Shown: piece after piece, positions 1 through 36,292 of the stretch | Position numbering within the stretch: the stretch's first letter is position 1 | How the letters are laid out: each line of letters opens with the position of its first letter | Source: a virus | Lineage: Duplodnaviria > Heunggongvirae > Uroviricota > Caudoviricetes | Direction: 5' to 3' (one strand) | Length of the DNA: 36,292 nucleotides | IMG/VR virus record: IMGVR_UViG_2877285697_000006 | Coordinates: 1 to 36,292 of that record | Made by a program: the position numbers and the translations under genes | Notes under the pieces: generated by a model | What the model saw: only the letters and a program-made list of their open reading frames with translations | Databases searched by the model: none | Told to the model about the DNA's origin: nothing

Positions 1-273
1 ATGAACATCGGTAAAGCAATCATCAACTACGCAGCGCGTCGCAACATGGACATTACCTTGATTGGGGATGAGACCGTGGCGTTCTGGGAAGCGGATAACG
101 ATTGTGAATGGATGTTCTCCTACATGATTGGTAATGATGGTTTCCTCCACTTTAAAGGCAATGTGTATCTGCCGCAGGATATTAAAGAAGAATTACCAGC
201 GTGCATCGATACAGACAAGAAGCTGAAAGAAGTAATCAACTTTATCGCTAAAGAGTTTATCAGCAAGAAGTAA
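1..273 (+). CDS. hypothetical protein (90 aa); window starts exactly at its ATG so the 5' end may be truncated
   Basis: Open frame 1..273; TAA overlaps ATG of next ORF (TAATG), suggesting translational coupling. Confidence 0.45.
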   Translation: MNIGKAIINYAARRNMDITLIGDETVAFWEADNDCEWMFSYMIGNDGFLHFKGNVYLPQDIKEELPACIDTDKKLKEVINFIAKEFISKK

Positions 274-710
274 TGTCTAATTTGGCGGGTACTATTCCCG
301 CCGATTTAAACGGAATACAGACAATGTTCAATATTATGACTCGTAAATTTGGTGAGATGACTTTCGAGAAAGCTGGTGTTGCTCGTACCGAAGAAGAAGC
401 AATGGCCTTAGTTCTGGTAGCACTGAGATCATCAACTGAGATTATCGACGCTGAATATGTAGCCGCAGAAGGTGAGATTAACGAGGTTAAAGCGGTGGCT
501 AAGGAATTAGGTGTTAAAGGTTTCCGTAAGCTGAGACTATCCCGCGAGTCATATGTAATTGGTAAGCAAGGACAATACCTAGATGAGAATACCGTGATTA
601 TTCTACTGAATAAGATCACCCGCTACGGTTGGAAGATTGAGCAATATAAAACGTGTTTCGAATTATACGAAAAAGGTTTGCTGGATACTCTGACCATCGT
701 TCGCGCTTAA
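273..710 (+). CDS. hypothetical protein (145 aa; alternative start at 324)
   Basis: ORF with TAATG overlap to upstream ORF; codons 4-10 are occupied by a hairpin repeat, so the true start may be Met18 at 324. Confidence 0.5.
   Translation: MSNLAGTIPADLNGIQTMFNIMTRKFGEMTFEKAGVARTEEEAMALVLVALRSSTEIIDAEYVAAEGEINEVKAVAKELGVKGFRKLRLSRESYVIGKQGQYLDENTVIILLNKITRYGWKIEQYKTCFELYEKGLLDTLTIVRA
276..313 (+). repeat. hairpin-containing repeated element, copy 1 (ctaatttggCgggtActattcccGccg + T-rich tail + aaacgga)
   Basis: Near-identical to the element at 717-757; stem GGCGGG/CCCGCC. Confidence 0.5.
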
Positions 711-716
711 TTAATT

Positions 717-757
717 TCTAATTTGGTGGGTGTAATTCCCACCGCTTTTTAAATGGA
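717..757 (+). terminator. hairpin repeat copy 2 acting as rho-independent terminator (GGTGGG-tgtaatt-CCCACC + GCTTTTT)
   Basis: 6-bp GC stem, 7-nt loop, T-run 746-750 directly after the stop of ORF 273..710. Confidence 0.55.
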
Positions 758-850
758 GAATCAAACATGTTAGCTTTTATCTCATTCGTGGGAGGTAGTC
801 TCACAACCATGATTAGTCTTTCTTATATTGTCGTTAGTATGGGGTGAGCA

Positions 851-973
851 ATGAAACAATTTCATGATGGCATTTCATCTAAGACATTCAAGAAAGAATA
901 TTCGCTGTGTATTAACTGGATTGATTTGATTGGTGCGGTTGTGTTTGGTCTGATTATTAGCATTAACTTTTAA
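851..973 (+). CDS. small protein (40 aa) with hydrophobic C-terminal segment
   Basis: ATG at 851 preceded by GGGTGA SD-like sequence; not in ORF track because under 60 aa; C-terminal LIGAVVFGLIISI looks like a TM helix. Confidence 0.3.
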   Translation: MKQFHDGISSKTFKKEYSLCINWIDLIGAVVFGLIISINF

Positions 974-1018
974 TGATATAAATATATCGTAATTCAAACA
1001 ACAAGAGGAAATTCTACT

Positions 1019-1438
1019 ATGAAAAAGATTATCGCTGGTGTTGTTCTTGCTCTGGGTTTGGTTGGTGCTGCGAATGCTAATACCTATACCTATTATGTGT
1101 GCAATTCCTACTTCGAATATAAAGGAGATGATACACGCTACCTGAGTGATGGCGACCGTTATTATCATGCGCCGTCTGGCAAATACCGTAGTTTTATCGG
1201 TGTAAAGGTTCGAGTGAATGATGATAATAGTCAATTTGCTTTCAACGATCCGGTATTTGATAAAACAATCAAAAGCCCAAAACTGAAAGAAGATAAGAAC
1301 GAGAAAGAAGAATATTATGGTTCCGAAGATGGTAAATCCTACATCAAATATCTGCATTCTGTAGATGGCGCGCCTATATTTGATGTTAAAAAAGGTGATA
1401 CGTCTTATTCCCTGATTAGCTGCCGTGAAATTCTTTAA
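1019..1438 (+). CDS. secreted protein with N-terminal signal peptide (139 aa)
   Basis: MKKIIAGVVLALGLVGAANA signal-like N-terminus; SD AAGAGGAAA 7 nt upstream; antisense ORF 875..1357 judged spurious. Confidence 0.6.
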   Translation: MKKIIAGVVLALGLVGAANANTYTYYVCNSYFEYKGDDTRYLSDGDRYYHAPSGKYRSFIGVKVRVNDDNSQFAFNDPVFDKTIKSPKLKEDKNEKEEYYGSEDGKSYIKYLHSVDGAPIFDVKKGDTSYSLISCREIL

Positions 1439-1452
1439 TCTTTAATCACCTA

Positions 1453-1489
1453 GCCCCTATCGTTATAATACGCGGTAGGGGCGTTTTTG
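1453..1489 (+). terminator. hairpin (GCCCCT...AGGGGC) followed by GTTTTT
   Basis: 6-bp GC stem with long loop then T-run, after stop of 1019..1438. Confidence 0.35.
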
Positions 1490-1501
1490 TTTGGAAATGG
1501 T

Positions 1502-3181
1502 ATGAAAACTAAACTGTATTCGTATATTCGCTTCTCGTCTATGCGTCAGAATGATGGTTCGAGTTATGAACGACAAATCAGGATGGCTAGAGAGATTGCG
1601 GTAAAGTATGACCTTGAACTGGTAAATGATTATCAGGATCTGGGTGTATCTGCGTTTAAGGGTGCTAACTCCAAAACAGGGGCGCTATCTCGTTTCCTTG
1701 ATGCAATAGGTAGATCCGTTCCTGTTGGTAGCTGGCTATTCATCGAAAACTTGGACCGTTTATCCCGTGCCGATATTGTCAGTGCGCAGGAGTTATTCCT
1801 TTCAATCATCCGTAGGGGGATAACCATTGTTACTGGCATGGATAACAAGATCTACTCGCTTGATACTGTTACCGCTAACCCGATGGACCTGATGTTCTCC
1901 ATCCTTTTATTCATCCGTGGTAATGAGGAAAGCCAGACTAAGCGCAATCGTACTAACTCAAGCGCACTGATTAAGATTAAAGCTCATCAAGAAAATCCAC
2001 AAAATCCGGCTGTTGCAATCGAGGAAATTGGAAAGAATATGTGGTGGACTGATACCACATCTGGTTATGTGCTTCCTCATCCGGTCTTCTTCCCTATTGT
2101 TCAGGAAGTTGTGGAATTACGCAGGAATGGACGGTCAACCGCCGAGATACTGGATCACCTTAACGCGACATACACACCACCACCAGCCGCAAGTCACAAG
2201 AGGCATTCAAACTGGTCACGGGCAATGATTGAAAGGTTGTTCCATACCCGCGCTTTGATTGGTATCAAGGAAATCTCTGTAGATGGCGTTAAGTATGAGT
2301 TAAAGGATTATTATCCTCGTGTGCTAGATGACGCTGAGTTTTATCACCTTAAGAAAAGCATTGGTGTTAGAGCATGTAACTTTGGAGACAAAGAAGAAGC
2401 TAAACCTATTCCCTTGCTTAGTGGTGTTGGTCTATTGAAATGTGAACATTGCGGTTCCGCTATGGTTAAGGTGAAAGGAACAAACAGACGGCCTAACCAA
2501 TATCGTTATTCATGCGATGCAATGCGCTCTAGTCGTATTGAATGTGTGCATACAAACTGGAGTTTTCGCGGCGACCAATTAGAGAAAGCTGTATTGCAAT
2601 TGCTGGCTGATAAAATCTGGATTGCTGAAGATAAGGCTAATCCGGTTCCGGCTTTGAAAGTACAGATTGATGAAATATCACGCAAGATTGATAACCTGAT
2701 TACCCTTTCTGCTATGACAGGAGCAACGAAGGAGCTAGCCGATCAGATTACTACCCTCAATAGCGAGCGTGAAACACTCTACAATCAACTTAAGATGGCA
2801 GAAGAGGAAATGTATTCTGTTGACTCTCAAGGCTGGGAGAAGCTCGCAGAATTTGATTTAGAAGATGTTTACAACGAGGATCGCATTAAGGTCCGGTTTA
2901 AGATTAAGCAAGCTCTAAAACGGATCGGGTGTAGCAGGATTGACAAGTACAAAAACTTGTTTGTACTGGAATACATCGATGGCAAGACCCAGAGAGTTGT
3001 AATAGAAAATTCAAGAGGACCGAGGAAAGGCCGGATCTTCGTTGATTTGAAGACTATCAATGATAGGCAGATTCTGGAGAGTAACGGGCTTGTTCTGCAT
3101 CCATGTTTAGACATGCTGACAGATAAGAACTGGAAACCAGAAGAAGAAATACCAGGTCCATTACAAGAATTTGGAATTTAA
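1502..3181 (+). CDS. large serine recombinase (serine integrase-like)
   Basis: N-terminal resolvase-type catalytic domain (YSYIRFSSMRQ...LDRLSR), ~560 aa, zinc-ribbon CEHCG...YRYSCD...IECVH; start taken at MKTKLY rather than track start 1487. Confidence 0.8.
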   Translation: MKTKLYSYIRFSSMRQNDGSSYERQIRMAREIAVKYDLELVNDYQDLGVSAFKGANSKTGALSRFLDAIGRSVPVGSWLFIENLDRLSRADIVSAQELFLSIIRRGITIVTGMDNKIYSLDTVTANPMDLMFSILLFIRGNEESQTKRNRTNSSALIKIKAHQENPQNPAVAIEEIGKNMWWTDTTSGYVLPHPVFFPIVQEVVELRRNGRSTAEILDHLNATYTPPPAASHKRHSNWSRAMIERLFHTRALIGIKEISVDGVKYELKDYYPRVLDDAEFYHLKKSIGVRACNFGDKEEAKPIPLLSGVGLLKCEHCGSAMVKVKGTNRRPNQYRYSCDAMRSSRIECVHTNWSFRGDQLEKAVLQLLADKIWIAEDKANPVPALKVQIDEISRKIDNLITLSAMTGATKELADQITTLNSERETLYNQLKMAEEEMYSVDSQGWEKLAEFDLEDVYNEDRIKVRFKIKQALKRIGCSRIDKYKNLFVLEYIDGKTQRVVIENSRGPRKGRIFVDLKTINDRQILESNGLVLHPCLDMLTDKNWKPEEEIPGPLQEFGI

Positions 3182-3185
3182 GCTA

Positions 3186-3443
3186 ATGAAGATGATTAAG
3201 ATTTTAGGTTTGATTTTATCTATGAATTCTTGCTTGGCATTGGCAACCGTAGACCAAGAAATGCGTAGACCGCTAACCTATAGAGAAGATGCTTTCATTG
3301 ATGGAGCACATAAGACATTGAAATTGCTATGTCAAAAGACCACCAGTAATTACGATGAATACAGAAAATGTTATGAGGAATCACTAGACATTTATTCTGA
3401 TGAGGTGAGAAAGATTTTCATAGAACAAGAAAATAAATCATAG
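3186..3443 (+). CDS. small secreted or lipoprotein-like protein
   Basis: MKMIKILGLILSMNSCLALA signal-like N-terminus; start ambiguous between 3171 and 3192. Confidence 0.45.
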   Translation: MKMIKILGLILSMNSCLALATVDQEMRRPLTYREDAFIDGAHKTLKLLCQKTTSNYDEYRKCYEESLDIYSDEVRKIFIEQENKS

Positions 3444-3480
3444 GCGGCCTAAATCGCCGTATAACGAACCAAACGCTTTA

Positions 3481-3509
3481 AGGGGTACATCCGTACCCCT
3501 TTTTAATTT
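3481..3509 (+). terminator. rho-independent terminator (AGGGGTAC-atcc-GTACCCCT + TTTTAATTT)
   Basis: Perfect 8-bp stem, tetraloop, T-run. Confidence 0.6.
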
Positions 3510-3525
3510 AATTGCGTTAGAGAGT

Positions 3526-3723
3526 CTATAATTGGCTTAAATCAAGCTCTAGGTCTTCCGGTTCTTTCATTACTTCAACCAGAGACGGATCTACTTCGTC
3601 AAAAACGACTTTATCGTCTGCGGTATATTTGTCTATAATGAAAAAATGGTCAGAAATATAGCTTACGTCGCCAGCATATTCTAACAAAAAAGCGCCCACC
3701 AGAGGCGCTTTTGTTTTATCCAT
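3526..3723 (-). CDS. doubtful 65-aa ORF
   Basis: Open frame only; its 5' end is occupied by a terminator hairpin and it overlaps the endolysin stop. Confidence 0.2.
   Translation of the reverse strand: MDKTKAPLVGAFLLEYAGDVSYISDHFFIIDKYTADDKVVFDEVDPSLVEVMKEPEDLELDLSQL
3686..3717. terminator. bidirectional hairpin terminator (AGCGCC-caccagag-GGCGCT) with A-run upstream and T-run downstream
   Basis: GC stem flanked by AAAAA at 3686-3690 and TTTGTTTT at 3710-3717; just downstream of the endolysin stop on the minus strand. Confidence 0.45.
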
Positions 3724-4069
3724 TCCACCGTGATTTTTTTGATCTGGAATCGATATGCGTAAATGTTTTATATTTTCCTAAGCCGTATTGAGTAGGATAT
3801 TTCCCATCAAGATAAGCATGAACAATATCAGGCGAGACACCCTTGATAACAATGTCAGCCGCGCGGCCTCGAACATGATAGCTATTGGTTGCGCCGCCTA
3901 CATTCTTGTTATGAGTCGGGCAACGGTTCCCACTGTTAATAATCACTGGTTTACCGAAGTGCTCTCGTACATCCTCAAGAATCACCAGTAATTCAGCGTC
4001 GATTGTATCATAATCACATTTTCCGCATTTACATTTAAATTCCTTGCGAGAAAAATGCTTACTTAACAT
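3716..4069 (-). CDS. endolysin, peptidase M15 family (L-alanyl-D-glutamate peptidase type)
   Basis: 117 aa with zinc-peptidase motifs (SGNRCPTHNKNVGGATNSYHVRGRAADI ... FTHID); SD AGGGGG upstream. Confidence 0.75.
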   Translation of the reverse strand: MLSKHFSRKEFKCKCGKCDYDTIDAELLVILEDVREHFGKPVIINSGNRCPTHNKNVGGATNSYHVRGRAADIVIKGVSPDIVHAYLDGKYPTQYGLGKYKTFTHIDSRSKKSRWNG

Positions 4070-4078
4070 ATTACCCCC

Positions 4079-4426
4079 TTAGATCATTTCGAAGATATAA
4101 CCAATAAAGCGCATACCCTTGATATAATAAGGAGCAGTGCCTACACACACCGCGCGTGCATCACCCAGACAGTTAAAGCTATAAGGATTAACTACATCGA
4201 CTTCTTGCCCTACACGAAAACGATATTTAGGACGTTTAGCCAATGTAGCGACACAAAACACGGTCCCCTTTTCATGGTCACGGATACATTCTTTATATTG
4301 TTTATGTTTAACTCTCTTCGCCTCAAAATCATAGGTCATTGATTCTGGGCTAATGCCATTAATAAAAATACCGGAAAGCTGATCAACCGGATAAGTAGGA
4401 AATTCAGTGAAAATATTTTTAGCCAT
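4079..4426 (-). CDS. hypothetical protein (115 aa)
   Basis: ORF in operon-like tandem arrangement with neighbours. Confidence 0.5.
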   Translation of the reverse strand: MAKNIFTEFPTYPVDQLSGIFINGISPESMTYDFEAKRVKHKQYKECIRDHEKGTVFCVATLAKRPKYRFRVGQEVDVVNPYSFNCLGDARAVCVGTAPYYIKGMRFIGYIFEMI

Positions 4427-4464
4427 GTTATACCCCCATAAGATTCTATGAGGGTATTTATTGA

Positions 4465-5148
4465 TTAAACGTATTTCATGCGCGATTTAATGTGCTTATT
4501 GATGTTTTCAAGCATCATTGCTTCGTTGCTTTCCCACGATCCTAGCGTCGAATAACGAGTAGAAATTTTATCCGACTTAACGGCAACAATTCGCTTACTT
4601 TGTTTCTGTATGCGTTTCTCTAAGCGACGTTTTGCCACCGCAGATCCATTCCTAGCGCGTTTGGTTCGGGATTTCTTAGGCTTGTACTTCTTCATGATAA
4701 AAGTCCCTTCCTTGTTCTCTACCTTGATGAAGTTGCCGTTTTCGATGTTACGCATCATCTTACCGCCTTTAATGGCCTTAATGTTCCCGTGGGAGTCTAA
4801 GACCTTGCCGTTGGCGATTGGCACTAGCTTATTGATTTTGCCACCATCGAAATAGTGTTTCAGATAGTCATCCTGACTGCCGATCTTCTTGTCCTTATCC
4901 CTTGCGCCCTTGATGAAGATTTGGTGTCTCGTCCCTGATCGGTTCTTGTAGTTGGTATTACCTACAGCTTGCTGAGTCCAGCGAGTAGGTCTATCAACAT
5001 TCTTGTTAATCTTCTTCTGGAGTGCTCTGGAAGCAAAGATCGCCCCTTCCCCTAGTGCCCTTTCGAATGTATCGGTTGCCTTTTCAGACCATTGCCGTAA
5101 CGCTTTCTTAGTCCTTAGAGCGTTTCGTTTATTGGTACTGGTTGCCAT
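4465..5148 (-). CDS. lysine/arginine-rich hypothetical protein (227 aa)
   Basis: ORF; start ATG overlaps stop of upstream small ORF (TAACATGG). Confidence 0.5.
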   Translation of the reverse strand: MATSTNKRNALRTKKALRQWSEKATDTFERALGEGAIFASRALQKKINKNVDRPTRWTQQAVGNTNYKNRSGTRHQIFIKGARDKDKKIGSQDDYLKHYFDGGKINKLVPIANGKVLDSHGNIKAIKGGKMMRNIENGNFIKVENKEGTFIMKKYKPKKSRTKRARNGSAVAKRRLEKRIQKQSKRIVAVKSDKISTRYSTLGSWESNEAMMLENINKHIKSRMKYV

Positions 5149-5149
5149 G

Positions 5150-5320
5150 TTAGCCCCCTAATAACGAAAAGACCCCCGCCAGTGTCCTTAGCAATTGTTC
5201 ATCCACGGTCATAGCCGGGAGTTCAAGCCCAAAGGACGTTAGCAGAGGTCTAATAGCTACGTTATAAGTGAGGGCGACAATCAAGAGATAACCAAAATAT
5301 TTCTTAAGTTTATTCTTCAT
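5150..5320 (-). CDS. small membrane protein (56 aa)
   Basis: Not in ORF track; SD AAGGGGTG 6 nt upstream of ATG at 5320; hydrophobic N-terminal segment YLLIVALTYNVAI. Confidence 0.3.
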   Translation of the reverse strand: MKNKLKKYFGYLLIVALTYNVAIRPLLTSFGLELPAMTVDEQLLRTLAGVFSLLGG

Positions 5321-5338
5321 ATATTCACCCCTTTATTA

Positions 5339-5617
5339 TTATTTTTGTTTGAGTATGTCGAGAACTTGGTCAAATTTGGCGTCCATCGCAACCACTTTCT
5401 TCTCTATACCGTGTAGTGTTTGTTCCATTTGGTAAACACGTTCAGCAATCTGAGTATGGTTATTCTGCATCGTCTCAAACTTCTGGTTTAACAATGCGTC
5501 GCTGGATTCCAATTTCGACAATCTATTTTCAGTTGCTAATTGATTTCGGTGAAGTCTCCAAAGACCACCACAAATTAAGGCGATAACACCGATACCGCCA
5601 TATATAATTTCAGTCAT
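5339..5617 (-). CDS. membrane-anchored coiled-coil protein (92 aa), possible spanin or holin-like lysis protein
   Basis: N-terminal TM (IIYGGIGVIALICGGLW) followed by predicted coiled coil. Confidence 0.4.
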   Translation of the reverse strand: MTEIIYGGIGVIALICGGLWRLHRNQLATENRLSKLESSDALLNQKFETMQNNHTQIAERVYQMEQTLHGIEKKVVAMDAKFDQVLDILKQK

Positions 5618-5723
5618 TACGCCCCCGATATTTTTATATAGTTTAATGGCAAAATTATTTAGATAAAAATAATCCCGCCTAACTCAAAAGAATTAAGCGG
5701 GATTAATTATTAAAATTAAATTT

Positions 5724-8700
5724 TTAAGAAACAGTAATACCCGTAGTGGCTTTTTTAGTTACCATTACAGTTAAATCACTGATCCATGTGCTAGGCGTCC
5801 AGTTGTTGATTGCGCTTGATTGCACTTCAAAGGTCAAGGTCACAGCACCTTTACCCGCTGGCATATCAATAACACCTGAGTAAAGACCAGTATTACCGCC
5901 ATACGCCCTATTATACAACTCTGACCCATTCTTACGAACAATCAGGCGACAGGTGTCGTAATAGGTATTATTGTTCGACCCTTCACGCGCTCGCAATCCA
6001 CCAAAACTAATCGCCGGAATAACGATTTGACGATCGAACTTGTGATCATCTTCAACGCGAACGGTTACTGTACCTTGCGGATAGCCGCCATAACCATTAT
6101 CAACGTTAACATCACGGTGTGGGAACTTTCGACCAATCACCTTAACGAAATCACCCTTAACCTGAGTAGCTTCAAGCATACCCTTAATAACACAGCTAGA
6201 GTTAATCGTGACGTTGTTCAGAGTACCAGAATCAGCCGTGATATTACCTTTAACGGTAGCATTCATGAACGTAGCATTACCGTTCTTGTTGATATGCCAT
6301 CCGGTCGATCCGTTCCAGTTGGAAGACTGGATATAGTTACCGATTTTAGCGTTATCAATTGCGCCATTTACAATCTTGGCGTTGGTGATCGCGCCGTCTT
6401 GGATTTTCGCTGAATTGATCGCAGCATTGCCAATTTTAGCCGTGGTGATACTAGCATCAGTAATCTGTGCTGATCCGATTGAGGCATTACGAATCATCGC
6501 ATTATCGAGATAAACCTTGTTACCTTCGATACCAAACGGGCAAACATCGGTCCCGTTCTGCGGAGCTACAGCAATTTTATCAGCCGTAAAGATGATTTTA
6601 GTCGGTTGTGCCGGATCGTTGGTTGCGCTCATGTGAATACCAGCCACACGACCATCTGCATTAACTGCCAGATTGTATTTGCTGTTAATGGTTCCTTTCA
6701 AAGCATCGATTTTTACATCTGCTTCCTGATTCACACCAGCAATCTTGCCATCCATTTCTACCCGAACTTGATCAATCTTACTTGCGCTTGCTGCCTCACT
6801 GGTTGCAATTGCTTGTTTCAGGGTTGTAGCGGAGGCGCTAACTTCTTTGGTGATATCGCCTTTCAGTTCAGCTTTAACCTGATCAATCTTAGTTGAACTT
6901 GCCTTATCACCAGAAGCAATCAGACTCTTTAAGGTATCGGCTGAGGCTTGAACAGTTTTACCCGTCTCGGTAGTGATTTGCTTATGCATTGCATCAATTT
7001 TAGCATCGGCATTAGCGCCAGCTTGCTTAATAGCATCCGCGATAGTTTCATCTAAGCGATCTTGTAAACCAATCAGGTCTTCCAGTGCTTCTTTGTCCTG
7101 ATCGTCCCAACTAATCGTAGACTTCATTTGCATGAAATACGGTTCAGACCAAACAGCATCATCCATACCGAAAATATCGTAGTGAGCACCACGGATATAA
7201 TAATCACCGTCAGCAATATCAAAGGAAGTATGGCTAACACTATTCGTGCTTACTGCCCTTGCATCTGAGAAAGTGTTGTCGGTTGCATACTGGATGATTG
7301 ACCCTGCATAGTCATGTTCTACGTCATCCGCCCAGCTAACAAACGCAGTATTAAAGCCACCACGCGCACTAAAACCTTTCATTGGCTTATGTTGTGGGTT
7401 GATAGCCACTAAACGCGCTGGGGCGCTCTCTGAGTTGTTATAGCCCTTAGCTGATACTTCTACCGTAAGTTGACGCGAAAGGCCGTTAAACTGGTTCATA
7501 TCAAGCGTATAAGTCCATGATTCAGGATCGCGGGTACGGTACTGAATAGACTTACCAGCCTTGTTAGTCACCTTGATAATGTATGCTTCAAACAGGTCAC
7601 TAAACTTGTTAGTTTCACCGTTGATCATCACATCTAATTGTTGCTGGTTTTCCCATTCGATAATCAGATCATTACCTTCGAAAGTTCCTGGCGTGCTACC
7701 CTGATTTTTGATTCGAATAACCGGAGTCGGCAATTCATAGGTAACGGTAGGATTCTGGTTAACCAGTTCTACCCAATCGGATCGCGCGATGATACCGAAA
7801 GCACAAACTCGGTAATCGTAGGAACGATCTTTTGCCAGTGCATTGACACTGAAAATTTGCTGTGAAGTCTGTCCCAGCTTAATCCAGTTAGGTGATCCGC
7901 TTACACGGTAATCAATCTGGAAACCATAACGGTTAAAATCTTCCGGTGCATCCCATGTCAAAGTAACGTTTTTACCGTAAATCGTCTCACCAGTTGCCTT
8001 AATTCTGAAATTAGTAGGCTTCTGTACTGTCATTGAATCCGGTAAACCACTTGGTCTATTGTCTGGAGTTGCCGCATAGTTCAGGTCAGTATAAACCTGA
8101 GAATTATATTCTGTGGCGGTGATAGTCATCATCCCAGCAATACCAGAATCAATCGAGCGATCAATTGCAGTAATACGCCATAAGGAATTATTCAGCTTCA
8201 ATTCATCATAGGTTACGCTGATAACGTCCCAAACTTCGGCAGTGAATGCGTCAGTAGTCATAAAGCTGATAACCTGAGTGATACGAGATTTATTTCGCTC
8301 AATGCTCGCGAGTTTATCAATCTGATCTTTAGACTTAACGAAACGATATTCTACATCCTTAGCAATAATTCGACCATCTGCGCGAACAGTAGCATCGTTT
8401 TCAGCATCAGCCGGATAACGTAGCATTTGCTCTGAATAGTCAATTGATGGTTCTTGATACATCGCGTTAATGGTATTGAAATAACCGTTAGTGCCACCTG
8501 TTTTCAGTGATACCTTACCCATCATGATATTGTCTTCATTGAAGGTATGCTTAACAATATCAGGAGCATCCAGTTTCAGCGTAATACGTCCAAAGGATTC
8601 GAACATCACCCCGCCGAAAGTCTGCATAAGATTAGTCAAGTTCTCTTTAAAGCTGGCGTTCGGATCACATGCACCGTTTGAATGTAGATCCATCTGGCGT

Positions 8701-9500
8701 ACTTGTTTACGTACTTTCAGGAATGAATCAACGTTAATGTTTTCAATTGGTACGGATAAGCCATATTTTTCATTTGTTAGGTAGTGGAAAATCTGATCCA
8801 CGCCGTTAGTGCTAGCCTCAATAGCATTGGTTTCAAGGTTACGGATTTTAAGGCCGCAAACGTCTACTGCTACCTGGCTATTTGGCTGGAGAATATCAAC
8901 ACCAGCAGCAAGAGATTTGTCATCGCGACGCAACACAATACACATGGTCGCAATGCCGTTACCCTTGAAAGCGTCGGTCCAGTCTGAGCCTAAATGACGT
9001 TTTGCCAGCGACAATGCGGTGTTAGGATTCTTGCCCGTGCGGAACTCGACTTCTAATACTTTACGATATTCTTCTTTAATGTTGCCCTTATCGAGAATAC
9101 CATCACGGATCGTCATGTTCTTACCAACAAGAACATTTTTATTATCAATAAAGAGTGCTTTGTAATGGTCGATTTCACCCTCGGCTACAGAGAAGATTTG
9201 CACTAGCTTATTGTTTTCTTGCTTAGAAACTGCTTTGTAAACACAGTTTGTGCCAGTGCGGGTAGTACCGAAAACGACTGGTATCACCGCTTTCGGATCG
9301 TTTGATGTTCCTAGTGTCACCGCATTATCTGGGCTTTGTACTTTAGGTGTTTTTGGTGCGCCTACAGTGGAAGCGATCAAGGTCATTGCACCAGCAGCCA
9401 TACCGATAGCGACTGCGGTCATAACAGAAAATGTTGCAGCAGCAGCCATCCCAGCAGACGCACCAGCAATAACCGCGCCTACCAATATTTCAAATCCCAT
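5724..9500 (-). CDS. tail tip host-specificity protein, lambda J-like, with lambda I-like hydrophobic N-terminal segment
   Basis: 1258 aa; C-terminus (EDDHKFDRQIVIP...IDMPAGKGAVTLTF...LTVMVTKK) resembles the lambda J receptor-binding end from memory; N-terminus resembles the lambda gpI C-terminal region. Confidence 0.85.
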   Translation of the reverse strand: MGFEILVGAVIAGASAGMAAAATFSVMTAVAIGMAAGAMTLIASTVGAPKTPKVQSPDNAVTLGTSNDPKAVIPVVFGTTRTGTNCVYKAVSKQENNKLVQIFSVAEGEIDHYKALFIDNKNVLVGKNMTIRDGILDKGNIKEEYRKVLEVEFRTGKNPNTALSLAKRHLGSDWTDAFKGNGIATMCIVLRRDDKSLAAGVDILQPNSQVAVDVCGLKIRNLETNAIEASTNGVDQIFHYLTNEKYGLSVPIENINVDSFLKVRKQVRQMDLHSNGACDPNASFKENLTNLMQTFGGVMFESFGRITLKLDAPDIVKHTFNEDNIMMGKVSLKTGGTNGYFNTINAMYQEPSIDYSEQMLRYPADAENDATVRADGRIIAKDVEYRFVKSKDQIDKLASIERNKSRITQVISFMTTDAFTAEVWDVISVTYDELKLNNSLWRITAIDRSIDSGIAGMMTITATEYNSQVYTDLNYAATPDNRPSGLPDSMTVQKPTNFRIKATGETIYGKNVTLTWDAPEDFNRYGFQIDYRVSGSPNWIKLGQTSQQIFSVNALAKDRSYDYRVCAFGIIARSDWVELVNQNPTVTYELPTPVIRIKNQGSTPGTFEGNDLIIEWENQQQLDVMINGETNKFSDLFEAYIIKVTNKAGKSIQYRTRDPESWTYTLDMNQFNGLSRQLTVEVSAKGYNNSESAPARLVAINPQHKPMKGFSARGGFNTAFVSWADDVEHDYAGSIIQYATDNTFSDARAVSTNSVSHTSFDIADGDYYIRGAHYDIFGMDDAVWSEPYFMQMKSTISWDDQDKEALEDLIGLQDRLDETIADAIKQAGANADAKIDAMHKQITTETGKTVQASADTLKSLIASGDKASSTKIDQVKAELKGDITKEVSASATTLKQAIATSEAASASKIDQVRVEMDGKIAGVNQEADVKIDALKGTINSKYNLAVNADGRVAGIHMSATNDPAQPTKIIFTADKIAVAPQNGTDVCPFGIEGNKVYLDNAMIRNASIGSAQITDASITTAKIGNAAINSAKIQDGAITNAKIVNGAIDNAKIGNYIQSSNWNGSTGWHINKNGNATFMNATVKGNITADSGTLNNVTINSSCVIKGMLEATQVKGDFVKVIGRKFPHRDVNVDNGYGGYPQGTVTVRVEDDHKFDRQIVIPAISFGGLRAREGSNNNTYYDTCRLIVRKNGSELYNRAYGGNTGLYSGVIDMPAGKGAVTLTFEVQSSAINNWTPSTWISDLTVMVTKKATTGITVS

Positions 9501-9919
9501 TATTCACCCCCGAATCTATAAACTTGTTCATAGTCAATGTCTGAAACAGGAATGGTCATCCAGATACCATCTTCTTCAACGAGGCCATAACCGGAATAAT
9601 GAGGAACTACGGAATAATAATTACGGTTTCCTAATTTGTGGGCTGTGACCAGTAAGTCGCCGTCCTGTAAATCATCAGTGACTAATTTGAAATGTTTCTT
9701 AATTGGTTGAAGGATATTTGAATACCCGCTTAATTCTTTGCAGATTTTCAAGCCTTCTTCTTTAGTTGAATATTTTTTATAAAGAGAATTATATAGGTCA
9801 GTACCAGCGAGAATATCGATGATCTTACATGCAATGAGATTGCAATCATTCTCACCCTGAACGAACTCCTGACCTATTAAAGAATTGATGTAATCGGTGA
9901 TAAGCCTAGTTTTTAGCAT
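9500..9919 (-). CDS. tail tip protein, gpK-like (possible NlpC/P60-like)
   Basis: Position between L-like and J-like genes; start placed at MLKTRL after SD GGAGGT; track ORF extends to 10075. Confidence 0.4.
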   Translation of the reverse strand: MLKTRLITDYINSLIGQEFVQGENDCNLIACKIIDILAGTDLYNSLYKKYSTKEEGLKICKELSGYSNILQPIKKHFKLVTDDLQDGDLLVTAHKLGNRNYYSVVPHYSGYGLVEEDGIWMTIPVSDIDYEQVYRFGGE

Positions 9920-9965
9920 GTTGAATACCTCCATGCTGTTATTTACTAGGCTTAGGGAGAAGGGA

Positions 9966-10619
9966 TTATTTCTTCGATGAATGCCACTTGCTTTCTGATT
10001 GCCAGCGACCCGCCCTTGAGAAGAATAGATCGTTCTCGTTTCCGGCGTATGATCGGTGGATACCATCGGAGGCATGACTACGAGCGTTTTTATCTAGAAC
10101 TTCCCAGATACTATTAAGCTGAAATTCTGATTCGTTTTTACACTCATCATCTTCATGTTCGATGTTAATCCCGATGGAATCGACTACCCCACGGAAAACA
10201 GGGTAAGTTGTTTCAACCTTGCCCGTGTTGGGGTTAAGGAATACCATTTCGATTTTCACATCTGATTTATCGAATTGCTTATTACGAATGAGAGTAATGT
10301 ATTCCTCGCGAACGTTAGAAACGGTTACGTTAATCCCGTTGTTGTTGATCTCCTTCTCTTCGGTATTCGATGAGATTTGAAGAAAATCGCCCGTTGCGAG
10401 ATATGTAAATCCGTTATAGTCCAAATCGAAATACCCATCTGTAAGCCGTAGAACGTCCCCTGACGCTGTTATCACTTCGATAATGTGAAACATCGATCCA
10501 GTGGAAAAAAGCTGCGGTAGCGTCAATCTAGACACGTTCTGACCTGTCTGGTCGTTGTAGACCTCGATGAAGTCCAGATTAGTGCATAGTTTGCTGAATG
10601 ATTCCTGAATAGTTGCCAT
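9966..10619 (-). CDS. minor tail protein, gpL-like
   Basis: Position after M-like gene; ATG overlaps upstream stop (TAATG); start at MATIQ. Confidence 0.45.
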   Translation of the reverse strand: MATIQESFSKLCTNLDFIEVYNDQTGQNVSRLTLPQLFSTGSMFHIIEVITASGDVLRLTDGYFDLDYNGFTYLATGDFLQISSNTEEKEINNNGINVTVSNVREEYITLIRNKQFDKSDVKIEMVFLNPNTGKVETTYPVFRGVVDSIGINIEHEDDECKNESEFQLNSIWEVLDKNARSHASDGIHRSYAGNENDLFFSRAGRWQSESKWHSSKK

Positions 10620-11179
10620 TATACATTCTCCACTAATTCGAATTTCATCTTGCCAATCTGGGCGATCTTCCAATCGATATTTTCAGTTTTGAGAACAAAT
10701 TCACCTTCTACGTTCTGATACTTGATCACCTCACCAGCCAGGACGTTTTGACGCAAGTTAGGGAAGAGTTTCATTTCACCACCTGATTTCACGTCTTCGG
10801 TGATCGTGTAGATTTTCTTGTGGTTCTCAAACTGGATGATAGTTCCTGCTTTCAGTGTTCCGGTGAAGTTGGAGATTCTCACCTTACGCCCACCGCGAGC
10901 AGTACCAGCAGCAGCCGTTACCATCTGGCGTACATCACCTGTATATTTTGAAAAGTAAGACAGTGGCACACTAAAAGGACGACCAAAAAGGTGACGTGCT
11001 ACAAATTCTTTTACTTCGTTAATATCCTGAGCCATGTAATTCGCTGTAAATTCTGCTTCGTAAAAATGGATGCCAGTAAAGCGACGCTGGAACTTACCGG
11101 AGATAGATTGCGCCTTGAAGAAAGGCTGTTTTGATTTAAGAGTAAAATCTGTGATTTTAATATTCTTGGATTTGAACAT
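10619..11179 (-). CDS. minor tail or distal tail protein, gpM-like
   Basis: Immediately downstream of tape measure gene; ATG start at 11179 preferred over track GTG start at 11215, which lies inside a hairpin. Confidence 0.4.
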   Translation of the reverse strand: MFKSKNIKITDFTLKSKQPFFKAQSISGKFQRRFTGIHFYEAEFTANYMAQDINEVKEFVARHLFGRPFSVPLSYFSKYTGDVRQMVTAAAGTARGGRKVRISNFTGTLKAGTIIQFENHKKIYTITEDVKSGGEMKLFPNLRQNVLAGEVIKYQNVEGEFVLKTENIDWKIAQIGKMKFELVENV

Positions 11180-11185
11180 AGAAAA

Positions 11186-11225
11186 AGCCCCCATAGTTTT
11201 ATGATTATTTATCACTATGGGGGCT
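11186..11225 (-). terminator. long hairpin (11-bp stem AGCCCCCATAG/CTATGGGGGCT) plus U-run between tape measure and next gene
   Basis: Perfect 11-bp stem with 18-nt loop; followed on the minus strand by TTTTT then the start codon. Confidence 0.35.
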
Positions 11226-11230
11226 TTTAA

Positions 11231-13660
11231 TTACATCTTACGGCGCTGTGCGTCTTCTACCGCCTGAGCAACTAACTTAGCGTGACGTTTGATAGCATCC
11301 ATGACCATCTTGTCTGAGCTATTAACGTTGCCGTTAATGTTCAAAGGCGCATTAACTTCAATCGGTTGAGAGTTGCCACCGCCTGATTTTTGAGCAGAAA
11401 GGAAGTCTTTCAAATCACCGTTGGTACGCTGATCAACTACTCGTTCACCCTTATCAAGCAACCACGTACCTTCTTTGGGGATACTGTCAATACCATCATG
11501 TGACATTCCTGTTAAATTTGTTGATTTAATGTTGGCAATATTTCCCATGTTCTGAGAAACAGCCAATGCAGCAGCAGCGATTTTTTGACCTGTGGTTACG
11601 TTGGTCGGATCGTTCCATGCATCGGTAGCAGCCGTCCACATGTTCATCGTCGCTTGTCCGATAGAGAATGCTTTATGAGCATTGAAAGCCATCTGCATAG
11701 CTTTAGTGTTTTCCTGCCCGAAAAGAGTCATTGCAGCAGCAAAACCGCCATACATATCATCGGCTATTGACTGGCGAGCATCAGCATATTTCTTTTCAAT
11801 TGCAGCCATCCGTTTTTGATGGTTTTCATTGAGTTTTTCTAATGCTTCCATCCGTTTAGCCGGATCGGTGATCCCATCAATCTTGAGTTTATCGGTCTTA
11901 TAATCTTGTTCAGCATCCGATTTCTCTTTATCGATTGCATTAAATTTAGCAAACGGATTATTTGAGTCTTGATAATCATAACCACTAGTTAATTGATTGG
12001 TTTTATAACCATCCATTCCCTGTAAAGAATTTTCAATCTGAGAATAGTTTTGCTCGGTATCGTTCACACGACGCATATATTCTTCGTAGGAGATAGCTTT
12101 ACCATCAAGTAACCGTTTATGGCTTTCTAGCTCGTTGTCCCTGATTTGTTGCAATTGTGTTAAAGCATTCAGAGCATCAATCGGATCAGCACCCAACATC
12201 ATTTTATAAACGTTTTCAGTATTCTGATCGATTAGCGCCTGGCGTTTCGCGGCTGCGTCTTCCTGAGAGATTAAGCCCAGAGCTAACGCGTCGTTCACAT
12301 CTTTTAAGCTGTTTTGCAACTGGCTATTTTGAGAAGTGATAGACGCTGCAACTTGCCCTTGCAATTTAACATCAAGTGCATTCAGTCGCTTGATTGCATC
12401 CTCGCGTGCTTTCTGTGCTTTTTCTGCGGCTTCCTTAGCCTTTTTAGCTGCCTCTTCCGCTTTCTTTTTGGCTTCTTCCTCGGCTTTCTTCTCGTTGCCA
12501 GACTTACCCAATGAAGCTGGTCGAGTTGGTGTAGTCGGGATAGTCAAATCACGGTTAGGATCTGCCTTACGGGTTAGATGTTCCCCGTTATCGACAACAA
12601 TCAGAGAGCCATTTTTCTTATAAGAATCACCAAAACGTTTCTTAAATCCTTCAACATCAAAGCCAGCAGTACGAGGATCGACACCAGCACCACGGATCGC
12701 GGCCTTTTCCCAATCTGCCAGATTATTCCAACGCTTTTCTTTATTGTACTTGTCAATAATCTTTTGAGCGTCTTTATGGTTGGCGTTAAGAATACCACCA
12801 GTTGCGGTCTTACCTTCTTTATTCAGACGGTCTAATGCCCTGAATAGAGAACTCTTTTCCCAATCAATATTAAACCATTCGAATAACCAGTTTAAACTAT
12901 CAACCAAAGGACCAGTAATGGTCATACCGACACCTTTCAGGTTATTTTCCAGCTTATTGATATTTTGAGAAAATTTATCATATTTTTTAGCGTTTTCTTC
13001 GGTGACGTTAACAGATTGATTCTGAATAGCGATCATCGCCTCTTGAGCACTATTATATTTCTCAAGCTGGCTGGTCATATGGCTTGAATCACTGGCCAAA
13101 GATTCCATCATGAACTTGATTTCAGCCATTGATTTTCCTGCTTTCTTCAGGTCATAGAACACTTGGATCGCCGCTTTCATACCACCTTGCGGATCAGTCA
13201 TGAAGTGAGCATAGTTTTCTAACTTAAGGCCAACCGATTCTAAATCATCGGCAATACCACCACCGTTAGCCCATGCATCACCCATTTTATCTAAGGTGTC
13301 TTTGTTGATATCACCAAATTTTTCAACTGTTAAGCCAGTACCAGAGAACTCCTTTTCTAATTTTTGAAGGGATTCAATCGAGAGTCCGGTCGCCTTAGAT
13401 ACTTCTGAATACTGTTTAACGTATTCCGCGCCAGCTTTAGCGGCTGCAAAAACTGCGGTCGCAACTAAGCCGATACCACCAGCAGCCAAACCAGCAGAGC
13501 CAGCGATCCCACGAAGAGATCCAGTCAAACCAGACAAACCACCGCCAAAATCGATATTACTTGCCTTTTCAGACAAACTATCTAGAAGGTTAGCGGCTTC
13601 ATTGGTACTTCTCCTTAGACCTTTATTATCCCCTTCTATTGTTACTATATGTTTTGTCAT
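11231..13660 (-). CDS. tail tape measure protein
   Basis: 809 aa, alanine/glycine-rich N-terminus, long coiled-coil and lysine/glutamate-rich repeats, position after G/T chaperones. Confidence 0.85.
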   Translation of the reverse strand: MTKHIVTIEGDNKGLRRSTNEAANLLDSLSEKASNIDFGGGLSGLTGSLRGIAGSAGLAAGGIGLVATAVFAAAKAGAEYVKQYSEVSKATGLSIESLQKLEKEFSGTGLTVEKFGDINKDTLDKMGDAWANGGGIADDLESVGLKLENYAHFMTDPQGGMKAAIQVFYDLKKAGKSMAEIKFMMESLASDSSHMTSQLEKYNSAQEAMIAIQNQSVNVTEENAKKYDKFSQNINKLENNLKGVGMTITGPLVDSLNWLFEWFNIDWEKSSLFRALDRLNKEGKTATGGILNANHKDAQKIIDKYNKEKRWNNLADWEKAAIRGAGVDPRTAGFDVEGFKKRFGDSYKKNGSLIVVDNGEHLTRKADPNRDLTIPTTPTRPASLGKSGNEKKAEEEAKKKAEEAAKKAKEAAEKAQKAREDAIKRLNALDVKLQGQVAASITSQNSQLQNSLKDVNDALALGLISQEDAAAKRQALIDQNTENVYKMMLGADPIDALNALTQLQQIRDNELESHKRLLDGKAISYEEYMRRVNDTEQNYSQIENSLQGMDGYKTNQLTSGYDYQDSNNPFAKFNAIDKEKSDAEQDYKTDKLKIDGITDPAKRMEALEKLNENHQKRMAAIEKKYADARQSIADDMYGGFAAAMTLFGQENTKAMQMAFNAHKAFSIGQATMNMWTAATDAWNDPTNVTTGQKIAAAALAVSQNMGNIANIKSTNLTGMSHDGIDSIPKEGTWLLDKGERVVDQRTNGDLKDFLSAQKSGGGNSQPIEVNAPLNINGNVNSSDKMVMDAIKRHAKLVAQAVEDAQRRKM

Positions 13661-13671
13661 AAATTACCCCT

Positions 13672-14013
13672 TTAACCGCTTCTGAGTTTCTCAAGCAAAG
13701 ATGGATCAAACATGTTCAGCATTGCCGCTTTACGTTCTTCTTCTTTCTTGCGTGCAATTTCTTCCAGTTCTTCTTTAGTTTTAAAGAGTTTTTCTTCTCT
13801 AATTAATTGGAATTGGCTAGGCTTGAGTTTGCGTGCAGTTTCGCGTGTCATTCCTTGCGACGTCATATACATGGAATATTGCAACATCGCATTCTGCATA
13901 TCATGAAACGCGGGGCTTTGTGGTTCTAAGTAGGTGTCGAAAATGTATAATTTCCAAAACAGAGTGATTGGCATATTATCCATTTCATCTTTACTAAGCC
14001 CCGATCTCATCAT
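13672..14013 (-). CDS. tail assembly chaperone T segment (likely made only as G-T fusion by -1 frameshift)
   Basis: No SD before its ATG; frame is -1 relative to G and open from 14058. Confidence 0.5.
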   Translation of the reverse strand: MMRSGLSKDEMDNMPITLFWKLYIFDTYLEPQSPAFHDMQNAMLQYSMYMTSQGMTRETARKLKPSQFQLIREEKLFKTKEELEEIARKKEEERKAAMLNMFDPSLLEKLRSG

Positions 14014-14042
14014 TTGCCGAAAGTAGAAATTCAGAAGCGGGT

Positions 14043-14351
14043 TTACTTTACCTCGTTTTCAATTACTACCGCATCTTGCATCAATGACGCTTGAGCAACC
14101 AAACCGATTAATTCACTGCGGACGTTAGTATACAGTGCCTTAACTTGTTCCATAGATTCAAATACCGGCTTACCGTCTTCATCTTCAATACAACGAAGAA
14201 TAGAACGTTCATCACGGTCATCTTTATCAGTATTGAAAACATGTTCGTTAAATTCTTTTACCGACATAGGGCGAGCATAGAAAGTAAATCCACCGATGGT
14301 CAGAGATTCACGTTTCGGAGAAAGAGCTTTCAGCATTTCATTAATATTCAT
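14043..14351 (-). CDS. tail assembly chaperone, gpG-like
   Basis: 102 aa, directly upstream of T segment and tape measure; conserved G/GT architecture. Confidence 0.55.
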   Translation of the reverse strand: MNINEMLKALSPKRESLTIGGFTFYARPMSVKEFNEHVFNTDKDDRDERSILRCIEDEDGKPVFESMEQVKALYTNVRSELIGLVAQASLMQDAVVIENEVK

Positions 14352-14393
14352 TCTTGTTTCCTCTTAAGTTAATTCGATATGTTTATTTAGAAT

Positions 14394-14900
14394 TTAAGAG
14401 ATTTTCAAAGTCTGCTTAGTGCCAGTCTTCTTAATGTTATTGAGGAAAGCAGCCGGAGGATTGCTTAACCAATAGTAATGAAAACCACTTTGCATACTGT
14501 TATAAGGAACAGTGACAGCCGCACCACCCAAATTAACCGTTATATTCCCCGCTCTGCCGTTCTGGAGATATACAGCCATAGTAGGAGTACCACCATTGAA
14601 TTGACCAACGATAACGCCAATTAGACGGCCTACGCCCACGTTTTCGGAGTTCTCCATTGACCCTTTACCGCGCATGTCAGTTACTGGATAGTTAGAAGCA
14701 GTTACACCCCAGTTATTACCCAATGAAGTAGACCACGCAGCAGTAGCTACAACCGTATCCATACCACGACCAGCCATTGCCGACATATTACGCGGAGCCG
14801 GAACTTTTAAAGCTGTTAATGCTTCTTTCATCCATCGCTTACCCGTCACCGATACAGCAGATGACCCGATCCAGCCAGGAACTTTAACGACATTTGCCAT
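14394..14900 (-). CDS. tail protein (major tail or tail terminator candidate)
   Basis: 168 aa, SD GGAG upstream, immediately upstream of G/T. Confidence 0.4.
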   Translation of the reverse strand: MANVVKVPGWIGSSAVSVTGKRWMKEALTALKVPAPRNMSAMAGRGMDTVVATAAWSTSLGNNWGVTASNYPVTDMRGKGSMENSENVGVGRLIGVIVGQFNGGTPTMAVYLQNGRAGNITVNLGGAAVTVPYNSMQSGFHYYWLSNPPAAFLNNIKKTGTKQTLKIS

Positions 14901-14914
14901 TTTGATTACTCCAA

Positions 14915-14943
14915 TAAAAAAGCCCCACCATTAAGGCAGGGCT
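14915..14943 (-). terminator. rho-independent terminator (AGCCCUGCC-uuaau-GGUGGGGCU + U6), shared with the MCP locus
   Basis: 9-bp stem including GU pairs, followed by TTTTTT on the minus strand; near-identical to 20862-20888. Confidence 0.6.
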
Positions 14944-14948
14944 TAAAA

Positions 14949-15074
14949 TTAATTCTTAGCCTTGCGGCCTCGTTTTGCTGTGGCTTTCGCCGTAACTTCT
15001 TCTACTTCTGGAATCACCACCGCTTCATGTTCTGGTAGTAGTTCCGGTTCTATTAAAGGAAGTTCTTCGTTAGT
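14949..15074 (-). other. 41-codon in-frame open extension after the UGA stop of the upstream gene (possible readthrough extension)
   Basis: Translates TNEELPLIEPELLPEHEAVVIPEVEEVTAKATAKRGRKAKN; no start codon; homologous to the extension after the MCP gene. Confidence 0.4.
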
Positions 15075-15545
15075 TCATCCAGCGGTAAACACTTCCTGTT
15101 TGATCGGCTTTCCATCCACCGCGAAGGTGAACTCTTTGGTTACAACTTCTTCATCGCCACCGTTCATAGCAACTTTAGAAATAAAGCCGTTGAAAGCGGT
15201 GCGAATACCAGTCTGCTTATCCGCTGATACGTAATACTCTACTTTAATCTGGATTCGAGTACCATCTTCGGCAGCTTTGATCAATTTTTCGTGGACACTA
15301 TCCCCGGGGATGTAATTCACCGTAAGAGTCAGATCAGGAACATTCAGTTTACCTACCAGCTTACGGTTGTACTGAGAAGAGAAGGATTTAACTTCTACAG
15401 TACCGCGCTCGATAGCAGTTTCCGGGAATCCGGCGCACTCTTTAATTTCTTCGTAACCGGAGTGATCGAGAGTGGTATTAGTGGTATCCGCGTGATAGAA
15501 CAGACTTACCAGACCACCAGTAAAAATATCATTAAATTGAGACAT
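15075..15545 (-). CDS. major tail (tube) protein candidate
   Basis: 156 aa, strong codon bias, SD AAGGGG; carries the same 3' module as the MCP gene. Confidence 0.45.
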   Translation of the reverse strand: MSQFNDIFTGGLVSLFYHADTTNTTLDHSGYEEIKECAGFPETAIERGTVEVKSFSSQYNRKLVGKLNVPDLTLTVNYIPGDSVHEKLIKAAEDGTRIQIKVEYYVSADKQTGIRTAFNGFISKVAMNGGDEEVVTKEFTFAVDGKPIKQEVFTAG

Positions 15546-15601
15546 AGAATTACCCCTTAATTAAAATTGTTATTACGGGGGAACTAGTCCCCCGACTTTT
15601 A

Positions 15602-18600
15602 TTATTTAGTTGCTTTGAGTTCGGCAATCTCTTTAGTCAATGCTTCAATCTTAGCTTGATATTTGGCGTCCATTTCCTGAATAGCTTTAATAATCAAGGC
15701 ATTAACAGCAGAGTTAGAAATAGTCTTAATTGCTTCCGGTTGTTCTGGATCTTCGGTGGATTGAATACCTACTGCTTCCGGCAATACTTCCTCCAGATCC
15801 TGAGCAATAATACCGACTTCGCGTTTAATCACTGTGTCATCGGAAAGAGATTTAACTTTATCGTATGTGTAGACTTTCAGGGAGTTTACTTTCTCTAATG
15901 CGCCGTCCTGTAATTCTTCCTTGTTAATCTTCAAACGGGAGTCAGAGCGAATGTAAACATCGTTAAAGCTACCGTTGCGATGAGCATTAAAATCACCGTC
16001 CATAGTAAATTCCCAGCGTGCTTGCTGCCCGTTGGCGTTATCACCTCGCATACGGATAATACCAGTACGCCAACCGTGAGTCGAACCGCTACCCGTCCAA
16101 CCAAACTCGAAGGACTGACGATAACCAACATCACCTAAGTTACTATAGCCAGCGATAATAGGGAAATATGCACCAGACTCCTTAATACTATCCATGTTAA
16201 CCAAGAATGGAGCACGGTCACGAGTTACATCAGAGATATCGGCATAACCGAAACCGTTTTTGTTGGCAACAACAACACGACGGTTAAATGTAACACCGCC
16301 TGACGTATGGCGAACAACATTAACATTATTAGCGTAGGTATCAAGAACACCATCACCGTTTTGTTTAAATCCAGTATCACTATCGCCTAAAACAATAGAA
16401 TTTCCACCCAATCCGTTAGCAACACCAACACCAAAACCGCTATTAAACTTAGGAATGGTTGCATCCTGACTAATAGACAGTTGGGGAGCGTTAATTTTAC
16501 CGTTTACGCTAAACTCGATTGCGGTAGTACCGGGACCGCCAGCACGCTGTGTGTAGAAATGCCAGCCGCTTTCATCTGCGCATTCTAATACTTGTTTACG
16601 AGTATCATTACCCCATGCACGAATATTGAAGCTAGATTGTCCGGTATTCTTACCCCATCGCATTTGACCAGCAACTTCAAGATCACCTAAGAAATATGCC
16701 TTTAGTCCACCTGTAGCCATATTACGTTCAGTGCTGAAATGTCGGCCTTTACTGTCTTCGAGATATAGAATGTTATCACGGGCATTATTGCTGTCGCCCC
16801 AATGGTTAAACCGGAAATAGTCTCTAGATTGTCCAGCACCAGCATCAAGTGTTAAATGTTGACCTTTGATGAAAGCGTTTCCAGCGAATCGAGCGGCTTT
16901 GCTTGCACGTTCTAACGTTAATGCGTCTCCGTTACCGTCACCGCCTAATTGAACGTTACCGGAAGTTAAATCATAAATGAATGGACGGTAAGTATTCCAA
17001 CCACCAAATTTATCATTTTCAGCCGTTGACAGAAGATAAACTTTAGCGGAGTCATTACGCCAGAATGCACCATAATTGCCGTAAATCATACGAAATGCGT
17101 TATGGTTGGCAGCAACATATTCGCCGTTAGTATAAACTACTTTAGTAGATCCAGTATTCAGAGAGATTTGACCGCTTTGTTCTAAGCCAATATTGTTAGT
17201 ACCGCTATCGTTATACATCTGCATAGCGTTAGTATCGGCATTTCCATAACCAACCCAACCTTGACGCTTATTTGCACCGTTGCGAGTGTCCCAATATTCC
17301 AGATAGTTACTTTGTCCGGTTGGTCGCTGCATACGAATAGTATTAGATCCGGCATCAAAAACAGCTTTACCAGTATACATAGTGCGTCCAGTGATTCGTA
17401 GAACTTCGCTAGAATCGGTAGTGCCAGTCGCTAAACGATATACGTTACCTTGAACAGTTTCATGCCAGATTGTTTCTGCGGCTTTACTACGGAATTTACG
17501 CAGATATTTTTTACCAGTACCTGAATCGTTATTCAAACTGACAATATCATATGTTCCCTGACCGTTATTATCAAACATCAACGTTCCGGCCTTGTTTTCG
17601 GTGTTGAACATTGTAATAACACGTCCATCAGTAACACCAGTAGACGGCTTAACGAGAGTTATTTCAGGAACGTCATGTACCGTCAGTGTAACATCGTTAG
17701 TTTTACCATATTCGACAATAACGTTATCGGTATAACGACCGTAGTTAACGTAGATATCGTAGTTATCACCGGAAGTATTAACCGCAAATACTTGATGAAT
17801 ATTTTTAGCATTTCGACGATAAGCCGCAATACTAACGCCTTTCGGGTTTCCGTTGCCGCTACGAATGACGATTTCTACAAAGTCAACCTGATCATAGGAG
17901 TTAACGTTATAACCGTTACCACCGAAGATACGAAGCATTACCATTCGACCAGTTTGTGGGATCGTGGCGGTTGCGATTTTGAAATAACCGCGAGTCGCAT
18001 CACCAGCCGGAACAGACATTTTAACGTTTTTAACAAACATCTTGTCAACTTCGGCTTTGGTATATGCGCCAATTTCAGCAGGAGTCGGTTTATCCCCTTC
18101 GTGATACATTTTATAGCTAAACGCTTTTTGTCCTTCTCTATCAAAACCATAGGTTTCAACACGAGATCCACCAGACGCATAACGGAAAGTAAATCCGCGA
18201 CCGTGCGCTTTACCGGAAGAGTGAGGAACGTTAAGAGTTAGATCCATGAGTCCATCTTGACCATTGGTACGGAAAGCACCGAAGTAATTAAGATCTCTCG
18301 CGGTTGAATCTTCCAGATAGTTACCAGTCTTGCTATACAAATACGCGCCGTGATAGGTCTTTGTGTTCTTCTTGATGTAAAGAGCATCGTTAGTACCTTC
18401 AATACCATCAATTCGCTTGTTGGCGGCTGCAATCGCTGCGTCGGCACTGGCCTTGTTATTTGCAACAGTTCGTTCAATGGCTGTCTTATTCGCAGAGACC
18501 GTACTAGTAAGACTGGTGATCTTCGTGTCCGCGTCTTTCTTATTATCGGAAACAGTTTTTTCGATCGCTGTCTTGTTCGCGGAGACAGTACCCGTTAAAC

Positions 18601-19210
18601 TAGAAATTTTATTATCAGCGTCGGTTTTATTCGCGGTAACAGTCTTAGTTAAATTGCTAACATTGGTGTTGGTAGCATCGACTCGCGCGTTAGTATTGGT
18701 ATTGTTGGTGTTAACGGTATTAGTAAGAGTAGTGATCTTACTGTCTGCATCTTTCTTATTGTTCGCGACGGTAGTCTCAATCGCTGATTTGTTCGATGCA
18801 ACGGTGTTAGTTAAGCTGGTGATCTTAGTATCAGCATCAGCTTTATTCGCCGTTACCGTCTTAGTTAAGTTGCTAACATTGGTGTTGGTAGCATCAATGC
18901 GCTTATTGGTTGCGGTGTCTTTAGTGGTAATAGTCTGATTCAGTTCAGATTTAGCAGCAGCCAGATTATTAGCGGCTTCTTGTTTGTTGGAAGAAATAAC
19001 ACGGTCAGTGTTGGTTTTATTCTGGTCTACTTTCGTGTTAAGTTCAGCGTGTTTTTCTGGAGAAACACTAATTTGGACTACGTTATTATTTTTGTCTTTG
19101 GTGTAAATCACATGGTCCGCCAGTTGTAAAGCGATCTCACCCTGTGATAATTGTTCCGGCGTTGGTTTTTTACCAGCCGTTTGTGTGCGTTTAAATTGGA
19201 TCGATTTCAT
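15602..19210 (-). CDS. tail fibre protein with C-terminal intramolecular chaperone (peptidase S74-type) domain
   Basis: 1202 aa; ~33-aa repeats (TKTVTANKxDADxKISSLT...); C-terminus SDSRLKINKEELQDGALEKVNSLKVYTYDK...GIIAQDLEEVLPEAV fits the auto-cleaving chaperone motif. Confidence 0.8.
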   Translation of the reverse strand: MKSIQFKRTQTAGKKPTPEQLSQGEIALQLADHVIYTKDKNNNVVQISVSPEKHAELNTKVDQNKTNTDRVISSNKQEAANNLAAAKSELNQTITTKDTATNKRIDATNTNVSNLTKTVTANKADADTKITSLTNTVASNKSAIETTVANNKKDADSKITTLTNTVNTNNTNTNARVDATNTNVSNLTKTVTANKTDADNKISSLTGTVSANKTAIEKTVSDNKKDADTKITSLTSTVSANKTAIERTVANNKASADAAIAAANKRIDGIEGTNDALYIKKNTKTYHGAYLYSKTGNYLEDSTARDLNYFGAFRTNGQDGLMDLTLNVPHSSGKAHGRGFTFRYASGGSRVETYGFDREGQKAFSYKMYHEGDKPTPAEIGAYTKAEVDKMFVKNVKMSVPAGDATRGYFKIATATIPQTGRMVMLRIFGGNGYNVNSYDQVDFVEIVIRSGNGNPKGVSIAAYRRNAKNIHQVFAVNTSGDNYDIYVNYGRYTDNVIVEYGKTNDVTLTVHDVPEITLVKPSTGVTDGRVITMFNTENKAGTLMFDNNGQGTYDIVSLNNDSGTGKKYLRKFRSKAAETIWHETVQGNVYRLATGTTDSSEVLRITGRTMYTGKAVFDAGSNTIRMQRPTGQSNYLEYWDTRNGANKRQGWVGYGNADTNAMQMYNDSGTNNIGLEQSGQISLNTGSTKVVYTNGEYVAANHNAFRMIYGNYGAFWRNDSAKVYLLSTAENDKFGGWNTYRPFIYDLTSGNVQLGGDGNGDALTLERASKAARFAGNAFIKGQHLTLDAGAGQSRDYFRFNHWGDSNNARDNILYLEDSKGRHFSTERNMATGGLKAYFLGDLEVAGQMRWGKNTGQSSFNIRAWGNDTRKQVLECADESGWHFYTQRAGGPGTTAIEFSVNGKINAPQLSISQDATIPKFNSGFGVGVANGLGGNSIVLGDSDTGFKQNGDGVLDTYANNVNVVRHTSGGVTFNRRVVVANKNGFGYADISDVTRDRAPFLVNMDSIKESGAYFPIIAGYSNLGDVGYRQSFEFGWTGSGSTHGWRTGIIRMRGDNANGQQARWEFTMDGDFNAHRNGSFNDVYIRSDSRLKINKEELQDGALEKVNSLKVYTYDKVKSLSDDTVIKREVGIIAQDLEEVLPEAVGIQSTEDPEQPEAIKTISNSAVNALIIKAIQEMDAKYQAKIEALTKEIAELKATK
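18430..18960. repeat. tandem ~99-bp DNA repeats inside the tail fibre gene
   Basis: Repeated units visible on the DNA; produces low-complexity antisense ORFs. Confidence 0.6.
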
Positions 19211-19291
19211 CTAGAATCACCTCACTATAAAACAGGAATAAGGGAGGCGTTAACCTCCCAACGTTCATGTTTTATTTAGGTAGGAGAATCC

Positions 19292-20125
19292 TTAGTATTC
19301 GCCGAAATCGATCCGGTCAGTCTTAGCCACTGCGCCAATTTCGGCTGGCGTTGGTTTCTCATTAGTGGAATATACCTTGATCCATTCAGAGCGACCGTTT
19401 TCCTGAATATTTCGGACGCGTAAACGTGGTGCGCCAGAAGTATTACAGGTTAATTGCCATGCGCCATGCTCATTAGCTTGAAGGTGAATTAATGCTGTGT
19501 CGGTTGAATATGGATTACCGCTAGCAGTTCCCTTGTAAGTTACGAAACGGTTTCCGGCTAAAGCATCACTATCAATCGGACCTGTGAATGGATGTACACC
19601 TGCACCTACGCCATAATCCCCGCGACGGAGAAGACGACCCTCCGTTGCAATACCGCGATCCAGAATCCCGCCATCTGGTTCAAGTTTAAATTCCAGTGTT
19701 ACAGCTTTGTTATCTGCGCCACGGGTTTTATGTGATGTGACGTAAGCATCGAATATACAAAAGTACCCTGTGTTAGCAGCACTATAGCCAGAGTTCACAA
19801 CATAGAACATACGGAAGCGTAAAGGTGTTTTATCCTCTACCGCTTTCATCAACATTGCTTGATGTTCATCGTCAAGAACACGGTTTAATGTGAGTGTTGT
19901 CGGTTCCAGTCTACGATAACCAGCAAGTTTCCCCGTAGCGTCCTGATCGTACTCTTCCAGAGTTTCTATCTCTGTGGATTCGGTTAGCGTAGGGAATGCT
20001 GCGATGTTCTCCATAGAACTAAAGCTAGGATCGAAAAAGTCGACCTGATTGGTAAGCTGATCAGAGATTGAAATCTCTACATGGCTTCCAGTAAAAATTC
20101 CTAAGTTATCATGCGTAATATTCAT
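19292..20125 (-). CDS. structural protein sharing a KPTPAEIGA motif with the tail fibre
   Basis: 277 aa; C-terminal NEKPTPAEIGAVAKTDRIDF matches motifs in the 1202-aa fibre; SD AAGGGG. Confidence 0.4.
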   Translation of the reverse strand: MNITHDNLGIFTGSHVEISISDQLTNQVDFFDPSFSSMENIAAFPTLTESTEIETLEEYDQDATGKLAGYRRLEPTTLTLNRVLDDEHQAMLMKAVEDKTPLRFRMFYVVNSGYSAANTGYFCIFDAYVTSHKTRGADNKAVTLEFKLEPDGGILDRGIATEGRLLRRGDYGVGAGVHPFTGPIDSDALAGNRFVTYKGTASGNPYSTDTALIHLQANEHGAWQLTCNTSGAPRLRVRNIQENGRSEWIKVYSTNEKPTPAEIGAVAKTDRIDFGEY

Positions 20126-20134
20126 TATTACCCC

Positions 20135-20557
20135 TTAAAAACGCGCTAGATAAGAAAATTTAAGGCTAAGTGTCCCAACGATACCCCCATCACTAGAATC
20201 ATCGTCATAATCGGTATTAGAGGCTACTGGAGTGATATCTGAAATAGCGAAGCCCAAATCTTTAAAACGTGGGTTATCCGGCTGAATCTGGATTATCTGG
20301 CAAATACCCTCATGAATTTTGGTTTCATGATTCTGAGAATACAACTGCATTTCGATAACGCATTCAGCTTGCATTGCATTACCACCACGGACCCTTGTGT
20401 AAGTCTCATTCATTCCGGTAATCCAACAAACCACGTCATCACTAAAGCCTTGCTGAGTTTGTTCTACGTTTAAAGCCAGACCTAAATCTTGTTCGATAAT
20501 ATCCTGCAAGGCGCGTTTGATTTTCAGTCTCGGCATATTATTAACGGTAGCGAGCAT
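20135..20557 (-). CDS. head-tail joining or head completion protein candidate
   Basis: Position between MCP and tail genes; start moved to MLATVNN (SD AGGGGG); track ORF extends to 20638. Confidence 0.4.
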   Translation of the reverse strand: MLATVNNMPRLKIKRALQDIIEQDLGLALNVEQTQQGFSDDVVCWITGMNETYTRVRGGNAMQAECVIEMQLYSQNHETKIHEGICQIIQIQPDNPRFKDLGFAISDITPVASNTDYDDDSSDGGIVGTLSLKFSYLARF

Positions 20558-20831
20558 GTGTACCCCCTGCACGAGCAATAAAGCAATCAGAAGTATTATC
20601 ACCATTGCGCTTAACGTATTGAACTTTGAAGCGTTCACCGTCTACAATGACAACATCACCCTGATTTAAGTTTCCCTCACGACAAAATAGAAATTCTGAT
20701 TCTGTAATTACCCCTTGTTCGTCGGTAGTAGTAATTTCATGATAAGCACGAATTGATTTACCACCTTCCACCGAAAATACAGGAGCACTTTTAAACATTC
20801 TTGATAATTGTGATTCTGATAATTTGAACAT
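20541..20831 (-). CDS. head-tail connector or head completion protein candidate (96 aa)
   Basis: First gene after MCP terminator; SD AAGGGGG. Confidence 0.4.
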   Translation of the reverse strand: MFKLSESQLSRMFKSAPVFSVEGGKSIRAYHEITTTDEQGVITESEFLFCREGNLNQGDVVIVDGERFKVQYVKRNGDNTSDCFIARAGGTHARYR

Positions 20832-20861
20832 AGTTACCCCCTTTATGGAGTATTTACATAC

Positions 20862-20888
20862 AAAAAAGCCCCACCGTTAGGCAGGGCT
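20862..20888 (-). terminator. rho-independent terminator after the MCP locus (same hairpin as 14915-14943)
   Basis: AGCCCUGCC-uaac-GGUGGGGCU followed by U6 on the minus strand. Confidence 0.6.
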
Positions 20889-20893
20889 AATTA

Positions 20894-20980
20894 TTATTTT
20901 GCTTTCGGTGGACGTCCCACCTTTTTAGCTGTGGCTTTCGCCGTAATCACCGGAATTTCTTCCGGCGATTCTTCGTTATT
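20894..20980 (-). other. 28-codon in-frame open extension after the MCP UGA stop (possible readthrough extension)
   Basis: Translates NNEESPEEIPVITAKATAKKVGRPPKAK; contains the 20-nt segment ACGGCGAAAGCCACAGC(A/T)AAA shared with 14949-15074. Confidence 0.4.
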
Positions 20981-21940
20981 TCATTCGCCGATCTGGAGAA
21001 CTTTAAGAGCTTCCGGCTGTACTACAGTGAAGTCAATGTCCAGCCAGATTCTAGGCACGATCGCAGACTGGGCGCGGTACGTTGAATCGTCCAGATCTAG
21101 CTCAAGACCGCCCCACTCACCGATCATGATGCCGCTGTAATCGCCCAGCACGATCGTGTCAGCTGGAATAACACCGGAAGTAATTACATCGTAACCAGCC
21201 AGTTTGCCGTTTTCGATGATATAACCGGAAACGCCGTTATCTTTCAGGGTAGATTCCAGTTCAGCAGCAGTTGCACCGCTCATTGCAAACTTGATGGACT
21301 GTGCCGGAACGCCAGCGTCCGTAAGCTGAGCAATCTCCTTGAGGAAGTCTTTGTAAGAGAAAGCGGCTTTCTTAGTAACGCGACCACCGTCTACCAGTTG
21401 CTTAACCAGACCTTTCGGACCGCGCTCGTTGTCTTTGTCAGACAGAATCAGTTGTTCCAGTTTGATCCGAACAGATTTGTTAATGTGATCAGTGATCAGG
21501 GTAGCGATGCCCGGAACGGTTTTGAGGCTAGCCCTAGAAATTGGGTTCCCGCCTGCGAAAGTTTTCGGAGCCATTTTCACGTTTTCAAAGCTAGCCTTCG
21601 ATTCGGGGGCACTTCCATTTTCATCAACAAAACCAAAGGCTTCGACGCTGGAAGCAGTCATTTTTGGTACTGCAATCGGGCTATTCAGACCAGACAGAAC
21701 AGTCACACCCAGACGACCCAGAACAGACTGTGGAAGCAGCATTTCAACATAGGATTCGGTCAGCAGTTTTTCGTCGGTTACAGCTTCCAGAGTAGCTTTG
21801 GTGTTACCAGCAGAAGCAGCACGCAGAGCAGCAGCCGGAACGAATACAGAGCCACCACGAGCAGCACCGACCACGCTGCATTGCAGCACCAGCAGCCATT
21901 GCGGAATATTCAGCTTCATGAGCACCCAGAGTTTCACCAT
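20981..21940 (-). CDS. major capsid protein (HK97 fold); N-terminus probably supplied by the upstream protease-scaffold ORF
   Basis: 319-aa ORF with strong codon bias and capsid-like sequence; no SD before its ATG; MCP frame has a TGA immediately upstream. Confidence 0.75.
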   Translation of the reverse strand: MVKLWVLMKLNIPQWLLVLQCSVVGAARGGSVFVPAAALRAASAGNTKATLEAVTDEKLLTESYVEMLLPQSVLGRLGVTVLSGLNSPIAVPKMTASSVEAFGFVDENGSAPESKASFENVKMAPKTFAGGNPISRASLKTVPGIATLITDHINKSVRIKLEQLILSDKDNERGPKGLVKQLVDGGRVTKKAAFSYKDFLKEIAQLTDAGVPAQSIKFAMSGATAAELESTLKDNGVSGYIIENGKLAGYDVITSGVIPADTIVLGDYSGIMIGEWGGLELDLDDSTYRAQSAIVPRIWLDIDFTVVQPEALKVLQIGE

Positions 21941-22985
21941 CGATCAGGGAGCGGAATACGTTGTTCAGGTCAAAAGTTTTTTCCATGATTTGTTCCTTAT
22001 TAATTTGTTCGTTATTACGTTGAGCATTGATAATGTTATTTAGTGCCTTAGTGCGGAATGCTTCCGGCGTCATGTCTTTAACTGCCAATGCGCGTTTTAA
22101 TTCTTCGTCGTCAATATTTAGTTCCCGCGCGATCTCGCGAATTTCTAATTCGTCTTCTTCGGAACGTTCAGCCACTTCTTCGATTTTTTCTTCTTCAACC
22201 GGAGCGGCTTCACGTTCTTCTTTTACTTCTTCTGCTTCCCGAACAGTTGAACTATCATCATCAACACTTTCAGGATGTTCAGCGACTTTTCCGTCTTCGA
22301 GATTTTCATTTTCTTCATTCTCTTCAACTTGGCGCTCTTGAGTTTCTTCAACTTTCGGTTCTTTATTTTCTTCTACCGGAGTTTCTTCAACCTGAGCGGG
22401 TTCTTGTTCTTCTTTGATTTCTTCGATTTGTTCTTTAGTCATATCGCGTTTAGCCTCCAAATTAACTGTGATAGTATTTAGAGAGCGATTTAAACCGACC
22501 GTATCGTCAGCAGGAACGGTAACGAAACTTAATTCGTATGGTGCCCACTTAGTAACAATCAATTGCCCTTTGGCGTAATCGATGTGATATTCTTTAATGT
22601 CATAGCCGACAGAAATTTTTTCCATCGTACCTTCAATGACTTTATTACGAACATCATTAGCCAAAGTGCCATGTTTAGAGAATTTAACCAGAGCACGGCC
22701 TACGTTATCCGCATCGATTCGAGCGTCGCAGACTACACCTAAATGATTATCGAAATTATGATTGAACAGCAACGGAGCGTTATTATTCAGACGAGACAGA
22801 TCAACCGCTTCCGGTGTATGTACCAGAATTTCATCTAATACCACCATTTCTTGATTTTGCTCATCCCAAAATTGGCGCTGATAAGGCTGTGTACTTGAGA
22901 AAGCAATTTCAAATTCGTATTGATCGTTATGCCCTTCGTTAATAACTCCACCGTAACCGTTAAGATCGCGGCGAAATTTAAGCAT
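21804..22985 (-). CDS. prohead protease (HK97 S78-type) fused to acidic coiled-coil scaffold domain
   Basis: N-terminal ~180 aa with LLFNHNFDNHLG-type protease motifs, then glutamate-rich region; 3' end (RCCSWWLCIRSGCCSACCFCW) looks like out-of-frame translation of the MCP start. Confidence 0.7.
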   Translation of the reverse strand: MLKFRRDLNGYGGVINEGHNDQYEFEIAFSSTQPYQRQFWDEQNQEMVVLDEILVHTPEAVDLSRLNNNAPLLFNHNFDNHLGVVCDARIDADNVGRALVKFSKHGTLANDVRNKVIEGTMEKISVGYDIKEYHIDYAKGQLIVTKWAPYELSFVTVPADDTVGLNRSLNTITVNLEAKRDMTKEQIEEIKEEQEPAQVEETPVEENKEPKVEETQERQVEENEENENLEDGKVAEHPESVDDDSSTVREAEEVKEEREAAPVEEEKIEEVAERSEEDELEIREIARELNIDDEELKRALAVKDMTPEAFRTKALNNIINAQRNNEQINKEQIMEKTFDLNNVFRSLIDGETLGAHEAEYSAMAAGAAMQRGRCCSWWLCIRSGCCSACCFCW

Positions 22986-23030
22986 TTAATCACCTTTAAT
23001 TAATTGGGGGCATTGCGCCCCCGTTGGTTA

Positions 23031-24542
23031 TTAGGGATCGGCTGGGGAATTTTTTTCTTCACCCTCGCCATTAACGATAATATTTAGTGCGCTGGATTCA
23101 GACCTGATCTCTGAGAATACTTTTTCAGGATCGTCACCACGTTCTAATATAACGGCAGTACGTGATTTAAGTCCTTTATCAATTAAAGCAATCTCGGCGT
23201 TTACGTCTTTAATTGGGTCGACAGACTCGAAACGTGGCCTGATAATAGTAGTGTTATCGATAATATGTGGAATTGCAGTAATACGAATCGGAACAATACC
23301 ACGCGCGGAATAATGGCGTAGATATGCTTCAAAAATTGGCAATACCACTGTTTCAATTAATTTGTTTTGCAATGCTTTAACTCGTGTGCGCTGGGTTAAT
23401 TCACCGAAACGTGCGGCTGAGTAGTTGATCTGGGAAGTATCACCAGTCAAGCCCTGTTTGAACACTCCTAAGCCCATTGCTACGCTAGTGAACATACCAT
23501 CATTGAAGCTGTTAAAGTCATCGCCACTTTGCGTGGATTGAATACTCTTGATCGTTGCCCCTTCCGGTAATTCCTGAATAGTGCCAGGCGCGAAATCGTG
23601 AATAACTTCCGGCGCTTGATATTGTTCATCATCTTCACCAGTATCAAAATCATCACCAGAATCTTTCGGACGCTCGATGAACGCCATGCTACAACTTGAA
23701 ATTCGTTTATGTACCAGTACAGCTTCGCGGAATGCGTCTTGATGTGCGATATCCTTAATCACTGGCAGGAAGTCAGTCACGCCGCGCAAACTTTCGGCGC
23801 ACAAGGGCTGATAGTAATGACATACTTGCGATGCATCTACGCGATAGTTATCACCTGTGTAGGTTTGAGTCAGTAGGTTGATTTTACGAAACCAAAATGC
23901 TACGGGCTTCATCGTTTCTACGTCATACTCAATACCTTGATAGATCGCACGGTCTTTGCTTACTTCACGGTTGAGCGTCCAGTCGCACTTATCAGCAGAC
24001 AGGATAGAAACATTTAACTCATTGTTTTCTTTGGTTAAAACGATGAAACACTCACCACCCATAACGCGCTCACGTTCAGCCATTACCAGCAGTTCACGGA
24101 AGTTAAAGCGACCGTTACGAGAGAAGCGTTTAGCATTCTGCGCCCACTTCCAGAAAGCATTCTCGATCTGCTTATTCAGTGCGCTATCAAGTTTGCCATT
24201 TGATTTAACAACTGACGGCTTCGGATCTAGGCCAGTACCGACCACCATATCGGTGATGTATTGCGTGTAGCGACTGCCTACGGAAGTGTTTAAGGCCAGA
24301 GTACGCCCCTGATCATAAAGGCGCTTACCGTTCGATTTGAGAGCCTTATTGAAGGTTCCGGTAATGGTGTCTTGTTGAAGCGATCCATCAATGCGATCAC
24401 CAACCAGACCTAAACTACGTTTAGATAGGTCTTTCTGGAATTTTTCTACTTGCTTATCGATGAAAATTTTTGGTTGTTGCTGGCGGTGATTAGTTTTAAC
24501 TGGAGTTTCTACCGCCTTTTTGCGTCGAAAAAGATTAAACAT
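23031..24542 (-). CDS. portal protein (lambda gpB-like)
   Basis: 503 aa, position between terminase and protease, SD AAGGGG. Confidence 0.8.
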   Translation of the reverse strand: MFNLFRRKKAVETPVKTNHRQQQPKIFIDKQVEKFQKDLSKRSLGLVGDRIDGSLQQDTITGTFNKALKSNGKRLYDQGRTLALNTSVGSRYTQYITDMVVGTGLDPKPSVVKSNGKLDSALNKQIENAFWKWAQNAKRFSRNGRFNFRELLVMAERERVMGGECFIVLTKENNELNVSILSADKCDWTLNREVSKDRAIYQGIEYDVETMKPVAFWFRKINLLTQTYTGDNYRVDASQVCHYYQPLCAESLRGVTDFLPVIKDIAHQDAFREAVLVHKRISSCSMAFIERPKDSGDDFDTGEDDEQYQAPEVIHDFAPGTIQELPEGATIKSIQSTQSGDDFNSFNDGMFTSVAMGLGVFKQGLTGDTSQINYSAARFGELTQRTRVKALQNKLIETVVLPIFEAYLRHYSARGIVPIRITAIPHIIDNTTIIRPRFESVDPIKDVNAEIALIDKGLKSRTAVILERGDDPEKVFSEIRSESSALNIIVNGEGEEKNSPADP

Positions 24543-24552
24543 GTTTTACCCC

Positions 24553-25047
24553 TTATCGCGTAAGACGTAATTTGATATTTTTAATCGGACTAATTCCCTG
24601 TTTACGTCGTTCGGCTTGAATTAATTTAGATAACTGACATTCATAATCAGTCTTTAATTGCTGGAGAACAGCCAATGACTCATAGGCGAAAGTATTCCCT
24701 TTCACTGTCATTTGAGATAATGCGGCTTCGTCCCCAGATAAACGGGCGAAAATAACTTGCTCGATTACAGAAATCGTTTCGCGCAGATATTCTTTTTTGG
24801 ATTGTTTGGCGAATACTGGCAAAACAGTTAATTCCTGCATTGATACCAGTTCTTCTTCCAAAGTTATTACGATGGTATATTTACCTTCGGCAAAATCTAA
24901 GGTTTTAATCTCGTGATTAGCCGGAGTATCATCAACCTGATAAATGATACCTTTACTATTTCCTACCTGAATTGTTACACCCTCTTCATTCGCCAGCGTG
25001 ATTTTTTCGCCTTTACGAATTACTAAGGGAATTAGTTCTAAACTCAT
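24553..25047 (-). CDS. hypothetical protein (164 aa) between terminase and portal
   Basis: ORF in late operon. Confidence 0.5.
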   Translation of the reverse strand: MSLELIPLVIRKGEKITLANEEGVTIQVGNSKGIIYQVDDTPANHEIKTLDFAEGKYTIVITLEEELVSMQELTVLPVFAKQSKKEYLRETISVIEQVIFARLSGDEAALSQMTVKGNTFAYESLAVLQQLKTDYECQLSKLIQAERRKQGISPIKNIKLRLTR

Positions 25048-25119
25048 AATTACCCCTTATTTAATTGTTATTGGATTAACAATATTTAGGAGTAAGCCGC
25101 CCCGAAGGACGGCGAGTTA

Positions 25120-27024
25120 TTAGAACGATGTTACCCAGCTACGGCCTCTGTTTGGGCGTCTGGCGACGTTTTGACGTTGTGGTCGTGTGATTGGCTTAGT
25201 TTCTTCTATTTGCTCGTTAGATTGCGATTTAGGAGCTTCTACGGATTCTTCGACAACACGGTTTAAGCTGTCTTTCATTGCAATGAGTTTATCCCATGAC
25301 ATTTTTGAAAGAACGTAGCGAGAAGCCGCTGTAGCATACACGGCGCAGTCGAGCGCCTCGTTCCTAACGCCTGGGTTCTTTACCCACCTCACGCCAGTAG
25401 TAGTACGCTTAACAGATTCACTTAAAAGCTGATCGAGATAATCATCAGGAACGGTGTCTGATATTTCTAAGCCAATATGAGGATTATCTTTCAGGTTCCT
25501 AGCCAACATTTCACGAAATGCAGTTTTACCCACGTTAACGCCCAGCATAAGCAATTCATGACCACCTGTGCGGGTAGGTTTAACCGGAATGATCGGAGCG
25601 TTACCAGCAGAACTACCTTTGATAGCGTGTAAGTTCTTCCACTTGCCGCAAATACGGTATCCAGCTTGAGTGAATCGACCGTTCGATGTATCAAGGAAGC
25701 TGGCGAGCATAGGAACACGATCACCCGATACAGTAGTAAATTTGGTTTTATGGAAGTTGATTAATCTATCCCATACAGGGGATTCATATCGTTCACAGTT
25801 ATGATCGTAAAAGCTGCGATGATCCAGAATATAAATCTTATCCTTTGCCACGCCCATGATCGTAGTTTCTGCGCGATCTAATTGCTGGTCAGTACCCGCA
25901 CACAAGAAAATCACGTCATCAGGGATATTCTCGATAGAAACATCTGTTTTGAGTTGTTCCAGTTCATTTGCTTCTACTGCCGTGTCCTGATCGTCGTATA
26001 CCTTGCCTAACACGGTGTTAAAAAAGGATTGTAAATCAAAGGATTGCCACGCATGACTAAAATCAACCACACAAGCGCGAATCGTGCTGAAAGGTGAATA
26101 CAGACGACTGATCCAGAATCCGGCTACTTCACTTTCACGGGTTGCTCTCCACTCGCCTTGTGCTACTGCCCTGATTCGTTCCCCTTCTGTCCATGCGTTC
26201 TTACAGTGGGGGCAAATATAACGAGCGGTATCAGGATCGGGTAAGTTCTTACCATCAATGTTACGCCATTCAAATTGAACGTTTTCCCACTCGATCACCT
26301 GGTGTTCCCCGCAATGCGGACACGGAACAAAAAACATACGCATGTCGCTTGATAACCATTGCTGGTTAATGCTTCCCAGCTTACTGGTCGGGGTACTGGA
26401 TACGACTAATCGGCCTTCATCGCCAAAGGTAGTTAAACGGTTAGCAGCCAGTGCCACCGGATCACCTTCTTCTGAGGCTGTAGCAGCATCGATTTCGTCA
26501 AGCAATCCAACCTTTGCGGTCTTACCACGTAGGGTTGATGGACTGGTAAGCGATACCATGTACAGGAAGTGATTCGTTTTTAGCTGTAGCTGGTTATTGT
26601 TGTTAACCGCATTGCGATCATTCTTGTCTGTAACCACGTCTTTTAATGCATCACATGCTTCGATAGACGGTCGGATCTTACCCGCGAGATATTGAGACAT
26701 TTCTTTAGCGGTTGATTGTCCGATAATCATATTGCATGGATCGTTAGCCATCTGGTTAAACAGGATGCCGTTCAGGATGGTAGTCTTTCCGATCTGCGCA
26801 CTGGTCATCAGAACATACTTTTTCTTGTTCTCAAGGAAAGGAGCATCAATCATGCCTTTCTGGAATGACAGTAATTTAACTTTATCCCCCGCTTGAGGAC
26901 CATCTACCAGCACCATATTAGCTTCGCACCATTCAGAAGGAAGGAGCTTAGGCGGTGGAGTGATATATTTTGCGGCATTTTTAAGAATCTTTTTTAATTT
27001 TGCCTTATTTGAAATCAGTTTCAT
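25120..27024 (-). CDS. terminase large subunit, lambda GpA-like
   Basis: 634 aa; ATPase P-loop region (TSAQIGKTT), zinc/nuclease-like CPHCGEHQ...CPHCKNAW; SD GAGGGT. Confidence 0.85.
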
Positions 27025-27111
27025 GTAATTACCCTCATTACGAAATATGAAGGTATTTATTAAATTGTTGATATTTTGATAAATACGGGTATTAAGATTT
27101 AAGGGGGTTGT

Positions 27112-27717
27112 ATGCTAATTAATCAGCAACAAAGAGATGTATTAGAATTAGCCTTTTCTTGTTGTACCGATCATGAATATCGTTTACCAGTTAAACATAA
27201 GCATTTAAAAACCGACTACACAACATCTGGCTTTAGTCGTGAGGAAGCTAAACAGATTTTAATCGAGTTGTATCGCGATCATGGGTATACCGATATTCAC
27301 AACTTCTTTAAGAAGCACCAAACATCACAGACAGAGTTTAATAGAGTTCGTGAATGGTTTGATTTTGACATTAAGCGATTCTATCGAGTAGATGACGGTA
27401 CAATCTATCGGTTGCAGTGGACACCGATTAGGGAAGTGCTTAAACAGAAGAGATTGAATCATGCCATTACACGCTATCGTAACGTGGCTTTTAAGAAAGG
27501 CTATGGTGATACAAGGGAACTATTCGTTGAACTCGCTAACGTGCGATATAGCCACTATTACAGGAATCCTAAAGAGTTCTTCGAAGTGCTGCGCAAAGTT
27601 GATATAAGTCGGGGTACATACTATTCACGGTTGAAGAAGTACGGGATTAAGGCAGAGTTCTTTATGTCGGTTGACGATGGAGAACTTTTTCCGATAAAAT
27701 GTAAGTCCTCTAAATAA
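27112..27717 (+). CDS. hypothetical protein (201 aa)
   Basis: ORF diverging from terL. Confidence 0.5.
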
Positions 27718-27745
27718 AGGTGAACATTCACTTTAATTTGGAGAA

Positions 27746-27979
27746 ATGACTATGACTACTAAAGCTACTCGCGGTCGCCCTGCCCGTTTTAACGCTGAAC
27801 AGATGGCTGATATTGCCTACGCTTACTATACAGCGGATCGCGGGAAGGAAGCGAAAGAACAGATTCTTAGTGAGCACGCTATATCGGTAGCTCAATTCTA
27901 TAAAAATATCAAGAAGTTAGATATTAAATTCTATGTTCAGATTGGCGACGGTCAAATCGTAGAAGCAACAGGTTTTTGA
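27746..27979 (+). CDS. small DNA-binding-like protein (77 aa), paralog of 31027..31209
   Basis: N-terminal RGRPARF motif; aligns along its length with the 60-aa ORF at 31027. Confidence 0.45.
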   Translation: MTMTTKATRGRPARFNAEQMADIAYAYYTADRGKEAKEQILSEHAISVAQFYKNIKKLDIKFYVQIGDGQIVEATGF

Positions 27980-27994
27980 GTTTTGATTCTCTTT

Positions 27995-28018
27995 GCCACT
28001 CTTCGGAGTGGCTTTTTT
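27995..28018 (+). terminator. rho-independent terminator (GCCACTC-UUCG-GAGTGGC + U6)
   Basis: Perfect 7-bp stem, UUCG tetraloop, TTTTTT. Confidence 0.65.
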
Positions 28019-28090
28019 GTATGTAAAACAATCTCGCCAGTTTTGGTGAGATCTATAGATGCCAGCAAAAATGCTGTTATCTATAAAAAC

Positions 28091-28115
28091 AAAAAAGCCC
28101 CTGAAATTCAGGGGC
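28091..28115 (-). terminator. rho-independent terminator for the minus-strand Rha-like gene
   Basis: GCCCCTGA-loop-TCAGGGGC stem followed by TTTTTT on the minus strand. Confidence 0.5.
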
Positions 28116-28123
28116 AAAAATTA

Positions 28124-28921
28124 TTACAGTCCGAAGTGTTCTAGCGATCCAACATTCTGACGAATCATGATAGTCGCTTTATTCTGAATCATGATCGTGT
28201 TATTCGGTTTAGGCAGTGTCAAAGCTGCTTTTTGTTCTTCTTCAAGAACACCCAATTCAACCAGCACCGGAAGCACATCAACAGTGAAAGAAAGTTGATA
28301 GTGAGCGTTCATGCTACAAAACGGTATCGCGGAATCATTAGCAACATACCCACACGGCTTGTTATTTTCATCATAGACGCGCTCAATGTATCCGGCAGTA
28401 CGTAAGGCCGTCAGTGCTTCTTTAACCTTCGTAGCGCCCTTTTTAGCACCTAACAGACGCGTCATTGAATGGCTATCTACGGATTTGCGATGATGTAGAG
28501 TAATCAGTTGCTTGTTCTCGCGAGTTTTCTTTAACGCCAGTTCGATCCAGTCGGTTTCTTCAAAGTCTGCATACGGGTTAACAGCTAAACGTTCCTGACG
28601 CAGTTTTTCATTTTCTTCTTTCAGTCGTTTCCATTCCTGAATAACAATCATTCGACGCTTAACATCGTAACCAGTGACAAGAGTCAGTGTCAGTTCTTCG
28701 TCAAGGTGATATTCGGTTTGTTCGCGTCCATATTGGTCAAAAAAGATGCGTCCAAATTTGGACTCATCTAATTCAAGAGAAGTAAGCATATTTTTAATAT
28801 CACGTTTAACATGCTTATGCTCTTTTTTGGTAAATTCAGCAATCTGACGAGAAGACATGGTCAGCGGTTTGGTGTTATCAACAACCAGAGACACGGAAGC
28901 AGTTTTAACAGCAGTATTCAT
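28124..28921 (-). CDS. phage regulatory protein Rha / antirepressor-like
   Basis: N-terminal SSRQIAEFTKKEHKHVKRDIKNML fits the Rha-family pattern. Confidence 0.65.
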   Translation of the reverse strand: MNTAVKTASVSLVVDNTKPLTMSSRQIAEFTKKEHKHVKRDIKNMLTSLELDESKFGRIFFDQYGREQTEYHLDEELTLTLVTGYDVKRRMIVIQEWKRLKEENEKLRQERLAVNPYADFEETDWIELALKKTRENKQLITLHHRKSVDSHSMTRLLGAKKGATKVKEALTALRTAGYIERVYDENNKPCGYVANDSAIPFCSMNAHYQLSFTVDVLPVLVELGVLEEEQKAALTLPKPNNTIMIQNKATIMIRQNVGSLEHFGL

Positions 28922-29015
28922 AGTAAAAATTCCCCTTAATTAACGGTTTTTTGCGATTTAATCCTCCCTGTTCCGGCAGCACCACCGGAACAATTTTATT
29001 TATAAGAGCTATTTC

Positions 29016-29201
29016 TTATTTGTTGTTAGCACACAATCCGCGTAAAGCCATTTGCAAAGGTGATGGTTTCGGTGCTTTGGTTTCGTCTTTATATTCCACA
29101 TCCACTGTTTCGGTAGCCCAGCCAAAGCCCTTAACATAACGACGACGGCGGGTTTCGATCACTCCTGGTTCACGTTCACGGGTAAAGGTTTTCATGTTCA
29201 C
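29016..29201 (-). CDS. small basic hypothetical protein (61 aa)
   Basis: ORF downstream of a sigma70-like promoter. Confidence 0.4.
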   Translation of the reverse strand: MNMKTFTREREPGVIETRRRRYVKGFGWATETVDVEYKDETKAPKPSPLQMALRGLCANNK

Positions 29202-29252
29202 ATCCTTTTAACAAATCTAGGTCAAGTAAGTTCAAAGTTGTCAAGTGCGATA

Positions 29253-29281
29253 ATCATAAAAAAGTGAGATTTATTTGTCAA
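29253..29281 (-). promoter_or_regulatory. sigma70-like promoter (TTGACA - 17 nt - TATGAT) on the minus strand
   Basis: Consensus -35 and near-consensus -10 with 17-nt spacer, about 45 nt upstream of the ATG at 29201. Confidence 0.5.
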
Positions 29282-29294
29282 CACCCCTTGACAA
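29275..29294. promoter_or_regulatory. perfect inverted repeat TTGTCAA-N6-TTGACAA overlapping the promoter -35
   Basis: 7-bp arms with 6-bp spacer; same half-site as the palindrome at 30655-30668. Confidence 0.4.
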
Positions 29295-29316
29295 GTCGCC
29301 AAAGTGTTGACCTAAC

Positions 29317-29784
29317 TTACAGCATTTCTAAGCCTTCATCGTAGCCGTAGAAGCTATTGTGAGAAGAAAAACAGATTGGTGCGTAGTCTTCGTCTTCCTC
29401 GTCTTCTTCATCTTGTTCTGGGGCTTCCTGAGCGGTTTCTTTGCCGTAGTTAAACATTGCTTCATCCAGTTCATAGACAGTAACGAAGCTACCTAAATCA
29501 ATGTCACCTGACCGGACTTGAAACGGCAGATCATCACGAACAATAATTGCTGGTAGATTCTGGTATTTCAGGCGTTCTTCATCGGTGAAGCAGTTAACAA
29601 CGATGGTAGGACGTTTATTTCTTCCGAAAACATACCATGCACTAGAGAAATGGGATTCATCGGTATTGTAAAGGATGTTATAACCACGTTCACGGAACAT
29701 CTTCATTAACTTGTCATTGTGAAAGCTATCTGCATCCAGACCCAGAAGGATAAAAGGAGTAGTGGTAGTCATTTTGTGGTTCAT
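29317..29784 (-). CDS. hypothetical protein with acidic C-terminal tail
   Basis: Start chosen at MNHKMTTTT with SD AGAGGA; track ORF extends to 29814. Confidence 0.5.
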   Translation of the reverse strand: MNHKMTTTTPFILLGLDADSFHNDKLMKMFRERGYNILYNTDESHFSSAWYVFGRNKRPTIVVNCFTDEERLKYQNLPAIIVRDDLPFQVRSGDIDLGSFVTVYELDEAMFNYGKETAQEAPEQDEEDEEDEDYAPICFSSHNSFYGYDEGLEML

Positions 29785-30360
29785 AGTGGAATCCTCTAAA
29801 AGAAAGTGAATCAAAGTAATTCTGATATTATTTATAAGAGAAAATTCTTGATGATTTTGGAAGGGATGGATTCAGTCGGCTTCGCCTCCTTCATAGATTT
29901 GATTAAAAGACCAGCAAACGTAACTCGGATCTTATAGTTAATATAGTTATCTTTGAAGAAATAATAATCAGGAAGCAATTTCAGCAACCGCAGGTTGCGA
30001 TCCCGAAGGGATAACCAATACCTTTCTAGAAAGTGATTGTTACTCACTTCGTTCGTTTACTAGAATCAGTTATCATCTAGTATTAAATCCCTTTCTAAGA
30101 AAATCCTTTCAAAAGTGAGTGAACGCCGTAGGCGTGAACGTGAGCGAAGCGAACTATCCAATCCCTTTCGAATCCTGCTTGCAGGTCTTAGAAGGTGTTG
30201 GTGGGCGCTACGCGCACGGCTACGCCGTATTCTTTTTGCGAGATCTTTCTTGAACGTAGTGAGAGAAAGCGAGCAAAAAGGAGAACGTTAGTTCGAATTT
30301 TATATTCTATGGTCTGTGGGGTATAATCCCTTTCAAGATCATGCACTTACGTTATTGAAG

Positions 30361-30460
30361 TGTAGGGTTAGTGTAGGTGTGTAGGTTTCATAGAGTAGGT
30401 TTACTGGCTAGTGTAGTGTAGGCCAATCCCTTTAAAGTGTAGGTGTGTAGTGTAGGTTTT
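30361..30460. repeat. cluster of about 7 direct GTGTAGG(T) iteron-like repeats
   Basis: Same-orientation repeats within 100 bp in a noncoding region, followed by an AT-rich stretch. Confidence 0.55.
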
Positions 30461-30654
30461 CTATCAAAATTTTTGACAAAAAATTCTTGTATATTATTTA
30501 ACCAAAAAATCACCAAAAAGCGGCGTAAACTCATGATTTAAAAGTGATTTTCAAAAGATCTCCGTGCCATAATAGGTTATAAAGGTTGATAATCATTATC
30601 TGCCATTTTCAAACAAAAATTTTGATACACTTTTCTCGCTTAGGTCATGGGCAT

Positions 30655-30682
30655 TGACAAGTGTCAAGAACTATTTTATACT
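30655..30682 (+). promoter_or_regulatory. strong sigma70-like promoter (TTGACA - 16 nt - TATACT)
   Basis: Consensus -35, near-consensus -10; -35 embedded in palindrome TTGACAagTGTCAA. Confidence 0.6.
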
Positions 30683-31026
30683 TTTTCTCACTGGTAGGGG
30701 TTGAAATTTTCCAAACAATCCCCATATAGATGATAAGCATGATTTTTTCGTGTATAAATACATGCATGAAAAATGATTGTTCACTTCTGAAAACCTCCTG
30801 ACTCACTGTTAACTCATACAGCACTGGTTAGATACACAGTGCTTTTTCGGTTGAATATTGTACGGATTGATTAATTATTAATCTTCTCTTTAGCAATTCG
30901 TGCTCCCACTGATCGGATATACAGTGGTTTTACAGAGTTTTTGAAAATCATTTTTATAAATAGAATTGTTCAGAGCGAAAAGCTCTTTTTAAAGAAATCA
31001 TTATTCCAGATTTAGGAGGATTCAAG

Positions 31027-31209
31027 ATGGCACGACCTGTTAAGTTCACTCGTGAAATCGTTTTAGAAATGGCAAAGCGTTATTTTGAACTGACACCTGA
31101 TGTAGTGATGGGTGATTGGTTTAAAGGTGAAGGCATTGATCAATCAACCTTCCATAAACTTTTAAAGAAGTATGAAATTCGCGTAAAGATTACCGCCGAG
31201 GTGTGGTAA
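31027..31209 (+). CDS. small DNA-binding-like protein (60 aa), paralog of 27746..27979
   Basis: SD AGGAGG upstream; MARPVKFTRE... aligns with the 77-aa protein. Confidence 0.45.
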   Translation: MARPVKFTREIVLEMAKRYFELTPDVVMGDWFKGEGIDQSTFHKLLKKYEIRVKITAEVW

Positions 31210-31250
31210 TAACCTTTGACTGAGAATTATATGATGGCTTTAAAAATAAA

Positions 31251-31281
31251 AAGCCTCCCTGTTGGCGCAAGGAGGCTTTTG
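31251..31281 (+). terminator. hairpin terminator (AGCCTCC...GGAGGCT + TTTT)
   Basis: 7-bp stem, 12-nt loop, short T-run. Confidence 0.5.
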
Positions 31282-31325
31282 ATATGAACAATTAAAACTA
31301 ACACAGCATTCAGGAGTATTTATAA

Positions 31326-32327
31326 ATGAAAAATTCTAAGCGCATCACCTTCAACCTGTTCATTAAATCCAACGGCAAACTGAACATTACCGTTATGGAA
31401 GGTAAAGCAAGCAAACAAGACAAATCCTTTGAAGTAGTTTCCGGTAAGACTCTGACCGAAATGCGTCAAAATGCTGGCATCAAAGACGGTGCTGAATGGC
31501 AGATCACTAACCGTTTCGACAAACGTCACGTTAAACCTACACTGGTAGAAGGTGAATCCGTTTATTGCTTCGCTCGTGCTGTTAAAGCCGATGAGACTTA
31601 CTATCTCGCTGTTATTAAAACTGCTTCCGGCTTCCGTGCTGTAATGCATCACAAGAGCAAGCGTAACGAATACGGCGTAGAGACCCAGGAAGTTGCAAAA
31701 CGCTTCCGTACTGTTGCTACTGAATCCACTGTAAAGGATGTTTCTGGTACTGTTAACACCGCTAAAGGCGGTTCCTTCTACAACCACGCATTACAGGTTA
31801 CTTCCTCCTTCTTCTGCAAAAAAGAAGCTGTGAAAGAAGTTGCTCCGGTAGTAGTTGAAGAAGTTAAAGAAGAAGTTGCAGTGGTTGAATCTTCCGAAGT
31901 TGAAGCACTGAAAGCACGCATCGCTGAACTGGAAGCTGAAAACGCATCTCTGAAAGCTGAACTGGCAGCACAGGAAACCACTTTCGAAGTAGCAGCGGTT
32001 GAAGTTGAAGCAGTTGAAGAAAAATCCATTGATGAAGAACTGGAAGAACTCCTTAACTATCGCTGGGGTAACGGTGAAGAAGTAGAACAGGAAGAACAGA
32101 AAGAAGCTGATCCGGTAGTAGTTCCGGTTGAAGCAGAATCCGCACCAGTTACTAACTTTGAAACACTGCGCAATAACTTTATGGCTAAATTCAAAACTAG
32201 CTGGGAAGATACCGAAGAAGAACAAGAAGAGATTGATGTAAACGAAGACGAGATCCGCGAAGCACAGATGGCACTGCATGACGCTATCTATGACACCAAC
32301 TACAGCGCCTACGCATACGCAGCTTAA
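31326..32327 (+). CDS. highly acidic protein with coiled-coil segment (333 aa), function unknown
   Basis: Strong high-expression codon bias; SD CAGGAG; glutamate-rich C-terminal half. Confidence 0.6.
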   Translation: MKNSKRITFNLFIKSNGKLNITVMEGKASKQDKSFEVVSGKTLTEMRQNAGIKDGAEWQITNRFDKRHVKPTLVEGESVYCFARAVKADETYYLAVIKTASGFRAVMHHKSKRNEYGVETQEVAKRFRTVATESTVKDVSGTVNTAKGGSFYNHALQVTSSFFCKKEAVKEVAPVVVEEVKEEVAVVESSEVEALKARIAELEAENASLKAELAAQETTFEVAAVEVEAVEEKSIDEELEELLNYRWGNGEEVEQEEQKEADPVVVPVEAESAPVTNFETLRNNFMAKFKTSWEDTEEEQEEIDVNEDEIREAQMALHDAIYDTNYSAYAYAA

Positions 32328-32342
32328 TAGAGGGGTGAATCT

Positions 32343-32585
32343 ATGATGAATCAAAACAAAGAATTTCTGGGTAACTTGATGTTAGAAATTATCAAAATGA
32401 AAGAAAGAATGGTAGCGATGGAATCAGAGATTAAAACTCTTAAAGCTGATAATAAGGCGTTGAGAAAGTCCTTAAAGCTGATTGATGAGACTAATGCGGT
32501 TATGATGGATCATGTATTTCCTGAGTGGCGAAATGAAACTAAACCTACACAACATAAGAAACCTACACTTCGAATTGTTGCATAA
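32343..32585 (+). CDS. small coiled-coil protein (80 aa)
   Basis: ORF; followed by two stable CGAA-loop hairpins. Confidence 0.5.
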   Translation: MMNQNKEFLGNLMLEIIKMKERMVAMESEIKTLKADNKALRKSLKLIDETNAVMMDHVFPEWRNETKPTQHKKPTLRIVA

Positions 32586-32868
32586 AAAAGGGACTCCGAA
32601 GAGTCCCTAGTAAGTTTAGGTTAGGTTTGCACAACAAAGATGAGGTTATAATGAACATAATGCTACATTATTCTTTAAAGCCAGAAAAATAACCGCCCCG
32701 AAGGGCGGGAGGATTAATACTCAATCTATACTTGTTATGTTTTTATGATGTATAGATCACTGACTATGAAAACACTGTACTGGAGTGTGTTTTATGGCTT
32801 TTAATCGGGAACTCTCTTTCGAAAATTCCCTGTTAAAACCACATAAGGAGAAAAGGCAGATTACAATA

Positions 32869-33042
32869 TTATTTAGTGTCTGATTTACAGCAACTAAAAA
32901 GAATAAACAAGATTAAGCATACCCAGCCGTAAGGCGTACCGATTAGAAATTTGAAAAACACCACCAGCGATATAAAAATCAATTTAATGCCAGCGACGAT
33001 AGTCAAAAACAGCAGAGTAGCGAAATAGACAAAAAGATCCAT
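32869..33042 (-). CDS. small two-TM membrane protein (57 aa), holin-like topology
   Basis: Not in ORF track; SD AAGAGGA upstream of ATG at 33042; two hydrophobic helices. Confidence 0.3.
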   Translation of the reverse strand: MDLFVYFATLLFLTIVAGIKLIFISLVVFFKFLIGTPYGWVCLILFILFSCCKSDTK

Positions 33043-33095
33043 AGATAATCCTCTTTGAAAACGACCATCATCTATAGTTCAATTCATCGATTTAA

Positions 33096-33197
33096 TTAAT
33101 GATACTTGTAAGCATTACACACAGCAGAAATGCCAATATGTGCCAGTGAATATACGATAGTTAATCCTACAGCCAGATAAATCAAAAATTCAACCAT
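33096..33197 (-). CDS. small single-TM peptide (33 aa)
   Basis: SD GAGGA upstream of ATG at 33197; the longer track ORF 33096..33365 is a chimera that runs into the IS. Confidence 0.2.
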   Translation of the reverse strand: MVEFLIYLAVGLTIVYSLAHIGISAVCNAYKYH

Positions 33198-33241
33198 AGG
33201 TAAATCCTCAAATAAGAAAAAGGTTAGCGGGGGGTGATTCC

Positions 33242-34535
33242 CTGAGGAATCCCCAGAAAACAAGACAGGCATAGTGAGATGTGATCTAATTGATTGTGCT
33301 AACAATTTCAAGGAGATCACCACTATGCCTGCACGTTCATTATGCCAAAATTTCCTTAACAACATACTGGCCCCTTTGCATCTTTACCGTCAAAAATCAC
33401 TGATTGACGCAACTAATGCTGTAATAAATGGCGCTTCCCTCACACTTACCAGTATCGGGCGTCATTTAACCGGTACGGCATCAGTTAAAAACAAAATAAA
33501 GCGGGTGGATCGACTGTTGGGGAATCGACATTTGCAAAATGAGGTTTCCACCATTTTTCAGCGAATTACCCAAAAGATTACGCGGGGAATGTCTCGTGTT
33601 GTGATACTCATTGACTGGAGTGCTTATCATGCCTCTCGTTTTCAGCTTTTGCGGGCAAGCCTGGCATGTGACGGGCGTTCTTTACCGTTGATGAGTTGTG
33701 TCGTTCCATCATCACAGACAGCGAATGCAGATGTACATGAGCGTTTTCTGGAATCGCTTGCTGAGTGCTTTTCCCCCGGGACTGATGTCATTGTTATTAC
33801 AGATGCCGGTTTTCAGGGGCGATGGTTCCAACAGCTCCGCTCCCGTGGCTGGACCTATATTTGCCGGGTACTGGGCAATCATTATTACAATGTTGGTAAT
33901 GGCTGGGAAAAGGTGTCGGACTCAGGCACAAAAGCATCAACGACAGCAATTTATTTAGGTGAAGGCCTGCTGGGTCGAGATAAAAATGCACAACATGAAG
34001 GGCATTTTTATCTTTATAAAAGTAAGCCTAAAGGTCGTAGATTTAAACGCTCGAAGGAAAGAGCAACCAGACCATCGGTGACGGCTAAAGCTCGTACTGC
34101 CGGGAAATCACCATGGTTTATTTTCACAAACAGTACTGAGTTATCGCCAAAACAGGTAATGAAATTATACAGCCGTAGAATGCAAATTGAGCAAAATTTC
34201 AGGGATGAAAAAAATCCTCGCTGGGGATTTGGACTACGGTTTGGTGCCAGTCATTCATCCGGGCGGGTCACGGTATTGAGTCTGAGCGCAACATTAGCCA
34301 GTATCATTATGTGGTTAAGCGGTTTCAGCCTGGAAAACAAAGGGATACATCATAAATATCAGGCAAATACAGTGAAGCACAGGCGAGTCATCTCGCTATT
34401 AAAACTGGCGGAGAATGTGATTCGACATTCTCCACTCATACTAAACACACTGTCACTTGACGCAGGGCTGAAAGTTCTACAGCAACGGTATACCAATATG
34501 ATAATGGTTTACTAAATTTTCTGGGGATCCCTCAG
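33242..34535 (+). mobile_element. IS10-like insertion sequence (IS4 family), about 1.29 kb
   Basis: Terminal inverted repeats CTGAGGAATCCCCAGAAAA (left) and CTGAGGGATCCCCAGAAAA (right, reverse complement), 19/19 with 1 mismatch; flanking direct repeat GGGTGATTCC at 33232-33241 and 34536-34545 (9-bp TSD with 1-bp ambiguity). Confidence 0.85.
33325..34515 (+). CDS. IS10-type DDE transposase
   Basis: N-terminal region ...KNKIKRVDRLLGNRHL closely matches the IS10 transposase as recalled (IKRIDRLLGNRHL); SD AAGGAG; start at MPARSL rather than track start 33274. Confidence 0.85.
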   Translation: MPARSLCQNFLNNILAPLHLYRQKSLIDATNAVINGASLTLTSIGRHLTGTASVKNKIKRVDRLLGNRHLQNEVSTIFQRITQKITRGMSRVVILIDWSAYHASRFQLLRASLACDGRSLPLMSCVVPSSQTANADVHERFLESLAECFSPGTDVIVITDAGFQGRWFQQLRSRGWTYICRVLGNHYYNVGNGWEKVSDSGTKASTTAIYLGEGLLGRDKNAQHEGHFYLYKSKPKGRRFKRSKERATRPSVTAKARTAGKSPWFIFTNSTELSPKQVMKLYSRRMQIEQNFRDEKNPRWGFGLRFGASHSSGRVTVLSLSATLASIIMWLSGFSLENKGIHHKYQANTVKHRRVISLLKLAENVIRHSPLILNTLSLDAGLKVLQQRYTNMIMVY

Positions 34536-34599
34536 GGGTGATTCCCCCCGTAGACGTTGACCAGCTCAACATCTTTCATACATTTATTTATAACGCGCT

Positions 34600-35154
34600 T
34601 TAAGACACATCAAATTCATCGTCTTCTTCTGGTTCTTGTTCCGGTTCATCCATTAATGGTAATTCTTCTTCCTCGTCTTCTCCCAAATCTGCATTTTCGA
34701 ACAAGTCCCCTACTTCATTTAAACGACGCTCGATAATCTCTCTTAGCTTATTCTTCAATGTTTTCTGATCAGTGGCGGATTCTAAAATTTCTAAAGCATC
34801 GATCGTACAAATCTGCAAAATAGTCTGTTTCACTTTCCCGCAGTATTCCGCTAGTTCCTGTTCTACATAACCGACAGGAATCAGGAGATTCATTTTTTCC
34901 TGGTTCTCTCGTTCGGCTGCATCTGCCATTGCTCTTTCTCTGCGGAGACGTTCTTGATCAATCGCTTCTTTGATTGAAGTTTGTTTAAGTGGGTTAATTA
35001 CGTTCTTTAGCACCCAATCGCAACCTTCCTTTGCCGGAACACGCCTCGTATTGGTATTGTAAGGTAGTCCCCTTTCTAACCATCGCTTACCGCCACCATT
35101 CAATGAATAGCCATATAAACGGGAAATTTCTGTAAGGGTTAATTCTTCTTTCAT
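34600..35154 (-). CDS. terminase small subunit candidate (Nu1-like DNA-binding protein)
   Basis: N-terminal HTH-like LTEISRLYGYSLNGGGKRWLERGLPY, coiled coil, acidic C-terminal tail; SD GGAGGA; candidate cos-like GC island upstream. Confidence 0.45.
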   Translation of the reverse strand: MKEELTLTEISRLYGYSLNGGGKRWLERGLPYNTNTRRVPAKEGCDWVLKNVINPLKQTSIKEAIDQERLRRERAMADAAERENQEKMNLLIPVGYVEQELAEYCGKVKQTILQICTIDALEILESATDQKTLKNKLREIIERRLNEVGDLFENADLGEDEEEELPLMDEPEQEPEEDDEFDVS

Positions 35155-35269
35155 TGGTTATCCTCCATTAAATTTGCGTAATTTTATTTATTGGTTTTAC
35201 GCAAAATCTAAGCGCCTAAATCGCATTCTAACGAAGGGAAAGATCCAGTAATGGTAAGGGCTGGGAAGT

Positions 35270-35305
35270 GGGTTAATAGTCGCGTAGCGACCGCGCTAGG
35301 ACTGC
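35270..35305. other. GC-rich island in AT-rich leader upstream of terS-like gene, candidate cos region
   Basis: GTCGCGTAGCGACCGCGCTAGG; contains GCGACC as in the lambda cohesive end recalled from memory. Confidence 0.2.
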
Positions 35306-35512
35306 ACTGATCACGTTTTAAAATCTCACACGCACATCAAATACCGGGGTGCCGAAAACTCCCTTTATTTCATCCGTGGAACAGTACCTTTTTAATTTGT
35401 CAAGCATTAATTTCTTAATTTAATTACTAAATCTCATCCCAATAATTGAAAAAATATCAAAAATCAATAAAGTAAGCATCTAAAAGTCAGTCCATACCAA
35501 AAGAGGTATAAA

Positions 35513-36292
35513 ATGAAAAACATTATCGCTGCTATCGTTCTTTCTGCTACTGCTTTCGGTGCTAATGCTGCGTCCTTTGATTGCACTAAGGCTACTACCA
35601 AATCAGAGAAGTTTATTTGTGCTAATGAGTCAATCTCCGCACTGGATTCGAAACTTCATGAAGTATATGTTAAGGCTGTTAAGATTGATCCGTCTCTTAA
35701 ACAAGAGCAACGCAACTGGAATAAAACTGTTCGTGATACAATGATCAATATCGGGCAGATTCAGCCACTGGAGGCTGTATACAACGCTCAAATCCAAAAC
35801 TTGATGAATGTATTATCTAAAGAAGAAACCGCGTCAGAGAGCGATTCAGAGACTTCTGCGAAGATTGAAGAAGAACAACCGAAACAGGAAGAAGTAAAGA
35901 AACTGAATGTTACCGCGATTTATGCATGTACTACAAAATTTACATGGAAAGTTATCGATGGTGAGGAAACAGAAGCTGTAAAAGATAAACTCTACGGAAA
36001 CAAAACTTTTGATAATAACGGCGGTAAACTTAAGATCAAAATGGTAGACGATGTTCCTGTATCTTTTGTGTATTCCGACAAGTATGATGTTTATAAATCA
36101 AGTCTCAAGCCATCTAAAGAGAATCCAAACGCAATGGAAGGTAAATCCAAACAGGATGCTATTGGACGTGTTAACACTTATAACATCTGGGTAAGCAAAA
36201 AAGGTGACATGCGTCTTGAAGTAATTGAACCAAAATTTGATTCTGAATATAAACACACTCAATTTGCATGTGACATGGTAGACGCAGAGTAA
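35513..36292 (+). CDS. secreted DUF1311/LprI-like protein (259 aa)
   Basis: Signal peptide MKNIIAAIVLSATAFGANA then ASFDCTKATTKSEKFICANESISALDSKLHEVY, fitting the LprI N-terminal domain pattern. Confidence 0.6.
   Translation: MKNIIAAIVLSATAFGANAASFDCTKATTKSEKFICANESISALDSKLHEVYVKAVKIDPSLKQEQRNWNKTVRDTMINIGQIQPLEAVYNAQIQNLMNVLSKEETASESDSETSAKIEEEQPKQEEVKKLNVTAIYACTTKFTWKVIDGEETEAVKDKLYGNKTFDNNGGKLKIKMVDDVPVSFVYSDKYDVYKSSLKPSKENPNAMEGKSKQDAIGRVNTYNIWVSKKGDMRLEVIEPKFDSEYKHTQFACDMVDAE

Follow-up and report, generated by a model that had tools for sequence, protein, structure and literature searches.

The four same-strand copies of AATCCCTTT in the non-coding hub of this prophage are real and non-random. 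The explanation that accounts for them best, which we put forward tentatively, is that they are not promoters but arms of helices in a control module made of structured RNA (or of single-stranded DNA). We observed a short word and its complementary partners in a convergent arrangement, a domain with excess foldability, stems that differ between lineages, and a cassette that varies in step with a protein encoded beside it. The folded molecule would probably be an RNA made from one strand of the hub, and it may have a regulatory role.

The prophage and its non-coding hub

The window, that is, the whole stretch of DNA that was analyzed (36,292 bases), is a complete prophage of ~36 kb inserted in hicB. 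It belongs to an uncharacterized E. coli/Shigella prophage lineage for which no cultured relative turned up; its large terminase shares at most 44% identity with that of any deposited phage. The genome layout is unusual in that the early region lies between the two terminase genes (small and large). We recognized neither a canonical repressor nor a replication gene in the prophage, and likewise no phage RNA polymerase or sigma factor. Searches with the hub DNA against phage and plasmid collections, in near and distant modes, returned no match, nor did a 155-aa protein encoded nearby when compared with phages. Scans of genome contigs with the 60-aa protein and with an alignment of the 155-aa protein gave nothing confirmed, PDB and Pfam searches with the 60-aa and 77-aa proteins gave nothing informative, and literature searches on context words or literal sequences found only unrelated primer matches.

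The hub was found in 56 of 5,426 complete E. coli genomes. It is 1.2 kb long, holds all four exact copies and is bounded by divergent genes (a − strand gene ending at 29784/29814 and a + strand gene starting at 31027). Only short ORFs lie within it, with no conservation, and a small protein from 30115–30291 (an overlapping 58-aa ORF) was rejected as a candidate because this ORF is not conserved. Our comparison set consisted of 43 related loci (given L numbers), including cassette types A to D.

Table 1 Features of the hub and of the genes discussed, in window coordinates.
Feature	Position	Strand	Sequence or arrangement	Remarks
Copy c0 (degenerate)	30017–30026	+	AATACCTTTC	kept in all cassette types, spacers differ
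Copy c1	30086–30095	+	AATCCCTTTC	candidate 5′ arm pairing with 30111–30120
Copy c1′ (degenerate)	30102–30110	+	AATCC-TTTC	one base shorter
Copy c2	30160–30169	+	(CC)AATCCCTTTC	5′ arm of hairpin closed by 30190–30201
Copy c3	30325–30334	+	AATCCCTTTC	overlaps TATAAT; variable linker, lineage-specific
Copy c4	30425–30433	+	(CC)AATCCCTTT-A	between GTGTAGG repeats
Partner aL	29859–29867	+	GGAAGGGAT	
Partner	30004	+	CGAAGGGAT	overlaps hairpin H-beta
Partner a0	30029–30038	+	GAAAGTGATT	
Partner a1	30111–30120	+	AAAAGTGAGT	
Partner a2	30190–30201	+	AGAAGGTGTTGG	3′ arm of c2 hairpin
Promoter-like sequence	29938–29965	+	TTAATA-16-AATAAT	just upstream of hairpin domain; weak
Hairpin H-alpha	29984–29998	+	GCAACC-GCAG-GGTTGC	
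Hairpin H-beta	30000–30012	+	ATCCC-GAA-GGGAT	helix kept in 7/7 sequences
GC hairpin	30123–30135	+	ACGCC-GTA-GGCGT	
Two GC hairpins, then T-run	30205–30238	+	GCGC-TAC-GCGC, ACGGC-TAC-GCCGT	terminator-like
Repeat array (iterons)	30357–30458	+	(A)GTGTAGG	6 exact here, at 30360–30456
A+T-rich stretch	30458–30520		81% A+T	directly after array; window average 58%; conserved in all cassette types
Inverted repeats	32544–32568	−	two GTGTAGG	3′ end of 80-aa gene
77-aa small basic protein	27746–27979			paralogue of 60-aa protein
Rha-family regulator	28124–28921			
60-aa small basic protein	31027–31209			paralogue of 77-aa protein
333-aa protein gene	31326–32327	+		orphan N-terminal domain of ~170 aa, then coiled coil, acidic tail
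Small-terminase-like 184-aa protein	34600–35154			link to small terminases by PHROG 57 only

Copies of the motif and the two-block word

Exact AATCCCTTT occurs at 30086–30094, 30160–30168, 30325–30333 and 30425–30433, always on the + strand, and no further exact copy was found on either strand of the 36,292 bases. Dinucleotide-preserving shuffles contained 0.38 copies on average and 3 at most (0/100 reached 4). When one mismatch was allowed, the enrichment over the whole window was mild (21 matches versus 13 expected), with the excess in the hub. The preliminary description of this DNA had reported four copies of the motif in one orientation in a noncoding hub, and both their exact positions and their shared strand were confirmed. 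The trailing C with which it wrote the motif follows three of the copies; the fourth is followed by A.

The copies are not equally stable among relatives. Cassette types A and B, as well as L038, carry c1 in its exact form; types C and D have AATCCCTTC instead. The c4 copy is missing in L037 and L038, the latter of which also lacks c3, the least conserved of the copies; words analogous to c4 are present in the type B and D arrays. As a pairing partner for c4, AAAGTGATT at 30541–30549 was rejected, not being conserved even within type A. Likeness of the motif to sigma-32 −35 elements or to IHF, DnaA, NarL and TrpR sites was judged by eye and gave no fit.

The real unit is a two-block word, AAT-NN-CTTTC, of which AATCCCTTT(C) is one spelling. 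Its complementary partner word, GAAAG-NN-ATT, occurs five times in the hub (29859, 30004, 30029, 30111 and 30190), and with two degenerate copies added, six copies and the five partners complementary to them lie on the + strand between 29859 and 30433 (Table 1). The preliminary description mentions only the four exact copies, not the degenerate ones, the partners or the GTGTAGG array. Four of the five partners stand 2–21 nt 3′ of a copy on the same strand, and the order is always copy, then partner; c0 and 30029–30038 together form a 22-bp imperfect palindrome. In copies and partners alike, anything from 0 to 3 nt separates AAT(C) from CTTTC, a variable spacing more in keeping with an internal loop than with a rigid protein site.

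Word and partner persist at equivalent positions across cassette types and in relatives of 46% identity whose flanks have fully diverged. At the aL position, a partner-type word is kept despite hypervariable surroundings, and it is the exact complement, GAAAGGGATT, in L033–L035 and, twice, in L037. A long-range complement of 17 nt between 29851–29867 and c3 was also considered and dropped, as its two sides do not covary in relatives.

A hairpin-rich domain with excess foldability

Most of the copies and partners fall in or beside a hairpin domain of ~260 nt (~29973–30238, with hairpins from 29984), in which convergent imperfect hairpins are interleaved with GC hairpins. Relative to dinucleotide shuffles, the + strand of this domain gave fold z-scores of −4.2, −4.5, −4.5 and −4.0 in the four cassette types tested, and a repeat estimate gave −4.25. 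The − strand scored −2.8 to −3.9 in the four types, a small strand asymmetry. No unusual folding was detected in the region of c3, c4 and the repeats (z of −1.5 and −0.8), and c3 has no significant local structure.

The c2 hairpin, whose inner hairpin is CCTGCTTGCAGG, is kept in types A, B and D with a loop of 22–36 nt, and its outer two helices are intact in 8/8 sequences of these types (RNAalifold). Five one-sided changes in it are compatible with G-U wobble, so that pairing is kept on the + strand and lost on the complement. In L038, c2 has drifted to CAACCGCTTTC, with a U-G becoming C-G. Stems are also replaced wholesale: four different ones occupy the fixed position of H-alpha (that of the window, GCCCC-GTA-GGGGC in L037, GCAGC-TTCG-GCTGC in L038 and GGACGCTC-CCTA-GAGCGTCC in type D), and two different inner stems occur in the c2 hairpin. 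H-beta is identical in every examined locus with the same left flank and differs in type D (L016); its 3′ arm, GAAGGGAT, can form 8 bp, one of them G-U, with every AATCCCTTT copy.

The GC hairpins behave similarly. The stems at 30205–30238 are kept in types A, B and D while their loops vary, and for the last hairpin, one group has the stem CGGC/GCCG where another has GGGC/GCCC; GC hairpin loops read TAC, TTC, AAA or TAAA. The hairpin at 30123–30135 has an alternative pairing, of its 3′ half with that of the last hairpin. A terminator-like hairpin and T-run were called at 30216–30238 on the + strand of the window. In types B and D, T-rich tracts trail the last hairpin and no terminator was flagged; L038 lacks the T-run.

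Natural variants bear on individual pairs in both directions. Changes at predicted mismatch positions include C to T in c0 of L001 and T to C in a1, and another a1 variant, A to G, turns U-A into U-G. A substitution in L006 and L029–L032 breaks one C-G pair of the c0 hairpin, the type C hairpin of L022 is broken without compensation, and several predicted pairs are broken in L037 and L038. In a formal covariation test on seven A-like sequences, 93.0% of cells were paired versus 92.0% in shuffles (9/500 reached the observed value), with a covariation score of 0.108 versus 0.097 (42/500); this test is only suggestive. The predicted partner of a given copy differs among cassette types and between minimum-energy and ensemble folds.

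No Rfam family matched at the gathering score, and the hub gave only chance-level matches at E up to 5; the C4 covariance model (RF01695) did not match even at permissive thresholds, and a tRNA/tmRNA scan of the window found none. We dropped the idea that a cassette RNA is antisense to the 5′ portion of the 333-aa gene; a single 13-nt complement exists between 30220–30232 and 31668–31680.

We propose that the AAT-NN-CTTTC and GAAAG-NN-ATT words supply the arms of several imperfect stem-loops in this domain, which is most likely a structured RNA read from the + strand; an antisense transcript or a single-stranded DNA form is possible. The RNA would start near 29938–29965 and end at the GC hairpins and T-run at 30205–30238. 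Copies c0, c1 and c2 would be helix arms, and c3 and c4 lineage-specific extras in the linker and the array. Any copy can pair with any partner word, which allows alternative pairings, and the near-invariant GAAGGGAT of the 30000–30012 hairpin could pair with any copy. Switching between pairings could regulate either termination at 30238 or RNA availability.

Further observations sit less easily with this proposal. The word is more conserved than a helix arm requires, and c3, c4 and the exact copies upstream of the terminase gene in relatives have no local pairing partner. As for the molecule being RNA, the + strand promoter is weak and unconserved in most lineages: type D has TTGACA-17-AAGAAT as its counterpart, and elsewhere it is weak or absent.

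A possible protein-binding word near the terminase gene

The main rival explanation, since exact copies of the word also occur upstream of the small-terminase gene in relatives, is that the word is a double-stranded DNA site, recognized in either orientation by a single trans-acting protein that all the cassette types share. We consider this unlikely, yet a serious competitor. The preliminary description had offered the copies either as promoters or as recognition sites for a phage-encoded factor, and while the first half of that suggestion fails (see below), the second retains real weight given these terminase-proximal copies and the conservation of both blocks of the word. Candidate binders would be the small-terminase-like protein of 184 aa, the two small basic proteins (60 and 77 aa), the Rha-family regulator or a host factor, and the hub copies would then be operator-like or terminase-binding.

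An exact word of 12–13 nt, (A)CCAATCCCTTTC, recurs in separate non-coding regions of relatives, at c2, at c4, at the left partner position and at the terminase-upstream site. The last of these lies ~100 nt from the small-terminase gene and 10 nt from a GC palindrome, and it carries the exact copy in L012, L025 and L033–L035. That palindrome could be a cos cleavage site, and GCGCGGTCGCTACGCGAC, near 35280–35300, is a candidate cos site. The small terminase of lambda, gpNu1, binds three R sites, CGTTTCCTTTCT, in both orientations beside cosN. A protein site would also explain why the word is kept across cassette types with unrelated surroundings and why, at the variable c3 spot, AAT and CTTTC are both retained around a middle CC that becomes AC, GT, CT or GC. 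The c0/a0 palindrome is of the operator kind, and in L012–L014 a motif-like word abuts a −35 hexamer.

However, the 184-aa protein has no Pfam or PDB link, and a rigid protein dimer could hardly accommodate blocks 0–3 nt apart in paired sites separated by 2 to 36 nt. Near the terminase gene, the copy is degenerate both in the window (CCAGCCCTTACC) and in its nearest relatives, and the hub and the terminase-upstream region of the window share no significant similarity. Copies c3 and c4 are dispensable in relatives. Nor would a protein site predict the copy-then-partner order, the G-U-compatible changes or the covarying GC hairpins. The partner of a recognition word could also be an RNA instead of a protein.

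Exchangeable cassettes and an orphan protein

The hairpin domain would form the left part of a swappable control cassette, with the repeat array and then the A+T-rich stretch as its right part. The window holds 12 GTGTAGG words versus 2.4 expected; besides those in Table 1, one is at 31536–31542, inside the 333-aa gene, and all type A loci checked keep it together with at least one of the two repeats that end the 80-aa gene. In other cassette types, the array is replaced as a block by other repeat words, and the N-terminal domain of the 333-aa protein is exchanged in step with it (43 loci, five repeat types, no exception), while the neighboring 155-aa and 60-aa proteins do not covary with the array. 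This is best explained by binding of the array by the type-specific N-terminal domain, a prediction made from the sequences compared. The comparison yields at least five exchangeable specificity cassettes, each a repeat array with an orphan protein N-terminal domain, a result that stands by itself.

The protein itself has no Pfam, PDB or PHROG assignment. An exhaustive HMMER search with its N-terminal domain found 7 matches among 1.8 billion representatives and no distant family, and AlphaFold without an alignment modeled the N-terminal 180 aa at a mean pLDDT of 43, too low for the model to be of use.

Another explanation is that the copies are functionless by-products: a hairpin unit was duplicated serially, short words shared at the edges of cassettes recombined, and conservation reflects only the youth of the whole type A cassette or a constraint on it as a block. 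Type A is indeed nearly invariant as a whole from 30068 to 30318, and the conservation of c1 and c2 is consequently not specific to the motif. The homology of types C and D with type A stops exactly at c1, a 28-nt stretch with a copy in it is duplicated in type D, and c3 and c4 come and go among relatives. We nevertheless find this explanation improbable, because word and partner outlast the divergence of their flanks in all cassette types and in the 46%-identity relatives, the variable c3 spot is conserved block by block, and excess foldability recurs in every type.

Still less probable, in our judgment, is that the hairpins form in single-stranded DNA as an ssi-like priming or loading signal of a putative origin made up of the array and the A+T-rich stretch. 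The layout of array, A+T-rich stretch and neighboring cognate gene resembles that of iteron-type origins, folding is unusually good on either strand, and the prophage has no recognizable replication gene elsewhere. Against this, neither DnaA nor IHF consensus sites were found in 29700–31100, the 333-aa protein matches no initiator family, and the terminator-like T-run suggests transcription.

The promoter question

The third copy does lie at a perfect TATAAT (30322–30327), as had been reported, and overlaps it by AAT. Together with a TTTATA placed 17 bp upstream as in sigma-70 promoters (30299–30327, scoring 10/12), this sequence would fire into the repeat array, and c3 may for that reason be a real start site in the TATAAT lineages, including the window. 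In L037 and the 16 distinct type A hubs compared, this hexamer takes the forms TATAAT, TAAAAT, TGAAAT, TTAAAT, TGCAAT or TCAAAT, and the critical A at position 2 is therefore often lost (in about half of the distinct close relatives), making this the most variable spot of an otherwise near-invariant block.

That the copies form a family of phage promoters, with the motif as discriminator, start region or phage-polymerase or sigma element, is very improbable: although motif-like words abut −35 hexamers in a few relatives, no usable −35/−10 hexamers at promoter spacing (16–18 bp) were found near c1, c2 or c4, the −10 at c3 is not conserved, L038 lacks both c3 and c4, promoter-like matches in the region are at shuffle level (8 versus 6.1), and the conserved strong promoter of the hub (TTGACA-17-TATACT, 30654–30682) has no motif copy nearby. 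The preliminary description had raised such a family; the promoter look of c3 is best read as incidental to the word.

Comparison with known systems

The motif gives a handle on the control region of a widespread, unstudied lineage of E. coli/Shigella temperate phages. If the word is a terminase or regulator site, packaging would be linked to early control in this genome. The R sites of lambda cosB are likewise C/T-rich words of ~12 bp in several copies and both orientations, and the exact copy of the relatives lies between a GC palindrome and the small-terminase gene. Unlike in cosB, most copies are 5 kb from the terminase gene, in a regulatory hub, the terminase-proximal copy is degenerate here, and no sequence link between the 184-aa protein and gpNu1 could be detected.

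With iteron replicons (P1 oriR-repA-incA, F oriS-repE-incC) and lambda ori/O, the cassette shares tandem direct repeats beside an A+T-rich stretch, an adjacent gene with an array-linked DNA-binding end and more repeats downstream (32544–32568). It differs from them in that the 333-aa protein has no Rep or O match, DnaA boxes are absent, the repeats are 7–8 bp long and irregularly spaced, and the AATCCCTTT word is not the iteron. An operator/repressor (immunity) role would fit the array and the 333-aa protein equally well as an origin role, and the at least five exchangeable cassettes predict heteroimmunity or incompatibility groups.

The hairpin domain recalls ColE1 RNA I/RNA II and R1 CopA/CopT in its tandem stem-loops with conserved internal mismatches, in its position beside a replication-type repeat/initiator unit and in the good folding of both strands. 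The hub has no sequence or Rfam similarity to these systems, its stems are built from a repeated word that is absent in ColE1 and R1, and its transcription is predicted.

Further parallels are the CI RNA of satellite phage P4 (seqA/seqB/seqC) and the c4 antisense RNA of P1/P7. By analogy, both sides are temperate, this prophage having no recognizable protein repressor, and both would combine several short boxes that complement one another on a single strand with a candidate structured RNA and a terminator, in a region whose variants differ between related elements. Unlike P4 and P1 c4, the hub has no Rfam C4 match, contains many more copies (6 plus 5), adjoins a repeat array predicted to be bound by a protein and shows no sign of processing or of a tRNA-like fold. 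It is a long shot that a lysis-lysogeny or replication decision is taken through this exchangeable cassette of structured RNA, array and orphan DNA-binding protein, with the GAAGGGAT hairpin pairing, both in cis and in trans, to AAUCCCUUU sites, among them the leader of the small-terminase gene in certain lineages, as a P4-like but unrelated RNA immunity/packaging circuit. If the hairpin domain is an RNA regulator made of word and anti-word, it would add a new, non-homologous case to the few RNA-based controls of phage immunity or replication.

A repeated word and its complement in the hub

The preliminary description had pointed to four same-orientation copies of AATCCCTTT in the hub, the 1.2 kb between divergent genes (about 29815-31026), in which no conserved ORF, tRNA or Rfam family was found. 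This observation is correct and non-random: all four copies (c1-c4) were recovered, no further exact copy was found anywhere else in the window, and the count compares with a mean of 0.38 in dinucleotide-preserving shuffles, 0 of 100 of which reached four. The TATAAT described beside c3 is also present (30322-30327), with AAT common to both elements. With degeneracy allowed, the word is AAT-NN-CTTTC, which adds c0 and c1' to the exact copies, and its complement, GAAAG-NN-ATT (the partner word), occurs five times on the same strand as the copies. Four of the five partner words lie 2-21 nt downstream of a copy, invariably in the order copy then partner, an arrangement that produces a 13-nt hairpin, the c0/a0 palindrome and the c1...a1 and c2...a2 pairs.

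Features of the hub, of the related repeat arrays and of the surrounding prophage
Feature	Position	Strand	Sequence or remark
Large serine recombinase	1487-3181		
Large terminase	25120-27024		gpA-type
Partner word	29859	+	GGAAGGGAT
First GC hairpin	29984-29998		
13-nt hairpin	30000-30012		ATCCC-GAA-GGGAT
Partner word	30004	+	CGAAGGGAT
c0, degenerate copy	30017	+	AATACCTTTC
a0, partner word	30029	+	GAAAGTGATT
c0/a0 palindrome			22 bp
c1, exact copy	30086	+	AATCCCTTT
c1', degenerate copy	30102	+	AATCC-TTTC
a1, partner word	30111	+	AAAAGTGAGT
c1...a1			convergent pair
Second GC hairpin	30123-30135		
c2, exact copy	30160	+	AATCCCTTT
a2, partner word	30190	+	AGAAGGTGTTGG
c2...a2			convergent pair; inner hairpin CCTGCTTGCAGG
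Third GC hairpin	30205-30215		
Last GC hairpin	30216-30228		
c3, exact copy	30325	+	AATCCCTTT
c4, exact copy	30425	+	AATCCCTTT
Type B repeat			TTTCAGGGGCAAA
Type C repeat			CGGGGA[CTA]
Type D repeat			TGGAATCTTGGGGATTT
Distant relative's repeat			AGTGCAGGG
Small-terminase-like gene	34600-35154		PHROG 57 only
Last gene	35513-36292		LprI-like

A predicted hairpin domain

The domain holding these hairpins and pairs (29983-30238) folds with z = -4.2, and its counterparts in hubs with the other cassette types, B, C and D, reach -4.5, -4.5 and -4.0 (the window being type A); the complementary strand gives -2.8 to -3.9. No unusual folding was found in the region with c3, c4 and the repeats. GC hairpins lie between the convergent pairs, and the last, followed by a T-run, was flagged as terminator-like; the divergent relative L038 lacks the T-run. 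Both outer helices of the c2 hairpin survive in types A, B and D, with a loop that ranges from 22 to 36 nt and arms altered at five positions; each alteration affects one side of a pair only and, read on the + strand, is tolerated through G-U pairing. Four lineages have four unrelated stems in the first GC hairpin, at an unchanged position, the c2 inner stem and the last hairpin likewise swap stem and hold position, and the two terminal hairpins have freely varying loops. Several natural variants hit predicted mismatch positions or yield wobble pairs.

The anatomy of the hub, the comparative pattern and the co-variation of cassette and protein are observed here. As the mechanism we infer a structured RNA module of about 260 nt, probably made from the + strand, whose imperfect stem-loops would have the word and its complement as their arms. 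The module would be part of a type-specific control cassette, adjoining a repeat array that an orphan protein would bind. This is the best-supported account, and we put it forward tentatively.

The formal pairing and covariation count on seven A-like sequences is only suggestive: 93.0% of cells were paired against 92.0% in column shuffles (9/500), and the covariation score was 0.108 against 0.097 (42/500). Slid controls gave 35-45%, a figure tied to how the structure was derived and hence non-independent. The partner chosen by a given copy differs among cassette types and fold predictions, being a partner-type word every time, and two lineages have uncompensated helix disruptions. The promoter-like site upstream of the domain (29938-29965) is weak, with a counterpart only in type D among the other cassette types scanned.

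At its left end (29874-29895) the hub carries a paralogue of the terminal module at 30205-30238, as do its type B and D equivalents; here CAGTCGG(G)C-loop-GCC(C)TCCT comes after a partner word, its stem and loop reading GGC-TTCG-GCC, GGGC-AAA-GCCC or GGGC-TAAA-GCCC according to lineage. Separately, 30220-30232 in the window, the 3' half of the last hairpin (CTACGCCGTATTC), is exactly complementary over 13 nt to 31668-31680, in the region coding for the type-specific N-terminal domain of the 333-aa protein to the right of the hub (about 0.03 expected by chance in a rough count).

Possible alternatives: protein site, duplication, origin or promoter

The main rival, that the word is a protein site, retains the earlier proposal of a recognition site for a phage-encoded factor, and we consider it less likely than the RNA module, though clearly ahead of the remaining alternatives. 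The AAT and CTTTC blocks persist even within the variable c3 spot, and the word is retained among cassette types with unrelated surroundings. The small-terminase gene of other lineages is preceded, at about 100 nt and in its own sense, by an exact (C)CAATCCCTTTCC, which follows a GC palindrome (GCGCGGTCGCTACGCGAC, a possible cos cleavage site) at a distance of 10 nt; these lineages also have the exact complement at the hub's left partner position. The extended match of this terminase-proximal word to c2 (17/19 nt) is at the edge of the null distribution, and the window's own copy is degenerate (CCAGCCCTTACC, 35251-35262). All these observations fit a sequence-specific partner, which could be a protein or an RNA with GAAGGGAU-type words. 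The small terminase of phage lambda, gpNu1, binds to C/T-rich R sites next to cosN in either orientation; Pfam and PDB searches gave no connection between gpNu1 and the 184-aa product of the small-terminase-like gene.

Upstream of the small-terminase-like gene, the window has a GC-rich palindrome, GTCGCGTAGCGAC (35279-35302, within TAGTCGCGTAGCGACCGCGCTAG), followed by C/T-rich words (35233-35262), GATCTTTCCCTTCG in all lineages and CCAATCCCTTTCC in some; together they form a candidate cos site with terminase-binding sites.

That the copies are a non-functional duplication is improbable, and that the hairpins are a single-stranded-DNA origin signal is more improbable still.

The promoter family also proposed at first had the TATAAT at c3 in its favor. 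In 16 distinct type A hubs, 30068-30318 is nearly invariant and the 35-nt linker with c3 is a local hot spot of variation, with repeated changes at the motif's middle two bases and at TATAAT bases 2 and 3, so that the -10 is lost in about half of the variants. Both c3 and c4 are missing in L038, and c4 in L037, another relative. Because, in addition, no promoter hexamers were found at the other copies and no excess of promoter-like sites in the region, and the hub's conserved strong promoter (TTGACA-17-TATACT, 30654-30682), present in every type, has no motif copy nearby, a promoter family is unsupported and very unlikely. In lineages that keep TATAAT, the window included, c3 may overlap a real start reading into the repeat array.

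The strong promoter (+) faces a second promoter-like site (30758-30730, -), with predicted starts about 30 nt apart, and types A, B and D conserve both sites. Transcription from the leftward one would cross the A+T-rich stretch, then the array and then the hairpin domain on its way to the gene of the 155-aa protein. Just 3' of the rightward promoter, GGGGTTGAAA-N14-CCCCATAT (30700-30732) resembles a sigma-32 (heat-shock) promoter, CTTGAAA ... CCCCATNT; it is conserved even where the right half of the hub otherwise differs (L012-L014). An equally good reading of this site is a hairpin, GGGGTTG...CAATCCCC, whose 12-nt loop varies. Within the rightward operon's leader of 340 nt, the hairpin AGCACTG...CAGTGCT precedes TTTTT (30821-30852) and shows a compensatory A-T to G-C change in L003 and L007; it probably serves as a terminator or attenuator of the leader, or else marks where an RNA of about 165 nt from the strong promoter ends.

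Distribution and gene content of the prophage

No match to the hub DNA was found in phage and plasmid collections. A scan of 5,426 complete E. coli genomes finds it in 56, with 87-94% identity and chromosomal every time, within a prophage of about 35 kb inserted in hicB whose two ends coincide with those of the window. Besides the recombinase and terminase genes, the latter separated by a 7.5 kb early region, the prophage has endolysin, tail and head genes and, to the left and right of the hub, a few small genes without family assignment; no recognizable repressor or replication protein was found in it. There is no close deposited phage (large terminase at most 44% identity), and the proteins flanking the hub have homologues in Escherichia and Shigella only.

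Between the 80-aa and small-terminase-like genes lies an IS4-type DDE transposase gene (33274-34515, 413 aa, PF01609), a place taken in relatives by about 700 bp of non-coding DNA or by small ORFs. Parts of the 1202-aa tail-fibre gene (about 16500-19200) and of the last gene (about 35500-35900) show 78-88% DNA identity to RB49-like (Krischvirus) T4-type phages, in the region of the long-tail-fibre distal subunit and neighboring genes, which indicates that this temperate siphovirus-like prophage and virulent myoviruses probably exchanged DNA. Homing-endonuclease-type genes occur in some relatives, a GIY-YIG nuclease gene replacing the LprI-like gene (L001, 10440-11504) and a NUMOD3-domain protein within the tail module (L010, 20740-21513); the window has neither at those places.

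An exchangeable cassette that tracks the 333-aa protein

The flanks of the hub (29960-30040 and 30470-31026) are common to all relatives, and its middle (about 30060 to 30470) is replaced wholesale. The type A repeat, (A)GTGTAGG, occurs 12 times in the window, where 2.4 would be expected, and six of the 12 lie at 30360-30456; the AATCCCTTT word is distinct from this iteron. The 333-aa protein (gene at 31326-32327) begins with about 170 residues whose type agreed with that of the repeat array (30357-30458 in the window) in 43/43 loci, those with both the array and this part of the gene available, and at least five specificity types exchange array and N-terminal domain jointly (GTGTAGG, CAGGGGCAA, CGGGGA, GGAATCTTGGGG and AGTGCAGGG). 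A relative 78% identical in this domain retains AGTGTAGG, and a 46% relative has AGTGCAGGG. The coiled-coil, acidic C-terminal half is common to the types, as is an 81% A+T stretch after the array, and the 155-aa and 60-aa proteins flanking the hub do not track the cassette. Type A also has inverted GTGTAGG within the 333-aa gene and in the following gene, at its 3' end.

This concordance is the signature of a putative cognate protein/repeat pair, in which the repeats could be origin iterons served by an initiator, or operators of a repressor; the hub was scanned for DnaA and IHF sites, and none was found. A search of 1.8 billion representatives recovered 7 relatives of the N-terminal domain, an orphan whose structure model is unusable. 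Joint exchange of cassette and protein would predict heteroimmune or incompatibility groups.

Six loci (L012-L014, L039, L043 and L044) have a type B array followed by two or three GTGTAGG boxes that overlap a strong promoter (TTGACA-17-TATAAT or TATACT), whose -35 is abutted by a motif-like word, AAAATCCTTTG or AAAGTCCTTTC. Since these loci encode the type B protein only, the boxes may answer a co-resident type A prophage or be relics. The type C repeats (L009 and L017-L022), GCGGGGATAA and ACGGGGAT, are similar to the E. coli CRISPR repeat of type I-E in its 3' half (…CGGGGATAAACCG), a likeness that is probably coincidental.

Follow-up and report, generated by a model that had tools for sequence, protein, structure and literature searches.

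What placed an insertion sequence (IS) within a G/C palindrome of a prophage genome, and how would it affect the genes around it? The window analysed here is the whole of a 36,292-nucleotide stretch of viral DNA (IMG/VR record IMGVR_UViG_2877285697_000006). A preliminary description had placed in it an intact, IS10-like element, flanked by a duplicated target and sitting in the loop of a hairpin that was taken to be the terminator of a terS-like gene. From the evidence set out below, it is very probable that the element is a copy of ISEc60 that lies at a preferred target, a hot-spot palindrome, inside a prophage operon comprising terS and small open reading frames (ORFs).

The element has the following parts.

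33242..34535, plus strand: ISEc60 (IS4 family, IS10 subgroup), intact, 1,294 bp, with 99.8-99.9% full-length nucleotide identity to annotated copies
33242..33260, plus strand: left terminal inverted repeat CTGAGGAATCCCCAGAAAA, the same 19-mer as at the ends of other ISEc60 copies
34517..34535, minus strand: right terminal inverted repeat CTGAGGGATCCCCAGAAAA (minus-strand reading), containing a GATC
33266..33331, plus strand: stem-loop of the transposase leader, in which both the Shine-Dalgarno sequence and the ATG are paired (two inverted repeats; RNA fold)
33325..34515, plus strand: transposase gene, 396 aa, with DDE and YREK motifs (Pfam DDE_Tnp_1; NCBIfam transpos_IS4_2)
34408..34435, minus strand: terminator-like hairpin within the IS on the terS strand (consensus match only), which would meet transcription entering from terS

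A query of 1,296 bases matched copies annotated as 'IS4-like element ISEc60 family transposase' over its whole length at 99.8-99.9% identity, on plasmids of Shigella dysenteriae, E. coli and E. albertii and on E. coli chromosomes. Judged by this nucleotide identity, the element at 33242-34535 is ISEc60, a catalogued Escherichia/Shigella insertion sequence whose name is that of ISfinder as applied by the NCBI PGAP annotation. The copy itself shows no difference from the known element, and only its insertion site is new. Full copies are uncommon (15 of 5,426 complete E. coli genomes), and the element occupies up to 36-38 places each in strains FDAARGOS_943 and FDAARGOS_944. Its terminal inverted repeats are 19 bp long with one mismatch, imperfect as first described; the repeat finder had returned arms at 33240-33260 and 34517-34537, 95% complementary, which come to 19 bp once flank-derived bases are removed.

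The ATG at 33325 is the start assigned by PGAP in reference ISEc60 copies and yields a protein of 396 aa, which is 100% identical by tblastn to a copy on a Shigella dysenteriae plasmid. The homology that a transposase should have is evident from matches to Pfam DDE_Tnp_1 (E 3.8e-20) and NCBIfam transpos_IS4_2 (356 bits, cutoff 152). Members of the IS4 family are recognised by a DDE triad and a Y-(2)-R-(3)-E-(6)-K motif (PMC2266710). Residues D97, D160 and E289, together with Y282, R285, E289 and K296, are invariant in a four-way alignment with ISSfl1, IS10A and IS421, and the element further encodes its transposase in one ORF, with no frameshift, ends in inverted repeats and is flanked by a 10-bp duplication, close to one helical turn. 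The IS is thus intact, as originally reported.

Sequence identities of the transposase by tblastn and/or the four-way alignment are 51-52% to ISSfl1, 35-35.8% to IS10A and 23% to IS421, the tblastn match to IS10A (35.8%) having an E-value of 4e-63 and 93% coverage. With 35.8% identity to IS10A against 23% to IS421, and with transpos_IS4_2 scoring above IS4_1 (46 bits), the protein groups with IS10 rather than with other subgroups. The IS10 subgroup is characterised by a length of 1,200-1,350 bp, 5′-CT ends and a 9-bp direct repeat (De Palmenaer et al., Table 1, PMC2266710). At 1,294 bp, with ends that read CTGAGG... and with this similarity to the IS10A transposase, the element can fairly be called IS10-like at the subgroup level. 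Its direct repeat departs from the 9 bp of the subgroup: five copies, this one among them, have 10 bp and a sixth has 11 bp.

RNA folding of the transposase leader gives -37.9 kcal/mol (z -6.2), and the predicted stem-loop would block translation of transcripts that enter from outside the IS. In IS10, fold-back inhibition operates through a leader structure that hinders translation of read-in transcripts. No match to RNA-OUT or to any other Rfam family was found over 32500-35300 at E <= 1, hairpins included.

The insertion site is composed of two copies of the target and the parts of a divided palindrome, none of which is assigned to a strand.

33232..33241: left copy of the target duplication GGGTGATTCC, 10 bp, perfect repeat
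34536..34545: right copy of the target duplication GGGTGATTCC, 10 bp, perfect repeat
33229..33241: left part of the split palindrome (G6 + TGATT + CC)
34546..34549: remaining CCCC of its right arm

The junctions read ...AAAAAGGTTAGC GGGGGGTGATTCC / CTGAGGAATCCCCAGAAAAC ... TTTTCTGGGGATCCCTCAG / GGGTGATTCCCCCC GTAGACG... in the window, where slashes mark the joins. Removal of the IS and one repeat copy restores GCGGGGGGTGATTCCCCCCGTAGAC, a perfect GGGGGG-TGATT-CCCCCC palindrome, as had been proposed. Insertion into a hairpin is thereby borne out, but not insertion into its loop: the staggered cuts fall within the stem (GGG/GGG ... CC/CCCC), and each repeat copy holds the whole loop plus parts of both arms. 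Comparison with IS-free relatives leads to the same structure, since five related prophages (L153, L163, L164, L165 and L167) carry the identical empty site, GGGGGG-AATCA-CCCCCC in the orientation of terS.

The region 3′ of terS was compared across 26 relatives, comprising chromosomal and IMG/VR prophages, and in all 26 the terS strand carries a tandem pair of hairpins. The G/C hairpin occurs as a G6-AATCA-C6 allele (five empty and four occupied sites), as a G5-AGAACAT-C5 allele (17 sites) and as a third allele, in L161, with a G5/C5 stem and an inverted loop. The other hairpin lies just upstream on the terS transcript.

34552..34574, minus strand: conserved hairpin GAUGUUGA-loop-UCAACGUC (RNA fold)

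It is kept in 24 of the 24 sequences compared, two of which show a compensatory A-U to G-C change.

The DNA around the element belongs to a prophage. PHROG matches identify a serine integrase at 1487-3181 on the plus strand; tail fibres, a tape-measure protein, a capsid/protease gene and a portal gene on the minus strand; a terL of the lambda gpA type (25120-27024, minus strand); and a Rha/Ant-like regulator. The DNA flanking the IS has matches on the chromosomes of 63 out of 5,426 complete E. coli genomes and on no plasmid. In FDAARGOS_946, a collinear element of 35.3 kb splits the hicB gene and separates its two halves, and ISEc60 has no match among 50,697 records of a phage collection; both observations sustain the earlier suggestion of a prophage. 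The window is the whole prophage of a lineage integrated in hicB, trimmed at gene boundaries. This lineage appears to have no close cultured or isolated phage, as its structural module has no nucleotide match in the phage collection (50,697 records) and the best terL match there is only 44% identical. Without the IS the prophage would measure 34,988 bp, as against the 36,292 bp of the window. The predicted addition of about 1.3 kb is therefore accurate (1,304 bp), but the suggested burden on packaging would be slight, since relatives span 35.0-36.0 kb. Independently of the IS, the prophage may be defective if a capsid frameshift is not a sequencing error: a capsid/protease fusion gene, 669 aa in a relative, is broken in two here by a single additional G at about 21868.

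The genes and terminators on either side of the palindrome are all on the minus strand.

34600..35154, minus strand: terS-like gene, 184 aa (PHROG 57, terminase small subunit, E 1.2e-11)
33096..33197, minus strand: hydrophobic ORF, 33 aa, conserved, preceded by the ribosome-binding site GAGGA and lying about 30 nt past the G/C hairpin
32869..33042, minus strand: hydrophobic ORF, 57 aa, conserved
32589..32708, minus strand: pair of hairpins resembling canonical intrinsic terminators, each next to a T-run (32708-32693 and 32608-32589)

The assignment of the neighbouring gene as terS-like holds, with the PHROG 57 match spanning residues 24-169 of 184; the protein has no Pfam or NCBIfam match. The gene does not stand beside terL as an adjoining and co-oriented terS would, as terL is about 7.5 kb away with plus-strand genes between them. 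Downstream, the 33-aa ORF is open in 17 of the 18 relatives with its allele (L004 was missed by the search anchor), and the remaining eight relatives have a 94-aa membrane-protein allele in its position. The 57-aa ORF is full length and open in 18 relatives, with 93-100% amino-acid identity. None of the 33-, 57- and 94-aa proteins has a match in Pfam or PHROGs. A strong ribosome-binding site and an ATG follow about 30 nt past the G/C stem in every relative, and the pair of canonical terminators, some 500 nt beyond the G/C hairpin, is also present in the IS-free locus L153.

One alternative, which we consider unlikely, would make the hairpin the intrinsic terminator of terS and the landing of the IS there a matter of chance. 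In its favour, the stem is strong, with 6-7 G-C pairs: CGGGGGG-AAUCA-CCCCCCG is predicted in both the minimum-free-energy and the centroid folds, which gives the GC-rich stem-loop of a terminator, with T-rich sequence (CTTTTTCTTATTT) after it on the terS strand. However, the terS strand past the stem reads GCUAACC and only then UUUUUCUUAUUU, so that the T-run begins 7 nt past the stem instead of within the 0-2 nt of an intrinsic U-tract. A terminator scan did not call the G/C hairpin in IS-free L153 or in the window, and found the two canonical sites downstream in both. Furthermore, the conserved ribosome-binding site and membrane ORF about 30 nt past the hairpin leave no room for a promoter, and the two canonical terminators come after the small ORFs; those at 32708-32693 and 32608-32589 are likely to be the true end of the terS/small-ORF unit. 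The best reading of this arrangement is a single transcription unit of terS, two hairpins, small membrane ORFs and terminators, in which the G/C palindrome most likely forms an internal stem-loop and not a terminator. The view of the hairpin as the terS terminator, as put forward initially, does not fit its position within this conserved unit. Both hairpins may have a part in processing, stabilising or attenuating the transcript, and the G/C hairpin, with its GC-rich stem and T-rich sequence 7 nt on, could still act as a pause site or a partial terminator.

The other half of this alternative, a chance landing, can be judged from where else the element has inserted. In the literature on ISEc60 no paper on its target was found, judging by title and abstract. 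Public contigs were scanned for the ISEc60 end pattern and the IS421 end, and flanks were scored for a motif of GGG at -15 to -8 plus CC at the junction. Flanks whose ends are at least 93% identical to ISEc60, de-duplicated by sequence only and drawn from public assemblies that may share ancestry, carry the motif in 25 of 31 unique cases, against 0.8% of 20,000 random positions from the same loci; this enrichment excludes chance. Among the unique IS421 flanks, 59 of 75 have it. Many other matches of the 19-nt end pattern came from unrelated or longer elements; their flanks, for example the recurrent CCCTCACCC...CCCTCTCCC-ACAGGG or ACTCAGGCATAACGGATAATCACCATCATC, may be part of the element itself and were left out of the target analysis.

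Six paired ISEc60 copies, including the one in the window, restore a G-run, a spacer and a C-run, with a duplication of 10 bp in five and 11 bp in one; the restored sites include GCGGGGTTTCCCCCGC, GCGGGGTAGGCCCCGC and CGGGGGAATTTTCCCCGC. Sites restored for IS421 typically have the form CGGGG-N6-CCCCG, and their duplications are 10-11 bp long. The ISEc60 target thus approximates (C)GGGG-N3-5-CCCC(G), and the spacer preferred by IS421 is about 2 nt longer. For IS186, SaiSree et al. in 2001 reportedly gave the target consensus as (G)>=4 N3-6 (C)>=4, and the consensus of IS231A is said to be GGG(N)5CCC. Our flank data, from which the IS186/IS421 target was derived here with 75 unique flanks, agree with both. 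Within the prophage lineage, the G6-N5-C6 allele is occupied in 4 of 9 sites and the G5-N7-C5 alleles in 0 of 18 (Fisher p = 0.007, for sites that are not phylogenetically independent). The choice of site reflects the target preference of ISEc60 and is not an accident.

The same palindrome has also received a second element. In three sister prophages (L002, L003 and L004), found in the genomes EC416, PSJ-07 and E275a, it holds IS421, of the IS186 type, with a duplication of GGGTGATTCC (10 bp) in L002 and L003 and of GGGGTGATTCC (11 bp) in L004. One further site is common to both elements, holding ISEc60 in L008 and IS421 in L202. As the preferences of ISEc60 and IS186/IS421 are nearly the same, the palindrome is a recurrent hot spot.

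Repeated occupancy might instead result from selection, for silencing of toxic small membrane proteins or for crippling of the prophage, or from one ancestral insertion spread by recombination; we regard this, too, as unlikely. The three IS421 copies have the same sequence and the same orientation, as a single origin would predict, and those in L002 and L003 could stem from one ancestral event; the downstream ORFs, for their part, encode very hydrophobic peptides without an assigned function. Given the identity of the three copies, only the difference between the 10-bp duplications of L002 and L003 and the 11-bp duplication of L004 argues for independent IS421 events. Against both versions, two unrelated elements occupy the same site, and each shows the motif at many unrelated loci. 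The small ORFs, moreover, are intact in all four occupied prophages (57-aa ORF in L002-L004; 33-aa ORF in L002 and L003, L004 being missed by the search anchor). Finally, that the IS is an assembly artefact, a repeat misplaced at a homopolymer-rich site, is hardly credible: assemblies often go wrong at IS elements and at G/C homopolymers, but both junctions are clean, a misjoin would not create a duplication, and the one found here is perfect and has the characteristic 10-bp length and motif.

The favoured explanation, insertion of ISEc60 at a preferred target, can be put as follows. The host prophage is integrated in hicB, by a serine recombinase. ISEc60 would have moved by the cut-and-paste DDE mechanism that its homology suggests; this mechanism is established for IS10 and IS50. 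The element landed in the G6-TGATT-C6 palindrome between the terS-like gene and the two small membrane-protein ORFs, where the palindrome fits its target preference and where staggered cuts 10 bp apart gave rise to the GGGTGATTCC duplication. The element is oriented antisense to terS within the terS/small-ORF unit, so that the insertion probably splits the operon and would uncouple the small ORFs from terS transcription. Consensus matching revealed no promoter facing outward from the left end of the IS; together with the antisense orientation and the terminator-like hairpin within the element, this makes a loss of terS-driven small-ORF expression likely.

In sum, ISEc60 at this palindrome is a known element that has made a routine insertion at its characteristic target. 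What is mildly new is that an element of the IS10 subgroup shares the target logic of IS186, and that the prophage palindrome is a hot spot for both. The proper annotation is ISEc60 with a 10-bp duplication; the prophage around it is probably defective. Its targets, of the form GGGG-N3-5-CCCC and often terminator-like hairpins, set it apart from IS10 in spite of their common subgroup, and a target preference and hot spots shared with IS186/IS421 should help to predict where such elements land and which operons they split. The prophage lineage in hicB is itself of some interest, being without a cultured relative. Neither the target behaviour of ISEc60 nor this lineage touches a long-standing open question.

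A more speculative reading, possible but to be held with some doubt, is that the two-hairpin module is functional and its G6-N5-C6 form acts as an IS trap; that ISEc60 and IS186/IS421, two distantly related lineages of the IS4 family, have reached nearly the same target geometry; and that the polarity of the palindrome has flipped between ISEc60 and ISSfl1, from GGGG-N-CCCC to CCCC-N-GGGG, with terminal repeats almost unchanged. If true, this would provide a small natural system for studying how IS10-type transposases read target DNA.

Among known systems, IS10/Tn10 resembles ISEc60 in its 5′-CT ends, a similar terminal sequence (CTGAGGAATCCCC in ISEc60), a length of about 1.3 kb and a single DDE/YREK transposase. 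As in ISEc60, a GATC is present in only one end of IS10, and the leader structure that masks the start codon of ISEc60 resembles IS10 fold-back inhibition. The two elements differ in their targets, a GGGG-N-CCCC palindrome for ISEc60 and NGCTNAGCN for IS10, and in that the ISEc60 region has no RNA-OUT match in Rfam. They also differ in the length of the duplication, 10 bp for ISEc60 compared with the 9 bp tabulated for the IS10 subgroup (PMC2266710).

ISSfl1, from the Shigella flexneri virulence plasmid, is the closest named relative, with a transposase identity of 52% and nearly identical terminal repeats. In contrast to ISEc60, however, the ISSfl1 copy examined has inserted into GCCC-TGAA-GGGGC, whose polarity is reversed, and is flanked by a 9-bp duplication; most flanks of ISSfl1-like ends read CCCC-N4-5-GGG.

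IS186/IS421 shares with ISEc60 a nearly identical target logic (CGGGG-N6-CCCCG), a 10-11-bp duplication and two sites of insertion. Its 5′-CA ends (CATAAGCGC...) are unrelated to those of ISEc60 and it belongs to another IS4 subgroup, the IS421 transposase being 23% identical and falling into NCBIfam IS4_1 rather than IS4_2. Lastly, IS231A of Bacillus thuringiensis, set beside ISEc60 by its description, reportedly has a similar GGG(N)5CCC-type target, but differs in its subgroup (IS231), its 5′-CAT ends and its Gram-positive host. Its duplication, at 10-12 bp (PMC2266710), is similar to the 10 and 11 bp found for ISEc60.

The palindrome downstream of the terS-like gene is not occupied by ISEc60 only. 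In three sister prophages, from E. coli genomes originating in Japan, Ecuador and Chile, the very same palindrome is filled by IS421/IS186, an IS4-family element of another subgroup (L002:4446-5784, L003:4442-5780 and L004:4159-5497). These three IS421 copies are identical to one another, and their target duplications measure 10 bp in two genomes and 11 bp in the third. A second genomic site, ...GCGGGGAAAATTCCCCCGT..., is likewise shared by the two elements, on different contigs:

L008:4259-5552, ISEc60 at the second shared site
L202, right junction near 7583, IS421 at the second shared site

ISSfl1, the closest named relative of ISEc60, and ISSfl1-like elements have terminal repeats nearly alike to those of ISEc60, whereas their target palindromes are of the opposite polarity. 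Most flanks of these related ends contain CCCC-N4-5-GGG, and one ISSfl1 copy lies in the target GCCC-TGAA-GGGGC with a duplication of 9 bp. The loci concerned are:

L277:169-1469, ISSfl1 or ISSfl1-like element
L012, L019, L029, L031, L035, L058 and L075, further ISSfl1 or ISSfl1-like loci

Further elements carrying the 19-nt end pattern of ISEc60 were found at L007, L013, L015, L016, L025, L026 and L106, with one end recovered per locus; the end sequence CTGAGGAATCCCCAGAAAATAGAC is common to six of these seven, and L106 has another. Because their flanks are similar to the initial half of an intrinsic terminator (as in AAAAAAAACCCCCGTTAGGG at L013), these elements are suggested to have inserted into terminator hairpins.

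The hairpins on the 3′ side of the terS-like gene vary among relatives. In the related prophage L161 (~611-627, terS orientation), the G5/C5 hairpin has the loop ATGTTCT, which is exactly the common AGAACAT loop reverse-complemented; the interior of this palindrome appears to have been inverted. Immediately upstream of the G/C hairpin is another conserved hairpin, in which two relatives (L152 and L173) show a compensatory change from A-U to G-C:

34552-34574, minus strand, second conserved hairpin

The prophage lineage to which the window and its relative L175 belong encodes a serine recombinase, is integrated in hicB and is present in 63 of 5,426 complete E. coli genomes; no close cultured phage was found for it, the best terL match being 44%. 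The terS-like gene (34600-35154) is not directly upstream of terL (25120-27024) but lies ~7.5 kb away, with plus-strand genes intervening. L175 has an additional NUMOD3-domain gene of ~0.84 kb flanked by tail genes (L175:25863-26636), which is absent from the window (junction near 9970) and may be a homing-endonuclease-type insertion. Over its initial ~385 nt (35507-35893), the LprI-family gene shares 96-98% identity with a hypothetical gene from RB49-like phages of the T4 type (Krischvirus), whereas the phage collection gave no hit for the remainder of the searched region 30000-36292. The similarity suggests that a temperate prophage and virulent myoviruses have recently exchanged DNA. In the FDAARGOS_946 prophage the capsid/protease fusion gene is intact (669 aa); the window has one more G at ~21868 (within 20981-22985, minus strand), which breaks the gene into overlapping ORFs of 393 and 319 aa. 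The extra G is either a real frameshift, in which case the prophage is defective, or a sequencing error.

ISEc60 has a GATC inside its right terminal repeat and none in the left, and GATC sites also fall within its transposase leader stem:

33283-33286, GATC site
33314-33317, GATC site
34526-34529, GATC site

IS10 is under Dam control, and the placement of these sites in ISEc60 is reminiscent of that regulation.

Follow-up and report, generated by a model that had tools for sequence, protein, structure and literature searches.

The window, by which we mean the whole 36,292-nt stretch of DNA that was analysed, is a prophage of 36.3 kb trimmed from the first ATG to the last stop codon. Its integration site is hicB, and several complete E. 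coli chromosomes carry the same element within a split hicB. What is left of the C-terminal part of hicB stops 36 bp short of window position 1, and the N-terminal part starts ~250 bp past position 36292. Related prophages were found in clinical and livestock E. coli; a megablast search of the phage collection with the right end of the window recovered no similar prophage. Searches against PADLOC and NCBIfam gave no meaningful matches, and none at all for PADLOC.

Two genes predicted to encode secreted proteins flank this element (Table 1). Both reading frames are real, and their translations begin, as originally read, with MKNIIAAIVLSATAFGANA in the 259-residue protein (hereafter ORF A) and with MKKIIAGVVLALGLVGAANA in the 139-residue protein (ORF B). 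The first-pass annotation placed them at opposite ends of the window. This is a linearisation artefact because the window is a linear prophage map. On the excised circle the two genes lie on the same strand ~1.3 kb apart and adjoin attP from both sides. Paired secreted genes that are neighbours across attP are, in this element, a new observation. The large serine recombinase that follows ORF B carries Resolvase, Recombinase and Zn_ribbon_recom domains.

Table 1 Features of the two secreted-protein genes and their surroundings (window coordinates)
Feature	Position	Strand	Remarks
Second terminator	724-744		Closes the operon preceding ORF B
Conserved 40-aa ORF with hydrophobic C-terminus	851..973	+	Directly upstream of ORF B; also in the Salmonella relative
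Extended -10-like element TGaTATAAA, putative promoter	974..982	+	Inside conserved intergenic 974-1018
Shine-Dalgarno AAGAGG of ORF B	1003..1008	+	
ORF B, exported single-domain beta-barrel, 139 aa	1019..1438	+	Signal peptide 1019-1078; Cys28 and Cys135 in first and last strands
Strong intrinsic terminator after ORF B	1453..1482	+	11-bp stem, 7 GC pairs, T-run
Large serine recombinase (integrase)	1487..3181	+	Directly downstream of ORF B; RefSeq start 1502
Prophage endolysin, Peptidase_M15_3, no muramidase	3716..4069	-	Domain match
Sigma-70-like promoter match TTGAAA-16-TAAAGT	35446..35473	+	In the AT-rich intergenic DNA preceding ORF A; based on the consensus alone
Shine-Dalgarno AAGAGG of ORF A	35501..35506	+	6 nt before ATG
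ORF A, exported two-domain protein (LprI/DUF1311, linker, beta-barrel), 259 aa	35513..36292	+	Includes stop codon
Krischvirus-like segment	35513..35893	+	DNA 95-100% identical to early gene RB49p262 (RB49, GEC-3S, others)
Signal peptide of ORF A, residues 1-19	35513..35569	+	Predicted cleavage ANA/AS; rule-based; AF2 pLDDT <50 for residues 1-18
Constant helical LprI/DUF1311 domain, residues 20-105	35570..35827	+	Pfam PF07007, AF2 helices; invariant Cys24 and Cys36
Acidic disordered linker, residues 106-130	35828..35902	+	Length-polymorphic in the family; identity breaks here
Hypervariable C-terminal 8-stranded beta-barrel, residues 131-259	35903..36289	+	Invariant Cys139 (first strand) and Cys253 (last strand)

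The assignment of ORF A to the LprI/DUF1311 family holds. Pfam PF07007 matches with 26.2 bits, above its gathering score of 22 (E = 1.1e-5), although the match is partial, with residues 24-76 aligned to profile positions 1-71 of 106. A precomputed PF07007 match is present on most members of the family, and RefSeq names the homologues "lysozyme inhibitor LprI family protein". Structure prediction, which had been suggested as a check, was carried out with AF2. The model of ORF A has two domains: four helices at residues 30-105 (pLDDT ~85) and an all-beta region at residues 132-258 (pLDDT ~88), joined by a disordered stretch at residues 106-129. The first of these is all-helical and follows a predicted signal peptide, as expected of an exported PF07007 domain. 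ORF B is modelled as a single barrel with pLDDT >90.

The N-terminal part of ORF A is shared with lytic phages. A megablast search with the right end of the window matched 59 genomes of Krischvirus (RB49-like phages of the T4 type) at 96-98% over positions 35513-35893, that is, from the Shine-Dalgarno/start codon to the linker. Over these 381 nt ORF A differs from RB49 at 11 bases, with 8 synonymous and 3 non-synonymous codons, and RB49 and GEC-3S differ from each other about as much as the prophage differs from RB49. The DNA of the C-terminal domain is 40-60% identical to that of Krischvirus, and identity is back to 78-86% over the last 30 nt of ORF A and the next ~75 nt. This downstream stretch, just outside the window, is a truncated copy (MQFNSMKITQKWWDAMKANHQNDIN, then a stop) of the next Krischvirus gene, RB49p261, and the stub after the ORF A stop codon corresponds to its first 25 codons.

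The direct homologues of ORF A are RB49p262 / RB49ORF260c and PHROG 14799 / 4675, entries without functional annotation. ORF A and RB49p262 have the same downstream neighbour and are ~97% identical over the N-terminal 120 residues, but the RB49 barrel is only 27.5% identical. The closest allele, located between gp52 and holin t on a metagenomic Krischvirus-like contig, has a barrel that is 73% identical in protein sequence and 63-88% identical in DNA over its first half. In GEC-3S the homologue has its own annotated sigma-70-type promoter directly upstream and belongs to the early-gene block between gp52 and holin t. Judged from these alignments, the simplest history is that ORF A is a Krischvirus early gene captured, together with a stub of its neighbour, beside attR of a temperate phage.

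This origin bears on the claim that both genes are of the moron type. For ORF A the claim stands, given its Krischvirus origin, its own Shine-Dalgarno sequence, a promoter-like site, a terminator-like hairpin downstream and its position as the last gene before attR. For ORF B, a fixed neighbour of the integrase, it does not. Judged by the usual marks of a prophage moron (foreign origin, own signals, position at a prophage end, dispensability), ORF A qualifies and ORF B does so only in part. The latter is bracketed by terminators, yet no foreign source was found for it by tblastn, which returned no match among 50,697 phage genome records. The ORF B family comprises 8 clusters, from E. coli and Salmonella, and its diverged relatives (43-65% identity) always lie ~60 bp upstream of a serine recombinase. 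One of these relatives, with 43% identity, belongs to a Salmonella prophage that occupies a different chromosomal insertion site and in which intergenic positions 974-1018 are almost unchanged. A fold search among viral proteins returned weak matches of ORF B to phage lipoproteins and lipocalin-like proteins. ORF B is a secreted single-domain barrel in its own right, carried along with the integrase module, and is probably another periplasmic binding or inhibitor protein.

Within the ORF A family the two domains behave very differently. Residues 1-120 (signal peptide, LprI domain and start of the linker) are almost invariant across 21 cluster representatives, and the LprI/DUF1311 domain is near-invariant in 20 of them. 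Past residue 120, Cys139, Gly150 and Cys253 are the only residues kept in the 21 representatives. Identity to ORF A in the phage collection is 95-100% for the N-domain and 27-47% for the barrel. Two Krischvirus barrel alleles, 47.5% and 27.5% identical to ORF A, come from genomes that are otherwise ~97% identical here. There are at least three C-terminal types, none of which hhalign can detect from another: that of ORF A and RB49, a second one carried by other hicB prophages, and a single helical outlier. The length of the linker varies by repeat units, and the genes that flank the RB49p262 locus are likewise variable between RB49 and GEC-3S. Beyond the family, a profile of the ORF A barrel found nothing past its own cluster among 1.84 billion representatives, and extension of the N-domain family yielded six short single-domain proteins only. 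A diversity-generating retroelement was considered as the source of the barrel variation and rejected: the window has no template-like repeat of the C-domain, and the variation includes indels and mutually unalignable types.

The C-terminal half of ORF A is predicted to be a disulfide-stapled eight-stranded barrel with the MliC/PliC/ACP fold. Cys139 falls in the strand at residues 132-148 and Cys253 in the strand at 245-258; the corresponding positions in ORF B are Cys28 (strand 23-35) and Cys135 (strand 128-137). These are the sole invariant cysteines of each barrel family, in proteins with four (ORF A) and two (ORF B) invariant cysteines in total, and from the models we infer a disulfide between the first and last strands of both barrels. 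The predictions thus show the two structural hallmarks of MliC/PliC, an eight-stranded antiparallel barrel and cysteines in its first and last strands. The same beta1-beta8 staple is conserved across MliC, PliC, ACP and PhiA (PMC5507604, PMC8334348).

At the level of sequence the resemblance ends. Pfam MliC PF09864 matches neither protein, even when E values up to 1 are admitted, and PDB sequence searches with profiles of both gave chance-level matches only. The motifs that contact lysozyme, SGxxY/SxSGAxY and YxxxTKG (PMC5507604, PMC8334348), are absent from the ORF A barrel, and the nearest approach in ORF B is SGKY/SGEY, which is shorter than SGxxY by one residue. The ORF A barrel is best described as having a predicted MliC-like fold while lying outside the MliC family by sequence. 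Fold scores were similar for outer-membrane barrels, Cap15 and TbpB lobes.

The proposal that both proteins are exported is borne out by the prediction of Sec type-I signal peptides in each, calls that were made with a rule-based heuristic. Both n-regions carry Lys, both cleavage sites have an A-N-A motif at -3/-1, and the hydrophobic cores reach Kyte-Doolittle 9-mer maxima of 2.9 (ORF A) and 3.1 (ORF B). A heuristic scan found only four signal-peptide-like starts in the window, among which these two are by far the clearest. No lipobox was detected in either protein by the rule-based scan, nor a membrane anchor in ORF A. Further backing for export comes from AF2, whose confidence is low over residues 1-18, and from the invariant cysteine pairs, which imply an oxidising compartment.

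The signal peptides had been described as near-identical, which is too strong: they are ~55% identical, with 7 of the first 10 residues shared. The reported likeness of the start and Shine-Dalgarno regions at the DNA level survives in part. AAGAGG precedes both genes and 26 of 30 (28 of 33) bases agree, which is 85% over the first 33 coding bases, but nothing aligns upstream of the Shine-Dalgarno sequence. Apart from ORF A itself, blastn with ORF A finds no better match in the window than the start of ORF B (E = 1.6e-4). When 54 signal-peptide or TM-like N-termini from RB49 and the window were compared, this pair ranked first. Nearly as close is the unrelated RB49p192 (MKKIIAIAVVAALSMTNVAHA), with 6-7 of 10 residues and 21-23 of 30 bases. 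The likeness is real, yet it is also explicable by convergent constraints under AT-rich codon usage, since an unrelated protein comes near the same similarity. It shows no functional link or common function for the two proteins, and we regard it as weak evidence of anything.

Common descent would be another source of the likeness. ORF A and ORF B would then be paralogues, the similar signal peptides would be inherited, and ORF B would have lost the LprI domain and the linker. Several comparisons point this way: by BLASTP the ORF A barrel and mature ORF B are 26% identical over 122 residues (E = 2e-4), starting from the first Cys; the two are reciprocal best tblastn matches within the window; the Smith-Waterman score has a shuffle z of 5.3, with 6 of 5000 shuffles equally good; and the fold class and the first/last-strand Cys pair are common to both, as are 85% of the first 33 nt. 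These signals fade when whole families are compared. The hhalign profile-profile probability is <5%, other cross-family pairs have z of about 0-2, and the barrel profile of ORF A fails to reach ORF B among the 1.84 billion representatives. The viral fold search with ORF B returned no Krischvirus LprI-family proteins, and the signal peptide of an unrelated RB49 protein is, as noted, nearly as similar. We therefore consider paralogy doubtful; the ORF A barrel and ORF B belong to the same fold class, and their kinship is unproven.

Documented roles of DUF1311/LprI proteins all concern peptidoglycan hydrolases (PMC7933661, PMC12135965, PMC12981562), and among them are periplasmic immunity proteins against cell-wall-targeting T6SS effectors (PMC12135965, PMC12981562). 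Spackle of phage T4, an early periplasmic protein, inhibits gp5, the tail lysozyme of superinfecting phages (PMC7677548). Our leading interpretation, put forward tentatively, is that ORF A may be a periplasmic inhibitor of an incoming wall-cutting enzyme and serve in Spackle-like superinfection exclusion or immunity. Exported by Sec, ORF A would act in the periplasm with its two predicted disulfide-forming Cys pairs, where it would bind and neutralise a peptidoglycan-cleaving enzyme coming from outside. The most likely target would be the lysozyme at the tail tip of a T4-like phage attempting superinfection; alternatives are an animal lysozyme or a muramidase effector of a T6SS. The infected cell or lysogen would thereby be protected. 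The constant LprI domain might provide a shared activity or anchoring, and the swappable barrel might determine whose enzyme, among the competitors, is bound. The allelic turnover of the barrel would find an explanation in this, and such turnover fits an arms race with competitors.

The distribution of related functions can be set beside this proposal. A tblastn search with T4 Spackle matched 927 phage records. In RB49 the best tblastn hit (E = 0.049) lies inside gene 41 and there is no credible homologue, nor is there one in the window. The only T4-lysozyme-like sequence of RB49 lies within gp5. The endolysins of both carriers of the gene belong to M15 peptidase families, although they are not related to each other by BLASTP, so that a muramidase inhibitor would be no obstacle to the carrier's own lysis.

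The idea that the LprI-like fold relates to lysozyme inhibition, already raised in the first-pass annotation, is strengthened by the predicted barrel, which gives ORF A the same two-domain composition as M. tuberculosis LprI. The LprI name alone is no evidence of lysozyme inhibition, because Salmonella ScwA contains this domain but plays no part in lysozyme resistance (PMC7933661). ScwA counts against the inhibitor reading, as does Brucella PhiA, which has the barrel fold and the disulfide yet shows no inhibition in vitro (PMC8334348). The missing contact motifs and PF09864 match, the partial PF07007 match and the lack of a PADLOC match weigh in the same direction. It is also odd that the variable part of ORF A, and not the constant one, resembles known inhibitors.

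Absence of the lysozyme-contact motifs is what would be expected if the variable barrel instead bound an envelope component or a tail tip and blocked adsorption or DNA entry without inhibiting an enzyme. T5 Llp, which acts on FhuA, and T4 Imm are models for such a protein. ORF A is predicted to be periplasmic, is early in the lytic phage and is prophage-borne, its barrel is hypervariable as expected of an arms-race binding surface, and the weak viral fold matches of ORF B would agree with a masking role. Receptor-masking exclusion proteins are well known (PMC9586334). This explanation leaves the conserved LprI/DUF1311 domain, with its ties to peptidoglycan hydrolases, without a purpose. There is also no lipobox or membrane anchor to keep ORF A at a receptor, and no likeness to Llp, Imm or Cor was found. 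Overall, masking of a receptor or of entry seems unlikely to us, if worth keeping in view.

The LprI domain would find a ready explanation if ORF A tuned the levels or activity of the host's lytic transglycosylases or amidases, either stabilising the envelope or timing lysis in the course of infection and lysogeny. ScwA, a disulfide-bonded protein of the periplasm with an LprI domain, controls MltD and further hydrolases (PMC7933661), and the Krischvirus gene lies ~2.3 kb from the holin gene t. Host enzymes are conserved, however, which leaves the hypervariable second domain unexplained, and the architecture of ScwA differs in that its LprI domain is C-terminal and a barrel is lacking; modulation of host wall enzymes is accordingly rated as quite improbable. 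Lysogenic conversion by a PliC/Ivy-like periplasmic inhibitor of c-type or g-type animal lysozyme, aiding the E. coli lysogen in its hosts, would suit the LprI/PliC-like fold and architecture and the prophages of clinical and livestock E. coli, but it is the least credible account, given that strictly lytic phages also conserve this gene among their early genes, and to them resistance to animal lysozyme is of little obvious use, that animal lysozymes are conserved and the barrel is hypervariable, and that the SGxxY motif is absent.

Returning to inhibition of an incoming enzyme, a broader version of this reading can be formulated, which we hold with little confidence. ORF A and its Krischvirus homologues may constitute a polymorphic exclusion or immunity locus, in which a constant, exported DUF1311 scaffold carries a cassette-swapped barrel that decides whether one competitor's wall-piercing enzyme or tail tip, or another's, is neutralised. 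The locus might replace the missing Spackle in Krischvirus and move between virulent and temperate phages. Its organisation would then resemble that of polymorphic toxin-immunity systems, and it would serve as a module in an arms race between phages.

If the proposed function is true, ORF A would represent a second, structurally unrelated class of phage periplasmic exclusion or immunity proteins alongside T4 Spackle, with a specificity domain exchanged by recombination at a flexible linker, and would give the first functional handle on the DUF1311 plus barrel architecture outside mycobacteria. It would also document recent gene flow between strictly lytic T4-type phages and a temperate prophage of E. 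coli. Such flow bears on lysogens gaining resistance to therapeutic T4-like phages, and phage cocktails include members of Krischvirus. If the function is false, the locus is still a clear case of domain-level mosaicism in a phage accessory gene. The locus offers a testable route to a Spackle-independent exclusion system.

Parts of this picture were already known. The family had been annotated by domain name, and a table from 2006 lists the DUF1311 hint for the RB49 gene (PMC1524935). What is new is the recent transfer from a lytic to a temperate phage together with a stub of the neighbouring gene, the pattern of one constant and one variable domain, and the interpretation as an LprI-like two-domain protein whose barrel is an orphan with a predicted disulfide staple.

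The closest known system by composition is M. tuberculosis LprI (Rv1541c), a lysozyme inhibitor described as having LprI and MliC domains (PMC7933661). On that account, and comparing composition rather than domain order, both LprI and ORF A are exported and combine an LprI/DUF1311 helical domain with an eight-stranded barrel, which in ORF A is predicted. They differ in that LprI is a lipoprotein; ORF A lacks a lipobox and has a predicted site for signal peptidase I. The barrel of LprI is of the MliC type, whereas that of ORF A has no PF09864 match, SGxxY or YxxxTKG. Unlike LprI, ORF A is phage-borne and has a long acidic linker and a hypervariable barrel. Compared with the barrels of MliC, PliC, ACP and PhiA (85-100 residues), those of ORF A and ORF B are larger, at ~115-125 residues. 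The contact motifs are absent from both, as they are from ACP, which still inhibits, and from PhiA, for which no inhibition was seen in vitro.

EHEC Etsi4 and Salmonella ScwA are, like ORF A, periplasmic DUF1311/LprI proteins tied to peptidoglycan hydrolases: Etsi4 neutralises a cell-wall effector and ScwA tunes MltD levels (PMC12981562, PMC7933661). Both are chromosomal genes; that of Etsi4 lies beside its effector, that of ScwA stands alone, and a C-terminal barrel is reported for neither. T4 Spackle (gp61.3) is a single-domain protein of 97 aa with a demonstrated target, whereas ORF A has two domains, no sequence similarity to Spackle and a target proposed from indirect evidence. The parallel lies in expression, location and proposed role. 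Spackle is an early, signal-peptide-bearing protein of a T4-type phage, and the ORF A family, with its predicted signal peptide and the annotated promoter in GEC-3S, has the features of an early periplasmic protein of such phages, for which the same role is proposed.

The captured DNA at the right end of the prophage does not stop at ORF A, the gene for the exported LprI/DUF1311 protein with a C-terminal barrel. Just outside the window lies a truncated remnant of RB49p261, the Krischvirus gene downstream of the ORF A homologue RB49p262, followed by a terminator-like hairpin and then by the remnant of hicB. The RB49p261 remnant shows how far the segment acquired from the lytic phage reaches. 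The hicB antitoxin gene is split by the prophage, and the annotation of strain 14EC029 marks the neighbouring hicA (mRNA interferase) as frameshifted; insertion into this toxin-antitoxin locus may affect the host.

Coordinates of features in the window and in the chromosomal loci with its left (L003) and right (L002) flanks
Feature	Location	Strand	Remark
40-aa ORF	window 851-973	+	hydrophobic C-terminus
Spacer ahead of ORF B	window 974-1018		45 nt; includes TGaTATAAA
ORF B residues 78-90	window 1250-1288		P..DK.I.SPKLK
Small ORF directly after the recombinase	window 3186-3443	+	N-terminus MKMIKILGLILSMNSCLALA
ORF A linker	window 35828-35902		columns 120-155 of A1, the ORF A family alignment
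RB49p261 remnant	L002 9771-9848		25 codons, MQFNSMKITQKWWDAMKANHQNDIN and stop; ~12-90 nt past window 36292
Terminator-like hairpin	L002 9948-9972
hicB parts	window ends; L003 5845-5964 and L002 10013-10321

The Krischvirus neighbourhood of the ORF A homologue is itself variable. Between GEC-3S and RB49 (loci L005 and L006), the small gene upstream of the homologue shares only ~40-60% DNA identity, as does the gene downstream (RB49p261 and BN201_0262), in genomes that are otherwise 97-100% identical. Because these flanking genes have also diverged, the barrel lies within a wider hyperplastic patch. Differences in linker length within the ORF A family consist of repeats of a EEQPKQEEKVVE(E/Q)PKVE-like unit, which is duplicated, for example, in the family member P0012, and the repeat DNA may serve as a recombination junction for barrel swapping.

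ORF B, the single-domain barrel gene, is only 43% identical to its counterpart in a Salmonella prophage, while the preceding 40-aa ORF is ~60% identical and the spacer between them is nearly invariant. The ORF and spacer may represent a small membrane protein gene and a promoter that form a cassette with ORF B. The P..DK.I.SPKLK motif is invariant throughout the ORF B family, whose members are otherwise 43-65% identical, and could represent a functional loop within the barrel.

The small ORF after the recombinase could encode a third exported or lipoprotein-like product; a family match was not found for it. The 158-aa Krischvirus protein RB49p192 (RB49 117899-117423; N-terminus MKKIIAIAVVAALSMTNVAHA) is unrelated to ORFs A and B, yet its start is nearly as similar to their signal peptides as these are to each other. 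MK[KN]IIA is a recurring N-terminus in this gene pool.

At 41.8%, the G+C content of the whole window is well under the ~50% usual for E. coli; ORF A has 37.8% and ORF B 38.3%. A large part of the right arm (27-34.5 kb) is without a PHROG or Pfam match. The Salmonella relative (L012 / L013 10105-12044), a temperate element, encodes T4-type recombination functions, namely a UvsW-like helicase and UvsY-like proteins. Gene exchange between the prophage lineage and T4-like phages therefore seems to be wider than ORF A alone.
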